Source: Longimicrobiales bacterium (GTDB lineage: Bacteria; Gemmatimonadota; Gemmatimonadetes; Longimicrobiales; Gaopeijiaceae). Taken from it: DNA of 64,000 bases. Under the pieces are notes generated by a model. The model was not told the origin of the DNA, did not search any database, and saw only the letters and a program-made list of their open reading frames with translations. The stretch is from NCBI GenBank assembly GCA_963422615.1, contig OY730414.1, forward strand, positions 1 to 64,000, written 5' to 3'. The translations under genes and the position numbers were made by a program. Shown piece by piece: positions 1 through 64,000 of this stretch. Position 1 is the first letter of the stretch; the number at the start of each line of letters is the position of its first letter.

Positions 1-273
1 ATCAACCCGGGATTCTACACGATGAGCCAGTGCGAACTGTGTCTGGTCTTCAAGCGCGGCCGCATTCCCCGGCCCCGAGGCGCCCGGAACGTTCGTCAAC
101 TCTTGAGCGAAAAACGCCGGGATCATTCGCGCAAGCCCGATGAGGTACGGGCGCGAATCGACGCAATGTTCCCGAAATTGCCCAAGATCGAACTATTTGC
201 CCGCCCGGCAGAGGTGAAGCGATTCCGCGACCCGGCTCCGAACGGCTGGTACATGTGGGGGCTTGAAGGATGA
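1..273 (+). CDS. MT-A70 family adenine methyltransferase, C-terminal part (5' end outside window)
   Basis: Frame 1 reads NPGFYTMSQCELCLVFKRG...HSRKPDEV...KIELFAR...GW..WG, the typical MT-A70 C-terminus. Confidence 0.8.
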   Translation: MNPGFYTMSQCELCLVFKRGRIPRPRGARNVRQLLSEKRRDHSRKPDEVRARIDAMFPKLPKIELFARPAEVKRFRDPAPNGWYMWGLEG

Positions 274-361
274 CTTCAAGCTACCCCGGAGGCACTTGGA
301 AATCGCAACCTGGCAAGGGCAAGCCTGATTGCGCCCGCTGATGTATGGGCGAGCGAGGTTG

Positions 362-502
362 TTAGGAGCCGGAATCACGTGTTCCAGTTGTTTTCGCAGA
401 TTTGCTTATGGCGTAGTAATAGGGTGAAGACGCAGCCTGCGCTTCCTCATCAACACGCATCAGAACATCCGTGTAGAGCCCAATGATATCCGAGCGCGTC
501 AT
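362..502 (-). pseudogene. 46-aa ORF abutting the methyltransferase stop; possible truncated cognate endonuclease
   Basis: TAA-ATG junction at 505/502; reads MTRSDIIGLYTDVLMRVDEEAQA... then stops early. Confidence 0.25.
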
Positions 503-1609
503 TTACACATCGAGCTTGGGCGGTAAATCCGCGATTCGGCGCTTTGCCACTTGGCAGTACTGCGGTACGATGTCCACCCCGACGAACCTCCTGCCGTTCT
601 CGCACGCAACGACACAGGTCGTCCCCACTCCGGCAAAGGGATCCAATACCACATCGCCCCGGAAACTGAAGAGCAGCATTACTCGCCGCGCAAGCTCTTC
701 TGGAAACATCGCCGGGTGACCGTATTGCTTCATCTTCCGCTCGGGCGCGATTGACCATTTGGCAACCACCCACTTCTTGAACGAATCCGCATCAATATCC
801 GCGTTCTGTGGATCCCCCGGCTTCTTGAGATCTCCCTTGCAAAAAACTTCCAGAAACTCCCAGGTATACTTCAGGTAGGGACTGGCCGGACTCTTCCAAC
901 TGCCCCAGGCCGTGTATTTGCAGTTGTAGTTGTTTTTCTCCCAAAGAATCTCGCCCTTCCAGATGAGCCGCCGCTCCATGAAGTAGTTCGAGATGATGTG
1001 GTGGCTGGGAATATAGTCGGAGAAAAGGGGCTGGACGTTTACGACGATGCGACCTCCGAACGTCAGCACCCGGATACACTCGTCAAACACCTGAAACAAC
1101 TTTCCAAAATACGACTCCCAGTCGGCAGCGTCAGTGTTCAACTGATAGTCCAGACCGAAGTTGTAGGGCGGAGACGTGAAGACAAGATCAACGCAGTTGT
1201 CCGGGAGGCCCCTCAGAACTTCTTCGGAATCGCCACAGACCACAGCATCAACGAATCTTCCGGGAAGGGCGTTCCGTTCCCTTCTAAACAAGTGGTCGTT
1301 TGCGTAGTAGTGCTTGCCACGCCGTTCTTCCTTTTCTTTCCTGCCAATTACTTTTCGCTCGTCGTTATAGCCGACGTAAAGTCGTCTTCCCCTGTTCAGG
1401 CCGTAGGAGCGGATTCGTTGTATCGCCAAAGTGATTTGTGCAATGACGAAACGACACATCGGATGCCCTGTGGAAACCGCATCAGCCGCATCCTCAAGTT
1501 CGTCCATGCCAACTTCGCGGAGCCATACTTCCAGTCGGGAGCTGTTCCGTACCACGTGGATGTCGTCTGCCCGGAACCGACGGTTGAAGTCCTCCAAAGC
1601 CCGATCCAT
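503..1609 (-). CDS. Beta-class N4-cytosine/N6-adenine DNA methyltransferase
   Basis: TSPPY catalytic motif precedes HPAMFP and DPFAGVGTT SAM-binding motif; start may extend to 1675. Confidence 0.9.
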   Translation of the reverse strand: MDRALEDFNRRFRADDIHVVRNSSRLEVWLREVGMDELEDAADAVSTGHPMCRFVIAQITLAIQRIRSYGLNRGRRLYVGYNDERKVIGRKEKEERRGKHYYANDHLFRRERNALPGRFVDAVVCGDSEEVLRGLPDNCVDLVFTSPPYNFGLDYQLNTDAADWESYFGKLFQVFDECIRVLTFGGRIVVNVQPLFSDYIPSHHIISNYFMERRLIWKGEILWEKNNYNCKYTAWGSWKSPASPYLKYTWEFLEVFCKGDLKKPGDPQNADIDADSFKKWVVAKWSIAPERKMKQYGHPAMFPEELARRVMLLFSFRGDVVLDPFAGVGTTCVVACENGRRFVGVDIVPQYCQVAKRRIADLPPKLDV

Positions 1610-1714
1610 CCCGTCGCCGCGCAGACGACCACAAGAAATCTTGAGTATGCGGTACTTCTGATTGACTGGGTACACTTCGGAATCACCTTGGCCGGGTTGC
1701 AGTTATTGAGCTCG

Positions 1715-4401
1715 CTACTTTGGCCACAACACCAGCGAATCTCCCCCTACAAGATCGAAACCCGAGAAGCAAATGAGGCTGCTGTCGGGCTTGCTACCAA
1801 AGCCGATGCTGTCGCGGACACCAGACTCGTTGTGGAAGCCGAAGTCGCGAAATAGACCCGACTCGGCCGCTGACATTCGCAACGTCACTTCCTGGAACTG
1901 ACGTCCAAGGAGGCGATCCGAAAAACTCCGATCACCCCCAGGAGGGCTACCCCGGAAGTGGAAGTCGTTGATTACCGTATCGGAGGCACAGTCCGGGTCA
2001 AAAGGAAGCGCCGGCACGCTGTTGATTGACACCGATACCGGTGAGACCGTGTCCGGGGTCACCGACACTGTGCCGCTCCTCATCCCTCCCGCGTCGATGG
2101 TCACAACGTCCGCAGACGACGTCCCTTCCCGAACCCGAAGTCCGACCTTCATCGTGAACGGCGCGCCTTCCATGACCGTCACCGCAACCCTCGCCGGAGC
2201 TGGGGCCCGCAGATCCTCGCTATCCGTGCGGACCGGTTCAGCAACCAAGGGGAATGGGGCGCCGGGATTGTCCCCCAACCACAGTCGTTTCAAGGTGGAA
2301 AGGCCGACGAACACTGCGGGCGGCAAATCCGCCAGATCGTTATAGTCCAAGTACAGCCGTTTGAGGCTTGAAAGACCCGAAAATGCTTCGGGTGGCAGTT
2401 CCGTCAGAGCGTTTTGTTCCAAGTATAACCGTTCCAGGCGGGACAGGTCGGTGAAGACGTCGGGCGGCAGTTCCGTCAGAGCGTTTTGTTCCAGGTATAA
2501 CCGTTCAGGCCGGATAGGTCGGTGAAGACGTCGGGCGGCAAATCCGCCAATTTGTTGTCGAACAAATCCAGCCATTCGAGATTGGAGAGGTCGGCAAAAA
2601 TCCCGGGTGGCAAAGCCGTCAAGTCGTTTCCGTACAAGCTCAACCCTTCAAGGCCGGATAGGCCAGCGAACACGCCGGGTGGCAACTCCTTCAACTGGTT
2701 ACGGGATAAGCCCAGCTCTCCTAGGCTGGAAAGACCGGCGAATACGGCGGGCGGCACCTCCGTCAGCTGGTTCTTGGACAAGCTCAGCGCTTCAAGGCTG
2801 GAAAGACCGGCAAACGCACCGGGAGACAAGTCTGCCAAGTTGTTATCGTACAGCGTTAGCCATTCGAGGTTCGAGAGACCGGAGAACACCCCGGACGACA
2901 AATCCTTCAGCGGGTTTTGGAACAAGTACAGGGAGTCGAGATTTGAGAGACCCGAGAATACGCCGGGCCGCAACTCTGTCAATTCGTTATCGGACAACCA
3001 CAGCGACTTGAGACCGGAAAGGTCGGCAAACACGCCCGAGGATAGCCCCGTCAAGTCGTTGCTCAGCAAGTATAGCCCTTGAAGGCGGGAAAGACCCGCA
3101 AACACACCCGGTGGCAACTCTGCCAAATCGTTACCGTGCAACCAAAGCGATTCAAGGCTGGAGAGGCCGGCGAATGTGTCAGATGACAATTCCCTCAGCC
3201 GGTTCCGGGACAAACCCAGTCCTTCAAGGCGAGAAAGACCGGCGAAAACATCGGGTGGCAGATCCCCCAGCCGGTTCTTCGACAAGCTCACCACCCTAAG
3301 GCGGGAGAGGCTGCGAAACAGGCCGGACGGCAGTTCCGACAAATCGTTATCGAACAAATTCAGCCCCTCCAGGCTGGAGAGGTCAGCGAAGACGCCGTGT
3401 GGCAACTCCGACAAGTCGTTGTCGGACAAATCAAGCGCTTGGAGAGCGAAGAGGCCGCCAAAATCGCTTCCCTTGAGGGATGTGATCCCCGAAGACCTAA
3501 GCACCAGCGTCCCACGGATCTCCGCAATATCACTGTCCGTGACTTCGGCACAATCGCTGGCGCCCACGGCCAGCATGATCGCCTCCCTGACCTGCGGAGT
3601 CCGCTCGCACACGCTCAGAACCTGCACTTCATCGCGGGCCCGGGCAGCAATCCGTACCCCGATACTACTGCCGACGGTTGCGGTGAGTACCTGGGTTCCG
3701 GATTGGCCGCCAAGGGACCAGACGGTACTCGCTTGGCCGACCGAATCGGTGAACGCTGATGCCGGATCCGTCGAACCCTGGGCTTCCGCTTCAAAGCTGA
3801 CCGGCACATCCGCTACGGGAGATCCGGCCGCATCGACGACACGAACTACGATCTTTTCGGGCAACCGCTCCCAGACGAGCCCCTCCTGCCCACCTCCCGA
3901 CACGATCTCGGCGGCGACGGGCACTTGCTCAACGACCAGGGTTGCCGTGTCACTCAGACCCTCGTACGCCGCCTGCACCCGCCCGTTTCCGTTCGAGAGC
4001 GCGGTCGCGACCCCACTCCCGTTTGCCGAGAACACGGATGGCGCGTTCCCCGACCACACGACCGTACCCGAGAACGGATTGTCGTACTGGTCCAGGATTA
4101 CAGCGCTGAATCCCGCCGTGTCGCCGACGAACACGAGTGTGTCCGAAGATGGCGACACCGAAATCGAAACCGCCCGGGAGGGTTCCGTTGGTTCGGGTAC
4201 CGCCGGGCCTTCGGAATCGCCGCAAGCGACAAGTACAGGGAGCACAGGGAACATCAATGGACGCAACCGCTGCCCGAAGCAACATCGCCCGAAGTCTGCA
4301 GAGAATACCCGAGTGCGCCATGAGATGCCGAGTCCGGGCGAAACGTTGGCGATTCGCCGGCGTAAAGGCGCCCGCCGCCGTTTAAGTCCGTAGGAACCCA
4401 T
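1715..4401 (-). pseudogene. Ig-like domain + LRR lipoprotein, split by a 1-bp frameshift near 2506
   Basis: LVAC lipobox, Big-like domains, 24-aa LRRs (LPPGVFAGLSxLxxLxLxxNxL) continuing across ORFs 2476..4401 and 1715..2575; one repeat unit is 1 nt short. Confidence 0.8.
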
Positions 4402-4597
4402 ACCCCGCAGCGCATCCGAACGCTCCCAGGCTACCGCCCACAGAAGTCCTCGTTCACCCGCAGGTATTCCAGCACGAAGCGATCCAGTTCCTCCGAAAGT
4501 TTATGTTTACATACAGATAGTTAAAAGCTTCCGCATCATACACGCCGTGCCGCGCGCAGGCGACTTTCGGCCAATCTGCCAGGACTCGCGACAAAGA

Positions 4598-4670
<73 letters not shown>

Positions 4671-5253
4671 CCGAGGAATCTACCGCCGAACGTGGCCCTC
4701 ACCAAGGAGCTTCTTTCCGGCATGGGAAGACTTCGACTGCCGGCGGGCCGGGTCCATCCGCCCCAAGGCCCAGGCCCTTCGGTCGGGCACCCGACCCGCC
4801 ACTCCATCTGGACATGGGTTCGGGACGACGCGAGAACCGACGGGGCGACCACCCCCGTTCCGATCTGCGCACCGTCGCCGTCACCGAGGTATTCGCCGAA
4901 AACGGGCTGCAAGCGACGAGCTCCTCAAGTGGCTGCCCCGGTAGCTGGCGTGGCGTTACGAACTGCAGCGCCTCAACCGAGGGAAGTCCCAGACCGTCCG
5001 GACCTTCCCCGGCAGTGGGGACGAACGAAGACGGGATGAGCTTCCTCTTCGGGATCTTGCAGGTACCCCGGACTGATCCGGAAGGTGCACCATCTGGACC
5101 GCATCTCCAGGCCTACGGGAAGGTGGCTAACCAAAGCCGGGGAACCGGGCTGCGCTGGGCGCCCCAGCTTCCCCCTGGAGCCCTGAAACGGATATGTTTA
5201 TGATTACTGTGATTCCGCCACAGTTCCACAACGTCCCATAACTGAGAGGCTTC

Positions 5254-8200
5254 TTGAGAAATCGCAAAAGAGGGGATCACGAGTTCACTCTTGCCAAGAA
5301 AAACATACCTTCTGTAATCTTCGGTTTCCTTGTGCTCATCGCGCTGGTTGCCTGCACTGACTCACCGACAGAGCCGCCCGATCCACCCCGCCCGGCAACT
5401 CTGGAGATCACACCAGGACCGGTGACGCTTACCTTCCTTGGCCAGACCGCGTCTTTCGCCGCAACCATCAAAGACCAGTACGGGGCGGCCTTCGGTGGGA
5501 CGGTAAGCTGGTCGAGCGACCAGCCGGAAGTCTTCACCGTCGAAGCCAGCGGCGTGGTGACAGCAGCGGCAAACGGGTCGGGGAGCCTTACGGCCACTTT
5601 TCAGGATCTGAGTGCGACTGTGAAAGTTGCGGTCGCTCAGATTCCGACTTCGATCGAGATCGCTTCGGGTCAGGGGCAACGGGCCGACCAGGGGGGGAGC
5701 ACGCTGCCGGAGCCGGTCGTGGTGCGAGTGGCAGATGTTGGCGGATCGCCGGTCAAGGGCGCGGCGGTGACGTTCACCGTGGCGGAAGGCGCCGGTTCGG
5801 TTGACCCCACCACGGCCGTAAGCGACTCGGCCGGGCTGGCGCAAACGGCGTGGACACTGGGGGACGAAGCCGGGGCCCAGACCCTCACGGCCAACGTGAA
5901 CGACATCGTTGTCCGCATCGGCGCAATCGCAATCGCCAGCCGGGATCGCGCGGCGTTGGAGGCACTGTACAAGGCGACGAGCGGCCTGAAATGGACGAAT
6001 AATGACAACTGGCTGACAGATGCACCGCTCGGAGCGTGGTATGGAGTGAGCACAGACGAAGACGGAAAAGTGGTTCGACTAAAAATGTCCAACAACGGAC
6101 TGACGGAGACGATTCCCCCTGAAATCGGCAACCTCACACGCCTCAAGTCCCTTGGTCTCGCCGACAACGAACTGACGGGCACAATCCCACCCGAAATTGG
6201 CAACCTCGCCAACCTCGAGGACCTGTTTCTCGATGGGAATGGACTTACAGGCGCGATCCCAGCCGAAATCGGCAAACTCACCAACCTCGAGGAACTGGAG
6301 CTCGAAGGGAATGGACTTACAGGCGCGATCCCAGCCGAAATCGGTAACCTCGCCAGCTTGAAGCACCTTTATCTCTACGGCAACAAGCTGACAGGGATCC
6401 CGCCCGAAATCGGTAACCTCGCCAGCTTGAAGCACCTGGGGCTCGGCTACAACAAGCTGACAGGGATCCCGCCCGAAATCGGCAAACTCACCAACCTCGA
6501 GAGCCTTCATCTCGGCGACAACAAGCTGACAGGGATCCCGCCCGAAATCGGTAACCTCGCCAGCTTGAAGCACCTGTGGCTCGGCGACAACAAGCTGACG
6601 GGAATCCCCGGCGAAATCGGCAACCTCACCAACCTCGAGGGCCTGTCGCTCCAAGGCAACAAGCTGACGGGGATCCCATCCGAAATCGGTAACCTCGCCA
6701 GCTTGAAGCACCTGTGGCTCGGCGGCAACAAGCTGACAGGGATCCCGCTCGAAATCGGCAAACTCACCAACCTCGAGGGCCTTCATCTCTACGGCAACAA
6801 GCTGACAGGGATCCCGCCCGAAATCGGTAACCTCGCCAGCTTGAAGCACCTTTATCTCTACGGCAACAAGCTGGTGGGCATCCCGCCCGAAATCGGTAAC
6901 CTCGCCAACTTGAATTACCTTGATCTCCGCAACAACCAACTGACGGGCACAATCCCGGCGGAAATCGGTAACCTCGCCAACTTGAATTACCTTGATCTCC
7001 GCAACAACCAACTGACGGGCACAATCCCGGCGGACTATCTTCCTCTTGACCTGGATTTTTTCTATTGGTCTACCAACGAAGGTCTTTGCGTACCCGGCAC
7101 TTCTACCTTCCTTGAGTGGACTGCCAACATCAAGACAACTCACGGGCCACACTGCCACGAGGCAGATGCGGCAGTACTCAAGATCTTCTTTGACGCCTCT
7201 GACGGTTCGTCATGGAAATCTTCCTCCGGGTGGTTACGTAACGGGCCTCTAAACGATTGGTACGGGGTTACGACCGACTCAATAGGTCTCGTGGCAGAGT
7301 TGGACCTGGGTGGCAACGGGCTGGTGGGCGTGCTACCGTCAGAGTTGGGGTCGCTGGCGCACCTTACCAAGTTGCGGATCGGCAGCAACGCGCTAGTGGG
7401 ACGATTGCCGTTGTCACTGGCCAATCTTATTCTTTCCGAATTTGATTACGCAGATACCGGTTTGTGTGTCCCAGGTGACACGGCACTCCTCGAGTGGCTG
7501 CGAACCATTCCGTCCCACATCGGCACAGACGCCCAATGTGGTGAGGAGGGAGGCACCGCGGTATATTTGACGCAGGCGGTACAGTCGGCCGGCTTCCCAG
7601 TCCCTCTGGTTGCGGGCGAGCCCGCGCTGCTCCGCGTATTCGTGACGGCGGAGGACGCCGGGAGCGCCCGAATCCCACCCGTGCGGGCCACCTTCTATCG
7701 GGACGGTCGGGAACATGTCGCCGACATTCCGGTCGGGACTTTCCCGATCACGGCCGAAGCGGACGAAAGCGACCTTCGCGCCTCGGCCAATGCCGAGATT
7801 CCCGGATGGGTGATCGGCCCCGGGGCAGCGATGGTCGTGGAGATCGACCCTGAGGGCACCCTCGACCCGGCACTGGGGATCCCGGAGCGAATCCCCGAAA
7901 CGGGGCGCATGGCGCTGGATGTCCAGGCTATGCCTCTGCTGGACCTGACGCTGGTCCCGTTCCTTTGGCAGGATAACCCGGATTCGTCGGTCGTGGAAGC
8001 GACGGACAAGTTGTCAACCGACAACGACCTGTTCTTCGAAACCCGAACGCTCCTGCCCGTCGGAGACTTCAAGCTGACCATCCGGGAGCCCCTGTGGACG
8101 TCGGTGGATCCGGTGTGGGCGAACGGCTCTAAACTGCTGAGGGAAGTCGCGGCAGTTAGAGTACTGGACGGTGCAACCGGGCACTACATGGGCGTCCTGC

Positions 8201-9009
8201 GCGGTGGGGGAGGTGTGGCAAGGTTGAATGGGCGCATCAGCCTTTCGGGTCTCCAGGGTAGGATCATCGCGCACGAACTGGGGCATAACATGAATCTGCT
8301 CCACGCGCCGTGTGGTGGTCCAGATTTTTTAGATAACGGCTATCCTTACCCCGACGGCACCATCGGTGCGTGGGGGTACGACTTCCGAGACGGAAGTCTG
8401 GTATCGTCCGGTACCCCGGACCTGATGAGCTACTGCAGTCCCGAGTGGGTGAGTGACTACCACTTTACCAACGCGCTCCGGTTCCGGCTCCTTGACGAGA
8501 CTCGCACAGCCGCGCGGATCGTTTTGGCGCCGACCCCGGTGTTGCTCCTCTGGGGTGGTGCGGACGCCGACGGCGACCCCTTCCTTGAACCGGCCTTCGT
8601 GGCGAACGCCCCGCCGTCGCTTCCGGCCCGAAGCGGCGCCTACCAAATCCGGGGGGTTAGCACCGAGGGGCGCGTACTCTTCTCCCTGGACTTCGACATG
8701 CATGAGACCGCCGACGGCGACGGGGAGTCCTCCTTCGCCTTTGCGCTCCCGGCGCGTCCCGAGTGGGCGAGCGATCTGGCCAGCATTACCCTGACCGGCC
8801 CGGGGGGATCAGCAACCCTCGACGGAAAGAGTGACCGCACCGCGGCCCTTGTGCGGAACACCGTCACTGGTCGGGTCCGGGGGATTTTCCGAGACTGGTC
8901 GACCACCGCCGCTCAGGCCGGGTCCGGCCTGGCCGCCATGCTGCGGGAACCGAACCTCGAGATCCAGGTCAGCCGCGGCATCCCGGCCGCAGCTTCCTGG
9001 CGACGGTGA
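5254..9009 (+). CDS. Lipoprotein with Ig-like domains, plant-type LRR array and C-terminal zinc metallopeptidase-like (M66-like) domain
   Basis: LVAC lipobox; LxxWYGVxTD cap; IPPEIGNLxxLxxLxLxxNxLTG repeats; HELGHNMNLLH zinc motif and DLMSY Met-turn. Confidence 0.85.
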   Translation: MRNRKRGDHEFTLAKKNIPSVIFGFLVLIALVACTDSPTEPPDPPRPATLEITPGPVTLTFLGQTASFAATIKDQYGAAFGGTVSWSSDQPEVFTVEASGVVTAAANGSGSLTATFQDLSATVKVAVAQIPTSIEIASGQGQRADQGGSTLPEPVVVRVADVGGSPVKGAAVTFTVAEGAGSVDPTTAVSDSAGLAQTAWTLGDEAGAQTLTANVNDIVVRIGAIAIASRDRAALEALYKATSGLKWTNNDNWLTDAPLGAWYGVSTDEDGKVVRLKMSNNGLTETIPPEIGNLTRLKSLGLADNELTGTIPPEIGNLANLEDLFLDGNGLTGAIPAEIGKLTNLEELELEGNGLTGAIPAEIGNLASLKHLYLYGNKLTGIPPEIGNLASLKHLGLGYNKLTGIPPEIGKLTNLESLHLGDNKLTGIPPEIGNLASLKHLWLGDNKLTGIPGEIGNLTNLEGLSLQGNKLTGIPSEIGNLASLKHLWLGGNKLTGIPLEIGKLTNLEGLHLYGNKLTGIPPEIGNLASLKHLYLYGNKLVGIPPEIGNLANLNYLDLRNNQLTGTIPAEIGNLANLNYLDLRNNQLTGTIPADYLPLDLDFFYWSTNEGLCVPGTSTFLEWTANIKTTHGPHCHEADAAVLKIFFDASDGSSWKSSSGWLRNGPLNDWYGVTTDSIGLVAELDLGGNGLVGVLPSELGSLAHLTKLRIGSNALVGRLPLSLANLILSEFDYADTGLCVPGDTALLEWLRTIPSHIGTDAQCGEEGGTAVYLTQAVQSAGFPVPLVAGEPALLRVFVTAEDAGSARIPPVRATFYRDGREHVADIPVGTFPITAEADESDLRASANAEIPGWVIGPGAAMVVEIDPEGTLDPALGIPERIPETGRMALDVQAMPLLDLTLVPFLWQDNPDSSVVEATDKLSTDNDLFFETRTLLPVGDFKLTIREPLWTSVDPVWANGSKLLREVAAVRVLDGATGHYMGVLRGGGGVARLNGRISLSGLQGRIIAHELGHNMNLLHAPCGGPDFLDNGYPYPDGTIGAWGYDFRDGSLVSSGTPDLMSYCSPEWVSDYHFTNALRFRLLDETRTAARIVLAPTPVLLLWGGADADGDPFLEPAFVANAPPSLPARSGAYQIRGVSTEGRVLFSLDFDMHETADGDGESSFAFALPARPEWASDLASITLTGPGGSATLDGKSDRTAALVRNTVTGRVRGIFRDWSTTAAQAGSGLAAMLREPNLEIQVSRGIPAAASWRR
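6090..7034 (+). repeat. Intragenic tandem array of 69/72-bp LRR-coding units
   Basis: Recurring GAAATCGG(T/C)AA..CTC...AACAAGCTGAC.GG.ATCCC; exact 72-bp duplication at 6889-6960 and 6961-7032. Confidence 0.95.
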
Positions 9010-9061
9010 GAACTTCGCCCGCAGCTGCGGCTCGGAAATCCGTCCTGGGCGGCGAAGAATT

Positions 9062-10492
9062 CTAGTGCCCGGGCAACGGCGCCCCCGCCACCCCCTTCAC
9101 CCTCGTCCCCGCCAGGAGGACATCGTCCGCCCTCACCCGGTTCAGCCGGGCCAGTTCCTCCACCGGGACCGGCACGCCCTCGCGCTCGTGGTACACGCGA
9201 AGTGACATGGCCTCCCCGAGCGTCACCACCTTCAACGTCCACGGTTGGATGTCCAACAACTCTCGGTCGGTGACCCGCGCGAAGCTCGAAATCGCACGGC
9301 CCACCGCGTCCTCGTGCTTCCTCCATTCTCCGGACGAAGCATAGCCGACGAAGCTGTACACCTGCCCGTCCATCGCCAGGAAGGCCGCTTCTCCCTGTAC
9401 CCCACCCTCGTCGCCGTCAGCTTCGAAGGTGGCGCGGCGGCGCTCGAAGCCTCCGGCGCGGTCTTCTCGGATCCGCCCGCCCGCAATCCCTTCCTGGCCC
9501 AAGAACGCGCGCAGACCTGCACCCGGATCCTCCGCATCCGAGAGCCGGAGGACCACGACGGCCCTCTCGTCCGGGCTGACCGCGGCGACCAGAGACCGCT
9601 GGTTCACCCCTGTCCACCCTGGGGGAAAGTCGGCCTCGAACGCCAGGGCCGGATGCACAAACCGGCTTCCTTGGAAAAAGCCCTCCCGGGGGTTCTCCCC
9701 GTAGAGGAGCCCGTCGATCCGGTCCAGGTAGGCGTCCCGGCCCACCTCTTCGCCTCCGCCTCCGTCCCCCGCCGCAATGAGCGCGCGGATATCCGCCTCT
9801 CGGTTCTCGGGGTACGGGTGGGTGAGCTGCCACTGGGGAACCCGGCCTTCGCTTTCTCCCGAAACCGCCGCAAGCATTCGAAAGACGCCGACCAGGGACT
9901 CCGGGTCGTACCCCAGGCGGGAGATGTAGCGAAGACCGAGGGCGTCGGATTCGGATTCGTCATCCCGGGAGAACTTGAGGCCCCAGAGCTGCAAGCCGGC
10001 GCCCAGATAGTCGCCGGTGCTTCGAATTCGCTCTGAAACGAGCGCGCCCAGTCCCAAGCCAACGGAGAAGATCTGCTGGCGGCTCATCTGGGAGACCGAG
10101 TGACGGGCGGTCACGTGACCGATTTCATGGCCGAGGACACCGGCCAGTTCGGCTTCGGATTCGAAGTGGGCCAGGATACCCCGGGTGAGGTAGATGAACC
10201 CACCGGGAAGTGCGAAGGCGTTTACGGCAGGGTCATCCACCACCTTGAACGACCATGGCAGTTGGGGCCGCTCGGACACGACAGCGAGACGATCTCCCAA
10301 GTCGGAGACGTACCGTTGCAGCTCCGGGCCACCCGCCAGCCCCAGAGACGCCGTGATCTGGATGTCGGCCTCCCGGCCCATCGCGATCTCTCGGTCTTCG
10401 CCAACAAGAGACAACTCCCGGCGCCCCGTGGCAGGATTCACGGCGCAGGCCGTCAGGAGGAGGAGCAGAGACCAGCGGAGGCGGGAAATCAT
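9062..10492 (-). CDS. M48 family zinc metalloprotease lipoprotein
   Basis: LTACAVNPATG, NAFALPGG, HEIGH, FSRDDESESD, THP motifs. Confidence 0.9.
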   Translation of the reverse strand: MISRLRWSLLLLLTACAVNPATGRRELSLVGEDREIAMGREADIQITASLGLAGGPELQRYVSDLGDRLAVVSERPQLPWSFKVVDDPAVNAFALPGGFIYLTRGILAHFESEAELAGVLGHEIGHVTARHSVSQMSRQQIFSVGLGLGALVSERIRSTGDYLGAGLQLWGLKFSRDDESESDALGLRYISRLGYDPESLVGVFRMLAAVSGESEGRVPQWQLTHPYPENREADIRALIAAGDGGGGEEVGRDAYLDRIDGLLYGENPREGFFQGSRFVHPALAFEADFPPGWTGVNQRSLVAAVSPDERAVVVLRLSDAEDPGAGLRAFLGQEGIAGGRIREDRAGGFERRRATFEADGDEGGVQGEAAFLAMDGQVYSFVGYASSGEWRKHEDAVGRAISSFARVTDRELLDIQPWTLKVVTLGEAMSLRVYHEREGVPVPVEELARLNRVRADDVLLAGTRVKGVAGAPLPGH

Positions 10493-10593
10493 GGAGTTGA
10501 TATCCGGGAAGGGCGGGGTGGGTTCCACCGTGGCCTCCCCTGGGATCCTTGGCTGGCCAAGCCACCGCGTCACCCACCCGGCGGAGCGCAGGC

Positions 10594-11235
10594 TCACCCA
10601 CCGTTCCGGAGTGGCAGCTCCAGCTGCAACAGCCCAAAGCTGGTCCGATGATGAGGCGTCAGTCCCACTCTCCGCAGGGCTCGCCTGTGCCGCCGGGTCG
10701 CGTACCCCATGTTCTTCTCCCACTCGTACTCGGGGTACCGCGCAGCCAAGCGGGTCATCAAGCCGTCGCGGCACACCTTGGCCACAATCGAGGCACAGGC
10801 AACGGCGTGAACCCGGGCATCACCGCCGACAACGGCGTCGTGCTCCCATCCCAAATCTCGAACGGGGAGCCCGTCCACGACCACGTGGTCCGGCGACGCG
10901 GGAAGTCTTTTCAACGCTCGCGCCATGGCCCGGGTCGTGGCCCTGAGGATATTGATTCGGTCGATCTCCCCCACCGAGGCGGCCCCGATGGCTATGGCCG
11001 AGGCCCGTCCCTGAATTTCTTCTGCGATCTCCAGACGGGCCCGGCGCGTCAAGGTCTTGGAATCGGCAGCGCCGTCTATGAAGACGTCTCGGGGGAGGAC
11101 AACCGCCGCCGCAACGACGGGGCCCGCCAAGGGTCCGCGACCGACTTCGTCAACACCGGCCACCCGGGTGCATCCCCGGTTCCAAAAACCGCGCTCATAG
11201 GCCAAGGGGTCCGGGAGTCGGCCCGGGCCTGCCAC
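10594..11235 (-). CDS. rnhB: Ribonuclease HII
   Basis: GVDEVGRGPLAGPVVAAAV, DSK, ASIVAKV.RD, HRTSF. Confidence 0.97.
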   Translation of the reverse strand: MAGPGRLPDPLAYERGFWNRGCTRVAGVDEVGRGPLAGPVVAAAVVLPRDVFIDGAADSKTLTRRARLEIAEEIQGRASAIAIGAASVGEIDRINILRATTRAMARALKRLPASPDHVVVDGLPVRDLGWEHDAVVGGDARVHAVACASIVAKVCRDGLMTRLAARYPEYEWEKNMGYATRRHRRALRRVGLTPHHRTSFGLLQLELPLRNGG

Positions 11236-11250
11236 GAGCCCGTCGGAACC

Positions 11251-11622
11251 CTAGTGGGGCTGTTTTGGCCCGGGCATCCGCTTTTCCTTGATCCGGGCAG
11301 CCTTGCCGCGCAGGCCCCTCAGGTAGTAGAGCTTCGCCCGGCGGACTCTCCCGCGCCGAACGACTTCGACCCCACCGACGGTGGGCGCGTTCACAGGAAA
11401 GATCCGCTCCACTCCGATTCCGCCCGACAGCTTACGGACGGTGAAGGTTTCGCCCATCCCGGAGCCCCGACGGCCGAGGCAAACGCCTTCGAAGACCTGG
11501 ACCCTCTCCTTCTGCCCCTCCCGGACCCGGTACAGGACCTTGATCGTGTCGCCCGGAGCAAATTCCGGAAGGTCGTCGCGCCGGGCGTGTTCCATCTCAA
11601 GCTGGTGGAGGATGTCCGCCAT
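11251..11622 (-). CDS. rplS: 50S ribosomal protein L19
   Basis: [31 protein letters not shown]. Confidence 0.98.
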
Positions 11623-11817
11623 GGCCGGGCCTCCTCATGTCGCAATCGCGACCGTTTGTTTACGAAACAGGTTAGCCCTGGAAGATAGGTCAATTTCCGT
11701 TTACTCGGAAGCCTGTTCGCATGCGGGGCAATCCCCTCGTGGGGAGCTTTGCAACCTTTCCGCTCCGGGGAACGTCATAGGTCACAAAACGACGCACTTC
11801 GGACTGGAGGCCGGTTC

Positions 11818-12381
11818 ATGAGAAGGATCGGAACGGACATGATCGCGCTCGGGGCGATCCTTGGAAGCACGACCGTAGCCTTTGCCGCCACTCGGGCTCT
11901 GACCGACGACGGGACGAGCCGGGAAATGGGGGCCGAGGTGGAAGCCGGTTCGTTCGTGATCGTGGCCGACGATTTCCAGGTGTCTGCCAAGGCGGGCAGG
12001 ATCCGGGAACGACCCGGAGCCAGCGTGCGCATCAAGGTTTTCCGGGAGCGGGCCGAAGAAGCGCGCCAGCGGGCCCGGCAGGTGCACGAACGGGCCACCC
12101 AGGCCAGGGAACGGACCGAGCAGGTGCGCGAACGGGCGGCACAAGCTCGAAAGCGAGCCGAACAGGCCAGGGAGCGAGCGGAACGGCTCCACCACCAGCA
12201 ACATGAGGTGACAGCCGCCGAAGTCTTCGAGAAAATGTCCCGCGTCTTCGAACACCGCAGGGGGGAGCTGGAGGAATGGACGGGCGAGGGGGTCGGTGTC
12301 AAGGCGCGGGACCTTGAAGCGCTCCTGGAAGCGCTGCGCAGTAGTCTGGAGAGGATGAACCCGGGAGACGGCAACGAGTAG
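11818..12381 (+). CDS. Hypothetical protein with N-terminal hydrophobic segment and heptad coiled-coil repeats
   Basis: GGAGG upstream of ATG; RAEQARE-like 7-aa repeats. Confidence 0.6.
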   Translation: MRRIGTDMIALGAILGSTTVAFAATRALTDDGTSREMGAEVEAGSFVIVADDFQVSAKAGRIRERPGASVRIKVFRERAEEARQRARQVHERATQARERTEQVRERAAQARKRAEQARERAERLHHQQHEVTAAEVFEKMSRVFEHRRGELEEWTGEGVGVKARDLEALLEALRSSLERMNPGDGNE

Positions 12382-12568
12382 GCGAACCAACGCCAAGGGC
12401 CAAATCCCGGCCACCCGGGGTCCCGCAGACCAGCTTGCCGCCTACCCGGAGAGTTAGACCAACCTGCCGCCGTGAGCAACGCCAAGTTAGTTTCGAGGGT
12501 ACGGCCTGCGGCTCTACCTTGAGTCCCCTTTGCGGCATTCAAGTCCCCTTAAGCGGCACCCACGCCCG

Positions 12569-13360
12569 ATGCTGTTGAACTCGTACCGAACCCGCGGAGT
12601 CAACTTCGCTTTTCTGGTGGGGCCTCCCCGGACCCTCACTCGCCAGACCGGAATGGAAATCCATGGCGCCGTCTGTGAGGCCCTCGGGGTGGACGACATC
12701 TCCTTCCAGTACTCCCCCGGCAAGAATCAACCCGGCGCTACCGCGTTCACGATCCACCTGGGACGGGAACAGGATCGGCAGAAACTGGTCGTCGAGATCA
12801 ACGGTCCGGTTCAGAAGACCCCGATCCGCCTCTTTTTCGGCTACGACTGGCCGGAGTCGACCCAGCTGGTATTCCAGGACTTCGACCTCATGTGCGAAGC
12901 CGTGTTCAGCGTTCTGGGAGACGACTGGCAGCGGGTTCTAGCCGAAGCCAGGGTTCGAGGACAGGCCCACGCGAGAGGGGACTCCGCGGTTTCGTTTCTG
13001 AGTCGAAACGTCGTGCGACTTCCCGAAAGCGACAGGGGCGGTCCCGACGGCAAGCCATCTTTCGTCGCCCTGAAGTATGAGACCACCGCCACGGATTTTC
13101 CCAGTGGAGATCCCCTCGCGAGCCCCAAGCGGGACGTCTCGGTGGAAGTGCTTCGAAACGATCCGCGCTGCATCTATGTCGAGGTGATGTCGCAGTGGCC
13201 CCAACTCGCCCTGTCGCCCGGCGGAGCTGTACAGATCGATCCTGCGAAAATCAGGACCTTTCAGTCCCCCCCGAGCGAGTATCTGAAAGACACCTTGGAG
13301 TACACGGAGTCCGTGGTTCTGCCGTTTCTTGAACCGAGCGGGCCGAAGAAGCAGCCGTAG
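12569..13360 (+). CDS. Hypothetical protein
   Basis: Long ORF with globular composition; no family recognised. Confidence 0.7.
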   Translation: MLLNSYRTRGVNFAFLVGPPRTLTRQTGMEIHGAVCEALGVDDISFQYSPGKNQPGATAFTIHLGREQDRQKLVVEINGPVQKTPIRLFFGYDWPESTQLVFQDFDLMCEAVFSVLGDDWQRVLAEARVRGQAHARGDSAVSFLSRNVVRLPESDRGGPDGKPSFVALKYETTATDFPSGDPLASPKRDVSVEVLRNDPRCIYVEVMSQWPQLALSPGGAVQIDPAKIRTFQSPPSEYLKDTLEYTESVVLPFLEPSGPKKQP

Positions 13361-13441
13361 AGTAGCCCCCGGGCCCGGAGGACCGGAGAGAAAGTAGGCC
13401 GGGCCGTCCGGAGGACCGGTCGAATCCGGGCTACCAGCGAA

Positions 13442-14113
13442 TTAGGGGTGCTCCCGCCGAGCTTCCGTCAGCCGCTTCGACTGGGCGTCGCGCCAGGCTT
13501 CGATTCGGCGGTGGTCGCCGCCTCTGAGCACTTCCGGAACCTCTAGGCCCCGGTAGTCCGCCGGTCTCGTGTACGACGGCGCCGAGATCACGTCCTCTTC
13601 GTAGAACGAATCGGATGACGCAGACTCATGATCTCCTAGAACACCGGGCAGGAGCCGCACGATGGCGTCGGCCAGGGCCAGGGCGCCCACTTCCCCGCCG
13701 GAGACGACGAAGGGACCGATGGACAGTTCCTCCGTCGCGAGGTGCTCCGCGACCCGCTGGTCCACATCCTTGTAGTGCCCGCAGAGGAAAGTGACTTCAG
13801 GCTGCAGGGAAAGGCGCACCGCATCGTCGTGACCGAACTGCCTTCCCCTCGCCGAAAGGAGCACGATGGGTCCCCGGGGGCTCAAGTCGTCGATGGCTTC
13901 GAAGAAGGGTTCGGGCTTCAGGACCATTCCGGCACCGCCGCCGTAGGGTTGATCGTCCACGGTTCGGTGCCGATCGTGGGTATAGTCCCGCAGGTCCGTC
14001 ACCCGGTAGGAGACCAAACCCGCCCGGGCAGCCCGTCCGGGGATACTCACGCCCAAGGGCACATCGAAAAACCCGGGGAAGAGGGTCACGATGTTGATCT
14101 TCGTCTTCGTCAC
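13442..14113 (-). CDS. trmD: tRNA (guanine-N1)-methyltransferase
   Basis: VDDQPYGGGAGMVLKPEP, CGHYKDVDQR, YTRP. Confidence 0.96.
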   Translation of the reverse strand: MTKTKINIVTLFPGFFDVPLGVSIPGRAARAGLVSYRVTDLRDYTHDRHRTVDDQPYGGGAGMVLKPEPFFEAIDDLSPRGPIVLLSARGRQFGHDDAVRLSLQPEVTFLCGHYKDVDQRVAEHLATEELSIGPFVVSGGEVGALALADAIVRLLPGVLGDHESASSDSFYEEDVISAPSYTRPADYRGLEVPEVLRGGDHRRIEAWRDAQSKRLTEARREHP

Positions 14114-14649
14114 TGGAGCAGTCCCTCCGGCGGATCGACGACGACCCGGCGCTGCTCCCGATCAAACGCGATCACAACGCCCGGAGCCAGCGAAAGCAAG
14201 ACGCTTCCCGATGGTCCGGTCACCTCCAGCAGGTGGGCTGGCTGGAGCGGATAGACCTCCTTCACGGTACCCAGGGCGGTTCCCTCCCCCGTCACCACCC
14301 GGGATCCCAAGAGCTCGTGGTAGAAGACCTCTCCCTCCTTCAGGTCATCCATGGCTTCAAAGGGCCGGAACAGGTAACGTCCCTGCAACCCCTTTGCCCG
14401 GTCTCGGTCAACCTGGTCGAACTTTACCAGAAACCCCTTCCGGTACGGACGAACGGAGTCAATGGTCAGCGGGGGAAGGGACGTGGAAGGGTCGTTTCCC
14501 TCTTCATCGCCGGGAAAATGAACAATCCCGGGGGCGAAATGGCTCCCAGGGTAATCCGTCAGCGGCCAGACGAAGAGCTCCCCCTTCTTCCCATGGGCCC
14601 GGTTCAGGTGCCCGACTACGAGGAAGGGAGGATGGGCGTCAGCCGCCAC
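14110..14649 (-). CDS. rimM: Ribosome maturation factor RimM
   Basis: VVGHLNRAHGKKGE, FYHELLG, DPPEGLL; between rpsP and trmD; GTG start overlapping the rpsP end. Confidence 0.9.
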   Translation of the reverse strand: MAADAHPPFLVVGHLNRAHGKKGELFVWPLTDYPGSHFAPGIVHFPGDEEGNDPSTSLPPLTIDSVRPYRKGFLVKFDQVDRDRAKGLQGRYLFRPFEAMDDLKEGEVFYHELLGSRVVTGEGTALGTVKEVYPLQPAHLLEVTGPSGSVLLSLAPGVVIAFDREQRRVVVDPPEGLLQ

Positions 14650-15055
14650 CCGCCACCGGGTCGGGGGAATCGGCCGCTTGGGCGCCGACCCCTTGGGACC
14701 CCTCCGGCCCGGAGCCCTGGTCGCCCGACCCGGCGTCTTCTCCCGCTGCGGCCGCATCGCCGGACCCCGTCCCACCGTTCTCCCCGACCCGGTCCAGGGC
14801 GACGACCTCATTGCCACCGGATCGGGCCTTGGACACCAGGCTGGCCACCGTCCCAGAGATCACCGCCCCCTTCCCCAGCCAGTAGTCCAGCCGTTCCAGA
14901 TCGACTCTCATCCGGGCCGGACTGGGCAACGGGTTGTAGTACCCCAGGTTCTCGACGAAGCGGCCGTCCCGGGGGGAACGGCCGTCTGCCACGACGATAC
15001 GGTAATGGGGCTGCTTCTTTTTTCCCATGCGCCGAAGACGAATTCTTACAGACAT
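14639..15055 (-). CDS. rpsP: 30S ribosomal protein S16 with low-complexity C-terminal extension
   Basis: VRIRLRRMGKKKQPHYRIVVADGRSPRDGRFVENLGYYNP. Confidence 0.97.
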   Translation of the reverse strand: MSVRIRLRRMGKKKQPHYRIVVADGRSPRDGRFVENLGYYNPLPSPARMRVDLERLDYWLGKGAVISGTVASLVSKARSGGNEVVALDRVGENGGTGSGDAAAAGEDAGSGDQGSGPEGSQGVGAQAADSPDPVAGGG

Positions 15056-15080
15056 ATTGCCCAGTTCTGCCTTTCGTAAG

Positions 15081-16388
15081 TCACGTACGGGGCATCAGCC
15101 CCTTCACTTGTCTCATCATTTCTTCCATCCCTTTGAACCGCTTCATGAGCTGGTTCACTTCGAATACGGGCCGACCGCTTCCGCGGGCAATCCGCCTTCT
15201 CCGGGATCTGTTCAGGATTTCGGGACGACGGCGCTCCTCGGGCGTCATGGACAGAATGATCGCTTCGACGTGTTTCATCTTGTCGAGATTCACGCCTCCG
15301 GCAGGAAGGCTCCGAGACACCCCGGGAATCAACCGGATCAGCTGGTCCAGCGGTCCCATTTTCTGCATCTGTCGCATGGCGACGAGGAAGTCCTCCAGCG
15401 TGAAGCGCCCTCGGCCAAGCACCTTCTGCTGAAGTGCCTCGGCCTCCTGGGCGTCTACCGCCGCCTCTGCCCGCTCTACCAGACCGACCACGTCCCCCAT
15501 TTGCAGAATGCGCCCGGCAATCCGGTCAGGATCCACGGCCTCCAGGTCGTTCACTCCCTCACCCGTTCCCACGAACTTGAGGGGCTTCCCCGTAACGCCG
15601 CGAATGGAGAGGGCCGCGCCGCCCCGGGCATCTCCATCCATCTTGGTCAGGACGAAGCCCGTGACGTCCAGAACGGCATCGAAGCCCTCGGCAATCCGCA
15701 CCGCCTCCTGTCCGGTCATGGCGTCGGCGACGAGCAGGATTTCCCTGGGGTCCAACGCCCGCTTGAGCCGCACCAACTCCTTCATCATCGAACGGTCGAT
15801 CTGAAGTCGTCCGGCCGTATCGACGATCAGCACCGAAGTCCGTTCGCGGCGGGCGCGGCGAAGGCTCTTGCGAGCCACTTTGAGCGGATCCGTGGCACCG
15901 TCTTCATAGTGCACCGGAACCCCAGCCCGTTTGCCCAAAACCCTGAGCTGTTCGACCGCTGCCGGCCGGTACAGGTCACAGGCGGCCAAAAGGGTGGACC
16001 GGCCCCGGCGGGCGAGGCGCCTCGCGAGCTTGGCCGCCGTCGCCGTCTTCCCCGACCCCTGGAGGCCCACCAGCAGGATGACCGTGGGCGGCCCGGACGA
16101 CCACTGGAGCTTCGTCTCGCCTTCGCCACCGACGAGCGTCGCCAGCTCGTCATGGACGATCTTCACGACCTGCTGGCCCGGCGAAACCGACTTGACCACC
16201 CGTTCCCCCAGAGCCTTTTCCTGAACCCGGCTCAGGAACTCCCGCGTGACGCGGAAGTTGACGTCGGCTTCCAGGAGGACCCGCCGCACCTCCCGAAGGC
16301 CTTCCCTGATCATGGGTTCCGTGAGAAGCCCCCGCTGGCGGAAGCGCCCCAGCACCCTGTCCAGCTTCTTGCTCAGGTCTTCGAACAT
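15081..16388 (-). CDS. ffh: Signal recognition particle protein
   Basis: GLQGSGKT, DTAGR, TKMDGDARGGAALS, SMTPEER. Confidence 0.98.
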   Translation of the reverse strand: MFEDLSKKLDRVLGRFRQRGLLTEPMIREGLREVRRVLLEADVNFRVTREFLSRVQEKALGERVVKSVSPGQQVVKIVHDELATLVGGEGETKLQWSSGPPTVILLVGLQGSGKTATAAKLARRLARRGRSTLLAACDLYRPAAVEQLRVLGKRAGVPVHYEDGATDPLKVARKSLRRARRERTSVLIVDTAGRLQIDRSMMKELVRLKRALDPREILLVADAMTGQEAVRIAEGFDAVLDVTGFVLTKMDGDARGGAALSIRGVTGKPLKFVGTGEGVNDLEAVDPDRIAGRILQMGDVVGLVERAEAAVDAQEAEALQQKVLGRGRFTLEDFLVAMRQMQKMGPLDQLIRLIPGVSRSLPAGGVNLDKMKHVEAIILSMTPEERRRPEILNRSRRRRIARGSGRPVFEVNQLMKRFKGMEEMMRQVKGLMPRT

Positions 16389-16558
16389 CCGACCTCGTTA
16401 CGACCCGGTAGGAGAAAATCGCGAGTATTCGCCAGAGACTCGTAGGAATGTGCAGGAAATGCCGGGGGATTCAAGCCTGGAGGGCTGGCAGGAGGCGGCC
16501 GTTGTCCCGCCCAGCGGGTCCATCGCCGGGATCCGGACGGAAATGCTCGCACCGCCTG

Positions 16559-17848
16559 TCAGACTCGATGAATCACCTGGTTTCGGCGGACTCCCACCGA
16601 CACCATGACAATGGGGACCCCGACCAGCGCTTCAATGCGGCCCAGGAAGACCCGCGCGCTGGCAGGCAGGTCGCCCCAAGATCTGGCCTCCGTCGTCGGA
16701 GCCAGCCACCCGGGAAGGGTCTCGTACACGGGTTCGGCACTCCCCAGCTCCCGGACGCTAGCCGGGAACGGGCCGTACGCCTCCCTGACCCGGCGGTACC
16801 CCGTCGCAATCTTCAGCTCGGGCAAGGTGTCCAGCACATCCAGCTTGGTGACGGCGATCCCGGTGAGGCCGTTGACCCGGGCCGCATATCCCGCCAGGGC
16901 CGCGTCGAACCAGCCGCATCGCCGGGGCCGCCCCGTGGTCGCGCCGTATTCGCAGCCCAGTTCCCGCACCCGGGCATTCATCTCCTCACCAAAGGCGGTG
17001 GGAAGAGGACCGTTCCCGACCCGGGTCGTGTACGCCTTGACCACACCCACGACGGAGTCGATGGCCGTGGGACCGATTCCCACGCCTGCCGCCGCGGCGC
17101 CTGCCGTGGTGTTGGACGAGGTCACGTACGGATAGGTCCCGTGATCCACATCCAGGGCCGTTCCCTGGGCCCCCTCCAGAAGGACCCGCTTGCCCGCCGC
17201 CAGCGATCTGGCAATCTCGTGCCCGACGTCGATGGCCACGGACGGCAATCGACTCGCCGCCGCAAGGGCACTTCTCGTGGTTCCGGCCAAACGGGGATCT
17301 GCACCCAGCTCCCGAAGTCGGACTCGGGTTCGCTCCACGCCGCCACGCACCGCCTCTTCCGCAAGGCTCGGGTCCAATAGGTCCCCGATGCGGACGCCCC
17401 TCCGGCCCGTCTTGTCCTCGTACGCCGGGCCGATTCCCCTGCCCGTGGTCCCGATCTTCCGGGCTGCCGTCTTTTCCAGGGCCCGGTCCAGGGCCTTGTG
17501 GTACGGGAAAACGATGTGGGCCCGGAGGCTCACCCCGACCCGGCCTTCCGGCTCCACGCCCCGCTGGGTCAGATGGTCAAGTTCGGCAAAGAACTGGCCG
17601 GTGTCCACGACAACGCCGTTTCCCAGAAGACACCGCTTCCCGGGGCGAAGAATCCCCGAAGGGATCTGGTGAAGCACGAATTGCCGATCGCCGACGTGAA
17701 CGGTGTGTCCGGCGTTGGCACCGCCTTGATATCGGGCGATGACGTCGGCATCCCCGGCAAGGACATCCACGACCTTGCCCTTCCCTTCGTCCCCCCACTG
17801 GCAACCCACGACAACGGTACACGAGCCGGACAACGGAGCCTCTGTCAT
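16559..17848 (-). CDS. purA: Adenylosuccinate synthetase
   Basis: QWGDEGKGK, GGANAGHT, EGAQG, GATTGRPRRCGWFD; ATGA overlap with upstream gene. Confidence 0.97.
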   Translation of the reverse strand: MTEAPLSGSCTVVVGCQWGDEGKGKVVDVLAGDADVIARYQGGANAGHTVHVGDRQFVLHQIPSGILRPGKRCLLGNGVVVDTGQFFAELDHLTQRGVEPEGRVGVSLRAHIVFPYHKALDRALEKTAARKIGTTGRGIGPAYEDKTGRRGVRIGDLLDPSLAEEAVRGGVERTRVRLRELGADPRLAGTTRSALAAASRLPSVAIDVGHEIARSLAAGKRVLLEGAQGTALDVDHGTYPYVTSSNTTAGAAAAGVGIGPTAIDSVVGVVKAYTTRVGNGPLPTAFGEEMNARVRELGCEYGATTGRPRRCGWFDAALAGYAARVNGLTGIAVTKLDVLDTLPELKIATGYRRVREAYGPFPASVRELGSAEPVYETLPGWLAPTTEARSWGDLPASARVFLGRIEALVGVPIVMVSVGVRRNQVIHRV

Positions 17849-18765
17849 CCGGGAGGCCGAGCCATCGGTCCGGCGGGGGCGAGCCCAGCCTTTGCCAGCA
17901 ACGATGCCACCTCCTTCCGCCCGGCCGGGGGGAGAGGACGAAGCGGAGGCCGCGGGGGGCCTCCCCGATATCCCATCAGGTCCAGAGCCCACTTGACCCC
18001 GGGCACACCCATGCCGCCGACCACGGCGTTGTGCAGGGGACCCAGTCGCTCCTGAACCGCACCTGCGCCCGAAGCGTCCCCCGCCAAGAAGCGGGCGTGG
18101 ACCTGCGCGCATTCCCCAGGCGCGAAGTTGGCGAGCCCCAGGATCCCGCCCACCGCACCGGCTTCCAGGGAGGCGTACAGCAGACTCCCGCTCCCGACGA
18201 GCACCTGAAAGTCGCGGACGGTTTGGGTAACCAGCTCCCCCACCCGCTCCAGCTTCCCCCGAGAATCCTTGATTCCGATGATGTTGGGGTGAACTGACAG
18301 CTGGGCGACCAAACCGGAGGGAAAGTCCAGGGTGCTGAACCGGGTCGGGACCTGGTACAGGATCACCGGAAGAGCGCAGGCGTCGGCAACGGCCCGGTAG
18401 TGATCCCGAACCACGGCGGGGGTCATGGCGCTCTTGTAGAAGGCGGGAGGCTGCACCAGCAAGGCGTCGTAGCCCAGAGCGGCGGCCCGATCGGAGAGGC
18501 GCAGGGTGGCGCGCAGGGACTCCGCACCGGTGCCGGCGACGAGGAGATGCCCTTCGGGCGAGCTCTCCCGCACCGCTTCCCACGCCGCACAGCGTTCGCT
18601 TTCGTCAAGGAGAACGGCTTCACCGGTGGAACCGCCGACGACGAAGCCGCGAATGCCGGTCTTCGCCCACTTGCGGACGTTCTCGCAGAGCCCGGCCAGG
18701 TCCACATCTCCGGTGACGGGGTCGAAGGGGGTGGTGGCGGGGATCATTACACCGCTGACGTCGAT
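17845..18765 (-). CDS. DapA/HOGA-like dihydrodipicolinate synthase family aldolase; first ATG at 18747, probable start at ATC 18765
   Basis: GSTGE, ILYQVP, IIGIKDS motifs. Confidence 0.88.
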   Translation of the reverse strand: MDVSGVMIPATTPFDPVTGDVDLAGLCENVRKWAKTGIRGFVVGGSTGEAVLLDESERCAAWEAVRESSPEGHLLVAGTGAESLRATLRLSDRAAALGYDALLVQPPAFYKSAMTPAVVRDHYRAVADACALPVILYQVPTRFSTLDFPSGLVAQLSVHPNIIGIKDSRGKLERVGELVTQTVRDFQVLVGSGSLLYASLEAGAVGGILGLANFAPGECAQVHARFLAGDASGAGAVQERLGPLHNAVVGGMGVPGVKWALDLMGYRGGPPRPPLRPLPPAGRKEVASLLAKAGLAPAGPMARPPG

Positions 18766-18789
18766 GGGAGCCTCCGGGTCAAAGTGGGG

Positions 18790-19887
18790 CTAGCGGGAAG
18801 AAGTCGGGGACGACGGGACACCCAAGGGACGAACCCTCGTCTTCGAAGCGCCGGGAGGGTACAGCCCCGCCCTCTCTCTGACGAGGGCAAGGGTCTCCCC
18901 GGCCATGGACCGGGCCCTCTCCGCCATCTCCGCGATGCGACCGTCCAAGTCGCTCTCTCGCCGAAGGATATCCGCTCTGCGGTCGCGCATTTCGGCCGTG
19001 AGGGCCACAAGCGCGTCCCCGGTCCTGGCCTTGAGGTCCACGTAGCGGAGGGTGCCGGCAAAGTACGCCTCCCGCATTCCGTCCGCCTCGGCCGGGTGGC
19101 CGCCCGCCGCCAGCAGGGTCAGGAGGTTTTCGACGCCCGGGCTGACTTCTCCCCTCGTTGCGGCGCCTGAATCCGTAACCGCCGAGCGAATCTTCCGCCG
19201 AACCAACGCCTCGTCTTCGAAGAGGCCGATGTAGTGCTTGGGGCCCAGGCTCTTGCTCATTTTCTTGGTAGGGTCCGCCGTGGAAAGCAGTCTCGGGACC
19301 GGCGTGTGCAAGGTCTCGGGCTCCGGGAAGACGTGGCCGAAGCGGGCGTTGAAGCGGCGGGCAAGCCCTCGGCTCAGCTCCAGGTGCTGGGACTGGTCCT
19401 GCCCTACAGGTACGTGGTGGGCCCGATACGCCAGGATGTCCGCCGCCTGAAGGACCGGGTAGAAGAGCAGCCCGGAGGAAACGAAGGAACCTTCGCCTTG
19501 GGCAGGGGCACCTCCTTTGAGCAGGCTCGCCTTGAGCAGGCTCGACTTTTCCTTGAACTGGGTCATTCGGCCCAGGTCCCCAAGGGAAGTGAGGGTCGCC
19601 AGAATCCAGCAAAGCTCGGTGTGCTCCGGCACGGTGGACTGAATGAAAACCGTGGCCCGATCGGGATCGATCCCCGCAGCCAATAGACTCACGAACATCT
19701 CCCTGGCCTCCCGCCGCAGCTCCGCCGGGTCGTACGGGGCGGTCATGGCGTGGAGATCCACGACGCAGTATACGCCCTCGTACTCGTCTTGGAGCCGAAC
19801 CCAGTTCTGAACGGCACCGAAGTAGTTCCCGAGGGTCAGGACCGCTGTGGGCTGGATGCCCGAAAAGACTCGTTTGCGGGAGGCCAT
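18790..19887 (-). CDS. trpS: Tryptophan--tRNA ligase
   Basis: FSGIQPT..LTLGNY, YPVLQAADIL, VPVGQDQ, KKMSKS. Confidence 0.97.
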   Translation of the reverse strand: MASRKRVFSGIQPTAVLTLGNYFGAVQNWVRLQDEYEGVYCVVDLHAMTAPYDPAELRREAREMFVSLLAAGIDPDRATVFIQSTVPEHTELCWILATLTSLGDLGRMTQFKEKSSLLKASLLKGGAPAQGEGSFVSSGLLFYPVLQAADILAYRAHHVPVGQDQSQHLELSRGLARRFNARFGHVFPEPETLHTPVPRLLSTADPTKKMSKSLGPKHYIGLFEDEALVRRKIRSAVTDSGAATRGEVSPGVENLLTLLAAGGHPAEADGMREAYFAGTLRYVDLKARTGDALVALTAEMRDRRADILRRESDLDGRIAEMAERARSMAGETLALVRERAGLYPPGASKTRVRPLGVPSSPTSSR

Positions 19888-20186
19888 GGCCGGAATTTCT
19901 CGCTACCCGGGAAATGGGGATATGGTATTTTGGAAAAGGACTTCCGACACCATTCATGAGGCTTGCCGGAGCGAACATGGCTTCGGGGGCCAGCGGCTTC
20001 CAGGCTTCTCTCAAGGAAGCGCGGGGAGGGGCCTTGGAAAAGCGACGAACGCCCAAACGGGGGCCCCTCATGCTCCCCTGGGAAACGGCCGCCCCAAGCG
20101 GCTCCGTTTGAATGTAGCGTAGGACGCCTCGGAAGTTGGACTTTTGTCCCCCCAGTCGGACCCTATCCCCCGGGATTTGATCGCCT

Positions 20187-22868
20187 TCATCGCCCTCCGG
20201 ACTTCATGCGTCCGCTGCCTGCCCCGCCTCCGACCAGCGCATTGAACAACAGCTTGAAGGTCCCGTGGGTCTGGGCCCGGTGCTGCGCCCGGAAGCCGAT
20301 CATGACAATGACGCCTTCGCCGTGCACGACCGAGACCATCGCGGCCTTGTTTGCGATCGCCTCTTCGCCCAGGAGCCATCCGCTCTGAAGGATGTCCCGG
20401 TCAACGTACGTAACGACGCGATGCACGTCGGCACTCCGGGCCCCCGGAACGGTCTCGTAGACCTGTCCGCCCGCCACGTAGGCTGCCAGCGCGGCTCCGG
20501 GCATCCCGTAGGCAAAGGGACTCGACGTGTCCACTTCGACCTTGAGCGTCGAACCGGGAGCCCAGAACTCGTTCCCCCACATGCCCTCAACGGCGTTCCG
20601 CACGGGTACGTCGAACTCATCGATCACCAGCTGACCGGCTTGGGCGAAGGTCACCAGGGTGCCCCCGCTCTTCACGAAGGATTCCAGGGCCTCCGCCCCC
20701 GCGTCGCCGAAGCCGCTTCGGTATTCGGGCGGGGTGGCCGCCGGATCGGGACCGAAGCCCCTGCCGTCCGATCCCGAGGGGCCCAACATCATCTGCTTGG
20801 CGTCGGCCGGGAGGATGATCACGTCCCAGCGTTCGTGGAGGTCGCCGGCCAAAATGTCCCGGTCGAAGAGGCTCGTGTAGGCAAAGCCGAAGTCTTCTAG
20901 CAGCCAGCGGGTCCAGCCTTCGTCCATATTCCCGCCATAGTGCCGCTGATACATGCCGATTCGCTGGCGCTCCAGGGGGTGACTCCGCGCCATGGCGTCC
21001 CCTCCGGCCCCCAAAGCGGCGAAGTCCACGCCCGTCGCCTCGGCAACTCGCGCCGCCGCCTCCGGGGAGAAGCCCGGCTCGACAATAAAGTCGCCCTGTT
21101 TCGCATCCGCGCCGTCCGCCGTCACCCGGCGCAGGGAAGCGCCTTCTTCAAACAAAAGGTTCACGGCCTTGAAGGCATCGTTGAGGGTTCCGTCCATCAG
21201 AAACCCCCCATCTCCGGGGAGGGCAACCGTGCCCTGGGGCTCCACCGCTCCGGCTACGTCTTCCAGTCGGGCCCGGACCGGGGTGTTCGCCGGGTCCACG
21301 CGTACGCCCATGAACTCCGCGATCACGTCGGCCGACATGTCGTAGGGGCGGATGGGGTCGCCGTCTGCGGTGCGGGTGTAGCTGTTGTCGGGGTAGAAGG
21401 TGCGACCCAACAACCAGCGGATGACCCCGCGCTTGGGCTGGGCCGCCGACACCACGTAGGTCCCCTCCCCGTACACGCGGCCCTCGTGTGCAAATCGTTC
21501 GGGCGCACGCTCCACGGTGATGCCCTGCAGGAGCAGCTTGTTGACCATCTTCGCCATGGTCAGGGGGTCGTGCTGGACTGCGGGAATCACGTACGCCTTC
21601 ACTTCGTCTTCCATGCCCCGCCGGATCTGCCGACTTGCCTTGTTGTACGCGTTCCGAAGCACCGTCTCCCGGTTCTTGGCGGCAATCTCCAGGGGCGAAA
21701 AGGTCGCCACGATCTGCCGCTCCACGATGTCCCGCACGTGCCACCACCCCCCCGGCCACGGGTTCGGAAACGTCGTCTGGGCCTCGTACTCGGGAAGCTG
21801 GCGCGATCCGCGCAACTGGTCCGGGTGGACGTACAGTGGGGTCGCCAAGCGGGCGCTGGCCGATTCGGTGAGCATCCCGGCGATGTTGTGGAAGGGCGTG
21901 ATCCAGTGGAAGCCAAAGTGACCCCATCCCGAGTAGATCGCCGCGTTCACCGTCCCCTGGAACCCTGCCTCCTCCATCTTGTAGGCCATGTGGGCGCCGT
22001 ACCACGACATCTCGCGCCAAACCAGAGGGTCTCCTCCGGGGCGAATCGGCTCGGCGTAGGGCGGGAGATAGATGCGGGCCGTGTACGCGCCCATCTGGTG
22101 GTGGTCGATGTACGCCTGCGGGACCCATTCCCGGAACATGATCTCGGCCCCGTAGCGCGATTCGACGGTATTTTGCATAAACGCGTCGCGGTTGTTGTCG
22201 TGGCCGATGTAGTGATGATAGAGCTCCGGCAGACCGGCCCCCTCGTATTCGGTGCCCACCCAGCGGTCGTACCAATCCGTGACGATGCCGATCCCGTCGG
22301 GGTTGAACGCGGGGATCAGAATCGAAACGGTGTTGTCCAGGATATCCACCATTTCGGCGTCTTCACGGGTTGCAAACAGGTACGCGACCTCCGCAGCGGA
22401 CTGGCTTCCTGCCACCTCCGTCGAATGGAGGGCGTAGGACTGCACAAAGACGACCCTGCCCTCTGCAATCGCTGCGTCGATCTCCCCTTGTGCATGTCCT
22501 CGCGGATCTTGGAGCACCCCGTTCATACGTCTGAGTTGTTCCAGGCGGGCCAGGTTCTCCGACGACGACACGAAGATTGCCAGGAACGGGTTGCCCAGGG
22601 TGGAAGGCCCCATGTGCACGACGTGCACCCGGTCGCTGCGCTCTCCGATCAGTTCGTAGTACTCCACCAACTCGTCCCAAGGGGCGAGCTCCCGATCCGC
22701 GCCCATCGGGTGGCCGAAGAACGCTTCGGGGGACGGGATCTCCGCCGTTTCCTGCGCCAGGGTCCGGGCAGGAAGCGCGAGGAAAAACCCGGCCAGGAGA
22801 GCTCGGGAAAGCGCGGGCACGAGAAGGGCGGAGCGGGCGGTCAGGCGTAGGGATTCCATATGAGTCAC
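20187..22868 (-). CDS. M14 zinc carboxypeptidase family protein, secreted
   Basis: Signal peptide; HSTE, NPDG, HDNNRD, DHHQMG. Confidence 0.88.
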   Translation of the reverse strand: MTHMESLRLTARSALLVPALSRALLAGFFLALPARTLAQETAEIPSPEAFFGHPMGADRELAPWDELVEYYELIGERSDRVHVVHMGPSTLGNPFLAIFVSSSENLARLEQLRRMNGVLQDPRGHAQGEIDAAIAEGRVVFVQSYALHSTEVAGSQSAAEVAYLFATREDAEMVDILDNTVSILIPAFNPDGIGIVTDWYDRWVGTEYEGAGLPELYHHYIGHDNNRDAFMQNTVESRYGAEIMFREWVPQAYIDHHQMGAYTARIYLPPYAEPIRPGGDPLVWREMSWYGAHMAYKMEEAGFQGTVNAAIYSGWGHFGFHWITPFHNIAGMLTESASARLATPLYVHPDQLRGSRQLPEYEAQTTFPNPWPGGWWHVRDIVERQIVATFSPLEIAAKNRETVLRNAYNKASRQIRRGMEDEVKAYVIPAVQHDPLTMAKMVNKLLLQGITVERAPERFAHEGRVYGEGTYVVSAAQPKRGVIRWLLGRTFYPDNSYTRTADGDPIRPYDMSADVIAEFMGVRVDPANTPVRARLEDVAGAVEPQGTVALPGDGGFLMDGTLNDAFKAVNLLFEEGASLRRVTADGADAKQGDFIVEPGFSPEAAARVAEATGVDFAALGAGGDAMARSHPLERQRIGMYQRHYGGNMDEGWTRWLLEDFGFAYTSLFDRDILAGDLHERWDVIILPADAKQMMLGPSGSDGRGFGPDPAATPPEYRSGFGDAGAEALESFVKSGGTLVTFAQAGQLVIDEFDVPVRNAVEGMWGNEFWAPGSTLKVEVDTSSPFAYGMPGAALAAYVAGGQVYETVPGARSADVHRVVTYVDRDILQSGWLLGEEAIANKAAMVSVVHGEGVIVMIGFRAQHRAQTHGTFKLLFNALVGGGAGSGRMKSGGR

Positions 22869-22941
22869 TCAGGGGTATCCGGGGGGTACAGGGCCGCGGA
22901 CGCACGGCAGGGAGGGATAGCGTAAGGCGCCGTCGCTCCGT

Positions 22942-23787
22942 TTACAACACGGATTCGGCGGCTCCCCGCCCCACAGAAACCGCAGCCGGGTCGCTCACGA
23001 TGAACACCCGGAACCCCTGGCCGATCCGGTCCCCGATGTCCTCCGGGCCGGCCGTGATCCCGCACGGGACGTCATGGGCCTTGCACGCCTGCAGAACCGC
23101 CTGGATGGCGTCTTCCACGGCGGCCATGTCGCCCTCGTATGCTCGACGGAGGTCGCCGGGACCCGCGAAGATGACGCCAACCCCGGGCGTGGCCGCAATC
23201 TCGTCCAGCCGCTCGACCCCGGCCCGGTCCTCGACGATGAGCATGTTCAGCAGGGTGCCCTCGGGGTTGCCGGGCCACGACTCCGGGCCCATGGCGGCGA
23301 CGGCTGCAGCCGCGTCATCCGCCGATTCCACATGGGGGAAGACCACCCCAGCCACCCCTGCGGCCAGCGCCTGGGCGACGTTGGCCTCCGCCCGGGCAAC
23401 GCCGTCTCGGACCGGAGGCACCCGCAGGATGAGCGGATGCGGCGGTTCCGGGGCGGACCCTTCCCCAATCCCCGCCATGTAGTCGGCCATGGTCGGGATG
23501 TCGAAGGGACCCGATTCCAGGGAGTAGAACACGAAGGCCAGCTCCCGATTCCGGCCCATTTGGGCACCCTGTTCAGGGGTTTTGGGACCGGAGAACATGC
23601 CGAAGAGGATCTCCCCTCGGGTGAGCAACTGGACGAGGGGTGCCGGGTTCGAAGCGGGGGTTCCGGTGTCCGACGCATCTCCGGGGGCTTCTTCGGCGGA
23701 CTCTCCGGCGCCCGAGCAGCCGAGAAAAACGAACGTCGTGACAACAAGGCCGAAGCCGACCCTGAACCGGGGGAAATGGAAAACCAT
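22942..23787 (-). CDS. HpcH/HpaI aldolase/citrate lyase family protein with putative lipoprotein signal
   Basis: GVVFPHVESADDA, MLIVED..G...LDEIAATPGV..IFAGPGDL; FVFLGC lipobox-like. Confidence 0.75.
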   Translation of the reverse strand: MVFHFPRFRVGFGLVVTTFVFLGCSGAGESAEEAPGDASDTGTPASNPAPLVQLLTRGEILFGMFSGPKTPEQGAQMGRNRELAFVFYSLESGPFDIPTMADYMAGIGEGSAPEPPHPLILRVPPVRDGVARAEANVAQALAAGVAGVVFPHVESADDAAAAVAAMGPESWPGNPEGTLLNMLIVEDRAGVERLDEIAATPGVGVIFAGPGDLRRAYEGDMAAVEDAIQAVLQACKAHDVPCGITAGPEDIGDRIGQGFRVFIVSDPAAVSVGRGAAESVL

Positions 23788-24019
23788 GTGGCGAATCACC
23801 TTATCTGACTGAGGGATCGGAACCGGGCAGACCGGTCGGACTCCTTGTGGCTCAAGTCCGGAAATATGCGTATCTTCCCGCACTGCGTATCTTTTTCGCT
23901 GCCCTGCACAATAATATGGATTAGAGCGTCAAGAGAGATCCCGCAGACGCAGCACTCACTAGAAAACCCAGCACCAGACCCTTATCATCAGACCCTTTTT
24001 CTTCTAGGAGACCGAAATC

Positions 24020-24685
24020 ATGACCCGCTATCGATTTGTGATTACCGCTGCCCTGGCCACCATTCTCGGGGTCGGCTTCGCGCCCCCGGAGGCATCGGCC
24101 CAGAGCGCCGCCCACCGCCACATCGGCCACGTCGCGGACGGCTGGAACGACACGCCCGACAACATGGGGCTGCTGGCGGCCGCCCAAGCCGAAGCCGAAG
24201 TCGCGGCCCAGCACGCCGGTCTGGCGGCAGAGGCCGGGGATTTGGCGGGGATTCAGATGCATACGATGCATGTCGTCCACGCGATTGACCCGTCCATGGC
24301 CGAAAGAGGACCGGGGAAGGGCTACGGGCTCATCAAAGCCGCCGAAGGCGCAGCCGGCCACATCGGGATGGCCGGCGAAACCGACGACGCTTCGGACGCC
24401 GTCAAGGCTCACTCCAACCACGTGAAGACCAGCGCGGAGAACGTGGCCATGTGGGCCCGGGGCATCCTTGAGAAGGCCGAGCAGATTGCCGCGACCGACG
24501 ACATGGGGATGGCCGCCCAGGTCGCCCGAGAGATCGCCGGGATGACCCAGGCGATCCTGTCGGGAACGGACGCCGACGGGAACGGTCGGGTCTCGTGGGG
24601 CGAAGGAGAAGGCGGGCTGGAACAGGCGGCCACGCACCTGCGGTTGATGAAGGAGGCCGAAGGGCTCTCAGATGAGTCCCGCTGA
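24020..24685 (+). CDS. Secreted His/Ala-rich helical hypothetical protein
   Basis: AGGAG RBS; signal peptide ending ASA-Q; HRHIGHV motif; DADGNGRVS calcium-loop-like segment. Confidence 0.75.
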   Translation: MTRYRFVITAALATILGVGFAPPEASAQSAAHRHIGHVADGWNDTPDNMGLLAAAQAEAEVAAQHAGLAAEAGDLAGIQMHTMHVVHAIDPSMAERGPGKGYGLIKAAEGAAGHIGMAGETDDASDAVKAHSNHVKTSAENVAMWARGILEKAEQIAATDDMGMAAQVAREIAGMTQAILSGTDADGNGRVSWGEGEGGLEQAATHLRLMKEAEGLSDESR

Positions 24686-24765
24686 CTGAGTCCCGCTGAA
24701 CGGACAACCGAAACCCGGACGGGGCGGCGGCTCCGGCGTCGTCCCGCCCGGGGACCCCCGTAGCC

Positions 24766-27700
24766 ATGGCTGGCGACTTCTTTGCGCAACCGGTTCTCAA
24801 CTCTCCGTATGGGTATCCGTCTCGGCACTGGGAGCTCGATGACGACCGCCAGCCCACAAACCGCATTGTGGAACGGCGCCGGGAAGCCGCATTCATCACC
24901 CCCATCCCCGAGCCGAAAAAGCGAAAGAGGGGGCAGAAGGAGCTCGTCTTCGACAAAGCCGCACGCCAGATCGCGTCCGGGGGCCAGCAGTACGATCTGA
25001 CGGAGACCATCAACGGACTGCGGGGCGAGGTCGACAAGTGGCGGAAGCTGCCAAGCCGCCAGTGGCGGGTGACCCCCGAGACCGCCCGGCTGCTCCGGCA
25101 CTGGCGGCACCACAGGTTCCGGGATATTCGGCCCTTCTTCTGCCAGGTTGAGGCCGCCGAGACCGTCATCTGGCTGACCGAAGTCGCTGCGGGACTGGGC
25201 AAGAGAGGCCAAGTCTTCCTTGACCACTTGGAGGACGCGAACGCCCAAGCGAATCCGGGCCTTGCCCGGCTGGCGCTGAAGCTCGCCACCGGCGCCGGCA
25301 AGACCACTGTCATGGCCATGCTGATCGCATGGCAGACGGTCAACGCGGTGCGCCACCCCCAGAGCAATCGGTTTACGAAGGGGTTTCTGGTCGTGGCTCC
25401 GGGGATCACCATCCGCGACCGCCTGCGGGTTCTGCAACCGAACGATCCCGACGCCTACTACCGGGACCGGGAACTCGTTCCGGACGAAATGCTCCCCGAC
25501 TTGGGCAAGGCCAAGATCGTCATCACCAACTTCCACGCGCTCATGCTTCGGGACACCCGGCCCCTACCGAAGGGGAATCGGTCCCTCCTGCAAGGGCGGG
25601 GGCCGAGTGTCCAGACCCTGGAGACCAGCGGGCAGATGCTACGCAGAGTGATGCCCGAACTGATGGGCATGAAGAACATCCTGGTGTTCAACGACGAAGG
25701 GCACCACTGCTACCAGGAGAAACCGCCGGAGGCGGACGAGGAAGGCACCCTCAAGGGCGACGACCGCAAGGAGGCGACGAAGAACAAGGAAGCCGCACGG
25801 GTGTGGATCTCCGGGCTGAAGATGGTGCAGGAGCACCTCACCGTCCGGCGCGTGATCGACCTCTCCGCGACGCCCTTCTTCCTGCGCGGCTCCGGTTACG
25901 CCGAGGGCACCCTTTTCCCCTGGACGATGAACGACTTCTCGCTCATGGACGCAATCGAGAGCGGAATCGTCAAGCTGCCCCGCGTGCCAGTGGCCGACAA
26001 CGTGCCTGGCGAAGAGATGCCCAAGTTGCGCGACCTCTGGGAACACATCGGCAAGAAGATGCCGAAGAAGGGCCGCGGCAAAGGGAAACAGCTCGACCCG
26101 CTGAACATTCCCGTTAAGCTTCAGACCGCCCTGGAAGCCCTCTACGGCCACTACGAAAAGACCTTCCAGGCGTGGCAGCAGCTTGGGATCGATGTCCCGC
26201 CCGTCTTTATCGTGGTCTGCAACAACACGTCGACTTCAAAGCTGGTTCACGACTACATCTCCGGCTTCTTGCGCGAGAGTCCGGACGGCTCCAAGACGGT
26301 GGAGAACGGCCGACTTCCGCTCTTCCGAAACTTCACCGACGACGGTAGCCCGCTTGCCCGTCCCCGTACGCTACTCATCGACAGCGAGCAGCTTGAATCG
26401 GGGAAGGCCTTGGACAAGAGCTTCCGCACGGCAGCCGCAGACGAAATCGAACGGTTTCGCCAGGAGGTGATCCAGCGGACGGGTGACCGACGAAAAGCGG
26501 AGAAGCTTTCCGACCAAGACCTGTTGCGCGAGGTCATGAACACGGTAGGGAAGCCGGGACGGTTGGGAGGGGATACGCGCTGCGTCGTGTCGGTCTCGAT
26601 GCTTACGGAAGGGTGGGACGCCAACACCGTCACCCATGTCCTGGGCGTCCGCGCCTTCGGAACTCAGCTTCTGTGCGAACAGGTCGTTGGGCGGGCGCTT
26701 CGTAGGCAATCCTATGAACTCAACAAAGGCGGGCGCTTCGACGTTGAGTACGCCGATATCTTGGGTATTCCCTTCGACTTCACGGCAAAGCCGGTGGTCG
26801 TGGAACCGAAACCACCGCGCAAGACCGTACTCGTCAAGGCGGTCACTCCTGAGCGCGACGAATGCGAGATTCGATTTCCGAGGGTGCTGGGGTATCGAGT
26901 CGAGATGCCTCCGGAGCGCTTTTCCGCTCGCTTCACCGACGACTCGACGCTGGAACTCACGCCCGATCTCGTGGGCCCGTCGGTCACCCACAACCAAGGC
27001 ATTATTGGGGAGGGGGTGGACCTCAATCTGGATCACACCGACGCCGTGAGACGCCAGACGGTTCTCTATCAGCTGACCCAACGGCTCATCGAAACCAAGT
27101 GGTCCGATGCCAACGAGAACCCGAAGACCCACCTCTTCGGCCAGTTCAAGCGGATCGCCCGCCAGTGGATGGACGACCATCTCGTTTGCACCAAAGGCAC
27201 CTATCCGGCCCAGCTCATGTACCCGGAGATCGCGGACATGGCGTGCCAACGCATTACCCAGGGGATTGTCGCACACCACGTCGGCGACCGGCCGGTGAAG
27301 GCGATGCTTGACCCTTACAATCCCGTCGGCTCTACAATCCACGTCCATTTCAGGACGTCAAAGACCAATCTCCGGGAGACCGACCCACGGCTCTGCCATG
27401 TCAACCGGGCGGTCTGCGACAGCGATTGGGAAGCCGAGTTCTGCCGCGTTGCCGAGTCGCACCCCCGGGTGAGGGCCTACGTCAAGAACCACGGCCTGGG
27501 CCTGGAGGTGCCCTACCGGCTCGGGTCGGAAACGCATACGTACATCCCCGACTTCATCGTGCTGGTGGATGACGGTCGCGGAGACGACGACCTGCTCTAC
27601 TTGGTCGTGGAGATCAAGGGCTACCGCGGCGAAGACGCGAAGGTGAAGAAGTCCACGATGGACGCCTACTGGATTCCCGGCGTTAACCGGCTGGGGGCTT

Positions 27701-27810
27701 TCGGGCGCTGGGCCTTCGCCGAATTCACGGACGTGTACACCATGAAGGCGGACTTCGAAGTGGAAGTGGAGGCCGCGTCTATCAGAATTCGAAGCACAAA
27801 CACTTGTTGA
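24766..27810 (+). CDS. Type III-like restriction endonuclease Res subunit (BPTD_3080-like SF2 helicase + PD-(D/E)xK nuclease)
   Basis: LATGAGKT, DEGHH, SATP, EGWD, QVVGRALR, YIPDF...VEIKG. Confidence 0.92.
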   Translation: MAGDFFAQPVLNSPYGYPSRHWELDDDRQPTNRIVERRREAAFITPIPEPKKRKRGQKELVFDKAARQIASGGQQYDLTETINGLRGEVDKWRKLPSRQWRVTPETARLLRHWRHHRFRDIRPFFCQVEAAETVIWLTEVAAGLGKRGQVFLDHLEDANAQANPGLARLALKLATGAGKTTVMAMLIAWQTVNAVRHPQSNRFTKGFLVVAPGITIRDRLRVLQPNDPDAYYRDRELVPDEMLPDLGKAKIVITNFHALMLRDTRPLPKGNRSLLQGRGPSVQTLETSGQMLRRVMPELMGMKNILVFNDEGHHCYQEKPPEADEEGTLKGDDRKEATKNKEAARVWISGLKMVQEHLTVRRVIDLSATPFFLRGSGYAEGTLFPWTMNDFSLMDAIESGIVKLPRVPVADNVPGEEMPKLRDLWEHIGKKMPKKGRGKGKQLDPLNIPVKLQTALEALYGHYEKTFQAWQQLGIDVPPVFIVVCNNTSTSKLVHDYISGFLRESPDGSKTVENGRLPLFRNFTDDGSPLARPRTLLIDSEQLESGKALDKSFRTAAADEIERFRQEVIQRTGDRRKAEKLSDQDLLREVMNTVGKPGRLGGDTRCVVSVSMLTEGWDANTVTHVLGVRAFGTQLLCEQVVGRALRRQSYELNKGGRFDVEYADILGIPFDFTAKPVVVEPKPPRKTVLVKAVTPERDECEIRFPRVLGYRVEMPPERFSARFTDDSTLELTPDLVGPSVTHNQGIIGEGVDLNLDHTDAVRRQTVLYQLTQRLIETKWSDANENPKTHLFGQFKRIARQWMDDHLVCTKGTYPAQLMYPEIADMACQRITQGIVAHHVGDRPVKAMLDPYNPVGSTIHVHFRTSKTNLRETDPRLCHVNRAVCDSDWEAEFCRVAESHPRVRAYVKNHGLGLEVPYRLGSETHTYIPDFIVLVDDGRGDDDLLYLVVEIKGYRGEDAKVKKSTMDAYWIPGVNRLGAFGRWAFAEFTDVYTMKADFEVEVEAASIRIRSTNTC

Positions 27811-27842
27811 GGAAGGACACATGTCCTTGACCAGAGGCGGAA

Positions 27843-27966
27843 GGCCTGGACCCAGGTGCCTTCATCGCCGATCAACTCACCTATAACGCTACCCTGCGTA
27901 ACCTGAAACTCATTGGGGAGGCAGAAACACACCTCCCCAAACGAGGTGCGCCAAGCACACCCGGAT
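27843..27966 (+). pseudogene. Fragment of a DUF86/HepT-like HEPN gene
   Basis: Reads GLDPGAFIADQLTYNATLRNLKLIGEAETHLP-(frameshift)-NEVRQAHPD; no start and no catalytic C-terminus. Confidence 0.7.
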
Positions 27967-27974
27967 CCAACTAA

Positions 27975-30959
27975 ATGACCAAGAGCAAGCGTTCCAAGAC
28001 TGTCGAGACCCTCACCCATCCTGACGCGTCGCGCAAGAACATCCCGACCGTCGAGCACCGCTCGGTGATGGAGGACCACGACCGGCGCGCCATCGAGGTC
28101 GCCTATGGACGCTGCAACCGCGACCTGGACCCGCAGTTGGTCTGGCACGGCAAGGACGATCAAGGCTGGTCGGATCTGGTGGTGCAAGCGCCGCCGCTCT
28201 ACATCCAGGAAAAGGTGCATCCCAAGGTGCTGATCGACGACCTGAAGCGTCGCAGCCAAGCCAATGCCGACGACGAGACCGGGTCTCAGGCAGAGATCTT
28301 TGCAGACTTCAACGGCCTGCCCGATGGTGACGCCAGAACCGAGTTCTACCAGCACGACGCCAACTGGTCAAACCGCATGGTCTTGGGCGACAGCCTGCAA
28401 GTCATGGCCTCGCTGGCCGAGCGCGAGGGCCTGCGCGGCAAGGTGCAGTGCATCTACCTCGACCCGCCCTACGGCATCAAGTTCAACTCCAACTTCCAGT
28501 GGTCGACGACCAGCCGCGACGTGAAGGACGGCAAGAAGGAGCACATCACCCGCGAGCCGGAGCAGGTGAAGGCGTTCCGGGATACTTGGCGGGACGGGAT
28601 TCATTCGTACCTGACGTACTTGCGCGACCGGCTGACCGTGGCGCGGGACTTGTTGACGGAGAGTGGATCGATCTTCGTACAGATCGGGGATGAGAATGTG
28701 CATCGGGTAAGGGCGGTGATGGATGAGGTGTTTGGGGAGGGGAATTTTGTTGGTTTGATTACCTTCATGAAAGCAACAGCGCAGACTTCCAAGTTGCTAT
28801 CAACAGCGTCAGATTACTTGATTTGGTACGCTCGGTCAAAACCAGAAACAAAGTATCGCACCCCATTGCTAAGCAAGATAATTGGACAGACTGGTGCTAC
28901 GGGTTACTCAAACGTAGAAACGTCTGATGGAACTACCTCTCGTCGTATAAGCCAAGAGGAGCGGAATAATCCCAAGCTCATTTCTGAGAATGAGAAAGTG
29001 TTTGCATTAGACCATATACGCGGCACTAGAGCTCCGAATTCTTCTGATCTTAAAGGTTATGCATTTCAAGGTATAGTCTTTAATTTTGACGGACGCTATT
29101 GCTGGAAAACCAACAAAAAGGGTCTTGACAACCTTGGACGAGCTGGCCGGTTGGTAATAGCAGGAAATCAATTATCTTACAAACGATATTTCCACGATTT
29201 TATTTCCTATCCCATGACGACAAACTGGAGCGATACCGCTGGTGCGTCGGACAAGCGATATGTCGTAGAAACCTCAACCAAAGTCATCCAACGCTGCGTC
29301 CTCATGACCACCGACCCCGGCGACCTCGTCCTCGACCCCACTTGCGGCAGCGGCACCACCGCCTATGTCGCCGAGCAGTGGGGTCGCCGCTGGATCACCA
29401 TTGATACTTCTCGGGTGGCCTTGGCCCTGGCCCGCGCTCGGATCATGGGTGCCCGCTACCCGTACTATCTGCTCGCAGACAGCCCCGAAGGTCAAGCCAA
29501 GGAAGCTCAGATCAGCCGGAAGGCCCTCTCCGAGAAGCCGACTTTCGGTAACATCCGCCAGGGGTTCGTATACAAGCGTGTCCCACACATTACGCTCAAG
29601 TCCATCGCCAACAACGCCGAGATCAACGTAATCTGGGAGCGCTGGCAAGAAACGCTGGAACCGCTTCGGGCCGAAATGAACGCCGCGCTTGGGTCGACGT
29701 GGGAGGAGTGGGAGGTCCCGCGCGAAGCCATGAACCCGTGGCCCGAGGCTGCGACGAAGGCATGGAAACAGCTCCAGGCGGCAAAGACCGCTCCCACCCG
29801 GAAGAGGAACCTGCACAAGCTGAACCGCGCGCTCGGTCGGAAGTACGCCTTTGCCGACGTCCCCGAGCAGCCCGGGGACCCGTGGGGTCCCGGCGGTCCC
29901 GTTGACGCGCATCGCCGCTGGTGGGAAGCCCGCATCGCCCGCCAGAAGGAGATCGATGCCTCCATCGCCGCAAAGGCGAACTTCGAATACCTCTACGACA
30001 AGCCCTACGAAGACAAGAAGAAGGTTCGTGTCTCCGGCCCGTTCACGGTGGAGAGCGTTTCACCGCACCGTGTCCTTGGCGTCGACGAGAACGACGAGCT
30101 CATCGACAAGGTGGCAGAGCCACAGGCAGCCTACGATACGGGACAGGATTTCGCTGGCATGGTCCTGGAAAACCTCAAGACGGCAGGCGTCCAGCAGGCG
30201 CATAAGGAAGACAAGATCGAGTTCTCCTCGGTCGCCCCCTGGCCGGGCCGGCTTGTGTGTGCAGAGGGGCGGTATGTGGAGAAATCTGGGGGGGGGGGGG
30301 GGAAGGCAGTAGAAATTGATCATATCCAGAAGCGGGCCGGAATCTTCATTGGCCCCGAGTTCGGCACCGTCTTCCGACCCGATCTTGTCGATGCCGCCAA
30401 GGAGGCCGCCGAGGCAGGCTTCAACGTCCTGGTCACGTGCGCATTCAGCTACGGCGCCCATGTTTCCGACTTCAACAAGTTCGGCCGCATCCCCATCCTC
30501 AAGGCTCGCATGAACGCCGATCTGCACATGGCCAACGATCTCAAGAACACCGGCAAGGGGAATTTGTTTGTGATCTTCGGGGAGCCAGATATCGAAATAT
30601 TGAAAGCCGATAAAGCTGCCGGCGAACCGGACCATTTCCAGGTCAAGATCAAGGGTGTTGACGTCTATCATCCGAATACCGGCGAGATTCGCAGCGACAA
30701 CGCGGATGGCATCGCCTGCTGGTTCGTGGACACCGACTACAACGAAGAGAGCTTCTTCGTCCGCCACGCCTACTTTCTGGGTGCCAAGGACCCGTACAGA
30801 GCCTTGAAGACCACCCTCAAGACCGAGATCAACCAAGAAGCGTGGGCTACATTGACGAGCGACACGTCCCGACCCTTTCCGAAACCCGCATCCGGCCGCA
30901 TCGCCGTAAAGGTCATTAACCACCTGGGCGACGAAGTGATGAGGGTCTTTCGGGTGTAG
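27975..30959 (+). CDS. Type III-like Mod DNA methyltransferase (beta class, m6A)
   Basis: DPPYG, lower-GC target recognition segment at about 28740-29270, LDPTCGSGTT; KVINHLGDEVM end. Confidence 0.93.
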   Translation: MTKSKRSKTVETLTHPDASRKNIPTVEHRSVMEDHDRRAIEVAYGRCNRDLDPQLVWHGKDDQGWSDLVVQAPPLYIQEKVHPKVLIDDLKRRSQANADDETGSQAEIFADFNGLPDGDARTEFYQHDANWSNRMVLGDSLQVMASLAEREGLRGKVQCIYLDPPYGIKFNSNFQWSTTSRDVKDGKKEHITREPEQVKAFRDTWRDGIHSYLTYLRDRLTVARDLLTESGSIFVQIGDENVHRVRAVMDEVFGEGNFVGLITFMKATAQTSKLLSTASDYLIWYARSKPETKYRTPLLSKIIGQTGATGYSNVETSDGTTSRRISQEERNNPKLISENEKVFALDHIRGTRAPNSSDLKGYAFQGIVFNFDGRYCWKTNKKGLDNLGRAGRLVIAGNQLSYKRYFHDFISYPMTTNWSDTAGASDKRYVVETSTKVIQRCVLMTTDPGDLVLDPTCGSGTTAYVAEQWGRRWITIDTSRVALALARARIMGARYPYYLLADSPEGQAKEAQISRKALSEKPTFGNIRQGFVYKRVPHITLKSIANNAEINVIWERWQETLEPLRAEMNAALGSTWEEWEVPREAMNPWPEAATKAWKQLQAAKTAPTRKRNLHKLNRALGRKYAFADVPEQPGDPWGPGGPVDAHRRWWEARIARQKEIDASIAAKANFEYLYDKPYEDKKKVRVSGPFTVESVSPHRVLGVDENDELIDKVAEPQAAYDTGQDFAGMVLENLKTAGVQQAHKEDKIEFSSVAPWPGRLVCAEGRYVEKSGGGGGKAVEIDHIQKRAGIFIGPEFGTVFRPDLVDAAKEAAEAGFNVLVTCAFSYGAHVSDFNKFGRIPILKARMNADLHMANDLKNTGKGNLFVIFGEPDIEILKADKAAGEPDHFQVKIKGVDVYHPNTGEIRSDNADGIACWFVDTDYNEESFFVRHAYFLGAKDPYRALKTTLKTEINQEAWATLTSDTSRPFPKPASGRIAVKVINHLGDEVMRVFRV
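30288..30302 (+). repeat. G15 homopolymer inside mod, currently in frame
   Basis: TCT-G15-AAG encodes S-GGGGG-K. Confidence 0.95.
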
Positions 30960-31150
30960 CCCTGCATGGCCCTGTCCACCTTGAAGGCCCTGGACGGAAG
31001 ATCCGGACTTTGCGTAAACTTACCGCTTCGCCAAACGAGAACCTTTGTGAGGAGTCGTGAATGATTCGTAACCGATCCCGGCGGCCTGCCCGCGCGAGAA
31101 TGGAGCGGCGTGGACATCACAGGGAGGGAGCCGGAAAGGGGACCGGAGCC

Positions 31151-31642
31151 ATGAAGATTGGCTTCCCCACCCGGTTTTTGAGCCTCCTGATTCCTGGAGC
31201 CGTCGCGGTCAGTTTGGCCGGCTCGAAGTTCGGCCCCACCGTTGACCCCTTCGCCGGCCTGGAGAATCCGCCCGGAGCCATCCCGGCTGCCGGAACCGTT
31301 TCTCAACTCGCTTCCCTCAGGGTCCCCACCCTCCCCGCCGCCGACACCATCAGCTTCACGGACGACGTATTGCCCATCTTCCAGCAGCGCTGCGCCCAGT
31401 GTCACGGGGGCGCCGACGAGAACGGCCAAGTCCGCCTGGAAGCGGGCCTCAACCTTCTGGAATACGAGAAGGTCATGGCCGGCTCGGAGTTCGGAACGGT
31501 CGTCGAGGCCGGTAACGCCGAAGACAGCTTCCTCCTTGAAATGATCGTTGAGGGGGACATGCCCGAAGAGGGGGACCCCGTGCCCGAGGACGAGATCCGG
31601 ATCATCCGGGCGTGGATCGAGGCGGGCGCGCCCAACAACTGA
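31151..31642 (+). CDS. Monoheme c-type cytochrome (Planctomycete cytochrome C-like domain)
   Basis: ISFTDDVLPIFQQRCAQCHG, GDMP, IRAWIEAGA. Confidence 0.85.
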   Translation: MKIGFPTRFLSLLIPGAVAVSLAGSKFGPTVDPFAGLENPPGAIPAAGTVSQLASLRVPTLPAADTISFTDDVLPIFQQRCAQCHGGADENGQVRLEAGLNLLEYEKVMAGSEFGTVVEAGNAEDSFLLEMIVEGDMPEEGDPVPEDEIRIIRAWIEAGAPNN

Positions 31643-31802
31643 GGCTCATTCGGGTGGGGGACCCTAGGGCAACGTCCCGGAAAAGCCGGGGTCGGCGGCC
31701 CCTTGTAGGCAGCGGAACTGCACGGGGGTCTAGGGGGAGAGGGATGCGCGGGTCCCAAGTTGGAGGGCCCCTTGCTGATCCGGTTGACGAAGTGCGGCCG
31801 CG

Positions 31803-32645
31803 TCAGCCTCGGGGGCTGGCCGAGACTTCCCGTTTGAGGTTCTCCACGCTGAGGGTGCGCTGTTTCCCTTCCTTATCCTCTAGCGTGACGGTCTCTTTGA
31901 AGATGTTCAGCCCCGTCACCTTCTCTTTTCCCAAGGATGTCTTCAGGACTCTGCCCTCCCGGGGGAACTTCCGGCGCGCCTTGACGTAGGTGTCGTGTTC
32001 GTACATCAGGCAACACATGAGGCGTCCGCAACACCCCGAAATCTGGGAAGGGTTCAGCGACAGGTTTTGGTCCTTGGCCACGCGAAGGCTCACGGGCTTG
32101 AGCTCGGGAAGCCAAGTCGAACAACAGAGTTCGCGGCCGCACCGACCCACGCCCCCCAGCAGGGCGGCTTCCTCCCGAACGCTGATCTGTTTTAGTTCGA
32201 TTCGAGTTCGAAATGTGCGCGCCAAGTCCCGCACAAGTGCCCGGAAATCGACCCGTTTCTCGGCCGTGAAGTAGATGGTGAGTTTTTTCCGGTCGAACTG
32301 CCACTCTGCCTCGGAAACCTTCATCTTCAGGCGGTGGTGGTTGACCTGTTTTCGCACTTCTCGCCGAGCGTAGTCCTCGTCGGCCCGCTTGCCCTCGGCC
32401 CGGAGGACTTCTCCGGATTCCGCTCGGCGAAGAACCCGCTTTGTCGGCGTGGGCGTCGCGCAACCCCCGGAAGATGAGCACTTGCGCATGGCAATGTTTC
32501 CGACGGCGGAGACCCGCCCCAGATCCTCGCCTCTGTCCGCCTCGACGATGACCGGGTCGCCCGGCGACAGATCGAGCGTGTCGAAGTGAAAGAAATCCCG
32601 ACGGGTGCCCTTGAACTTCACCTCTGCAAATCCGTCCATGCTCAT
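31803..32645 (-). CDS. ricT: PSP1/YaaT (RicT) family protein
   Basis: YFTAEKRVDFRALVRDLA, GRCGRELCC, ISGCCGRLMCCL. Confidence 0.92.
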   Translation of the reverse strand: MSMDGFAEVKFKGTRRDFFHFDTLDLSPGDPVIVEADRGEDLGRVSAVGNIAMRKCSSSGGCATPTPTKRVLRRAESGEVLRAEGKRADEDYARREVRKQVNHHRLKMKVSEAEWQFDRKKLTIYFTAEKRVDFRALVRDLARTFRTRIELKQISVREEAALLGGVGRCGRELCCSTWLPELKPVSLRVAKDQNLSLNPSQISGCCGRLMCCLMYEHDTYVKARRKFPREGRVLKTSLGKEKVTGLNIFKETVTLEDKEGKQRTLSVENLKREVSASPRG

Positions 32646-32775
32646 CGCCTCGGTCCCAATACGTCCGCCCCGTCTTCCCGACCGTCCCCATGATCCCCCG
32701 CCCCGTCGTCATGGGCGCCTATCGTCAGCGCCTGTACCTCCGGAGCGAAACAGCCACCAAGTTCCGGAGCCGCCT

Positions 32776-33747
32776 TCATGCGGGCGCCCCTTCGGTCCAC
32801 GTACCCAGGGTTTCGTACTTCGCCCACCGCTCCCTGGCCAAGAGTCCGGGTTCCCGCCCTTCCAGCTCGACCAAGTGTCGGGAAAGGGCCTCGGCCACGG
32901 CCTTCATGGCCGCTTCCGGATTTGCGTGAGCACCGCCCGGTGGCTCGGCAATGACCTCGTCGGCAATGCCCAATGCCTTCAGGTCGGACGACGTGAGACA
33001 GAGGGCCCGGGCCGCCTCTTCTCGGTGGTCGGCGGATCGCCAGAGAATGGCGGCACAACCCTCCGGAGAGATGACGGAGTAGATCGCGTGTTCAAGGAGC
33101 AGGATTCGGTCGCTGACGCCCAGGGCCAGGGCACCGCCGGACCCTCCTTCGCCGATCACGACGGAGACGGTGGGGGTGCGGAGACGGGCCATCTCCCTCA
33201 GGTTGGTGGCGATCGCTTCGGCCTGACCCCGTTCTTCGGCGCCGAATCCCGGGTAGGCGCCCGGCGTGTCGATCAGGGTGATCACCGGGGCTCCGAATTT
33301 CTCGGCCATCTTCATGAGGCGCAGGGCCTTCCGGTACCCCTCCGGATGGGGCATTCCGAAGTTCCGGCGCAGGTTCTCCTTCATGTCCCGGCCCTTTTGA
33401 TGGCCGATCACCACGACGGACCTCCCGCCGAAACGGGCCCAACCCCCGATGATGGCCTCGTCGTTCCGATATCGTCGGTCTCCCTTGAGCTCGAACCAAT
33501 CCGTGAAGATCGCGCCGATGTAGTCCAGGGTATACGGGCGGCGCGGGTGTCGGGCAACTTGAACCTGCTCCATGGGGCTCAAGTTCCGGTACGTCTCCTC
33601 CCGTAAGGTTTCGAGTTTATCGGTCAGCAGCCGCAGTTCGTCCGAAACGTCCAGGCCCCGCTTCGCCGCCGTGTCCCGGAGCCGGGATATCTGGTTCTCG
33701 ATTTCCTTGATGTCCCGCTCGAAGGCGAGGTGCGATGAAGCGGACAC
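32776..33747 (-). CDS. accA: Acetyl-CoA carboxylase carboxyltransferase alpha subunit
   Basis: ARHPRRPYTLDY, NFGMPHPEGYRKALR, DTPGAYPG, GEGGSGGAL. Confidence 0.97.
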   Translation of the reverse strand: MSASSHLAFERDIKEIENQISRLRDTAAKRGLDVSDELRLLTDKLETLREETYRNLSPMEQVQVARHPRRPYTLDYIGAIFTDWFELKGDRRYRNDEAIIGGWARFGGRSVVVIGHQKGRDMKENLRRNFGMPHPEGYRKALRLMKMAEKFGAPVITLIDTPGAYPGFGAEERGQAEAIATNLREMARLRTPTVSVVIGEGGSGGALALGVSDRILLLEHAIYSVISPEGCAAILWRSADHREEAARALCLTSSDLKALGIADEVIAEPPGGAHANPEAAMKAVAEALSRHLVELEGREPGLLARERWAKYETLGTWTEGAPA

Positions 33748-33959
33748 CGGATACTCCTTACGTCATGAGGTTCCCAGCGGGACGGAGAACCGCCGAGAAG
33801 GCACGGGCTGGACCAGAGCCCCCAAGAGGGAAGCCCGCGTTCGGGAGGAAAACGGATCCCGAGGCTGGCCGCCGATCCCTTAGCCCCCGCTGCCCCCCGC
33901 CCAAGCGCCCTGCGCAAGATAGTACACGCCGGTCCTTCGGCGCCAAAATCTTACCGGAG

Positions 33960-35684
33960 TCAGCCCTTGAGCACCCACCCGTCCGGGTCCAGGACAACCG
34001 CGTCGGGTGGGCCGGAGACGGGGATTCGGAACGTTTGGGAACGGGCGTCCACCACGATCCGCTCCCTTACCGGGCCGTTCGCGCCCCGAACCTCCACATC
34101 CATGGGAAGACGGAAGACGGGCCATTCGGGAGACTGGGTCTGATTGACCGTGAGGAGGAGCTCGGCGCCGTCCGGAGAGAGTTCCCACGCCGGCTCCAGC
34201 ACCGGATACCCCGGCTGGCGAATCCACTGTTCAAAGAACCATCCCAGGGACTGGCCCGAGACGGCTTCGAAGACGCGCATCAGGTCTTCCGTGAGGGCGT
34301 TTCCATAGGCGTACTCCGCATAGTAGGCCCGGATGGCGCGAAAGAACGCGTCGTCGCCCAGCACGCCCCGGAGCATGTGCAGGACCCAAGCGCCCTTTGC
34401 GTAGTTGTTGCGGTTCAGAAGGTCGAAGAGGTTGTCTGAACCGTCGGATGCCACGATGGGCCGATCGACGTCGTCCGATGCCAGATAGCCCCCTCGGCTT
34501 GTCTCCATGCGGCTGCGAAACGCCTCGTTGCCGTCTGCCGCCTCGAAGAAGAGGGCCCCGAAGTAGGTCGCGAAGCCCTCCGAAAGCCAGAGATGGCTCC
34601 AAGCGGCTTCGGTGGCCGAATCCCCGAACCACTGGTGAGCGATCTCGTGAGAGACCGTTCCTTCGCCCAACCGACCGGCCGCGATGGCCTGTTCGCTATA
34701 GAAGATGGCGGAGGAGTTCTCCATGCCGCCGAAACGGGTCGCCGACTGGACGTTCGCAAGCTTTTCGAAAGGATAGGGCCCCACGGTTTCGGTGAAGAAG
34801 TCCACCATCTCGGGCGCCCTGCGAAAGACCTCCCGGGCGAAGGCGCTGTCTTCCGGATACACCCAGAAGGAAACGTCGATGCAGCCGTCCGCATCAGGGC
34901 TCACAGGAGCGTTGCCGCAGGCGGCTCGCCCCAGGGACTCGACGGCGAAGTCGGCGGCGCCGACCACCAAGGTGTAGGTGGGGTGGGGAACATCGGTGGC
35001 CCAGCGCCAGGTGGTTGCGCCTTGGGCGCCAAGGGCTCCGCTTGAGCCGATGGGGGCGCCATTGGCGATGACTTGCCACTGGGCGGGGGCGTGGACCGTG
35101 AAGGCCGCCGTCGCCTTGTCTGCCGGGTGATCCACGGAGGGAAGCCAGAAGCGAGCCCGGTTCGGCCAGTTGTCCACGAAGGCGGAGGGGTTGCCGTGGA
35201 CGTTCTCGCGAAGGATCAGGCCGTCGTCGGGGGTACCGTGATACTCGATGGTGATGTGCAGGGAGTCCGGGGAGGCCCCACCGTTCCGGGGACGGGAATC
35301 GTCCGTGGGGAGGGGGCTGTTGCCAGGCTCTCCCTCGAGCGGGACGGTGAGTTTGCCAGCTTCGTAGGTAAAGCCCGACGCCTGGCCGTTGACGGACACG
35401 CTCCGAATGCCCAGGCCGGTCAGGTCCAGGGGGAGCTCGGGCGCGCCGTTCGTTCGAACGGTGAGGGTCACTCGTCCTTCGATTTCCGGAGCACCCAGGG
35501 AGAGCTCGATGTCGTAGTGCAGGACATCCGCGGCCAAGTCGTATTCGCCCGCCGCTGCCGGGAGACCCGCTTCCACCGGGGGCGGCTCCGGAGCGCTGTA
35601 GCGGACGGGGGTGGGAGGCTGGGTACCGCATCCGCCAAGGAGAAGCGGAAGGGGAAGAAGCAAGGGGCGGGCATTGAGATTCAT
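33960..35684 (-). CDS. M1 family aminopeptidase lipoprotein
   Basis: LGGC lipobox, GGMEN, HEIAHQWFG...WLSEGFATY, YAKGAWVLHMLR. Confidence 0.93.
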   Translation of the reverse strand: MNLNARPLLLPLPLLLGGCGTQPPTPVRYSAPEPPPVEAGLPAAAGEYDLAADVLHYDIELSLGAPEIEGRVTLTVRTNGAPELPLDLTGLGIRSVSVNGQASGFTYEAGKLTVPLEGEPGNSPLPTDDSRPRNGGASPDSLHITIEYHGTPDDGLILRENVHGNPSAFVDNWPNRARFWLPSVDHPADKATAAFTVHAPAQWQVIANGAPIGSSGALGAQGATTWRWATDVPHPTYTLVVGAADFAVESLGRAACGNAPVSPDADGCIDVSFWVYPEDSAFAREVFRRAPEMVDFFTETVGPYPFEKLANVQSATRFGGMENSSAIFYSEQAIAAGRLGEGTVSHEIAHQWFGDSATEAAWSHLWLSEGFATYFGALFFEAADGNEAFRSRMETSRGGYLASDDVDRPIVASDGSDNLFDLLNRNNYAKGAWVLHMLRGVLGDDAFFRAIRAYYAEYAYGNALTEDLMRVFEAVSGQSLGWFFEQWIRQPGYPVLEPAWELSPDGAELLLTVNQTQSPEWPVFRLPMDVEVRGANGPVRERIVVDARSQTFRIPVSGPPDAVVLDPDGWVLKG

Positions 35685-35827
35685 CGGGAGGTGTCCGTCT
35701 GTTCGTCAAAATGGGATTCGATTGCTCGGTGGAACGATAGCAGACCGCCGACGATCGCGCCCGACTCCGCCGGCGACGATTGGTTTCGGAATTGACGAAC
35801 CCAGGGTCGCAACCCGACTCTGATTTC

Positions 35828-36502
35828 ATGTCCCACTCCGTACGCCGGCATTTGCGGGTCGAACTTGACGCCTACGACGAGACGATCCGACGCTTCATCC
35901 CGGGGTACGAGACGATGTTGCACGTGACCGCGGCAGAGATCGCCGCGAACGGCCCGGCTGTCGTCCTTGATCTTGGCGCGGGCACGGGCGCCCTCACGGA
36001 AGCGATCCTGCATGGGCACCAAGTCCGGACCGTCAAACTGATCGAAATCGACGGGGACATGCTGGCCCGGGCCCGGACCCGCCTAGCCCGGTACGGCGAA
36101 CGGGTCCGGTTTCGCCGGGGTTCGTTCCACGACGCGCTCCCCAAGTGTGACGGTGTTGTGGCTTCTCTCGCGCTGCATCACGTGCCGACCATGAAGGAGA
36201 AGCGGAGGCTCTACCGGCGGATCCACGAGGCCCTTCGCCCGGGTGGCGGGTTCGTGAACTCCGACGTCGTGATGCCGGCGGACCCCGCCGAACAGGAGGC
36301 GGTGTACGGCATTTGGGCCGACCACATGGTCACGAGCGGGATTAAGAAGGCGCGGGCCCAAGAGCACTTCCTGGAGTGGGCCGAAGAGGACACCTATTTT
36401 CCCGTTGAAGCGGAGCTGGCCGCCATGGGCGCCGCCGGATTCAAGGCCAAGTGCGTGTGGCACGAGGGCCCGCTGGCGGTGGTGGCGGGGCGGAAGGGGT
36501 AG
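35828..36502 (+). CDS. Class I SAM-dependent methyltransferase
   Basis: VLDLGAGTG, SLALHH, LRPGG. Confidence 0.88.
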   Translation: MSHSVRRHLRVELDAYDETIRRFIPGYETMLHVTAAEIAANGPAVVLDLGAGTGALTEAILHGHQVRTVKLIEIDGDMLARARTRLARYGERVRFRRGSFHDALPKCDGVVASLALHHVPTMKEKRRLYRRIHEALRPGGGFVNSDVVMPADPAEQEAVYGIWADHMVTSGIKKARAQEHFLEWAEEDTYFPVEAELAAMGAAGFKAKCVWHEGPLAVVAGRKG

Positions 36503-37484
36503 GCGTGGGGGAACGGGAGAAACGGGGCGCAGATATCTACACGGTCAGTCAGCACCGGGGACGCTTGGGGGGCGAGGACGAACCGGTGTAGCGAACAAAA
36601 GCCGAACTCCGGTCCGATACGGAAGCGAACCGACGCGACCCGGCTTCCCACCGAAAGGACGGCATCAACTGAGACGCAAGCGTTCTTGGACCGGGAAACA
36701 AAGGTGTCCGGCGCGGTACGCTCAGCCGGTGCGGAAAGACCCCCGGATCCGGAGCCGCACGCTCAACCTCCGGAGCGGCTCGGAGGGCTTCCATCGCCGC
36801 CGGTGCTGCCGGGAGGCCGATACCCGAGCGCTTCCACGGCGTTCAGCACCGCTTGCTCGGCTTCGCGTTCAGCTTGGGCTTCCGCGGCTTGGGAAGCCGC
36901 CTGAATACCCTCAGCAATCCGCCGGAGCCTGAGCCCAAGCTGAGCCAATTCGGACTCCGGAGCGCAGCCGTTTATCGCCGACAGCGCAAAGCGCGCTTGG
37001 CGGAGCGGAAGACGGCTCAGTCTCAACCCGCCACTGAAAGACAGTATCTGGCCTTACCACGGCTCGGCTCCGCTATCCGTAAGCACTACACCATAGATCA
37101 TACCGAGCCATTCATCACCGGCTTGGCTCCGGAGCGTCACTACGGATCCCGGAAGATCCGCTTGCAGCTTGGACAGAGAGTACGCACGCCGGAGCAGCAC
37201 CACCGCGCACCACTTCCCGCTTTCGAGCCGGCTCGGCTTGGCAGTAGAACTGTACCGCACTCCGACTCCGCCTTCCGAGCCAAGCCTAAGCCCAATCCAC
37301 CGCAATAGGTTCAGCAGCAACGTTCAACCTTCCTTTCGTAATAAGTATTCCGCCGGGAGTTATTCTCTCTTACCGCCCGGAAGCTCGGAAGCCGCACAGA
37401 ACCGAGCGGAAGCCCGCACCACAAGTCGCCGCGGAGCCGCCCGGGAACCGGGCAAGTACGCAAACGGGACATAACCATCCCCCT

Positions 37485-39851
37485 TTACTCCGCCACTCCC
37501 TTCTCGTTGAGAATCGCCCACACCTTGTCGGGCGTGATCGGGATGTCGATGTGACGCACGCCCAAATGCGCCAGGGCGTCCACGACGGCGTTGGCAATGG
37601 CCGGCGGCGCGCCGACGGTGGCCGACTCCCCAACACCCTTGGCCCCCAGGGGGTGGTGCGGCGAGGGCGTGATCGTGTGCGCGGTTTCCCATGCGGGCAC
37701 CTCGACGGCGGTGGGCACAAGATAGTCCATGAACGAACCCGCCAGGTTGTTGCCGTCCTCGTCGTAGGGGATTTCCTCGTAGAGCGCCGGACCCAGGCCC
37801 TGGGTCAGCCCGCCGTGTACCTGGCCCTGGACGATCATGGGGTTGATGATATTGCCACAGTCGTCAACGGCCACGAATCGCCGCACCTTGACCTCACCGG
37901 TACCTCGATCAATATCGACGACGCAAATGTAGCTGCCGAAAGGAAAGGTAAGGTTGGGCGGATCGTAGTAGTTCACGGCTTCCAGCCCGGGTTCCATTCC
38001 CGGCGGGGGATTTGTGTAGGCGGCAAACGCCGCGTCCTGGATCGTCACCGACTTCTGGGGCGCCCCCTTTACCGAAAACGTCCCGGGCTCCCAATCCAGA
38101 TCCTCCTCTCCGACTTCGAGCAGGTGGGCAGCAATCTTGGCCGCCTTCGCCCGAATCTTGCGCGCGGCAACGACGGCGGCCGCCCCGGCGGTGGGCGTCG
38201 AGCGACTTGCATAGGTGCCCAAACCGTAAGGCGCAGTGTCGGTGTCGCCCTCCTCGATCTGAATGTGGGCGGCAGGCAACCCTAGTTCTTCGGCAACAAT
38301 CTGGGCGTAGGTGGTCTCATGCCCCTGTCCCTGGGACTTGGTTCCAAAGCGGGCGATGGCTTTGCCGGTAGGGTGCACACGCACTTCTGCGGAATCGAAC
38401 ATCTTGATGCCCAGGATGTCGAACTGCTCGGCGGGACCCGCACCCACGATCTCGGTGAAGCTACAAATGCCGATCCCCATGAGCTCGCCCTCCGTGCGCT
38501 TCTCGGCCTGCTCCTTGCGCAATTCGTCGTAGGCGATGATCTCCTTGGCCTTGTTGAGTGCCGCATGGTAGTCGCCGCTGTCGTACTCCCAGCCCAAGGG
38601 CGAAGCGTACGGAAACGCATCCTTGGGGATAAAGTTCTGCGCCCGCAACGCCGCCGGGTCCTTGCCCACCCTCTGGGCGAGGACATCCACCATCCGCTCC
38701 ACGCAGTGCACGGCCTCCGTGACCCGAAAGGAGCAGCGGTATGCGACACCTCCCGGCGGCTTGTTCGTGTAGACGGCGTCGACTTCGGCGAAGGCCTGCT
38801 CCATGTTGTACGACCCTGTGCAAATGGAAAAGAGGCCGGCCGGGAACTTGGACGGGGATGCCTGGGCATCGGAGTAGCCGTGGTCGGCCAGGGTCTTGAT
38901 CCGCAACGCTCTGATCTTCCCGTCGGCGTTCGCCGCCAGCTCGGCATCCATGTGGTAGTCACGGGCGAAGGAGTCGGCCTGCAGGTTCTCCATCCGGTCC
39001 TCGATCCACTTGACCGGCTTGCCCAGAACCACCGACGCCGCAATGGCGATCACGTAACCGGGATAGACCGGCACCTTACCGCCGAAGCCACCGCCGATGT
39101 CGGGCGACACAACCCGGATCTTCTCTTCCGAAAGACCCACATGCCCCGCCACCAGGGCCAGAACGGTGCGGATGGCATGGGGGGCCTGGGTGGTCATGTA
39201 GACGGTCAGGTGACCTTCAACGGGATTGAAGTCGGCGAGACAACCGCAAGTCTCGATCGACGCCACATGAATGCGCGGCACATGCATCTTCCCCTTCACG
39301 ACGACATCGGCGTCTTCGAAGATGCGGTCGGTCGCCTCCTTGTCCCCCTCCTCCCAGTGCCAGATCCGGTTGTCCGCCTGGCCTTCTTTGTCGGTTCGGA
39401 GGACGGGAGCATCGGGTTCCAGAGCCCGGAAGGGGTCGATGACCGGCTTCATCGGCTCATACTCGACCTCGACGGCGGCGACACCGTCGGCGGCAGCATA
39501 ACGATCCGTAGCGATCACCCCCGCCACCTCCTGCGCCTGGTACATGACCGTGTCGGTGGGCAGCACCATCTGGGTGTCCGACATGAGGGTCGGCATCCAG
39601 TGCAGGTTGTACGCTTCCAGGTCCTTGCCCGTAAGCACGGCGAGCACCCCGGGAATCTCCAGGGCCCTGGATGCGTCGATGTTCTTGATCTTGCCGTAGG
39701 CCACGGGGCTACGGACGATGTCCAGCCAAAGCATACCGGGCAACACATGGTCGTCGATGTAGTTCCCTCGGCCCTGGAGAAAGCGCGGGTCTTCCTTGCG
39801 CTTCATGGAGTGGCCCACGCCGCAGATCCTGGCGGAAGTCTTCGGTGCCAT
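37485..39851 (-). CDS. coxL: Aerobic carbon monoxide dehydrogenase large subunit, form I
   Basis: AYRCSFR active-site motif; RKEDPRF, GGGFGGK, QGQGHETT, GAKGVGE. Confidence 0.95.
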   Translation of the reverse strand: MAPKTSARICGVGHSMKRKEDPRFLQGRGNYIDDHVLPGMLWLDIVRSPVAYGKIKNIDASRALEIPGVLAVLTGKDLEAYNLHWMPTLMSDTQMVLPTDTVMYQAQEVAGVIATDRYAAADGVAAVEVEYEPMKPVIDPFRALEPDAPVLRTDKEGQADNRIWHWEEGDKEATDRIFEDADVVVKGKMHVPRIHVASIETCGCLADFNPVEGHLTVYMTTQAPHAIRTVLALVAGHVGLSEEKIRVVSPDIGGGFGGKVPVYPGYVIAIAASVVLGKPVKWIEDRMENLQADSFARDYHMDAELAANADGKIRALRIKTLADHGYSDAQASPSKFPAGLFSICTGSYNMEQAFAEVDAVYTNKPPGGVAYRCSFRVTEAVHCVERMVDVLAQRVGKDPAALRAQNFIPKDAFPYASPLGWEYDSGDYHAALNKAKEIIAYDELRKEQAEKRTEGELMGIGICSFTEIVGAGPAEQFDILGIKMFDSAEVRVHPTGKAIARFGTKSQGQGHETTYAQIVAEELGLPAAHIQIEEGDTDTAPYGLGTYASRSTPTAGAAAVVAARKIRAKAAKIAAHLLEVGEEDLDWEPGTFSVKGAPQKSVTIQDAAFAAYTNPPPGMEPGLEAVNYYDPPNLTFPFGSYICVVDIDRGTGEVKVRRFVAVDDCGNIINPMIVQGQVHGGLTQGLGPALYEEIPYDEDGNNLAGSFMDYLVPTAVEVPAWETAHTITPSPHHPLGAKGVGESATVGAPPAIANAVVDALAHLGVRHIDIPITPDKVWAILNEKGVAE

Positions 39852-40330
39852 TAGTCGCCCTCCCCGATTTTGTCGGCGGCATAGCGAACCGCCTTCACGA
39901 TGTTCACGTATCCGGTGCACCGGCAGAGGTTGCCCGAGATGGCCTCGCGTATCTCCGCTTCGCTCGGGTCCGGGTTGTCATCCAGCAACGCCACGCCCGT
40001 CATGAGCATTCCCGGCGTGCAAAAGCCGCACTGGAGACCGTGCATCTCCTGAAATCCCTCTTGGAGCGGGTGCATGCCGTCGCTACCGGCGAGCCCCTCG
40101 ACGGTACCGATTTCGGCCCCCTCGGCTTGGACGGCCAAAACGGTGCAGGACTTTGTCGGCACGCCGTTCAGCAACACTGTGCAGGCACCGCAGTGCGTCG
40201 TATCGCACCCGATGTGCGTACCGGTGAGCCTCAGCTCGTCGCGGATCAAGTGGACGAGCAGGAGACGAGAGTCCACCTCCCGCCGGCATTCCTCGCCGTT
40301 CACGGAAACGGTGATCCGATGTTTGGCCAT
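39851..40330 (-). CDS. coxS: CO dehydrogenase small [2Fe-2S] subunit
   Basis: [27 protein letters not shown]. Confidence 0.95.
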
Positions 40331-40335
40331 CGCCC

Positions 40336-41205
40336 TTATCCTCCGGCGGCGCGTGCGAGCGCCTTGCGAATGGCCCTGGCGGTGAGAACGCGGGCCATGT
40401 TCTTCTTGTATTCGACCGGACCGCGCCGGTCCTCCACCGGATCGGCGGCGGCAGATGCAGCGCGGGCGGCAGCAGCAACGGTTTTGTCCCCGGGTTTCTT
40501 TCCGGTAAGGGCAGCTTCGGCTTCCACGGCTCGCACGGGTGCAAAGCCCAGATTGGTGAGGCCGATCCCGGCTTGCGACACCGTGCCGTCACCGGCCAGC
40601 GCAAGCTGCACCGCGACGCCTGCAACGGCGTAGTCGCCAACCTTCCGCTCCAGCTTGACGTAGGCACCGCCGCTGGGAGCGGGCGGCACCGGCACCCGAA
40701 CCTCCGTCAGGATTTCGTCCGGGGCCAGGGCCGTCATGAACAGGCCGTGAAAGAAGTCGTCAATCGCGATCGTACGCTTTCCGCCGGGCCCACAAGCGAC
40801 AACCTGGGCCCGCAACGCCAGCATTGTCGCCGGGTGGTCGTTGGCCGGATCGCCGTGGGCGAGGTTACCGCCGACGGTGGCCCGGTTCCTCACGACGGGG
40901 TCTGCGATGACCTTGGCCGTATCACCGAGGATCGGATATCGAGCGGAGACCCCGGAATCGCGCTCCAGTTGCGTCTCCGTCACCAGGGCGCCGATTTTGA
41001 GGAAGCCGTCCGTCTCGGAGATCGCGCCAAGACCCGGAATGCGTCCGATGTCGACCAGGTGGGCGGGAGACGCCAAGCGGAGCTTCAGCATGGGCAGCAG
41101 GCTCTGGCCACCCGACATGACCTTGGCGTCGTCAAGCCGGCCCAGCAACGCAAACGCCTCCTCAAGGCTACGCGGGGCATGGTAGTCGAACTGCGGGGGA
41201 ATCAT
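40336..41205 (-). CDS. coxM: CO dehydrogenase medium FAD subunit
   Basis: [30 protein letters not shown]. Confidence 0.93.
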
Positions 41206-41217
41206 TCGTCCACCTCC

Positions 41218-41670
41218 TCAGCTTTGCCGTGCAAGTTCGTTCGTGACGACCTGGGTAAACTCCAGAAACATTTTCTTGGAAACATGCTGGATCATGCCCC
41301 GCCCGAGCTGGGCGAGAATGCCCGTGACCGCCAGTTCCGCCTCCACCGTCACCTCCGTGCTGGTGGGCGCCAGGGCCACCACCCTGCTGGTCATCGTCAT
41401 GTCGGCGTTCCCCATGCCGGCCTTGCCCTGGCCTCTGGCCCGGACCACTGCGGAACGCCCCTCCGGGTCCAGATCGAAGGTCACGGTGCCGTTGTACGCG
41501 GCCGCCAACGGTCCTACCCGAACCGACATGCGGCCCTTGTAGGTCGTTTCGTCGATCTTCTCGCTGAGGTCGGCTCCGGGGAGAGCTCCGGCGACGCGCT
41601 CCGGATCCACGAGAAAATCCCACACCGCGTCCGCTGAAGCCTCGATCGTGAACTTTTCTTCAATTTTCAT
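41218..41670 (-). CDS. coxG: CoxG/SRPBCC family protein
   Basis: VWDFLVDPERVAGALPGA, VRVGP, GILAQLGRGMI. Confidence 0.85.
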   Translation of the reverse strand: MKIEEKFTIEASADAVWDFLVDPERVAGALPGADLSEKIDETTYKGRMSVRVGPLAAAYNGTVTFDLDPEGRSAVVRARGQGKAGMGNADMTMTSRVVALAPTSTEVTVEAELAVTGILAQLGRGMIQHVSKKMFLEFTQVVTNELARQS

Positions 41671-42889
41671 GAGCGCTCCTTATAACGCCCGCCTTTCCCA
41701 CCCCGCCGGCTCCTTGCCGGCACCTACTCCGCCGCGACAGCATCGGCAGCAAGACCGCAAGCGACGCCAGATCATGGGCCGGGACCAAGCCGTCAATGTG
41801 GGGTATGGCGGTCTTCATGCCCCTCGCTTCGGGCCGATAACGCGGGTCTCCCATGAGCGGGTTCAGCCAGATCACCCGGCGAGCCCGCCTCCGAATGGCA
41901 AGCAGCCCCGTCTCGAGAGATCGGACATCGCCTCGGTCAAGTCCGTCGCTGAAGATCAACACCGATGTATCCGGTGCGACCGTTTGTCGCAAGTAGCGAT
42001 CGGCGAACTCGAGGAGGCACGCCCCGATGCGCGTGCCACCGGACCAATCCTCAACGTGGCCGGCAAAACGCTTCAGGGTGTCTGCCACGTTGCCGGACGC
42101 GATCCACGGCGTGAGCCGCGTCAGGGACGTGTTGAAAGCAAAGGTCTCGGTGCGGCGGAGGACTTTGCTCAAAGCCAGCAGGAAAGCGATGAAGAAGCGG
42201 GAATAGGGATCCATGGAGCCACTTGTGTCGCAGAGGGCAACGACGTGCGGCTTTTCCACGGCCCGGCCGCGCCGGGCAAGTTCCACAAGCTCCCCGCCTC
42301 GGGCGAGAGAGCGGCGAAAGCTGCGGCGCACGTCGATAACGGAGCCTCCGGGGGTGGGAACCAGCCTGCGGCTGGGCCGGGTGGCCATCTTTCGCGCCAG
42401 GATCGCTAAGAAGCGTTCCATTTCGGCCAGGTCGCCCGGGACAGACGGGTCGAATTCCTTATCCCGGAGGAGGGCGCGGGGGCTGTAGCCGGGCCTTCCT
42501 GCGTTGACGGCCGGGTCCGCCCGGGTCGTCAAGCCTTCTCTTTCCAGCTTCCGCCTGAGGGCTTCCAAGGGGTTTCCCTGTCCTGGCCACGGGCGGGGCG
42601 GTTGGCGGCGGCGGGCGCCGTCGGGTCGGGATGGATGCGTCTCCGCCTTACGCCACATACGGTCGAAGGCACGGTCGAAGGCGTCCCACGAAGCGGGTTC
42701 GACCTTCAGGCTCGTTCGCAAACCCAGCCGTACTTCCTCCGGATCGCCGATATCCAGAAGCGCAAGGGCGGCAGCGGCATCGATCGTGTCGCCGGGAGAG
42801 ACAGGGATCCCTGTGCGGCGCAGCTCCCGGGAGAAGCCCGCCAAGTGGACGACCAGGTCCGCGGTTCGGCGTCGGGTCGAGGCGGGCAA
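41660..42889 (-). CDS. coxE: CoxE-like VWA domain protein
   Basis: DTSGSM, WSGGTRIG, SDG, WLNPL. Confidence 0.88.
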   Translation of the reverse strand: MPASTRRRTADLVVHLAGFSRELRRTGIPVSPGDTIDAAAALALLDIGDPEEVRLGLRTSLKVEPASWDAFDRAFDRMWRKAETHPSRPDGARRRQPPRPWPGQGNPLEALRRKLEREGLTTRADPAVNAGRPGYSPRALLRDKEFDPSVPGDLAEMERFLAILARKMATRPSRRLVPTPGGSVIDVRRSFRRSLARGGELVELARRGRAVEKPHVVALCDTSGSMDPYSRFFIAFLLALSKVLRRTETFAFNTSLTRLTPWIASGNVADTLKRFAGHVEDWSGGTRIGACLLEFADRYLRQTVAPDTSVLIFSDGLDRGDVRSLETGLLAIRRRARRVIWLNPLMGDPRYRPEARGMKTAIPHIDGLVPAHDLASLAVLLPMLSRRSRCRQGAGGVGKAGVIRSAHEN

Positions 42890-42902
42890 CGTTCCGCAGC
42901 CG

Positions 42903-43790
42903 TCAGCCCGTCTGCCCCACCGCGCCTACCATGGCCCCGATCTCTTCGCTGCCAAGCTCCCCGGTGTCGTGGCGATCCTTGACCAGGCAGCCGAGGGTCA
43001 GGGTGACCGTTCGGGCGTCCAGACGGTCCCGATGCAGCATGACCAGCGCCCGGGCCCAATCAAGGGTTTCGGCCACCCCCGGCGGTTTCATAAGGCGTCG
43101 GCCCCGCAGCTCCCCCACAAAAACCGCGATCTCCCGGGCGAGCCGTTCGGCAATGCCGGGAACCTTTGCCCGGATGACCTCCACCTCCTTGGCAAGGTCC
43201 GGGTGCTCGATGAACAGGTACAGGCAGCGTCGCCGCAGCGCGTCTCCGATTTCCCGGGTCCGATTCGACGTCAGCACGACGAAGGGTCGGTGCGTGGCCC
43301 GAATCGTGCCCAGCTCGGGGACGCTTACCTGGAAGTCCGAAAGCACCTCCAGCAGGAATGCCTCGAAGCCCTCATCGGCGTGGTCGATTTCGTCAATCAG
43401 CAGGACGGGGGCCTTGGCGGGTCTGGTGATGGCCCGAAGGAGCGGCCTCTCCAGAAGGTAGGGGCGGCCGAAGATGATCTCTTCCAGGTCCTCGCCGTCA
43501 CCGCCCTTCTCCGCTGCGATGCGTAGGCGCAGAATCTGCTTCTGGTAGTTCCATTCGTACAGGGCGGTGTTGGCGTCCAGCCCTTCGTAGCATTGCAGGC
43601 GGATCAGCTCGGTTTCCATAATCCGCGACATGACCTTGGCGATCTCGGTCTTGCCGACGCCCGCGTCTCCCTCGACAAGGAGTGGCTTCTTCATGGCACG
43701 CGCCAAATGGACGGCGGTGGCGATCGCCGGTTCGGCGACGTACTCCATCTCCCGCATCGCCTTCCGGAGCCCGTCGATCTCCGGCCTCAC
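42903..43790 (-). CDS. coxD: CoxD-like MoxR AAA+ ATPase
   Basis: GDAGVGKT, RLQCYEGLD, LLIDEID, DALRRRC. Confidence 0.9.
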   Translation of the reverse strand: MRPEIDGLRKAMREMEYVAEPAIATAVHLARAMKKPLLVEGDAGVGKTEIAKVMSRIMETELIRLQCYEGLDANTALYEWNYQKQILRLRIAAEKGGDGEDLEEIIFGRPYLLERPLLRAITRPAKAPVLLIDEIDHADEGFEAFLLEVLSDFQVSVPELGTIRATHRPFVVLTSNRTREIGDALRRRCLYLFIEHPDLAKEVEVIRAKVPGIAERLAREIAVFVGELRGRRLMKPPGVAETLDWARALVMLHRDRLDARTVTLTLGCLVKDRHDTGELGSEEIGAMVGAVGQTG

Positions 43791-43820
43791 GCCGATTTCG
43801 GACCCTTCTCCGGGCCCGCC

Positions 43821-44996
43821 CTAGCCGCGGTCATTCCCGCCAATTCCCCCTTCCAAGGTCGCGACCCCCACAATTCCCCCTTCCAGGTTCCTCACGTCCA
43901 CGTACCCCTCACGAACCAGAATCTTCGCCACGTCGAGGCTCCGGACACCGCTGTGACAGTACACCACCACCGGTCGGCCACGGGGAATGTCGTGGAGCCT
44001 GCCGGCGACTTGGCCCTTGGGAACGAGAACCGCCCCCAGGTGCTGGAGATTCATGACCTGCCATTCGATGGGTTCCCGCACGTCCAGAAGAAAAGGACGA
44101 GGGTCACCGGACATGACCCCAGCCAGATCCTCGGGCTGGACGCGTCCCACGCCGTCCCCGTCCTCCGCCACCTCCGGGGCGGCGCCGCAAAACAGGTCGT
44201 AGTCAATCAAGCCGGTCTGGGTAGGCCGATCTCCACAGACGGGACACCCGGGGTCCCGCCGAATCTGCATCTCCCGCCAACGGTACGTCCACGCGTCGAA
44301 GATCTGAAGCCGGCCCACAAGGGGCTCTCCGACGCCCAGGAGCAGTTTGATCGTCTCCATGGCCTGAGCCGCCCCGATCACTCCGGGCAGCGCGCCGAAG
44401 ACCCCGGCTTCCGCGCAGTTGGGTACCATTCCCGGAGGCGGGGGCTCCCGAAAAAGGCACCGGTAGCAAGGCCCGCCTTTCCTCCCGAACACGGAGAGCT
44501 GCCCCTCCCAGCGGTATACCGACCCGTAAACATCGGGCTTCCCCGAAAGCACGCAGGCGTCATTGACCAGATAGCGGGCCGGGAAGTTGTCGCTACCGTC
44601 CACCACGACGTCGTAGTCCGCGATGACTTCCAGGGCGTTTTCCGAATCCAGCCGCTCGGCCCGGGTCTCCACTTCAACGTGCGGGTTGACGTCGGCCAGC
44701 CGGGCCCGGGCCGACACGACCTTGAGCCCCCCGAGGTCGGAAGTGCCGTGGAGAATCTGCCGCTGTAGGTTGGTCACGTCAACGACATCCGGGTCCACGA
44801 GTCCCAGGGTGCCCACACCCGCCGCAGCCAGGTAGAGGGCCGCCGGGGAACCCAACCCTCCCGCACCGACCAACAGGACGCGGGCTGCCTTGAGCCGCTC
44901 CTGTCCCTCCACGCCAACCTCGGGAAGGACCAAGTGGCGGGCATACCGGGCCATTTCCTGCCGGGTCAAGGTGGCGCCTGGGTCCTTATCTGGCAT
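43821..44996 (-). CDS. moeB: Molybdopterin-synthase adenylyltransferase with rhodanese domain
   Basis: RYARH, GAGGLG, NLQRQ, CYRC/CPVC, YCHSGVRS. Confidence 0.93.
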   Translation of the reverse strand: MPDKDPGATLTRQEMARYARHLVLPEVGVEGQERLKAARVLLVGAGGLGSPAALYLAAAGVGTLGLVDPDVVDVTNLQRQILHGTSDLGGLKVVSARARLADVNPHVEVETRAERLDSENALEVIADYDVVVDGSDNFPARYLVNDACVLSGKPDVYGSVYRWEGQLSVFGRKGGPCYRCLFREPPPPGMVPNCAEAGVFGALPGVIGAAQAMETIKLLLGVGEPLVGRLQIFDAWTYRWREMQIRRDPGCPVCGDRPTQTGLIDYDLFCGAAPEVAEDGDGVGRVQPEDLAGVMSGDPRPFLLDVREPIEWQVMNLQHLGAVLVPKGQVAGRLHDIPRGRPVVVYCHSGVRSLDVAKILVREGYVDVRNLEGGIVGVATLEGGIGGNDRG

Positions 44997-45206
44997 AGCG
45001 TTCTCAAGGCTGGGGAAGCCCGCCGATGGGGGCGGGAAAGCCGAAAGCTAGTCCGTTGAGCCGGATTGGCGAAAGTCGGGGCCGCACTTGACGGAACCGA
45101 GGCGGACCCTAGGACCAGAACCGTGCAGGCCCACCCTTTTGGGAGTTCGGCCAAGAGCTAAGGGCGAGGATTTGCGGAAGTACAGGTTTCTCCTTGACGG
45201 CAGGAA

Positions 45207-46817
45207 TCATTTCGTTTTCTCCTGAGTCGCAAGGAAGCCCAGGCGCCCGAGATTGACTTCGATGGCGGCATTGAGCCGCGCCCCTTCGGCCTGTTGCTCG
45301 CGCAACTGCGTGACGAGGCGCTGCATTTTGTCCTCGAAGGGTTCGCCGTCGTCCGGCTGTGGTTCCGCGCCGACGTAGCGGCCGGGGGTGAGCACGTGGC
45401 CGTGTTTGCGTATTTCTTCCAGGGAGGCGCTTTTGCAAAAGCCGGGGATGTCGGCGTAGGCACCGGTGCTCTCCTCGCGGACCGCCGCGCCGTCAGGTAG
45501 GCGCCAAGCGTGATAGGTATCCGCGATGCGGGCGATGTCCTCGTCCGTGAGCTCGCGGTGGGTGCGGTCCACCATGCGGCCCAGCTTGCGGGCGTCGATG
45601 AAGAGAATCTCGCCCCGACGGTCGCGGAACTTCCCGTTGCCGCGATTTCGTGACAGGAACCATAAGCAGGCCGGAATCTGCGTCGAGTAGAAGAGCTGGC
45701 CAGGCAGCGCGACCATGCAGTCCACCAAATCGGCTTCGATCAGGCTCTTGCGGATCGCGCCCTCACCCGATTGCGCCGACGTCATGGAGCCGTTGGCGAG
45801 CACGAAGCCGGCGATGCCGTTCGGCGCCAAGTGATGCACCATGTGCTGCACCCAGGCGAAGTTGGCGTTGCGCTTCGGCGGGACGCCGTATTGCCACCGG
45901 GGATCGGCGACCAGCCGCTCCCGGCCCCAGTCCTTGACGTTGAACGGTGGATTGGCGAGAATGAAGTGCGCCTTCAGGTCCGGGTGGCGGTCGTCGTGGA
46001 AGCTGTCGCCATGGGCAATTTGTCCGTCGATGCCACGAATGGCGAGATTCATCTTGGCCAGCCGCCATGTCGTGTAGTTGGACTCCTGGCCGTAGATGCT
46101 GATGTCCGTCTTGGCCTTACCGCCGTTGCCGTTGCCGCTGGTATGCGCCTGTATGAATTCGATGGATTGCACAAACATGCCGGACGAGCCGCAGCAGGGA
46201 TCGTAGACCCGACCCCGCCAAGGCTGAAGCACTTCTACCAGCAGCTTCACCACGCAGCGCGGGGTGTAAAACTCCCCGCCCTTCTTGCCCTCGGCGCTCG
46301 CGAACTGCGACAGGAAATACTCGTAGACGCGACCGAGCACGTCCTTTGAGCGCGCCTCGGCGCTGCCCACCATGATATTGCCGACCAGGTCGATGATCTG
46401 GCCGAGCCGCTGTTTGTCCACCGCCGGACGGGCGTAGTCCTTGGGCAGCACGTCCTTGAGCACCGGGTTGTCATGCTCAATGGTGGCCATGGCGTCGTCC
46501 ACGAGCCCGCCAATGCTCGACCGGCGGGCTTGACCTTGCAGCATCGACCAACGGGCTACGGGGGGCACCCAGAAGATGTTCTCCGCGGCGTACTCGTCTC
46601 GGTCTTCGGCGGCCTCCGCGCCCCATTCGGCCAGCACGATCGCATGGCGCTCCTCGAAGGCGTCGGAGATGTATTTCAGGAAAATGAGGCCGAGGACCAC
46701 ATGCTTGTACTCGGCTGCGTCCATCGAGCCGCGCAGGGCGTCGGCCATCGCCCACAGCTCCGCCTCGTAACCCGTGATCGCCCCACCACCCCCTGGCGCA
46801 GATGTCGTTCCGGTCAT
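45207..46817 (-). CDS. hsdM: Type I RM methyltransferase subunit
   Basis: [32 protein letters not shown]. Confidence 0.96.
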
Positions 46818-46831
46818 GATCCCTTGTTTCC

Positions 46832-50092
<3,261 letters not shown>

Positions 50093-50298
50093 GGCGCTAG
50101 TTGTCCTCACGCAGCGGAGGAAGTTCTTCCAACCAGGGCCAGCCATTCCCCGAAATGACGGCACTCGTTGCGTTTCGCGTTAGCCGTATCCGAAGCGATG
50201 TCTAAGTCGTGGGCTGTCCGCCAGCGCAAATTGGCTAGCCATTCTAGGGCAACGGCCTCAATGTCCATTTCGGTGAAGGTGATCATAGGACGCTTTCT

Positions 50299-51273
50299 TT
50301 ACTTGTTATAGTGTTTGTCAAATTCTGTCATGATGTTGGGGTTGAAGAAGATCTTCTTGGCACTTTTGGTATTACCTGGATCGAGAAAGCGGGAACGTGC
50401 GGATCGCTCATCGGTTTCGAGACACTTCCTAATCTCATGATATTTCTTATTCGCTTTGAAATTCTTGTATCGTTCTCTACACCTTTCCGTTAATGTGCCG
50501 TAATCCCACGGGTACCTCTCTCGAATGTTCTCTTCCGTCAATCTGACTGTCAATGCCGAAGAGTTAGTTGTGACATGGACTGGCAACGCGTCTTTTGATT
50601 TCGACCTCGTGAACTTAAGTTCGACATTCACACTTACCGAATAAGAGGATTCAGGGTCAGACTCAGGTTCATCAATATCATTCACGAACGCCAGGAAATT
50701 TTTCTCCTCAGTATTGAGAAATGAACTCTCCACGTTAGATGGCAGAGCCATAAACGTGAGTGGCATTAGGTAAAGATTGAATTCGATAACGTCACGCTGA
50801 AACCATTCTCGGACTACATTCACGAAATTCTTGACACAAGCCGCTCCAATTTCGTACAGACGGGTATAGAAGGCTGGAGATTCATTGTAAAAATGTGTGG
50901 CACAATGCCGAAACTCAAGCATTAGCTCTATGTTTTGGGATGCAGAAGGGTCAAGGATTTTTTTGTTGACCAACTGTTTAGTCAAATAGCCCAATTCATG
51001 GGTGATAGGTGCGCGAGATCTAGTTCTCTTAATGTATTTCTTCGCACTTCTTTTCCCAGACCGAGATGAACGATTTTCATAAACGTAAAGGCTCCGTTTC
51101 TTGTTTCCATGCAGGCCTAACCATTTAGCCTTCAGGAGGAGTTCCCAGCCATTGATAGCAAGGATAGCAAACGACTCATTTCGATAAGGGAACCCTGGTT
51201 TGTTGTAAATCTCAATGGCGGCCACCATTGCATGTACCGCCCGGTCTAATAATTCCTTTGAGATTGACTTCAT
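50299..51273 (-). CDS. DUF3644-like protein (predicted HEPN-type) with C-terminal EC042_2821-like domain
   Basis: AAIEIYNKP...YRNESF...NGWELLLKA; RHCATH (RX4H); markedly AT-rich. Confidence 0.8.
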   Translation of the reverse strand: MKSISKELLDRAVHAMVAAIEIYNKPGFPYRNESFAILAINGWELLLKAKWLGLHGNKKRSLYVYENRSSRSGKRSAKKYIKRTRSRAPITHELGYLTKQLVNKKILDPSASQNIELMLEFRHCATHFYNESPAFYTRLYEIGAACVKNFVNVVREWFQRDVIEFNLYLMPLTFMALPSNVESSFLNTEEKNFLAFVNDIDEPESDPESSYSVSVNVELKFTRSKSKDALPVHVTTNSSALTVRLTEENIRERYPWDYGTLTERCRERYKNFKANKKYHEIRKCLETDERSARSRFLDPGNTKSAKKIFFNPNIMTEFDKHYNK

Positions 51274-51283
51274 ATTACTTAGC

Positions 51284-52981
51284 TCACTGATGGGATGAAT
51301 TTCCCATCCTAACCTCCCCTGACACCAGCTTCGGCAGCAGTGCGTCGCGTAGGGCGGCGAGGGTGCGGGATTCCGCTGTGTTTTTCTCAATGCAGGAGTC
51401 CATGGGACTAACGTAGGCGTCAAATGCTTCGATAAGTTCTAATCTGGGATTTAAGAATTGGAGCGATTCAAATTGCTTTTTGTTGATTGCCCCGAATACC
51501 GTCCCACTGTGTTCATATATACTGATATTCCCTTGTATCGACCAAGCCGAATAATAGGTAAACGAACTTGAAACGGATTTGTGCCGGAGTGCAGCAACGC
51601 CACGACCGATGCAGCACTGCTCCCAAGCCATGTTAATGTCGCCGACCGGCGCCCTGACGCTTATCAAAGTATCTCCAGGCCAAGCAATCCGAGTCGGAGC
51701 ATTACAGAACTTACGGGTCTCTGGATATCGGAAATCAAAATCAGCCCTGCCCTGGAAGAACGGAAGGCCATCGCCATCGTCATTGTACGTGTGTCCCGGG
51801 GGTGATTGTCCCATAGTCAGACTAAAGCAGTCTACCAGTGCCCTCACCTCCCACCCCTCCGGTATCTCGCCCAATCCCGAATCGACGAAGCGGTCGGGGA
51901 ACAGGGCCGCAATTTCCGGGTCCATCCTGTCGAGATAGGCGCGGGCGCGTTCGGCGGGCCAATCCGCCTTGTCTGTGCCATCACTCACCTTAGGGGGAGA
52001 GGATGTGCGCTTGGCTGGCCGCAGGGCGGCTTTGGCGCGGACGGGGTCGAAATCGACGAACCAGGACTTGAACAGGGCGCGGGCCATCGCCTCCAGCGTC
52101 TCGTTCATGCGGCGGTTCAGTTCGATCTTGTCGTCCAGTGTGCCGAGGATGTGGGCGATGGCGCGTTGTTCGGGGAGGGGTGGGAGAGGGATTTCAATGG
52201 TACGCAGGTATGTCACCGGCCGCGCAATGGCTGGAACGCCCACCTGGGACGAATTGGCGAGAAGCTGATGCTGCCCTTCCGGTGAAGTGAAATACAAAGC
52301 GATAAATTCAGGAATGGCTTTTGAACGTTTGCAACGCATGTAGAATTGGCGTTGAGAAATAACATAGCGATCAAACTTGGATCGAGCAGGAATATAGGCG
52401 ACCTGTCCAATATTGCCTGCGTGCGTGAAAATCACATCTCCACGCCTAACATTAGCGTTTGCAAGCCGCTGTGCATGCTCATAGCTAATAAAGTTGAAGC
52501 CGGGAGAGTCATCGACTCTGACGCCGTGGAGATGTTGTCCGCTGATAATGGGAACGCCGTCCGGGACGAAGGTAGAGACCTTGATTGAGGAGCCGAACGG
52601 TCCCATGGCGACTTTTTCAGAGATGTCTTCTATCGTGGCAGTAGGCCATTCCAGATATGAAGAACTACACTCCCCCCTCTTCCCCACCAACACCACATGC
52701 TCCCGCTCGATGACCCGCTGGAAGCTCTCGGACGTGCTCGCCCAGTCCACAATGTCCACGCGAAAGGGCAGTGGGGAGTCCGTGAAGGCGGCTCGCAACC
52801 TTGCCGTGCGGTCAATCCCCAAGGGTTCGTCCGTCATCAACGCGAGGTCGAGGTCGGAGGTCTCCCGTGCCTTCCAGGCCACGCGCGACCCGAAGGCGCG
52901 CACCTCCAGGGTGGGCACGTGCTCGCGCAATATGCGCCGAACCGTCTCGAGATCCGTGGGGTGGATGTCGATCGGTGTCAC
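51284..52981 (-). CDS. hsdS: Type I RM specificity subunit with N-terminal minimal nucleotidyltransferase (MNT) domain fusion
   Basis: FGSRVAWKARETSDLDL (GSX10DXD) and LPFRVDIVD; then TRD1, PPLPEQRAIAHILGTLDDKIELN, GEIPEGW, TRD2, LRDALLPKLVSGE. Confidence 0.93.
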   Translation of the reverse strand: MTPIDIHPTDLETVRRILREHVPTLEVRAFGSRVAWKARETSDLDLALMTDEPLGIDRTARLRAAFTDSPLPFRVDIVDWASTSESFQRVIEREHVVLVGKRGECSSSYLEWPTATIEDISEKVAMGPFGSSIKVSTFVPDGVPIISGQHLHGVRVDDSPGFNFISYEHAQRLANANVRRGDVIFTHAGNIGQVAYIPARSKFDRYVISQRQFYMRCKRSKAIPEFIALYFTSPEGQHQLLANSSQVGVPAIARPVTYLRTIEIPLPPLPEQRAIAHILGTLDDKIELNRRMNETLEAMARALFKSWFVDFDPVRAKAALRPAKRTSSPPKVSDGTDKADWPAERARAYLDRMDPEIAALFPDRFVDSGLGEIPEGWEVRALVDCFSLTMGQSPPGHTYNDDGDGLPFFQGRADFDFRYPETRKFCNAPTRIAWPGDTLISVRAPVGDINMAWEQCCIGRGVAALRHKSVSSSFTYYSAWSIQGNISIYEHSGTVFGAINKKQFESLQFLNPRLELIEAFDAYVSPMDSCIEKNTAESRTLAALRDALLPKLVSGEVRMGNSSHQ

Positions 52982-53397
52982 GGGTTGCGCTTCCTCAGTT
53001 CTTGCAAAAGAAGACGCATATCGCGCAGGAACTCGTCAATCAACAGGACCGTTTCCTCCGCCCGGTTCACATCGTATGTGTGGGAAGTCTTGTTCCGCAG
53101 TTCGCGGTAGCGGATGTAGGGCAGGGCTTCGCGAATGATCCCGGCATCGGCCGCGTCACGCATCCGGTCAGCGAAGTCCATCTCCCGCAAGGCGTCGGGA
53201 TTGGCGACGATTTGCGCCAATTGTCTTTGAATCATCTTGACCGCCAGCTCGTAGGTGAACTCGAACGCCTGGATGGTGGCGGCTCGGAACTGCTCTCGCA
53301 GACCGGAGTCCGTACGGGCGAGGTCGCTGTGCAGATAGTCGAAGCTCCTCCGGAGCTGATCGACGGCGTCTTCCAGGGACGAGTAGTCGAGCTTCAC
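52978..53397 (-). CDS. HEPN protein, HI0074/nucleotidyltransferase substrate-binding family
   Basis: ATIQAFEFTYEL, RNKTSHTY (RX4HxY); GGAGG before GTG; ATGA overlap with MNT::hsdS. Confidence 0.9.
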   Translation of the reverse strand: MKLDYSSLEDAVDQLRRSFDYLHSDLARTDSGLREQFRAATIQAFEFTYELAVKMIQRQLAQIVANPDALREMDFADRMRDAADAGIIREALPYIRYRELRNKTSHTYDVNRAEETVLLIDEFLRDMRLLLQELRKRNP

Positions 53398-53399
53398 TT

Positions 53400-53532
53400 C
53401 GATACCTCCCGCCTCTCCGGTATTTCCCCTCAAGTCGGTTGCGAATCGACAAAGCGGTAGGGGAAATGGACCGCAATCTCCGGGTTCATGTTATCAAAGT
53501 AGGCGCGGGTGCGTTCCGCGGGCCAATCCGGC
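53400..53532 (-). pseudogene. Degenerate copy of the hsdS central conserved region
   Basis: Reads DWPAERTRAYFDNMNPEIAVHFP-(frameshift)-RFVDS...GEIPERREV; intact copy at about 51845-51970 reads DWPAERARAYLDRMDPEIAALFPDRFVDSGLGEIPEGWEV. Confidence 0.85.
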
Positions 53533-53590
53533 TCGGGCCCCGGCAACGCCCGGAAGCCGCCGGAGCCGATCAAACAGCCGTCTCGGTCAG

Positions 53591-53944
53591 TCAGGCCCGT
53601 CCCGCGGTTCGCCGCCTTCGGATTTCAACCAGCGCGGAAGCCGCTCCGCCGGCCGCTCCGGCTAGGACCGCCGGAAGGAGCAGCGCGACGGCCAAGAAGG
53701 CGTACCCAGGCATACCTCCCAACACGTCGCCGGTGAGGTTCGCCACTTCGGCAACAGGTCCCCGGACAGCGCCCAAAGCCAGAAGAACCGCCCAACCGCC
53801 TGCCCCGGACAGGGCCGCCGTTCGGACAGGAGCCCCCCCTGCCCCCAACCCTCCCACCACCGCCCCAACGACGGGTACGGCAAGCCAGCCTGCAAGATAC
53901 GTCCCTGCCGAGACCCCAATCACGCCCGAGAGCAGCGGGATCAT
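53591..53944 (-). CDS. Small membrane protein
   Basis: Hydrophobic segments; ATGA overlap with the upstream acylase. Confidence 0.65.
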   Translation of the reverse strand: MIPLLSGVIGVSAGTYLAGWLAVPVVGAVVGGLGAGGAPVRTAALSGAGGWAVLLALGAVRGPVAEVANLTGDVLGGMPGYAFLAVALLLPAVLAGAAGGAASALVEIRRRRTAGRA

Positions 53945-56421
53945 CGTTCGGTCCCGACCAAGACCAGCTCGGCCTGCACCCAGCCGCCCGCCCGGAGGTC
54001 CTCTTCGGTGCGCGGAAAGCGCAGGTCGTCAAGCTCGCCCTGAAGCCAGCGGTCAAGCCGATCGTCGTAACGTTCGCTGACCGGATTGCCCGACTGTCCC
54101 CCGGGGAACCCGCCCCTGGCGGTGACTTCGTCGCCCAGTTCGACCACCATGCGCCAGCTCGCACCATGGGTCCCGCGCCCCACCAGGGGACTGAGAAGCC
54201 CGGGTCCGCCGGTCGCGGCAAGGCCCAGGCGGGACAAGGCCGGGAGCCCCAAAAGATGGTAGATGTTGTAGTGGGCGACCTGTCCCCAGGCCCAACCGCC
54301 CCCCTCCTCCGGGCCGTGGGCCTCCCGGGCATTCGCCAGGCCCGCCGTGAGCGCGCGTCCCAGCAGCATGTCCCGGTCCTCCACTTCCGGTGTGTCCCGG
54401 TCGTCCCACCACGGGCTGCCGGGCTGCGCGAGGAGCGCCCAAGCAATATCGGCGCCAGGGGTCGCAACGCGGCGCCCGTCTTCGTCCTCCAGCTCGTCCC
54501 AGAGCGCGTCCTCCAGGGCCGCCATGGTCCCCTCGAAGAGCACAGCGCCTTCGTTCTCCGGCGTGTAGGTACCGTCCCATGCGGCAAGGAGGCGCGCCGC
54601 GGTGTCGACTTCGGGATAGGACCGGCTGCCGTCGCGAAGGCGAGACGCCGCTTCCAGGAACGCCGCCCGGAACGTACGAGCGCGGACGCTGGAAGGATGG
54701 GTCTGGTATGACTCCAGGTCCTCCGGGCGGTGGTCCTCCCGGCCCTCCAAGAGCTCGTTGATCGTGAGCGCGCGCCACGGCTGCGACCAGTCGGCCCCGA
54801 TGTAGGTGTCCTCCGCTTCGGGATCGAAGGGCTGCTGGTTCGCGGACGCAAGATACCCCTGGGCCGGGTCCACGGAGCGAGGGTATCCTTCCCATCTTCC
54901 CAGCCAATCGGTCTTCCCGGTCGTACCGTCTTGGAAGGCGTCCCCACGGGCGCCCCGGGGGCGAAGGGGGTAGTACCCCGCGCTCTGAATCGCGATGCGC
55001 CCGTCTCTCCCTGCGACAAGGGCATTTTGCACAGGCGCGTGCCAGCCCGACATGGCGTCCAGCCAGCGGTCAACCGAGAGAGCGCGTTGCGCTCCCATGA
55101 GGGCCCGAACCTCGTTTTGGCCATCCAGGACCGTCCACCGAAGGGACATGGGTTCCCCCAACACATCGAGAACCGGCCCCCGGTGGCTGTGGCGCACGGT
55201 GTCCGTGGCGAGAAGGTCCCCGTTTCGTCCCCGGAATTCCTCTACCCTGGTGTCCAAGTCCGTCCACCCCCCGTCAAGAAGGTACCGTTCGGGAGCCTCC
55301 GGGTCGTCCAGCCGCTCCCGGTAGTAATCCATCACGTCGGCCGCGGTGTTCGTGAAGGTCCACGCCACGTTCCGATTGAAGCCGATGACGATTCCGGGCA
55401 TTCCAGCAAGGGTGACGCCGTAAACGTCTAGCACACCGGGAACCACCAGGTGCGCTTCATACCAGATGCTGGGCAGCCCTAAGGAGAGATGGGGATCGCC
55501 GGCGAGGATCGCGTTGCCCGACGCGGACCGTTCCGCTGCCACCGCCCAGTTGTTGCTGCCAACGGAAGAAGTGGGTCCGGACCACTCTGAAAGGGGATCC
55601 ATCGCCCGTCGCTCCTGGAAGGGAGCCTCCATCCGGCCGAGCGCCGCGGGGTCCGGATCCCTGGGTGGGGGAAGTTCGGTGCCCACGAAGCGCGCCCCGC
55701 GGTGGGGTACAACCGGCTCCTGGATGGGGCGGTTGACGGGAAAGAGGGCGTCGGCGGCCTCCGTCCCGACAAGGGCGGCAACCCGGGCCTTCCGGACTTC
55801 CGTAGGATTGAAGGTTAGCGTCAAGCCCATGCGCTTGAGCCCGTACAAGCTGTGCACGGGCTCCCAGCGTTGGGGACTTGCACCCAGGAGGTGGTACTCG
55901 AAGGGGCGCTCCGCCGGGGAAAGGGCGTCGACGAAGGTGTTCACGCCCTCGGCGTAGTCGTACAGCGCGCGGGAAACCTCCGGATCGTCGCGCAGTCGGG
56001 CAAAGTCCTGTTCTGCGGCCCGAGCCAGGGACAGCCGCCGGGCCCGAACATCGGCGCCGAGAAGGGTCTCCCCCAGGAGCTCGGTGAGCGTGCCCGCCGT
56101 GGCGCGGGTTTGCAGCTCCATCTGAAAGAGACGATCGCGAGCCACGACGTAGCCAAGGGCTCGTCGAGCATCGGAGACCGAGGACGCGAAAATGTGGGGC
56201 ACACTGCGGTCGTCGTAGACGACGCGGACCGAAGCGTCGAGATCGGGAATGACCGCGGTGGCGGATGGAGGGAGTTGCGCAGAATCGGCCACCCGCCAGA
56301 CCCCCCGCAACGGGTCCAAGAACGGTCCCAGGGGCGGAAACGGGCCGGCGGGACCCGCCGAAGCGGCCAACCCGACAGCCAGGACGCCAGACGACAGAAT
56401 CAACTTGGAACGTGGAGCCAC
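53941..56421 (-). CDS. Penicillin acylase family (S45 Ntn hydrolase)
   Basis: ARDRLFQMEL, GSNNWAV, DPHL, SANQ, PGGQSGNP. Confidence 0.93.
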   Translation of the reverse strand: MAPRSKLILSSGVLAVGLAASAGPAGPFPPLGPFLDPLRGVWRVADSAQLPPSATAVIPDLDASVRVVYDDRSVPHIFASSVSDARRALGYVVARDRLFQMELQTRATAGTLTELLGETLLGADVRARRLSLARAAEQDFARLRDDPEVSRALYDYAEGVNTFVDALSPAERPFEYHLLGASPQRWEPVHSLYGLKRMGLTLTFNPTEVRKARVAALVGTEAADALFPVNRPIQEPVVPHRGARFVGTELPPPRDPDPAALGRMEAPFQERRAMDPLSEWSGPTSSVGSNNWAVAAERSASGNAILAGDPHLSLGLPSIWYEAHLVVPGVLDVYGVTLAGMPGIVIGFNRNVAWTFTNTAADVMDYYRERLDDPEAPERYLLDGGWTDLDTRVEEFRGRNGDLLATDTVRHSHRGPVLDVLGEPMSLRWTVLDGQNEVRALMGAQRALSVDRWLDAMSGWHAPVQNALVAGRDGRIAIQSAGYYPLRPRGARGDAFQDGTTGKTDWLGRWEGYPRSVDPAQGYLASANQQPFDPEAEDTYIGADWSQPWRALTINELLEGREDHRPEDLESYQTHPSSVRARTFRAAFLEAASRLRDGSRSYPEVDTAARLLAAWDGTYTPENEGAVLFEGTMAALEDALWDELEDEDGRRVATPGADIAWALLAQPGSPWWDDRDTPEVEDRDMLLGRALTAGLANAREAHGPEEGGGWAWGQVAHYNIYHLLGLPALSRLGLAATGGPGLLSPLVGRGTHGASWRMVVELGDEVTARGGFPGGQSGNPVSERYDDRLDRWLQGELDDLRFPRTEEDLRAGGWVQAELVLVGTER

Positions 56422-56564
56422 GGGCCGACTTACGCTGGAGCGATCGCGGGTTGCTACTTTCCGCTTTCAATCTAATGATCAGCGGACCGCCTGAAGATAA
56501 GCTGACCCCCAGGACCGTGGGTTACGCCGCGACCTGGACCCGACCCGCATGAAGGGGGACCCGA

Positions 56565-57959
56565 ATGAAGACATTGCAATGTGCGGCCCTGGCAAGCCTC
56601 GCGGCCGCTGCGGCATGCGAAGCCGACGTTCAGACCGCGTCCGGAGGAATCGCGTTCACCCACGTGAACGTGCTTCCCATGACCTCGGCGGACGTGCTCC
56701 CGGACCAAACCGTCGTCGTGGCAAACGGCATCATCACCGCCGTGGGCCCTGCAGACGAGGTGGTCGTACCCCCCGGGGCCTTCCGGATCGACGGCGCCGA
56801 CCGCTACCTCATGCCGGGATTGGCCGAGATGCACGCTCACGTCCCGCCCGGCGACAACCCGCCCCGGGATGCGGTGGAGGACATCCTCTTCCTTTACGTG
56901 GCCAACGGCATCACCACGATCCGGGGGATGCTGGGATCGGCGTACCAGATTCCCTTGTCGGAGGAGTTGGAGCGCCAAGAAGTGCTGGGTCCGAACTTCT
57001 ACGTTGGCGCGCCTTCCATCAACGGCAACTCTGCCCCGGCCCCATCCGACGCCGAGCGAATGATCCGGGATCACAGGGAAGCCGGTTACGACCTGCAGAA
57101 GGTTCACCCCGGGGTCACGAGGGTCGCTTGGGACCGCATGGCCGAGGTCGCCCAGGAGGTGGGACTCACCTTCGGCGGGCACGTTCCGGCCGCCGTCGGC
57201 CTTGTGCATGCAATAGAGACGGGCATGTCGACCGTGGATCATATGGACGGATACGTCCAGGCCATCGCGCCCGATGAGGTCCAGGCCCAGGTGGGGGCCG
57301 GTCCGATCCGCCTGGGCGGGCTCTTGAACGGGGGGGACGAAGAGAGGCTCGCGGAGATCGTTCAATTGACGATCGAACACGACGTGTACGTGGTTCCGAC
57401 GATGTACCTCTGGGAGAACCTCTACGGAGCACCCGATGTCGAGACCGTCCTTGCCCAGCCCGAAATGCGGTACGTGGCCCGGGCGCAACGGGACGGCTGG
57501 CGCCGGCAGGCGGCAAGCGGTGCCCGGGGGACCCCTGCCGAAGTCGAGGCGTATCTGGAATGGCGCAGGCGGGTCCTCAAGGCCCTCTCGGATGCCGGCG
57601 CAGGGATTCTCATGGGAACCGACTCTCCCCAGATGTTCAACGTGCCGGGATTTGCCCTTCACCGGGAGCTGGCGGTCATGGCCGAGTCGGGGATGTCCCA
57701 CTACGACATCCTGAAGAGCGGCACGGTCGCGGTCGGAGAATACGTGGCCGGCCACTTGGGTCTTGACGGTAACTTCGGCACCGTCGCGCCAGGGCAGCGG
57801 GCGGACCTCGTGCTCCTGGGGTCGAACCCCCTGGATGACTTGGGCAACCTGACCGACCGCGTCGGGGTGATGGTGCGGGGCCGCTGGATCGATCGGGCGG
57901 AGATTGACGAAGGGCTGACGGCATTGGCCGAAAAGCACGCCGAAGGAGGGACGCCGTAG
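56565..57959 (+). CDS. Amidohydrolase family lipoprotein
   Basis: AAAC lipobox, MPGLAEMHAH, GTDSP, ADLVLL..NPL. Confidence 0.9.
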   Translation: MKTLQCAALASLAAAAACEADVQTASGGIAFTHVNVLPMTSADVLPDQTVVVANGIITAVGPADEVVVPPGAFRIDGADRYLMPGLAEMHAHVPPGDNPPRDAVEDILFLYVANGITTIRGMLGSAYQIPLSEELERQEVLGPNFYVGAPSINGNSAPAPSDAERMIRDHREAGYDLQKVHPGVTRVAWDRMAEVAQEVGLTFGGHVPAAVGLVHAIETGMSTVDHMDGYVQAIAPDEVQAQVGAGPIRLGGLLNGGDEERLAEIVQLTIEHDVYVVPTMYLWENLYGAPDVETVLAQPEMRYVARAQRDGWRRQAASGARGTPAEVEAYLEWRRRVLKALSDAGAGILMGTDSPQMFNVPGFALHRELAVMAESGMSHYDILKSGTVAVGEYVAGHLGLDGNFGTVAPGQRADLVLLGSNPLDDLGNLTDRVGVMVRGRWIDRAEIDEGLTALAEKHAEGGTP

Positions 57960-58048
57960 AGACTCCCGCATAAGGGTCCGGTCGCCTTGGCCGCCCTTGG
58001 GCGGGCCCTGCCGGAGTCCCGGGGTTTCCGGCCTCTCTCCTCAGTCCG

Positions 58049-58663
58049 TCATCCGCGTCTTTCGGGAAACGGCACCGGGAATTCCGGAAGCGAAAACGCG
58101 CCCGGAAAGCCCGCTTCGACCTCCTTCTGCTTGCCGCTCCAGGTCTCGATGTCCACGCGGTAGACAGCGGTCCGCTTCAGTTCGTCTTCGGTAACGGGCC
58201 GGTAGTCCACCCCCGGCTTCAGGTGCGGCGCGTACTTGTCAAGGAGCATTTGCAGGGCGACCCGGGCCTCCTCCCCATCCCGGACGACTTGCCCCTTCCC
58301 GAACGCGACGACGCCCGCATACTCCACCGAGAACTCCAGAGCCTCGGGTGCAGGAAGGAGGCGCCCCATGGCAGCGGCGCTGAAGGCGACCCTCTCCGCA
58401 GCCTCCAGATTGCTCCGGGTGCGGCCAGTCCGATGCGTGTGGAGATAAATGCGGCGCCCGCTTCGGTCGTCGTACACGAACAGGTTCGAATTGAGGAAGG
58501 GCTGCCCTTCCTCTCCCGTGGTCGCCAAAAAACCGTAAGGGGCTCGCTTCAGGAAGGCGGCGACCCACGTGTCGTCCTTCCCCCGATCCCTGCGGCGGAT
58601 GGCGCTGCGCACATCGTCCTTTCCAGCGTTTCCGGCTCCCACCTTGTCTTCTTTCACGCCCAC
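58049..58663 (-). CDS. Pyridoxamine 5'-phosphate oxidase-like (NimA-like) flavin-binding protein
   Basis: IRRRDR, IYLH, FSVEYAGVVAFG, WSGK. Confidence 0.85.
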   Translation of the reverse strand: MGVKEDKVGAGNAGKDDVRSAIRRRDRGKDDTWVAAFLKRAPYGFLATTGEEGQPFLNSNLFVYDDRSGRRIYLHTHRTGRTRSNLEAAERVAFSAAAMGRLLPAPEALEFSVEYAGVVAFGKGQVVRDGEEARVALQMLLDKYAPHLKPGVDYRPVTEDELKRTAVYRVDIETWSGKQKEVEAGFPGAFSLPEFPVPFPERRG

Positions 58664-58772
58664 GCTCTCCTTTTTGCGCCCACGCTCTCCGTTGTTATCG
58701 TAAACAAGAGAAAACTACGTTCGTCGAAATCGACATCAAGACGCTGCCAGGACGACCCTAAGGAACCCCACC

Positions 58773-60212
58773 GTGACCCGGAACCCCATCTCGGAGAAGG
58801 GCATTGCCCTCCTTCTCGCTGCCGCCCTCCCGGCGTGCTCCCTGGAGCCGGATCCCGTCGGGGGGGGTCCGCTCCTGATCGACGGTGGCACGGTTGTGGT
58901 CATGGACGAAGACCGGACCATCCTGGAAGGTGGGGCGGTGATTGTGGAGGGCGCACGGATTGTCGGTCTCCTGGACCGGGACGCGCCCAGGCCTTCTGGC
59001 GCCCAAGTCCTGGACGCAACCGGGCAGCTCGTCATCCCCGGTCTCGTGAACACACATGGTCACGCGGCGATGTCGCTCCTCCGCGGGCTCGCCGACGATC
59101 TGCCCCTCATGACCTGGCTGGAAGAGAACATCTTCCCGGTCGAAGCGGAGCTCGTCTCCCCCGACTTCGTGTACTGGGGAACGCTTCTGTCGTCCGTCGA
59201 GATGCTCCGGGGCGGCACGACCACCTTCGCTGACATGTACTATTTCCGGGAAGAGGTGGCCCGAGCCACCATCGAAGCCGGCATCCGGGCCATCGTGGGC
59301 CCCGGCGTCATCGGGTTCCCCGCGCCCGACTTCCCTTCGCCGGAAGCATCCCTGCAGGAGGCCGCTACGTTTCTGGATACGTACCGGAATCACCCGCTCC
59401 TGGTGCCGGGGGTCTCCGCCCACGCCCTTTACACGACGCCCCTGGGCGCTGTGGAGTCGGCCTTCCGCCTTGCCCGGGAGTACGACGCGGTGTTCCAGAT
59501 TCACGCGGTCGAAGACGCCAGCGAAGACGAACTGGCCAGGGAGGCGACGGGCATGGGGGTCGTGGAGGCGCTCGAATCCATCGGCGCCCTGCGACCGGGA
59601 ACAGTTCTCGCCCACGCCGTGTACCTTTCCCAGACAGACATCGGACGGATCGCCAACGGAGGGGCGGGCATTGCCCACAACCCGGAAAGCAACATGAAGC
59701 TGGGAATCTCCAGGGCGGCGCCCGTGACCCAGGCCCTGGCCGCGGGAATCCCGGTGGGGCTGGGCACCGACGGTCCGGCAAGCAACAACGACCTGGACCT
59801 GTTCGGAGAAATGGACGCGGCCGCAAAACTTCACAAGTTCGCCTCCGGCGATCCGGCGGTGCTCCCGGCGGAGACGGTGTTCCATATGGCAACGATGGGC
59901 GGAGCCCGCGTGCTGAACCTGCACGACCGCATCGGGTCCCTGGAACCCGGGAAAGCCGCCGATATCGTCCTTGTCGACACCCGTCGGCCTGGACTCACGC
60001 CCCGCTACCGGGTCTATTCCCACCTTGTGTACGCGGCCCGGGGCAGCGACGTCTCCACGGTGATCGTGAACGGACGAATCGTCGTGGAGGGCGGCCGAAT
60101 CCTCACAGTCGACGAGAACGAAGTGATGGAGCGCGCTCGGGCCTTCGGCGATCGAATCCGAGAGGTGGCGGAGCGCGTACGAAGCCACAGAAACCCGGAG
60201 GAGACATCATGA
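58773..60212 (+). CDS. MTA/SAH deaminase-like amidohydrolase with lipoprotein signal
   Basis: PGLVNTHGH, GTTTFADMY, HNPESNMKL, GTDGPASNN. Confidence 0.88.
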   Translation: MTRNPISEKGIALLLAAALPACSLEPDPVGGGPLLIDGGTVVVMDEDRTILEGGAVIVEGARIVGLLDRDAPRPSGAQVLDATGQLVIPGLVNTHGHAAMSLLRGLADDLPLMTWLEENIFPVEAELVSPDFVYWGTLLSSVEMLRGGTTTFADMYYFREEVARATIEAGIRAIVGPGVIGFPAPDFPSPEASLQEAATFLDTYRNHPLLVPGVSAHALYTTPLGAVESAFRLAREYDAVFQIHAVEDASEDELAREATGMGVVEALESIGALRPGTVLAHAVYLSQTDIGRIANGGAGIAHNPESNMKLGISRAAPVTQALAAGIPVGLGTDGPASNNDLDLFGEMDAAAKLHKFASGDPAVLPAETVFHMATMGGARVLNLHDRIGSLEPGKAADIVLVDTRRPGLTPRYRVYSHLVYAARGSDVSTVIVNGRIVVEGGRILTVDENEVMERARAFGDRIREVAERVRSHRNPEETS

Positions 60213-60796
60213 CCCAGCAACGCAACCGCACGAGCCCGTTCCCAGCCGCCGTCCTGGCGGCGGTCCTGGCCACCATCACCGTCGCATGCGACGGGCAGGC
60301 CCCGACCGGGGAAGCCGAAGAAAAAATCCGAATTGAGGCCTCCGCAGCCGATCCGGCTCATCAAGTCGGCGCTGACCCGGCGAAGGGTCCGGGTAGCTCC
60401 CCGTCGGAGGACGCCCCTGGAATGGGAAACCGGGAAGGTCCTCTCCCTTTGCTCCAGTTGCGAATCCGCGGCGGAGGGATCATCTCGGCCGAGGCCGTTC
60501 CCCTGGTGTACGTGGACGGAGTGCGCGTGGACAGAACCGCCGGACAGGGGGAATCGATCATGGACGATCTCGGTCCCGACAATATCGACCGGATCGAAGT
60601 TCTCAAGGGTCCGGCAGCTGTCAAGCTCTACGGAGAAGAGGCAAAAGATGGGGTAATCCAGATCTACCTGAAGGAAAGCAACTCCGGCTTCAGGGGCGCG
60701 CTGGGCGGGCTCATTGAGGAGGTCGGGGCGGGAATCAGCAAGACCGGCGAAAAAGTCAGTGAAGCCGGTGAGAAAATCCGCAAGGGCAAGAACTAG
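60209..60796 (+). CDS. Lipoprotein with a partial TonB-dependent receptor plug domain, no barrel
   Basis: TVAC lipobox; PLVYVDGV...PDNIDRIEVLKGPAAVKLYGEEAKDGVIQI. Confidence 0.8.
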   Translation: MTQQRNRTSPFPAAVLAAVLATITVACDGQAPTGEAEEKIRIEASAADPAHQVGADPAKGPGSSPSEDAPGMGNREGPLPLLQLRIRGGGIISAEAVPLVYVDGVRVDRTAGQGESIMDDLGPDNIDRIEVLKGPAAVKLYGEEAKDGVIQIYLKESNSGFRGALGGLIEEVGAGISKTGEKVSEAGEKIRKGKN

Positions 60797-61047
60797 CCCG
60801 CGCGGGGGGAGCGACGCCCGAGGTCGCCAGGGGCATTAAGCGGGCAGTAAGCTCCTGGCCCTCGTCCCCTCACATGCCAACGCAGGATAAGGCCAAGGCC
60901 GGCTGACAAGGCAAGGCCACAGCCACCTTCATCCAGGACATGGCTGAGCCGGGATCCGGGGCTTCGCGTCCGACCCGAACGGCGGACAGACCAGCCGGAT
61001 GCGCGAACCGCGCGGGTCCTCCCTGTTTCTCTCGGCGCTTCCGTCTT

Positions 61048-63243
61048 TCAGCGGGATCGGGTTGCGGCCGATCCTCCGAGGGCGGCCTCTGTGAAGCCCC
61101 TGGACATTTCGGCGTACCGCCGGGCCGACTCCCGATCCCCTTCCTCTTCGGCCACAGATGCCAGGGCTCCGGTCATCAGATAGTATTGGATGGGGATGTT
61201 CACCGTCGAAGCGTCGGGCCACACTTCTCGGTCCAGGAGCCCCCGATAGCGGTACACGTGGTCAACGAGCCGGGTCGTCCGGGTGTAGTCGACCCAGCCG
61301 CCCCCGAGTTCCGGCGGGGCCAAGCGGTACGACGGTGGCTGCGGCCCCTCCAGATCCCGCACGACGAGCTTGGAGGCCAGGCCCTCCCGGACACCCCAGG
61401 GGCTCAACCCCAGGTCGGCCATGACCCCCGCCCGGCCTGCAAAGTAGACGGGCCGTTCGGAGATCGCTGACCCGATCATGGATAGGGCGATTCGATGCTT
61501 CCTGTCCAAGATCATGCCCGCCGGGAACGCCACGACGGAACGCCCCAGCCGCATCCGAATGGAATCGGGAAGGGGACCCCCGACAACCCGCCCGATTTGT
61601 TCGTCGGTCAACCCCACCACGGAGCGGGTTGGCGGCTCCGGAACGGGGAACAGGTCCTCGCCGACGGGGACGTACGGGCGCTGTCGGTCCGGGGAGGTCA
61701 GCTCCCGGAGCTGTCTCGGATACCAGTCCGTTCGAAGGTACTCCACGACCACCACCGTCACGTCTCGGCGGGTGCCCTCGACCTCCTGCAGGTACCACAG
61801 CGGAAAGGTGTCGTTGTCCCCGTTGGTGAAGAGCACCCCGTACGGCTCCACACTATTCAACAGGTCGTAGGCCCAGTCCCGCGCGGCGAAGTCTCCGGCG
61901 CGGCTGGCCCAGCTCAGGTTCAGAATCAAGGGAACGGCTGCCAGCCCCAGCACGGGTGCTGCCACAAGTTGGTACTTCAGGCGTTTGCGCAGCCATAGCC
62001 ACAGCGCGGAGAGCCCCACCCCCGCCATGACCCCCCAGAGGGCGAACCCGATCAGAAAGAAGTAGTCCCGTTCTCGAACTTCGTGGGTCTGGGGACCCGT
62101 CACTTCGGGCGCGAGAGAGTAGCCGTATCGGAAGTTCAGGTAGTAGACCAGGCCAAGAGAAAGCGTGAGCATGAGGATTCCGAAGTAGACTCCGGTGTTG
62201 CGGTCTCCGCGCCAGACCGTCATGAACCCGGCCACCCCCAGGACCAGGAACCCAAGGGTGAAGGGAAGACGCCGGGGGCTCGCGGGTTCATCGGGGTCCA
62301 GACCGCGAGACCACTGCCAGTCGAAGTACTGGAAGTAGTTATGAAGCTGGTGGCCGAAAGGCGACATGCGCTCCGACACAGGGGGTTTTTGGTACTGCTC
62401 CCGCTTCAGGGACTCCGCCAGCGCGGGACATCCCGCCCGACCGTGGGTGTAGATGGCAGCCGCGGCTTCCACGAAGCCGTCGCACAGGGGATCTCCTTCG
62501 TTGATCACCGGCCGCTGGGAAGCCCGAATGGGGAGGAAGAAGTTGAACGAGAGCCCCACCACGACGGCCAGCGCGCAGCGGAAAAGGAAACTGCGATCCA
62601 CCAGAAGCTGCCGATGGACGAGGCCAGCGAAAACGACCACAGCCGCCGCCGGCAGCACGGACATGAGGTGGCTGGTTGACCCGAGGGCCATGAGGTAGAC
62701 GGCCGCGACGATCCGCCGTTCCCTCCCCGGCTGACCCGCCAGGTCTTGCCAACGCACCACGAGCCAGCTGACCGCTGCGACGACCAGCAGGGACACCGTG
62801 TACACCTTCTCGTTGGCGTTGCTCTGGCTCCACACCGTGTACGCCGTGGCTCCGATCAGAACCGCCGCTCCCGCACCGACCCGCGCCCGCCCGTAGTTCC
62901 CGAAGGCCCGGAACAAGGCGCGGTGCGCGATCAGAAAGAAGAAAAAGAACGCCCCGGCCGAAGTCGTGGCGGCCAAGAGGTTTACGCAGACCGCCGGGGA
63001 AAGCCCGAAGGGCTCCAGAAGGAGCGTCCACGTTCGGGCGAGCACGACGAAGAGGGGGTTTCCGGGAGGGTGGGGGATTCCCAGGGTGTAGCCCGTGGCA
63101 ATGTACTCGCTGGTGTCCCACCACGCCGTCGTGGGCGCCAGGGTCAGAATGTAGATCAGGAGGACGCCCAAGCCCGCGCAGGTGGCAGCCAAGTAGGGAG
63201 GAGATTTGTTCTTTTCCGTCGAAGTTGCCCCAGCAGACGTCAC
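61048..63243 (-). CDS. DUF2723 (GT-C-like) membrane protein; start uncertain
   Basis: TLAPTTAWWDTSEY...GIPHPPGNPL, EVRERDYFF, FTNGDNDTFPLWYLQEVEG. Confidence 0.9.
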   Translation of the reverse strand: MTSAGATSTEKNKSPPYLAATCAGLGVLLIYILTLAPTTAWWDTSEYIATGYTLGIPHPPGNPLFVVLARTWTLLLEPFGLSPAVCVNLLAATTSAGAFFFFFLIAHRALFRAFGNYGRARVGAGAAVLIGATAYTVWSQSNANEKVYTVSLLVVAAVSWLVVRWQDLAGQPGRERRIVAAVYLMALGSTSHLMSVLPAAAVVVFAGLVHRQLLVDRSFLFRCALAVVVGLSFNFFLPIRASQRPVINEGDPLCDGFVEAAAAIYTHGRAGCPALAESLKREQYQKPPVSERMSPFGHQLHNYFQYFDWQWSRGLDPDEPASPRRLPFTLGFLVLGVAGFMTVWRGDRNTGVYFGILMLTLSLGLVYYLNFRYGYSLAPEVTGPQTHEVRERDYFFLIGFALWGVMAGVGLSALWLWLRKRLKYQLVAAPVLGLAAVPLILNLSWASRAGDFAARDWAYDLLNSVEPYGVLFTNGDNDTFPLWYLQEVEGTRRDVTVVVVEYLRTDWYPRQLRELTSPDRQRPYVPVGEDLFPVPEPPTRSVVGLTDEQIGRVVGGPLPDSIRMRLGRSVVAFPAGMILDRKHRIALSMIGSAISERPVYFAGRAGVMADLGLSPWGVREGLASKLVVRDLEGPQPPSYRLAPPELGGGWVDYTRTTRLVDHVYRYRGLLDREVWPDASTVNIPIQYYLMTGALASVAEEEGDRESARRYAEMSRGFTEAALGGSAATRSR

Positions 63244-63521
63244 GATCGTTTTCCCTTCCAGCGCCGATTCGAAGTGGCGCCCCTTCGCTTGGCATCCCTT
63301 GCGGACATCCGGCCCGGGGAGGCGGTCGCGCACCGAACACCCCTCCTCTTCGTCATTCCCAATCAAGCACGCTCCATACGACGGTATCAGGGCGGCCCCA
63401 CAAGCGGCCCCCAAAGTCCCCACCACCGCCAGCGTGGTCGATACTTACCAATCGTCCATAGCTTGGCAAGCTGCCCCGTTTCGGTCACACTCTTCCAATG
63501 CACCCTCCGCCAAGGAAAGCT

Positions 63522-64000
63522 ATGGCCAGCCCTGCATTCGGCGCGCTCCGATTCCTCCGGGGCTGGCTTCGAAGCGGGTCCTCTCATCAGGACTGGGCCA
63601 CAAAGGGCGCCCAGTCCAGCTGGCCGCCCCACTTTCCGGGCCTCACCGTCGAGACCCGCACGATGAGCGGCCTCGGGCCCGATCGCGCCCGGTGGTATGC
63701 TCCGGCCCGGGCGAAGGGTCCGCTTCCCGGATGGCTTCTGTTGCACGGCGCGTCCATTCAAGGGCCCGATCACCCCGCGCTCGTGCGCTTCGCGGCCGCT
63801 CTGGCGTACGCGGGCACCGCCGTGCTGATCCCCGATATTCCCGCCTGGCGCAAGCTGGATCTGGATCCGGCGCCTGCCCGATCCATCGTGGCCCGCTCCT
63901 TGGCTTACCTGTGCGAAGACGCTCAGGTCCTGCCGGGAGGCGCCATGCTCGCCGGTTTCTCCTTCGGCTGCCCGCAGGTGCTCCGGCTCGCGGCGGACCT
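63522..64000 (+). CDS. Alpha/beta hydrolase-like protein (runs off the window end)
   Basis: Own translation: WLLLHG...DHPALVRFAAALA...VLIPD...GFSFG nucleophile elbow; AAGGA upstream. Confidence 0.7.
   Translation, partial: MASPAFGALRFLRGWLRSGSSHQDWATKGAQSSWPPHFPGLTVETRTMSGLGPDRARWYAPARAKGPLPGWLLLHGASIQGPDHPALVRFAAALAYAGTAVLIPDIPAWRKLDLDPAPARSIVARSLAYLCEDAQVLPGGAMLAGFSFGCPQVLRLAAD

What the first reader, a model, noticed from the sequence alone, without database searches (positions are those of the whole stretch)
51284..53397. MNT antitoxin fused to type I HsdS and coupled to a HEPN toxin: candidate self-guarding RM system
Seen: the 565-aa ORF has about 100 aa of MNT with an intact GSX10DXD motif, in frame with a complete two-TRD HsdS. 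The upstream HEPN gene (RNKTSHTY) overlaps it by ATGA. Known: in HepT/MntA pairs the MNT adenylylates a Tyr next to the RX4H motif and silences the RNase; PrrC is a HEPN anticodon nuclease held in check by a type I RM complex. Inference: tethering the antitoxin to HsdS could make toxin silencing depend on the state of the RM complex, giving abortive backup defence against anti-restriction proteins or addiction to the specificity gene. I cannot tell from here how often this fusion has been reported.
Basis: partly seen in the sequence, partly recalled or inferred. Interest (0 to 1): 0.85.

Follow-up and report, generated by a model that had tools for sequence, protein, structure and literature searches.

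The report
Antitoxin fused to restriction specificity subunit
In this bacterium and many others, a predicted antitoxin enzyme is built onto the front of the DNA-recognition subunit of a restriction enzyme, right behind the gene for a predicted RNA-cutting toxin; the pair is a swappable cassette that likely serves as back-up defence, but whether the restriction enzyme itself controls the toxin is untested.

Summary
The 565-aa ORF is an HI0073-like MNT (GSX10DXD intact) in frame with a two-TRD HsdS, behind an HI0074-type HEPN (RX4HXY). The overlap is GTGA, not ATGA. Contigs from 3 samples span the junction.

The fusion is widespread. The usual order is hsdM-HEPN-MNT::hsdS-(cargo)-hsdR; in this window the order is permuted. 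All 120 of the 120 best long MNT relatives keep the motif and HsdS, and they carry 23 TRD1 families. Over 43 loci HsdM is about 81% identical, while the HEPN-MNT pair is swapped as a unit, and fused MNTs are not one clade (AU p=0.006). A G-loop Trp (W36) marks many RM-linked MNTs: 11 of 28, against 1 of 61 stand-alone, in loci not used to find it.

Against strict coupling: the linker is unconserved, intact HEPN persists beside truncated hsdS, Acetobacter keeps the genes unfused, and HsdS tolerates foreign fusions.

Best reading (0.47): an RM-resident toxin-antitoxin cassette whose antitoxin dose rides on HsdS. A true RM-sensing guard gets 0.27. Addiction to hsdS is unlikely. No description was found in 10 literature searches or in the scan's earlier notes. 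Zymomonas mobilis ATCC 10988 carries a complete, testable copy.

The parts
52978..53397 (-). HEPN toxin gene, HI0074/PF08780 class, 139 aa, GTG start with GGAGG ribosome-binding site; RX4HXY motif at 53097-53074
51284..52981 (-). MNT::HsdS fusion gene, 565 aa; its start overlaps the HEPN stop (GTGA)
52682..52981 (-). MNT domain (aa 1-100), HI0073-like; GSX10DXD at 52891-52847; RM-associated W36 at 52876-52874
52652..52681 (-). unconserved linker (aa 101-110), no Met, low pLDDT
51317..52651 (-). HsdS core: TRD1 (about aa 111-262), central conserved region with family insert (about 263-377), TRD2 (about 378-510), C-terminal conserved helix
50299..51273 (-). cargo gene DUF3644 (PADLOC PDC-S19), HEPN-family domain with an RX4H motif
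50167..50289 (-). decayed stub of an hsdR 5' end (about 50% aa identity to hsdR starts of relatives)
46832..50092 (-). hsdR, intact nuclease and DEAH motor motifs
45207..46817 (-). hsdM, intact motif I and NPPF; lies last here instead of first
53394..53534 (-). scar: remnant of an hsdS central conserved region (53534-53403, 66% aa, 83% nt to the window's own) joined to the last few codons of an hsdM end in front of HEPN

Best explanation
This is a HEPN-MNT (class I HepT/MntA-type) gene pair lodged in the slot between hsdM and hsdS of one type I restriction family, with the MNT fused in frame to HsdS; the MNT likely still silences its HEPN by adenylylating Tyr108 on its own, and the fusion likely serves to make antitoxin one-for-one with HsdS, so that the predicted RNase would be released as abortive back-up when the supply of the restriction complex stops. 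Shown: anatomy, motifs, recurrence, cassette swapping as a HEPN-MNT unit on a conserved HsdM/HsdS scaffold, repeated fusion of different MNT lineages, and the lack of a separate HsdS start in most copies. Inferred from homologues: RNase toxicity and AMPylation. Inferred only: that loss of antitoxin supply (host shut-off, turnover of HsdS, low ATP) is the trigger and that the outcome is phage defence. On this reading HsdS is a carrier and expression link, not a sensor.
For: GSX10DXD is intact in 120 of 120 top long relatives, all with the HsdS conserved region, and in 94 of 94 HsdS-fused proteins among 150 length-blind hits. HEPN with intact RX4HXY lies directly upstream in 38 of 46 assessable fused units (48 found, 2 cut by contig ends). 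Across 43 loci MNT identity tracks HEPN (rho 0.77) far more than HsdM (0.31), the conserved region (0.35) or TRD1 (0.07); median identities are HsdM 81%, MNT 47%, HEPN 31%, TRD1 19% (kin are not independent). Where HEPN is deleted the MNT motif has decayed (L074, second Asp to Asn), and the inner MNT of some tandem MNT-MNT::HsdS proteins is degenerate (L036, P0012, P0015). The linker is 5-34 aa, unconserved, with Met in 21 of 129, and has low pLDDT. PF08780/PF01909 pairs with both motifs are class I HepT/MntA (PMC7641770, passages). The Legionella pair, whose structures are hits for both window proteins, is AMPylated by an MNT that lacks the alpha-4 helix (PMC11586414, passages). HsdS tolerates large fusions: GFP at the C-terminus (PMC2914225, abstract) and HsdM at the N-terminus (PMC6158711, passages).
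Against: No experiment exists on any member and no trigger is identified. W36 is kept in 91% of 129 fusions while its neighbours vary and is rare in stand-alone MNTs (1 of 61), which a purely passive carrier does not explain. HEPN is dead or lost in 8 of 46 fused units, and the MNT motif is still intact in 7 of those 8, so the decay test rests on few cases. If AMPylation is stable, stopping antitoxin synthesis would release only newly made toxin (inference), which weakens the shut-off trigger.
Confidence: 0.47

Rival explanations
1. True guard: MNT activity or stability is gated by the state of the M2S/R2M2S complex, possibly through W36, so anti-restriction proteins or disassembly switch the antitoxin off and release HEPN, as with PrrC or Ronin but through a covalent switch.
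For: Fusion recurs in several MNT lineages (AU test rejects one clade, p 0.0056, 41 rows). Where HEPN-MNT precedes an hsdS it is nearly always fused: 48 fused units against 3 cleanly separate and 3 frameshifted (a sample biased by the query); in the HsdM-anchored samples 18 of 21 cassettes run on into the HsdS conserved region. W36 occurs in 65 of 74 fused against 0 of 31 stand-alone representatives and is the strongest column contrast; in fresh loci it occurs in 7 of 19 fused, 4 of 9 RM-adjacent and 1 of 61 stand-alone MNTs; W-bearing fusions are not one clade either (p 0.007). Precedent: PrrC (PMC3710099, PMC12707154) and Ronin, whose toxin is suppressed by HsdMS and triggered by Ocr/ArdA (10.1101/2023.04.06.535777, passages).
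Against: The linker has no conserved length or sequence. 12 of 19 fresh fused MNTs lack W. The independent-pairs test had only 1 well-supported pair and no power, and recombination within MNT can mislead the tree. MNTs as little as 13% identical occupy the same slot, which is hard to square with one allosteric interface. Intact HEPN persists beside truncated hsdS. The same HsdS family also accepts DUF559 and GIY-YIG inserts in its central region, so it takes passengers easily.
Confidence: 0.27
2. Selfish or neutral lodger: the cassette parasitises a much-recombined slot. The fusion persists only because the MNT start is now the sole start for hsdS and because incoming cassettes cross over inside the MNT tail. 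There is no defence benefit.
For: Proteins with different MNT lineages share the window's MNT tail, linker and TRD1 (P0023, P0026, P0033, P0039, P0056), which points to crossovers in the tail. Stacked cassettes (L202; L036) and tandem MNT-MNT fusions look like replacement intermediates. HEPN is dead in 8 of 46 fused units. The slot is empty or holds other cargo in 25 of 30 hsdM loci of one proteobacterial class sample.
Against: The cassette fills 16 of 29 hsdM loci in the own-phylum sample and all 9 HEPN copies of one genome lie behind hsdM. There are at least five divergent exchangeable cassette types, and W36 is conserved.
Confidence: 0.17
3. Addiction to the specificity gene: the fusion kills cells that lose or break hsdS.
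For: Deleting the whole gene would remove the antitoxin while the upstream toxin remains (from the sequence).
Against: Point damage in hsdS spares the N-terminal MNT. 6 loci keep an intact HEPN motif with truncated or absent hsdS. TRD1 is exchanged freely behind a constant MNT (23 families among 119).
Confidence: 0.05
4. The tethered MNT has a second substrate (an RM subunit, an invader protein or cut DNA ends) and HEPN is its partner or regulator.
For: The motif is kept in 7 of 8 fused units with dead HEPN, and W36 lies in the G-loop near the nucleotide site (G-loop placement from PMC11586414).
Against: MNT co-varies with HEPN, not with HsdM, and it decays in L074 and in inner tandem copies.
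Confidence: 0.04

Closest known systems
Class I HepT/MntA (type VII TA), PF08780/PF01909 branch: H. influenzae HI0074/HI0073 (PDB 1jog, 1no5), L. pneumophila HEPN-MNT (8xeh; PMC11586414), S. oneidensis HepT/MntA (PMC7641770)
   Same: RX4HXY in HEPN, GSX10DXD in MNT, adjacent coupled genes, fold (1no5 rmsd 0.7 A, 47% identity)
   Different: The MNT is the N-terminal domain of HsdS and sits in a type I RM operon; the toxin gene comes first; W replaces the usual G in the G-loop; activity is untested here.
PrrC / EcoprrI
   Same: HEPN-family RNase encoded inside a type I RM operon and proposed as second-line defence (PMC3710099, PMC12707154; passages)
   Different: PrrC is an ABC-ATPase-HEPN protein held inactive by binding the RM complex. 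Here HEPN is a small stand-alone domain with an enzymatic antitoxin, and it is the antitoxin that is attached to the RM. No RM-dependent control has been shown.
Ronin (RonA + HsdMS; 10.1101/2023.04.06.535777)
   Same: A toxin gene linked to hsdM/hsdS whose suppression rides on Hsd subunits
   Different: Ronin lacks hsdR and uses a 61-aa membrane toxin; here hsdR is intact and the toxin is a predicted RNase with a fused modifying antitoxin.
Defence genes embedded in multi-gene systems (Payne et al., 10.1101/2024.01.29.577857; HEC-08 with DUF3644)
   Same: Cargo nested in a defence operon; the window's DUF3644 gene is of that kind
   Different: In the passages read the embedded genes are separate ORFs, and no antitoxin fused to a core subunit is mentioned.
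Fused MNT-HEPN FhepTA (PMC13000451)
   Same: MNT working as one domain of a larger protein
   Different: There MNT is fused to its toxin; here it is fused to HsdS.

Membership tests
Class I HepT/MntA (type VII TA) | HEPN of PF01934 or PF08780 with RX4HXY | tested here: met
   PF08780 87.3 bits (cut-off 31.8), TIGR01987 73.5 (55.8); R101/H106/Y108
Class I HepT/MntA (type VII TA) | neighbouring PF01909-clan MNT with GSX10DXD | tested here: met
   PF18765 40.4 bits and PF01909 23.5 bits, both over cut-off; motif at aa 31-45. NCBIfam NF047752 (MntA equivalog) scores 38.9, under its cut-off of 60.
Class I HepT/MntA (type VII TA) | HEPN is a toxic RNase and MNT neutralises it by AMPylating the Tyr | not testable with these tools
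   inferred from PMC7641770 and PMC11586414 (passages)
Type I restriction-modification system | hsdR, hsdM and a two-TRD hsdS with intact motifs in one locus | tested here: met
Type I restriction-modification system | site-specific methylation and restriction by the fused HsdS | not testable with these tools
   no methylome available
PrrC/RloC anticodon nucleases | ABC-ATPase domain fused to HEPN | tested here: not met
   the 139-aa HEPN has only PF08780
RM guard systems (PrrC-like, Ronin-like) | toxin release on inhibition of the RM complex | not testable with these tools
   needs an Ocr/ArdA/phage challenge
Ronin | hsdMS without hsdR plus small membrane toxin RonA | tested here: not met
   hsdR is intact and the toxin is a HEPN

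The most novel reading that the evidence does not exclude
A widespread, undescribed class of self-guarding type I RM systems. The specificity subunit carries a toxin-adenylylating antitoxin whose activity is gated by the state of the RM complex (with W36 as a contact), and both the DNA-recognition domains and the HEPN-MNT guard are swapped as independent cassettes on one conserved scaffold.
Probability: 0.27. Interest if true: 0.86.

Novelty: new variant of a known kind. Interest (0 to 1): 0.64.

Why it matters
The fusion is common (16 of 29 hsdM loci in the own-phylum sample, 4 of 30 in a proteobacterial one, and a cultured Zymomonas plasmid) yet is hidden under the annotation 'restriction endonuclease subunit S'. 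The physiological role and trigger of HepT/MntA pairs are open questions (stated in PMC7641770). A form hard-wired to a type I RM subunit makes a role in phage defence directly testable with fused versus split, W36G and DxD alleles. If RM state gates the antitoxin, it would be a new way for restriction systems to guard themselves against anti-restriction proteins.

Tried and rejected
Complex prediction of MNT (1-100) against the HsdS core (108-560): no verdict, score 0.01, controls not folded; not used as evidence.

Expression: no RNA holder was listed; the raw-read run X12 laid nothing; runs with small shares were not used.

Z. mobilis ZM4 hsdSp as a ready-made knockout test: rejected, because pZM32 carries a different system with a 420-aa HsdS and no HEPN/MNT gene annotated in the locus.

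Internal start giving free HsdS: the window's linker has no ATG, only GTG/TTG codons at aa 96-99 inside the MNT tail; Met occurs in 21 of 129 linkers. Not excluded, not favoured.

Independent-pairs test for W36: uninformative. The first tree forced at least 6 label changes, but after dropping 21 distant or degenerate rows and the W column a single origin was not excluded by starred branches alone. The AU tests used 41 and 36 rows picked after an earlier tree had been seen.

Promoter scan: 5 consensus hits against 1.8 expected, none upstream of HEPN; uninformative.

Literature: 10 full-text searches, of which some were aimed at the fusion, plus term look-ups in 13 papers, found no description of an MNT::HsdS fusion. 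Figures were not visible. The one supplement held for PMC3710099 is only 4,325 characters and had no hit; its Figure 5 and Additional file 1 show RM_TRD neighbourhoods that I could not see, and bioRxiv supplements are closed.

Full report
OBSERVATION. The minus strand of 53397-45207 reads HEPN (53397-52978), MNT::hsdS (52981-51284), DUF3644 (51273-50299), hsdR (50092-46832), hsdM (46817-45207). The HEPN-to-DUF3644 part lies in a GC dip (0.49-0.55 against about 0.65). The 565-aa ORF has an MNT at aa 1-100 with GSX10DXD, a 10-residue linker and a complete HsdS. AlphaFold with 129 aligned fusions gives pLDDT 91.8 and pTM 0.77, with the linker as the main low-confidence stretch. The model matches HI0073 (1no5, rmsd 0.7 A) and solved HsdS subunits. 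HEPN is of the HI0074/PF08780 class (best structure hit 1jog, E 3e-21) with RX4HXY. The overlap is GTGA rather than ATGA. Contigs from 3 of 4 runs laid span the junction without gaps. This is the only type I RM and the only TIGR01987 gene found in the 2.57-Mb genome.

DISTRIBUTION. A scan of species genomes with the MNT alone gave 70 loci. Of the 21 with at least 64% identity, 16 are in-frame fusions. Among proteins of 310-989 aa, the best 120 of 329 MNT hits all keep GSX10DXD and the HsdS conserved region, and 119 scorable TRD1s fall into 23 families at 50% identity. In a length-blind profile search of 50%-identity representatives, 94 of the best 150 are HsdS fusions, 34 more have long tails and 22 are short; clustering inflates fusions because their TRDs differ. 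The usual order is hsdM-HEPN-MNT::hsdS-(cargo)-hsdR, seen in MAGs labelled Acidobacteriota, Gemmatimonadota, Spirochaetota, Chloroflexota, Rhodothermota and Pseudomonadota and complete on Z. mobilis ATCC 10988 pZMOB01, where the fusion is annotated only as subunit S. Searches anchored on hsdM, blind to the fusion, found the cassette behind 5 of 30 loci in a proteobacterial class sample (4 fused or open to the edge, 1 unfused) and an MNT behind 16 of 29 in the own phylum (15 running into HsdS; two loci are identical copies and several overlap earlier ones). One genome has 9 HEPN copies, all behind hsdM. Three Acetobacter plasmids have the same layout with separate MNT and hsdS genes.

MODULAR STRUCTURE. 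Over 43 fused loci with all parts, median pairwise identity is HsdM 81%, conserved region 74%, MNT 47%, HEPN 31%, TRD1 19%. MNT tracks HEPN (rho 0.77), HsdM and the conserved region weakly (0.31, 0.35) and TRD1 not at all (0.07) (kin are not independent). So one scaffold carries two separately exchanged cassettes: the TRDs and the toxin-antitoxin pair. At least five MNT-HEPN types occur in the slot. An AU test rejects one clade for fused MNTs (p 0.0056; 21 fused, 20 stand-alone rows chosen from 105); this cannot tell repeated gain from repeated loss, and mosaic MNTs can mislead it. A route for repeated fusion without repeated selection is visible: different MNT lineages share the window's MNT tail, linker and TRD1, stacked cassettes exist (L202, L036), and tandem MNT-MNT::HsdS proteins occur, some with a decayed inner copy. 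The same HsdS family takes DUF559 and GIY-YIG inserts in its central region (10 and 1 of 22 proteins chosen for unusual length or architecture). Joints in the laid contigs that skip about 500 nt between the MNT tail and the conserved region fit TRD1 exchange in the same communities, but their sides are short.

A SIGN OF SPECIALISATION. Position 36, four residues after GS in the G-loop, is Trp in 65 of 74 fused and 0 of 31 stand-alone representatives (21 distant or degenerate rows dropped from 131, 5 RM-adjacent rows not counted). It is held in 91% of 129 fusions while positions 34, 35 and 37 vary. In loci fetched after I had noticed it, and not identical to earlier ones, it is in 7 of 19 fused, 4 of 9 RM-adjacent and 1 of 61 stand-alone MNTs. 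Among the 150 representatives it is in 84 of 94 fusions and 5 of 22 short proteins, several of which look like truncated fusions. Among 120 short MNTs, 30 have it. W-bearing fusions are not one clade with the column removed (p 0.007). Against over-reading: two fused lineages and L213 lack it, and the independent-pairs test had no power. What W36 touches is unknown.

NATURAL BREAKAGE. Of 48 fused units in 151 loci, 46 can be assessed: 38 have an intact RX4HXY HEPN and 8 have it disrupted (L002 insertion, L003-L005 stop, L012 His lost, L072 deletion, L073 degenerate, L074 deleted). The MNT motif is lost in L074 and kept in the other 7. Conversely, HEPN stays intact beside a truncated or missing hsdS in L010, L140=L141, L153, L167 and L244, and in L021 even the MNT is frameshifted; MAG indels may explain some of these. 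This argues against addiction to hsdS and shows that an MNT without HsdS is tolerated next to its toxin.

MECHANISM. By homology the HEPN is predicted to be an RNase silenced by AMPylation of Tyr108. PMC7641770 defines class I pairs to include PF08780/PF01909, and PMC11586414 shows AMPylation by a short MNT of this branch (both read as passages). Because the MNT start overlaps the HEPN stop and most linkers have no Met (108 of 129), HsdS can in most copies be made only together with its antitoxin; this follows from the sequence. I favour (0.47) an autonomous MNT carried by HsdS, with toxin release when supply of the fusion stops. The guard reading (0.27) is supported by repeated fusion, W36 and the PrrC and Ronin precedents, and opposed by the variable linker, the interchangeable divergent MNTs, unfused versions and the known tolerance of HsdS to fusions (PMC2914225 abstract; PMC6158711 passages). 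A neutral lodger gets 0.17, addiction 0.05 and a second substrate 0.04.

LOCAL HISTORY. The window's operon is permuted: hsdM comes last. HEPN is preceded by a remnant of an hsdS central region joined to what matches the last codons of hsdM in relatives, and an hsdR start stub lies before hsdR. This suggests duplication and deletion among similar operons, an idea also noted for another genome in e1-3120168. HEPN kept a GGAGG site 7 nt before its GTG.

NOVELTY. The parts are known, and HEPN-RM linkage was catalogued in PMC3710099, whose passages list HEPN fusions to nucleases, helicases and ATPases and do not mention MNT fused to HsdS. I found no description of this fusion in 10 searches or in term look-ups in PMC4621449, PMC12839542, PMC3710099, 10.1101/2024.01.29.577857, PMC7641770, PMC13000451, PMC8432527, PMC12707154, PMC11586414, 10.1101/2023.04.06.535777, PMC6158711 and PMC2701414 (passages only; PMC2914225 abstract and outline). 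Unseen figures, supplements and subscription papers may hold it. The scan's notes had no such finding. Verdict: a real, common, apparently undescribed variant; interest 0.64.

Noticed in passing
window 45207-53534: Operon order is permuted (HEPN-MNT::S-DUF3644-R-M) against the usual M-HEPN-MNT::S-R, with an hsdS central-region remnant and an hsdM-end scar in front of HEPN; L060 has R-M-HEPN-MNT::S.
   Followed up: partly
window 50299-51273: DUF3644 / PDC-S19 cargo gene with an RX4H motif, a second HEPN-family gene in the same operon; DUF3644 is the N-terminal domain of the tested defence gene HEC-08.
   Followed up: partly
window 50167-50289: Decayed copy of an hsdR 5' end between the cargo gene and hsdR.
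   Followed up: partly
L036 6525-11227 (also L037, L138): Two complete hsdS genes in tandem, each behind its own HEPN-MNT; the second has two MNTs with the inner one degenerate.
   Followed up: partly
G044 (L003-L005, L008, L137, L139-L142): One genome with 9 type I RM operons of this family, each with a HEPN-MNT cassette of three types; three share a stop at the HEPN Tyr codon.
   Followed up: partly
P0008, P0011, P0013, P0044, P0047, P0051, P0054, P0068, P0111, P0124, P0126, P0175; P0106: HsdS proteins of this family with an in-frame DUF559 nuclease-like domain, or GIY-YIG (P0106), inserted between the conserved region and TRD2.
   Followed up: no
L016 5680-6900: A Fic-like gene (label from recalled motif) has replaced HEPN between hsdM and a frameshifted MNT::hsdS.
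   Followed up: no
L038-L042, L054, L057-L066, L107-L115: Fibrobacter MNT-like proteins that lack the DXD acids and have no HEPN hit nearby: a possibly inactive, repurposed MNT lineage.
   Followed up: no
L073, L283, L292: A recurring HEPN allele without the RX4H motif kept at full length in front of an intact MNT::HsdS in related genomes.
   Followed up: no
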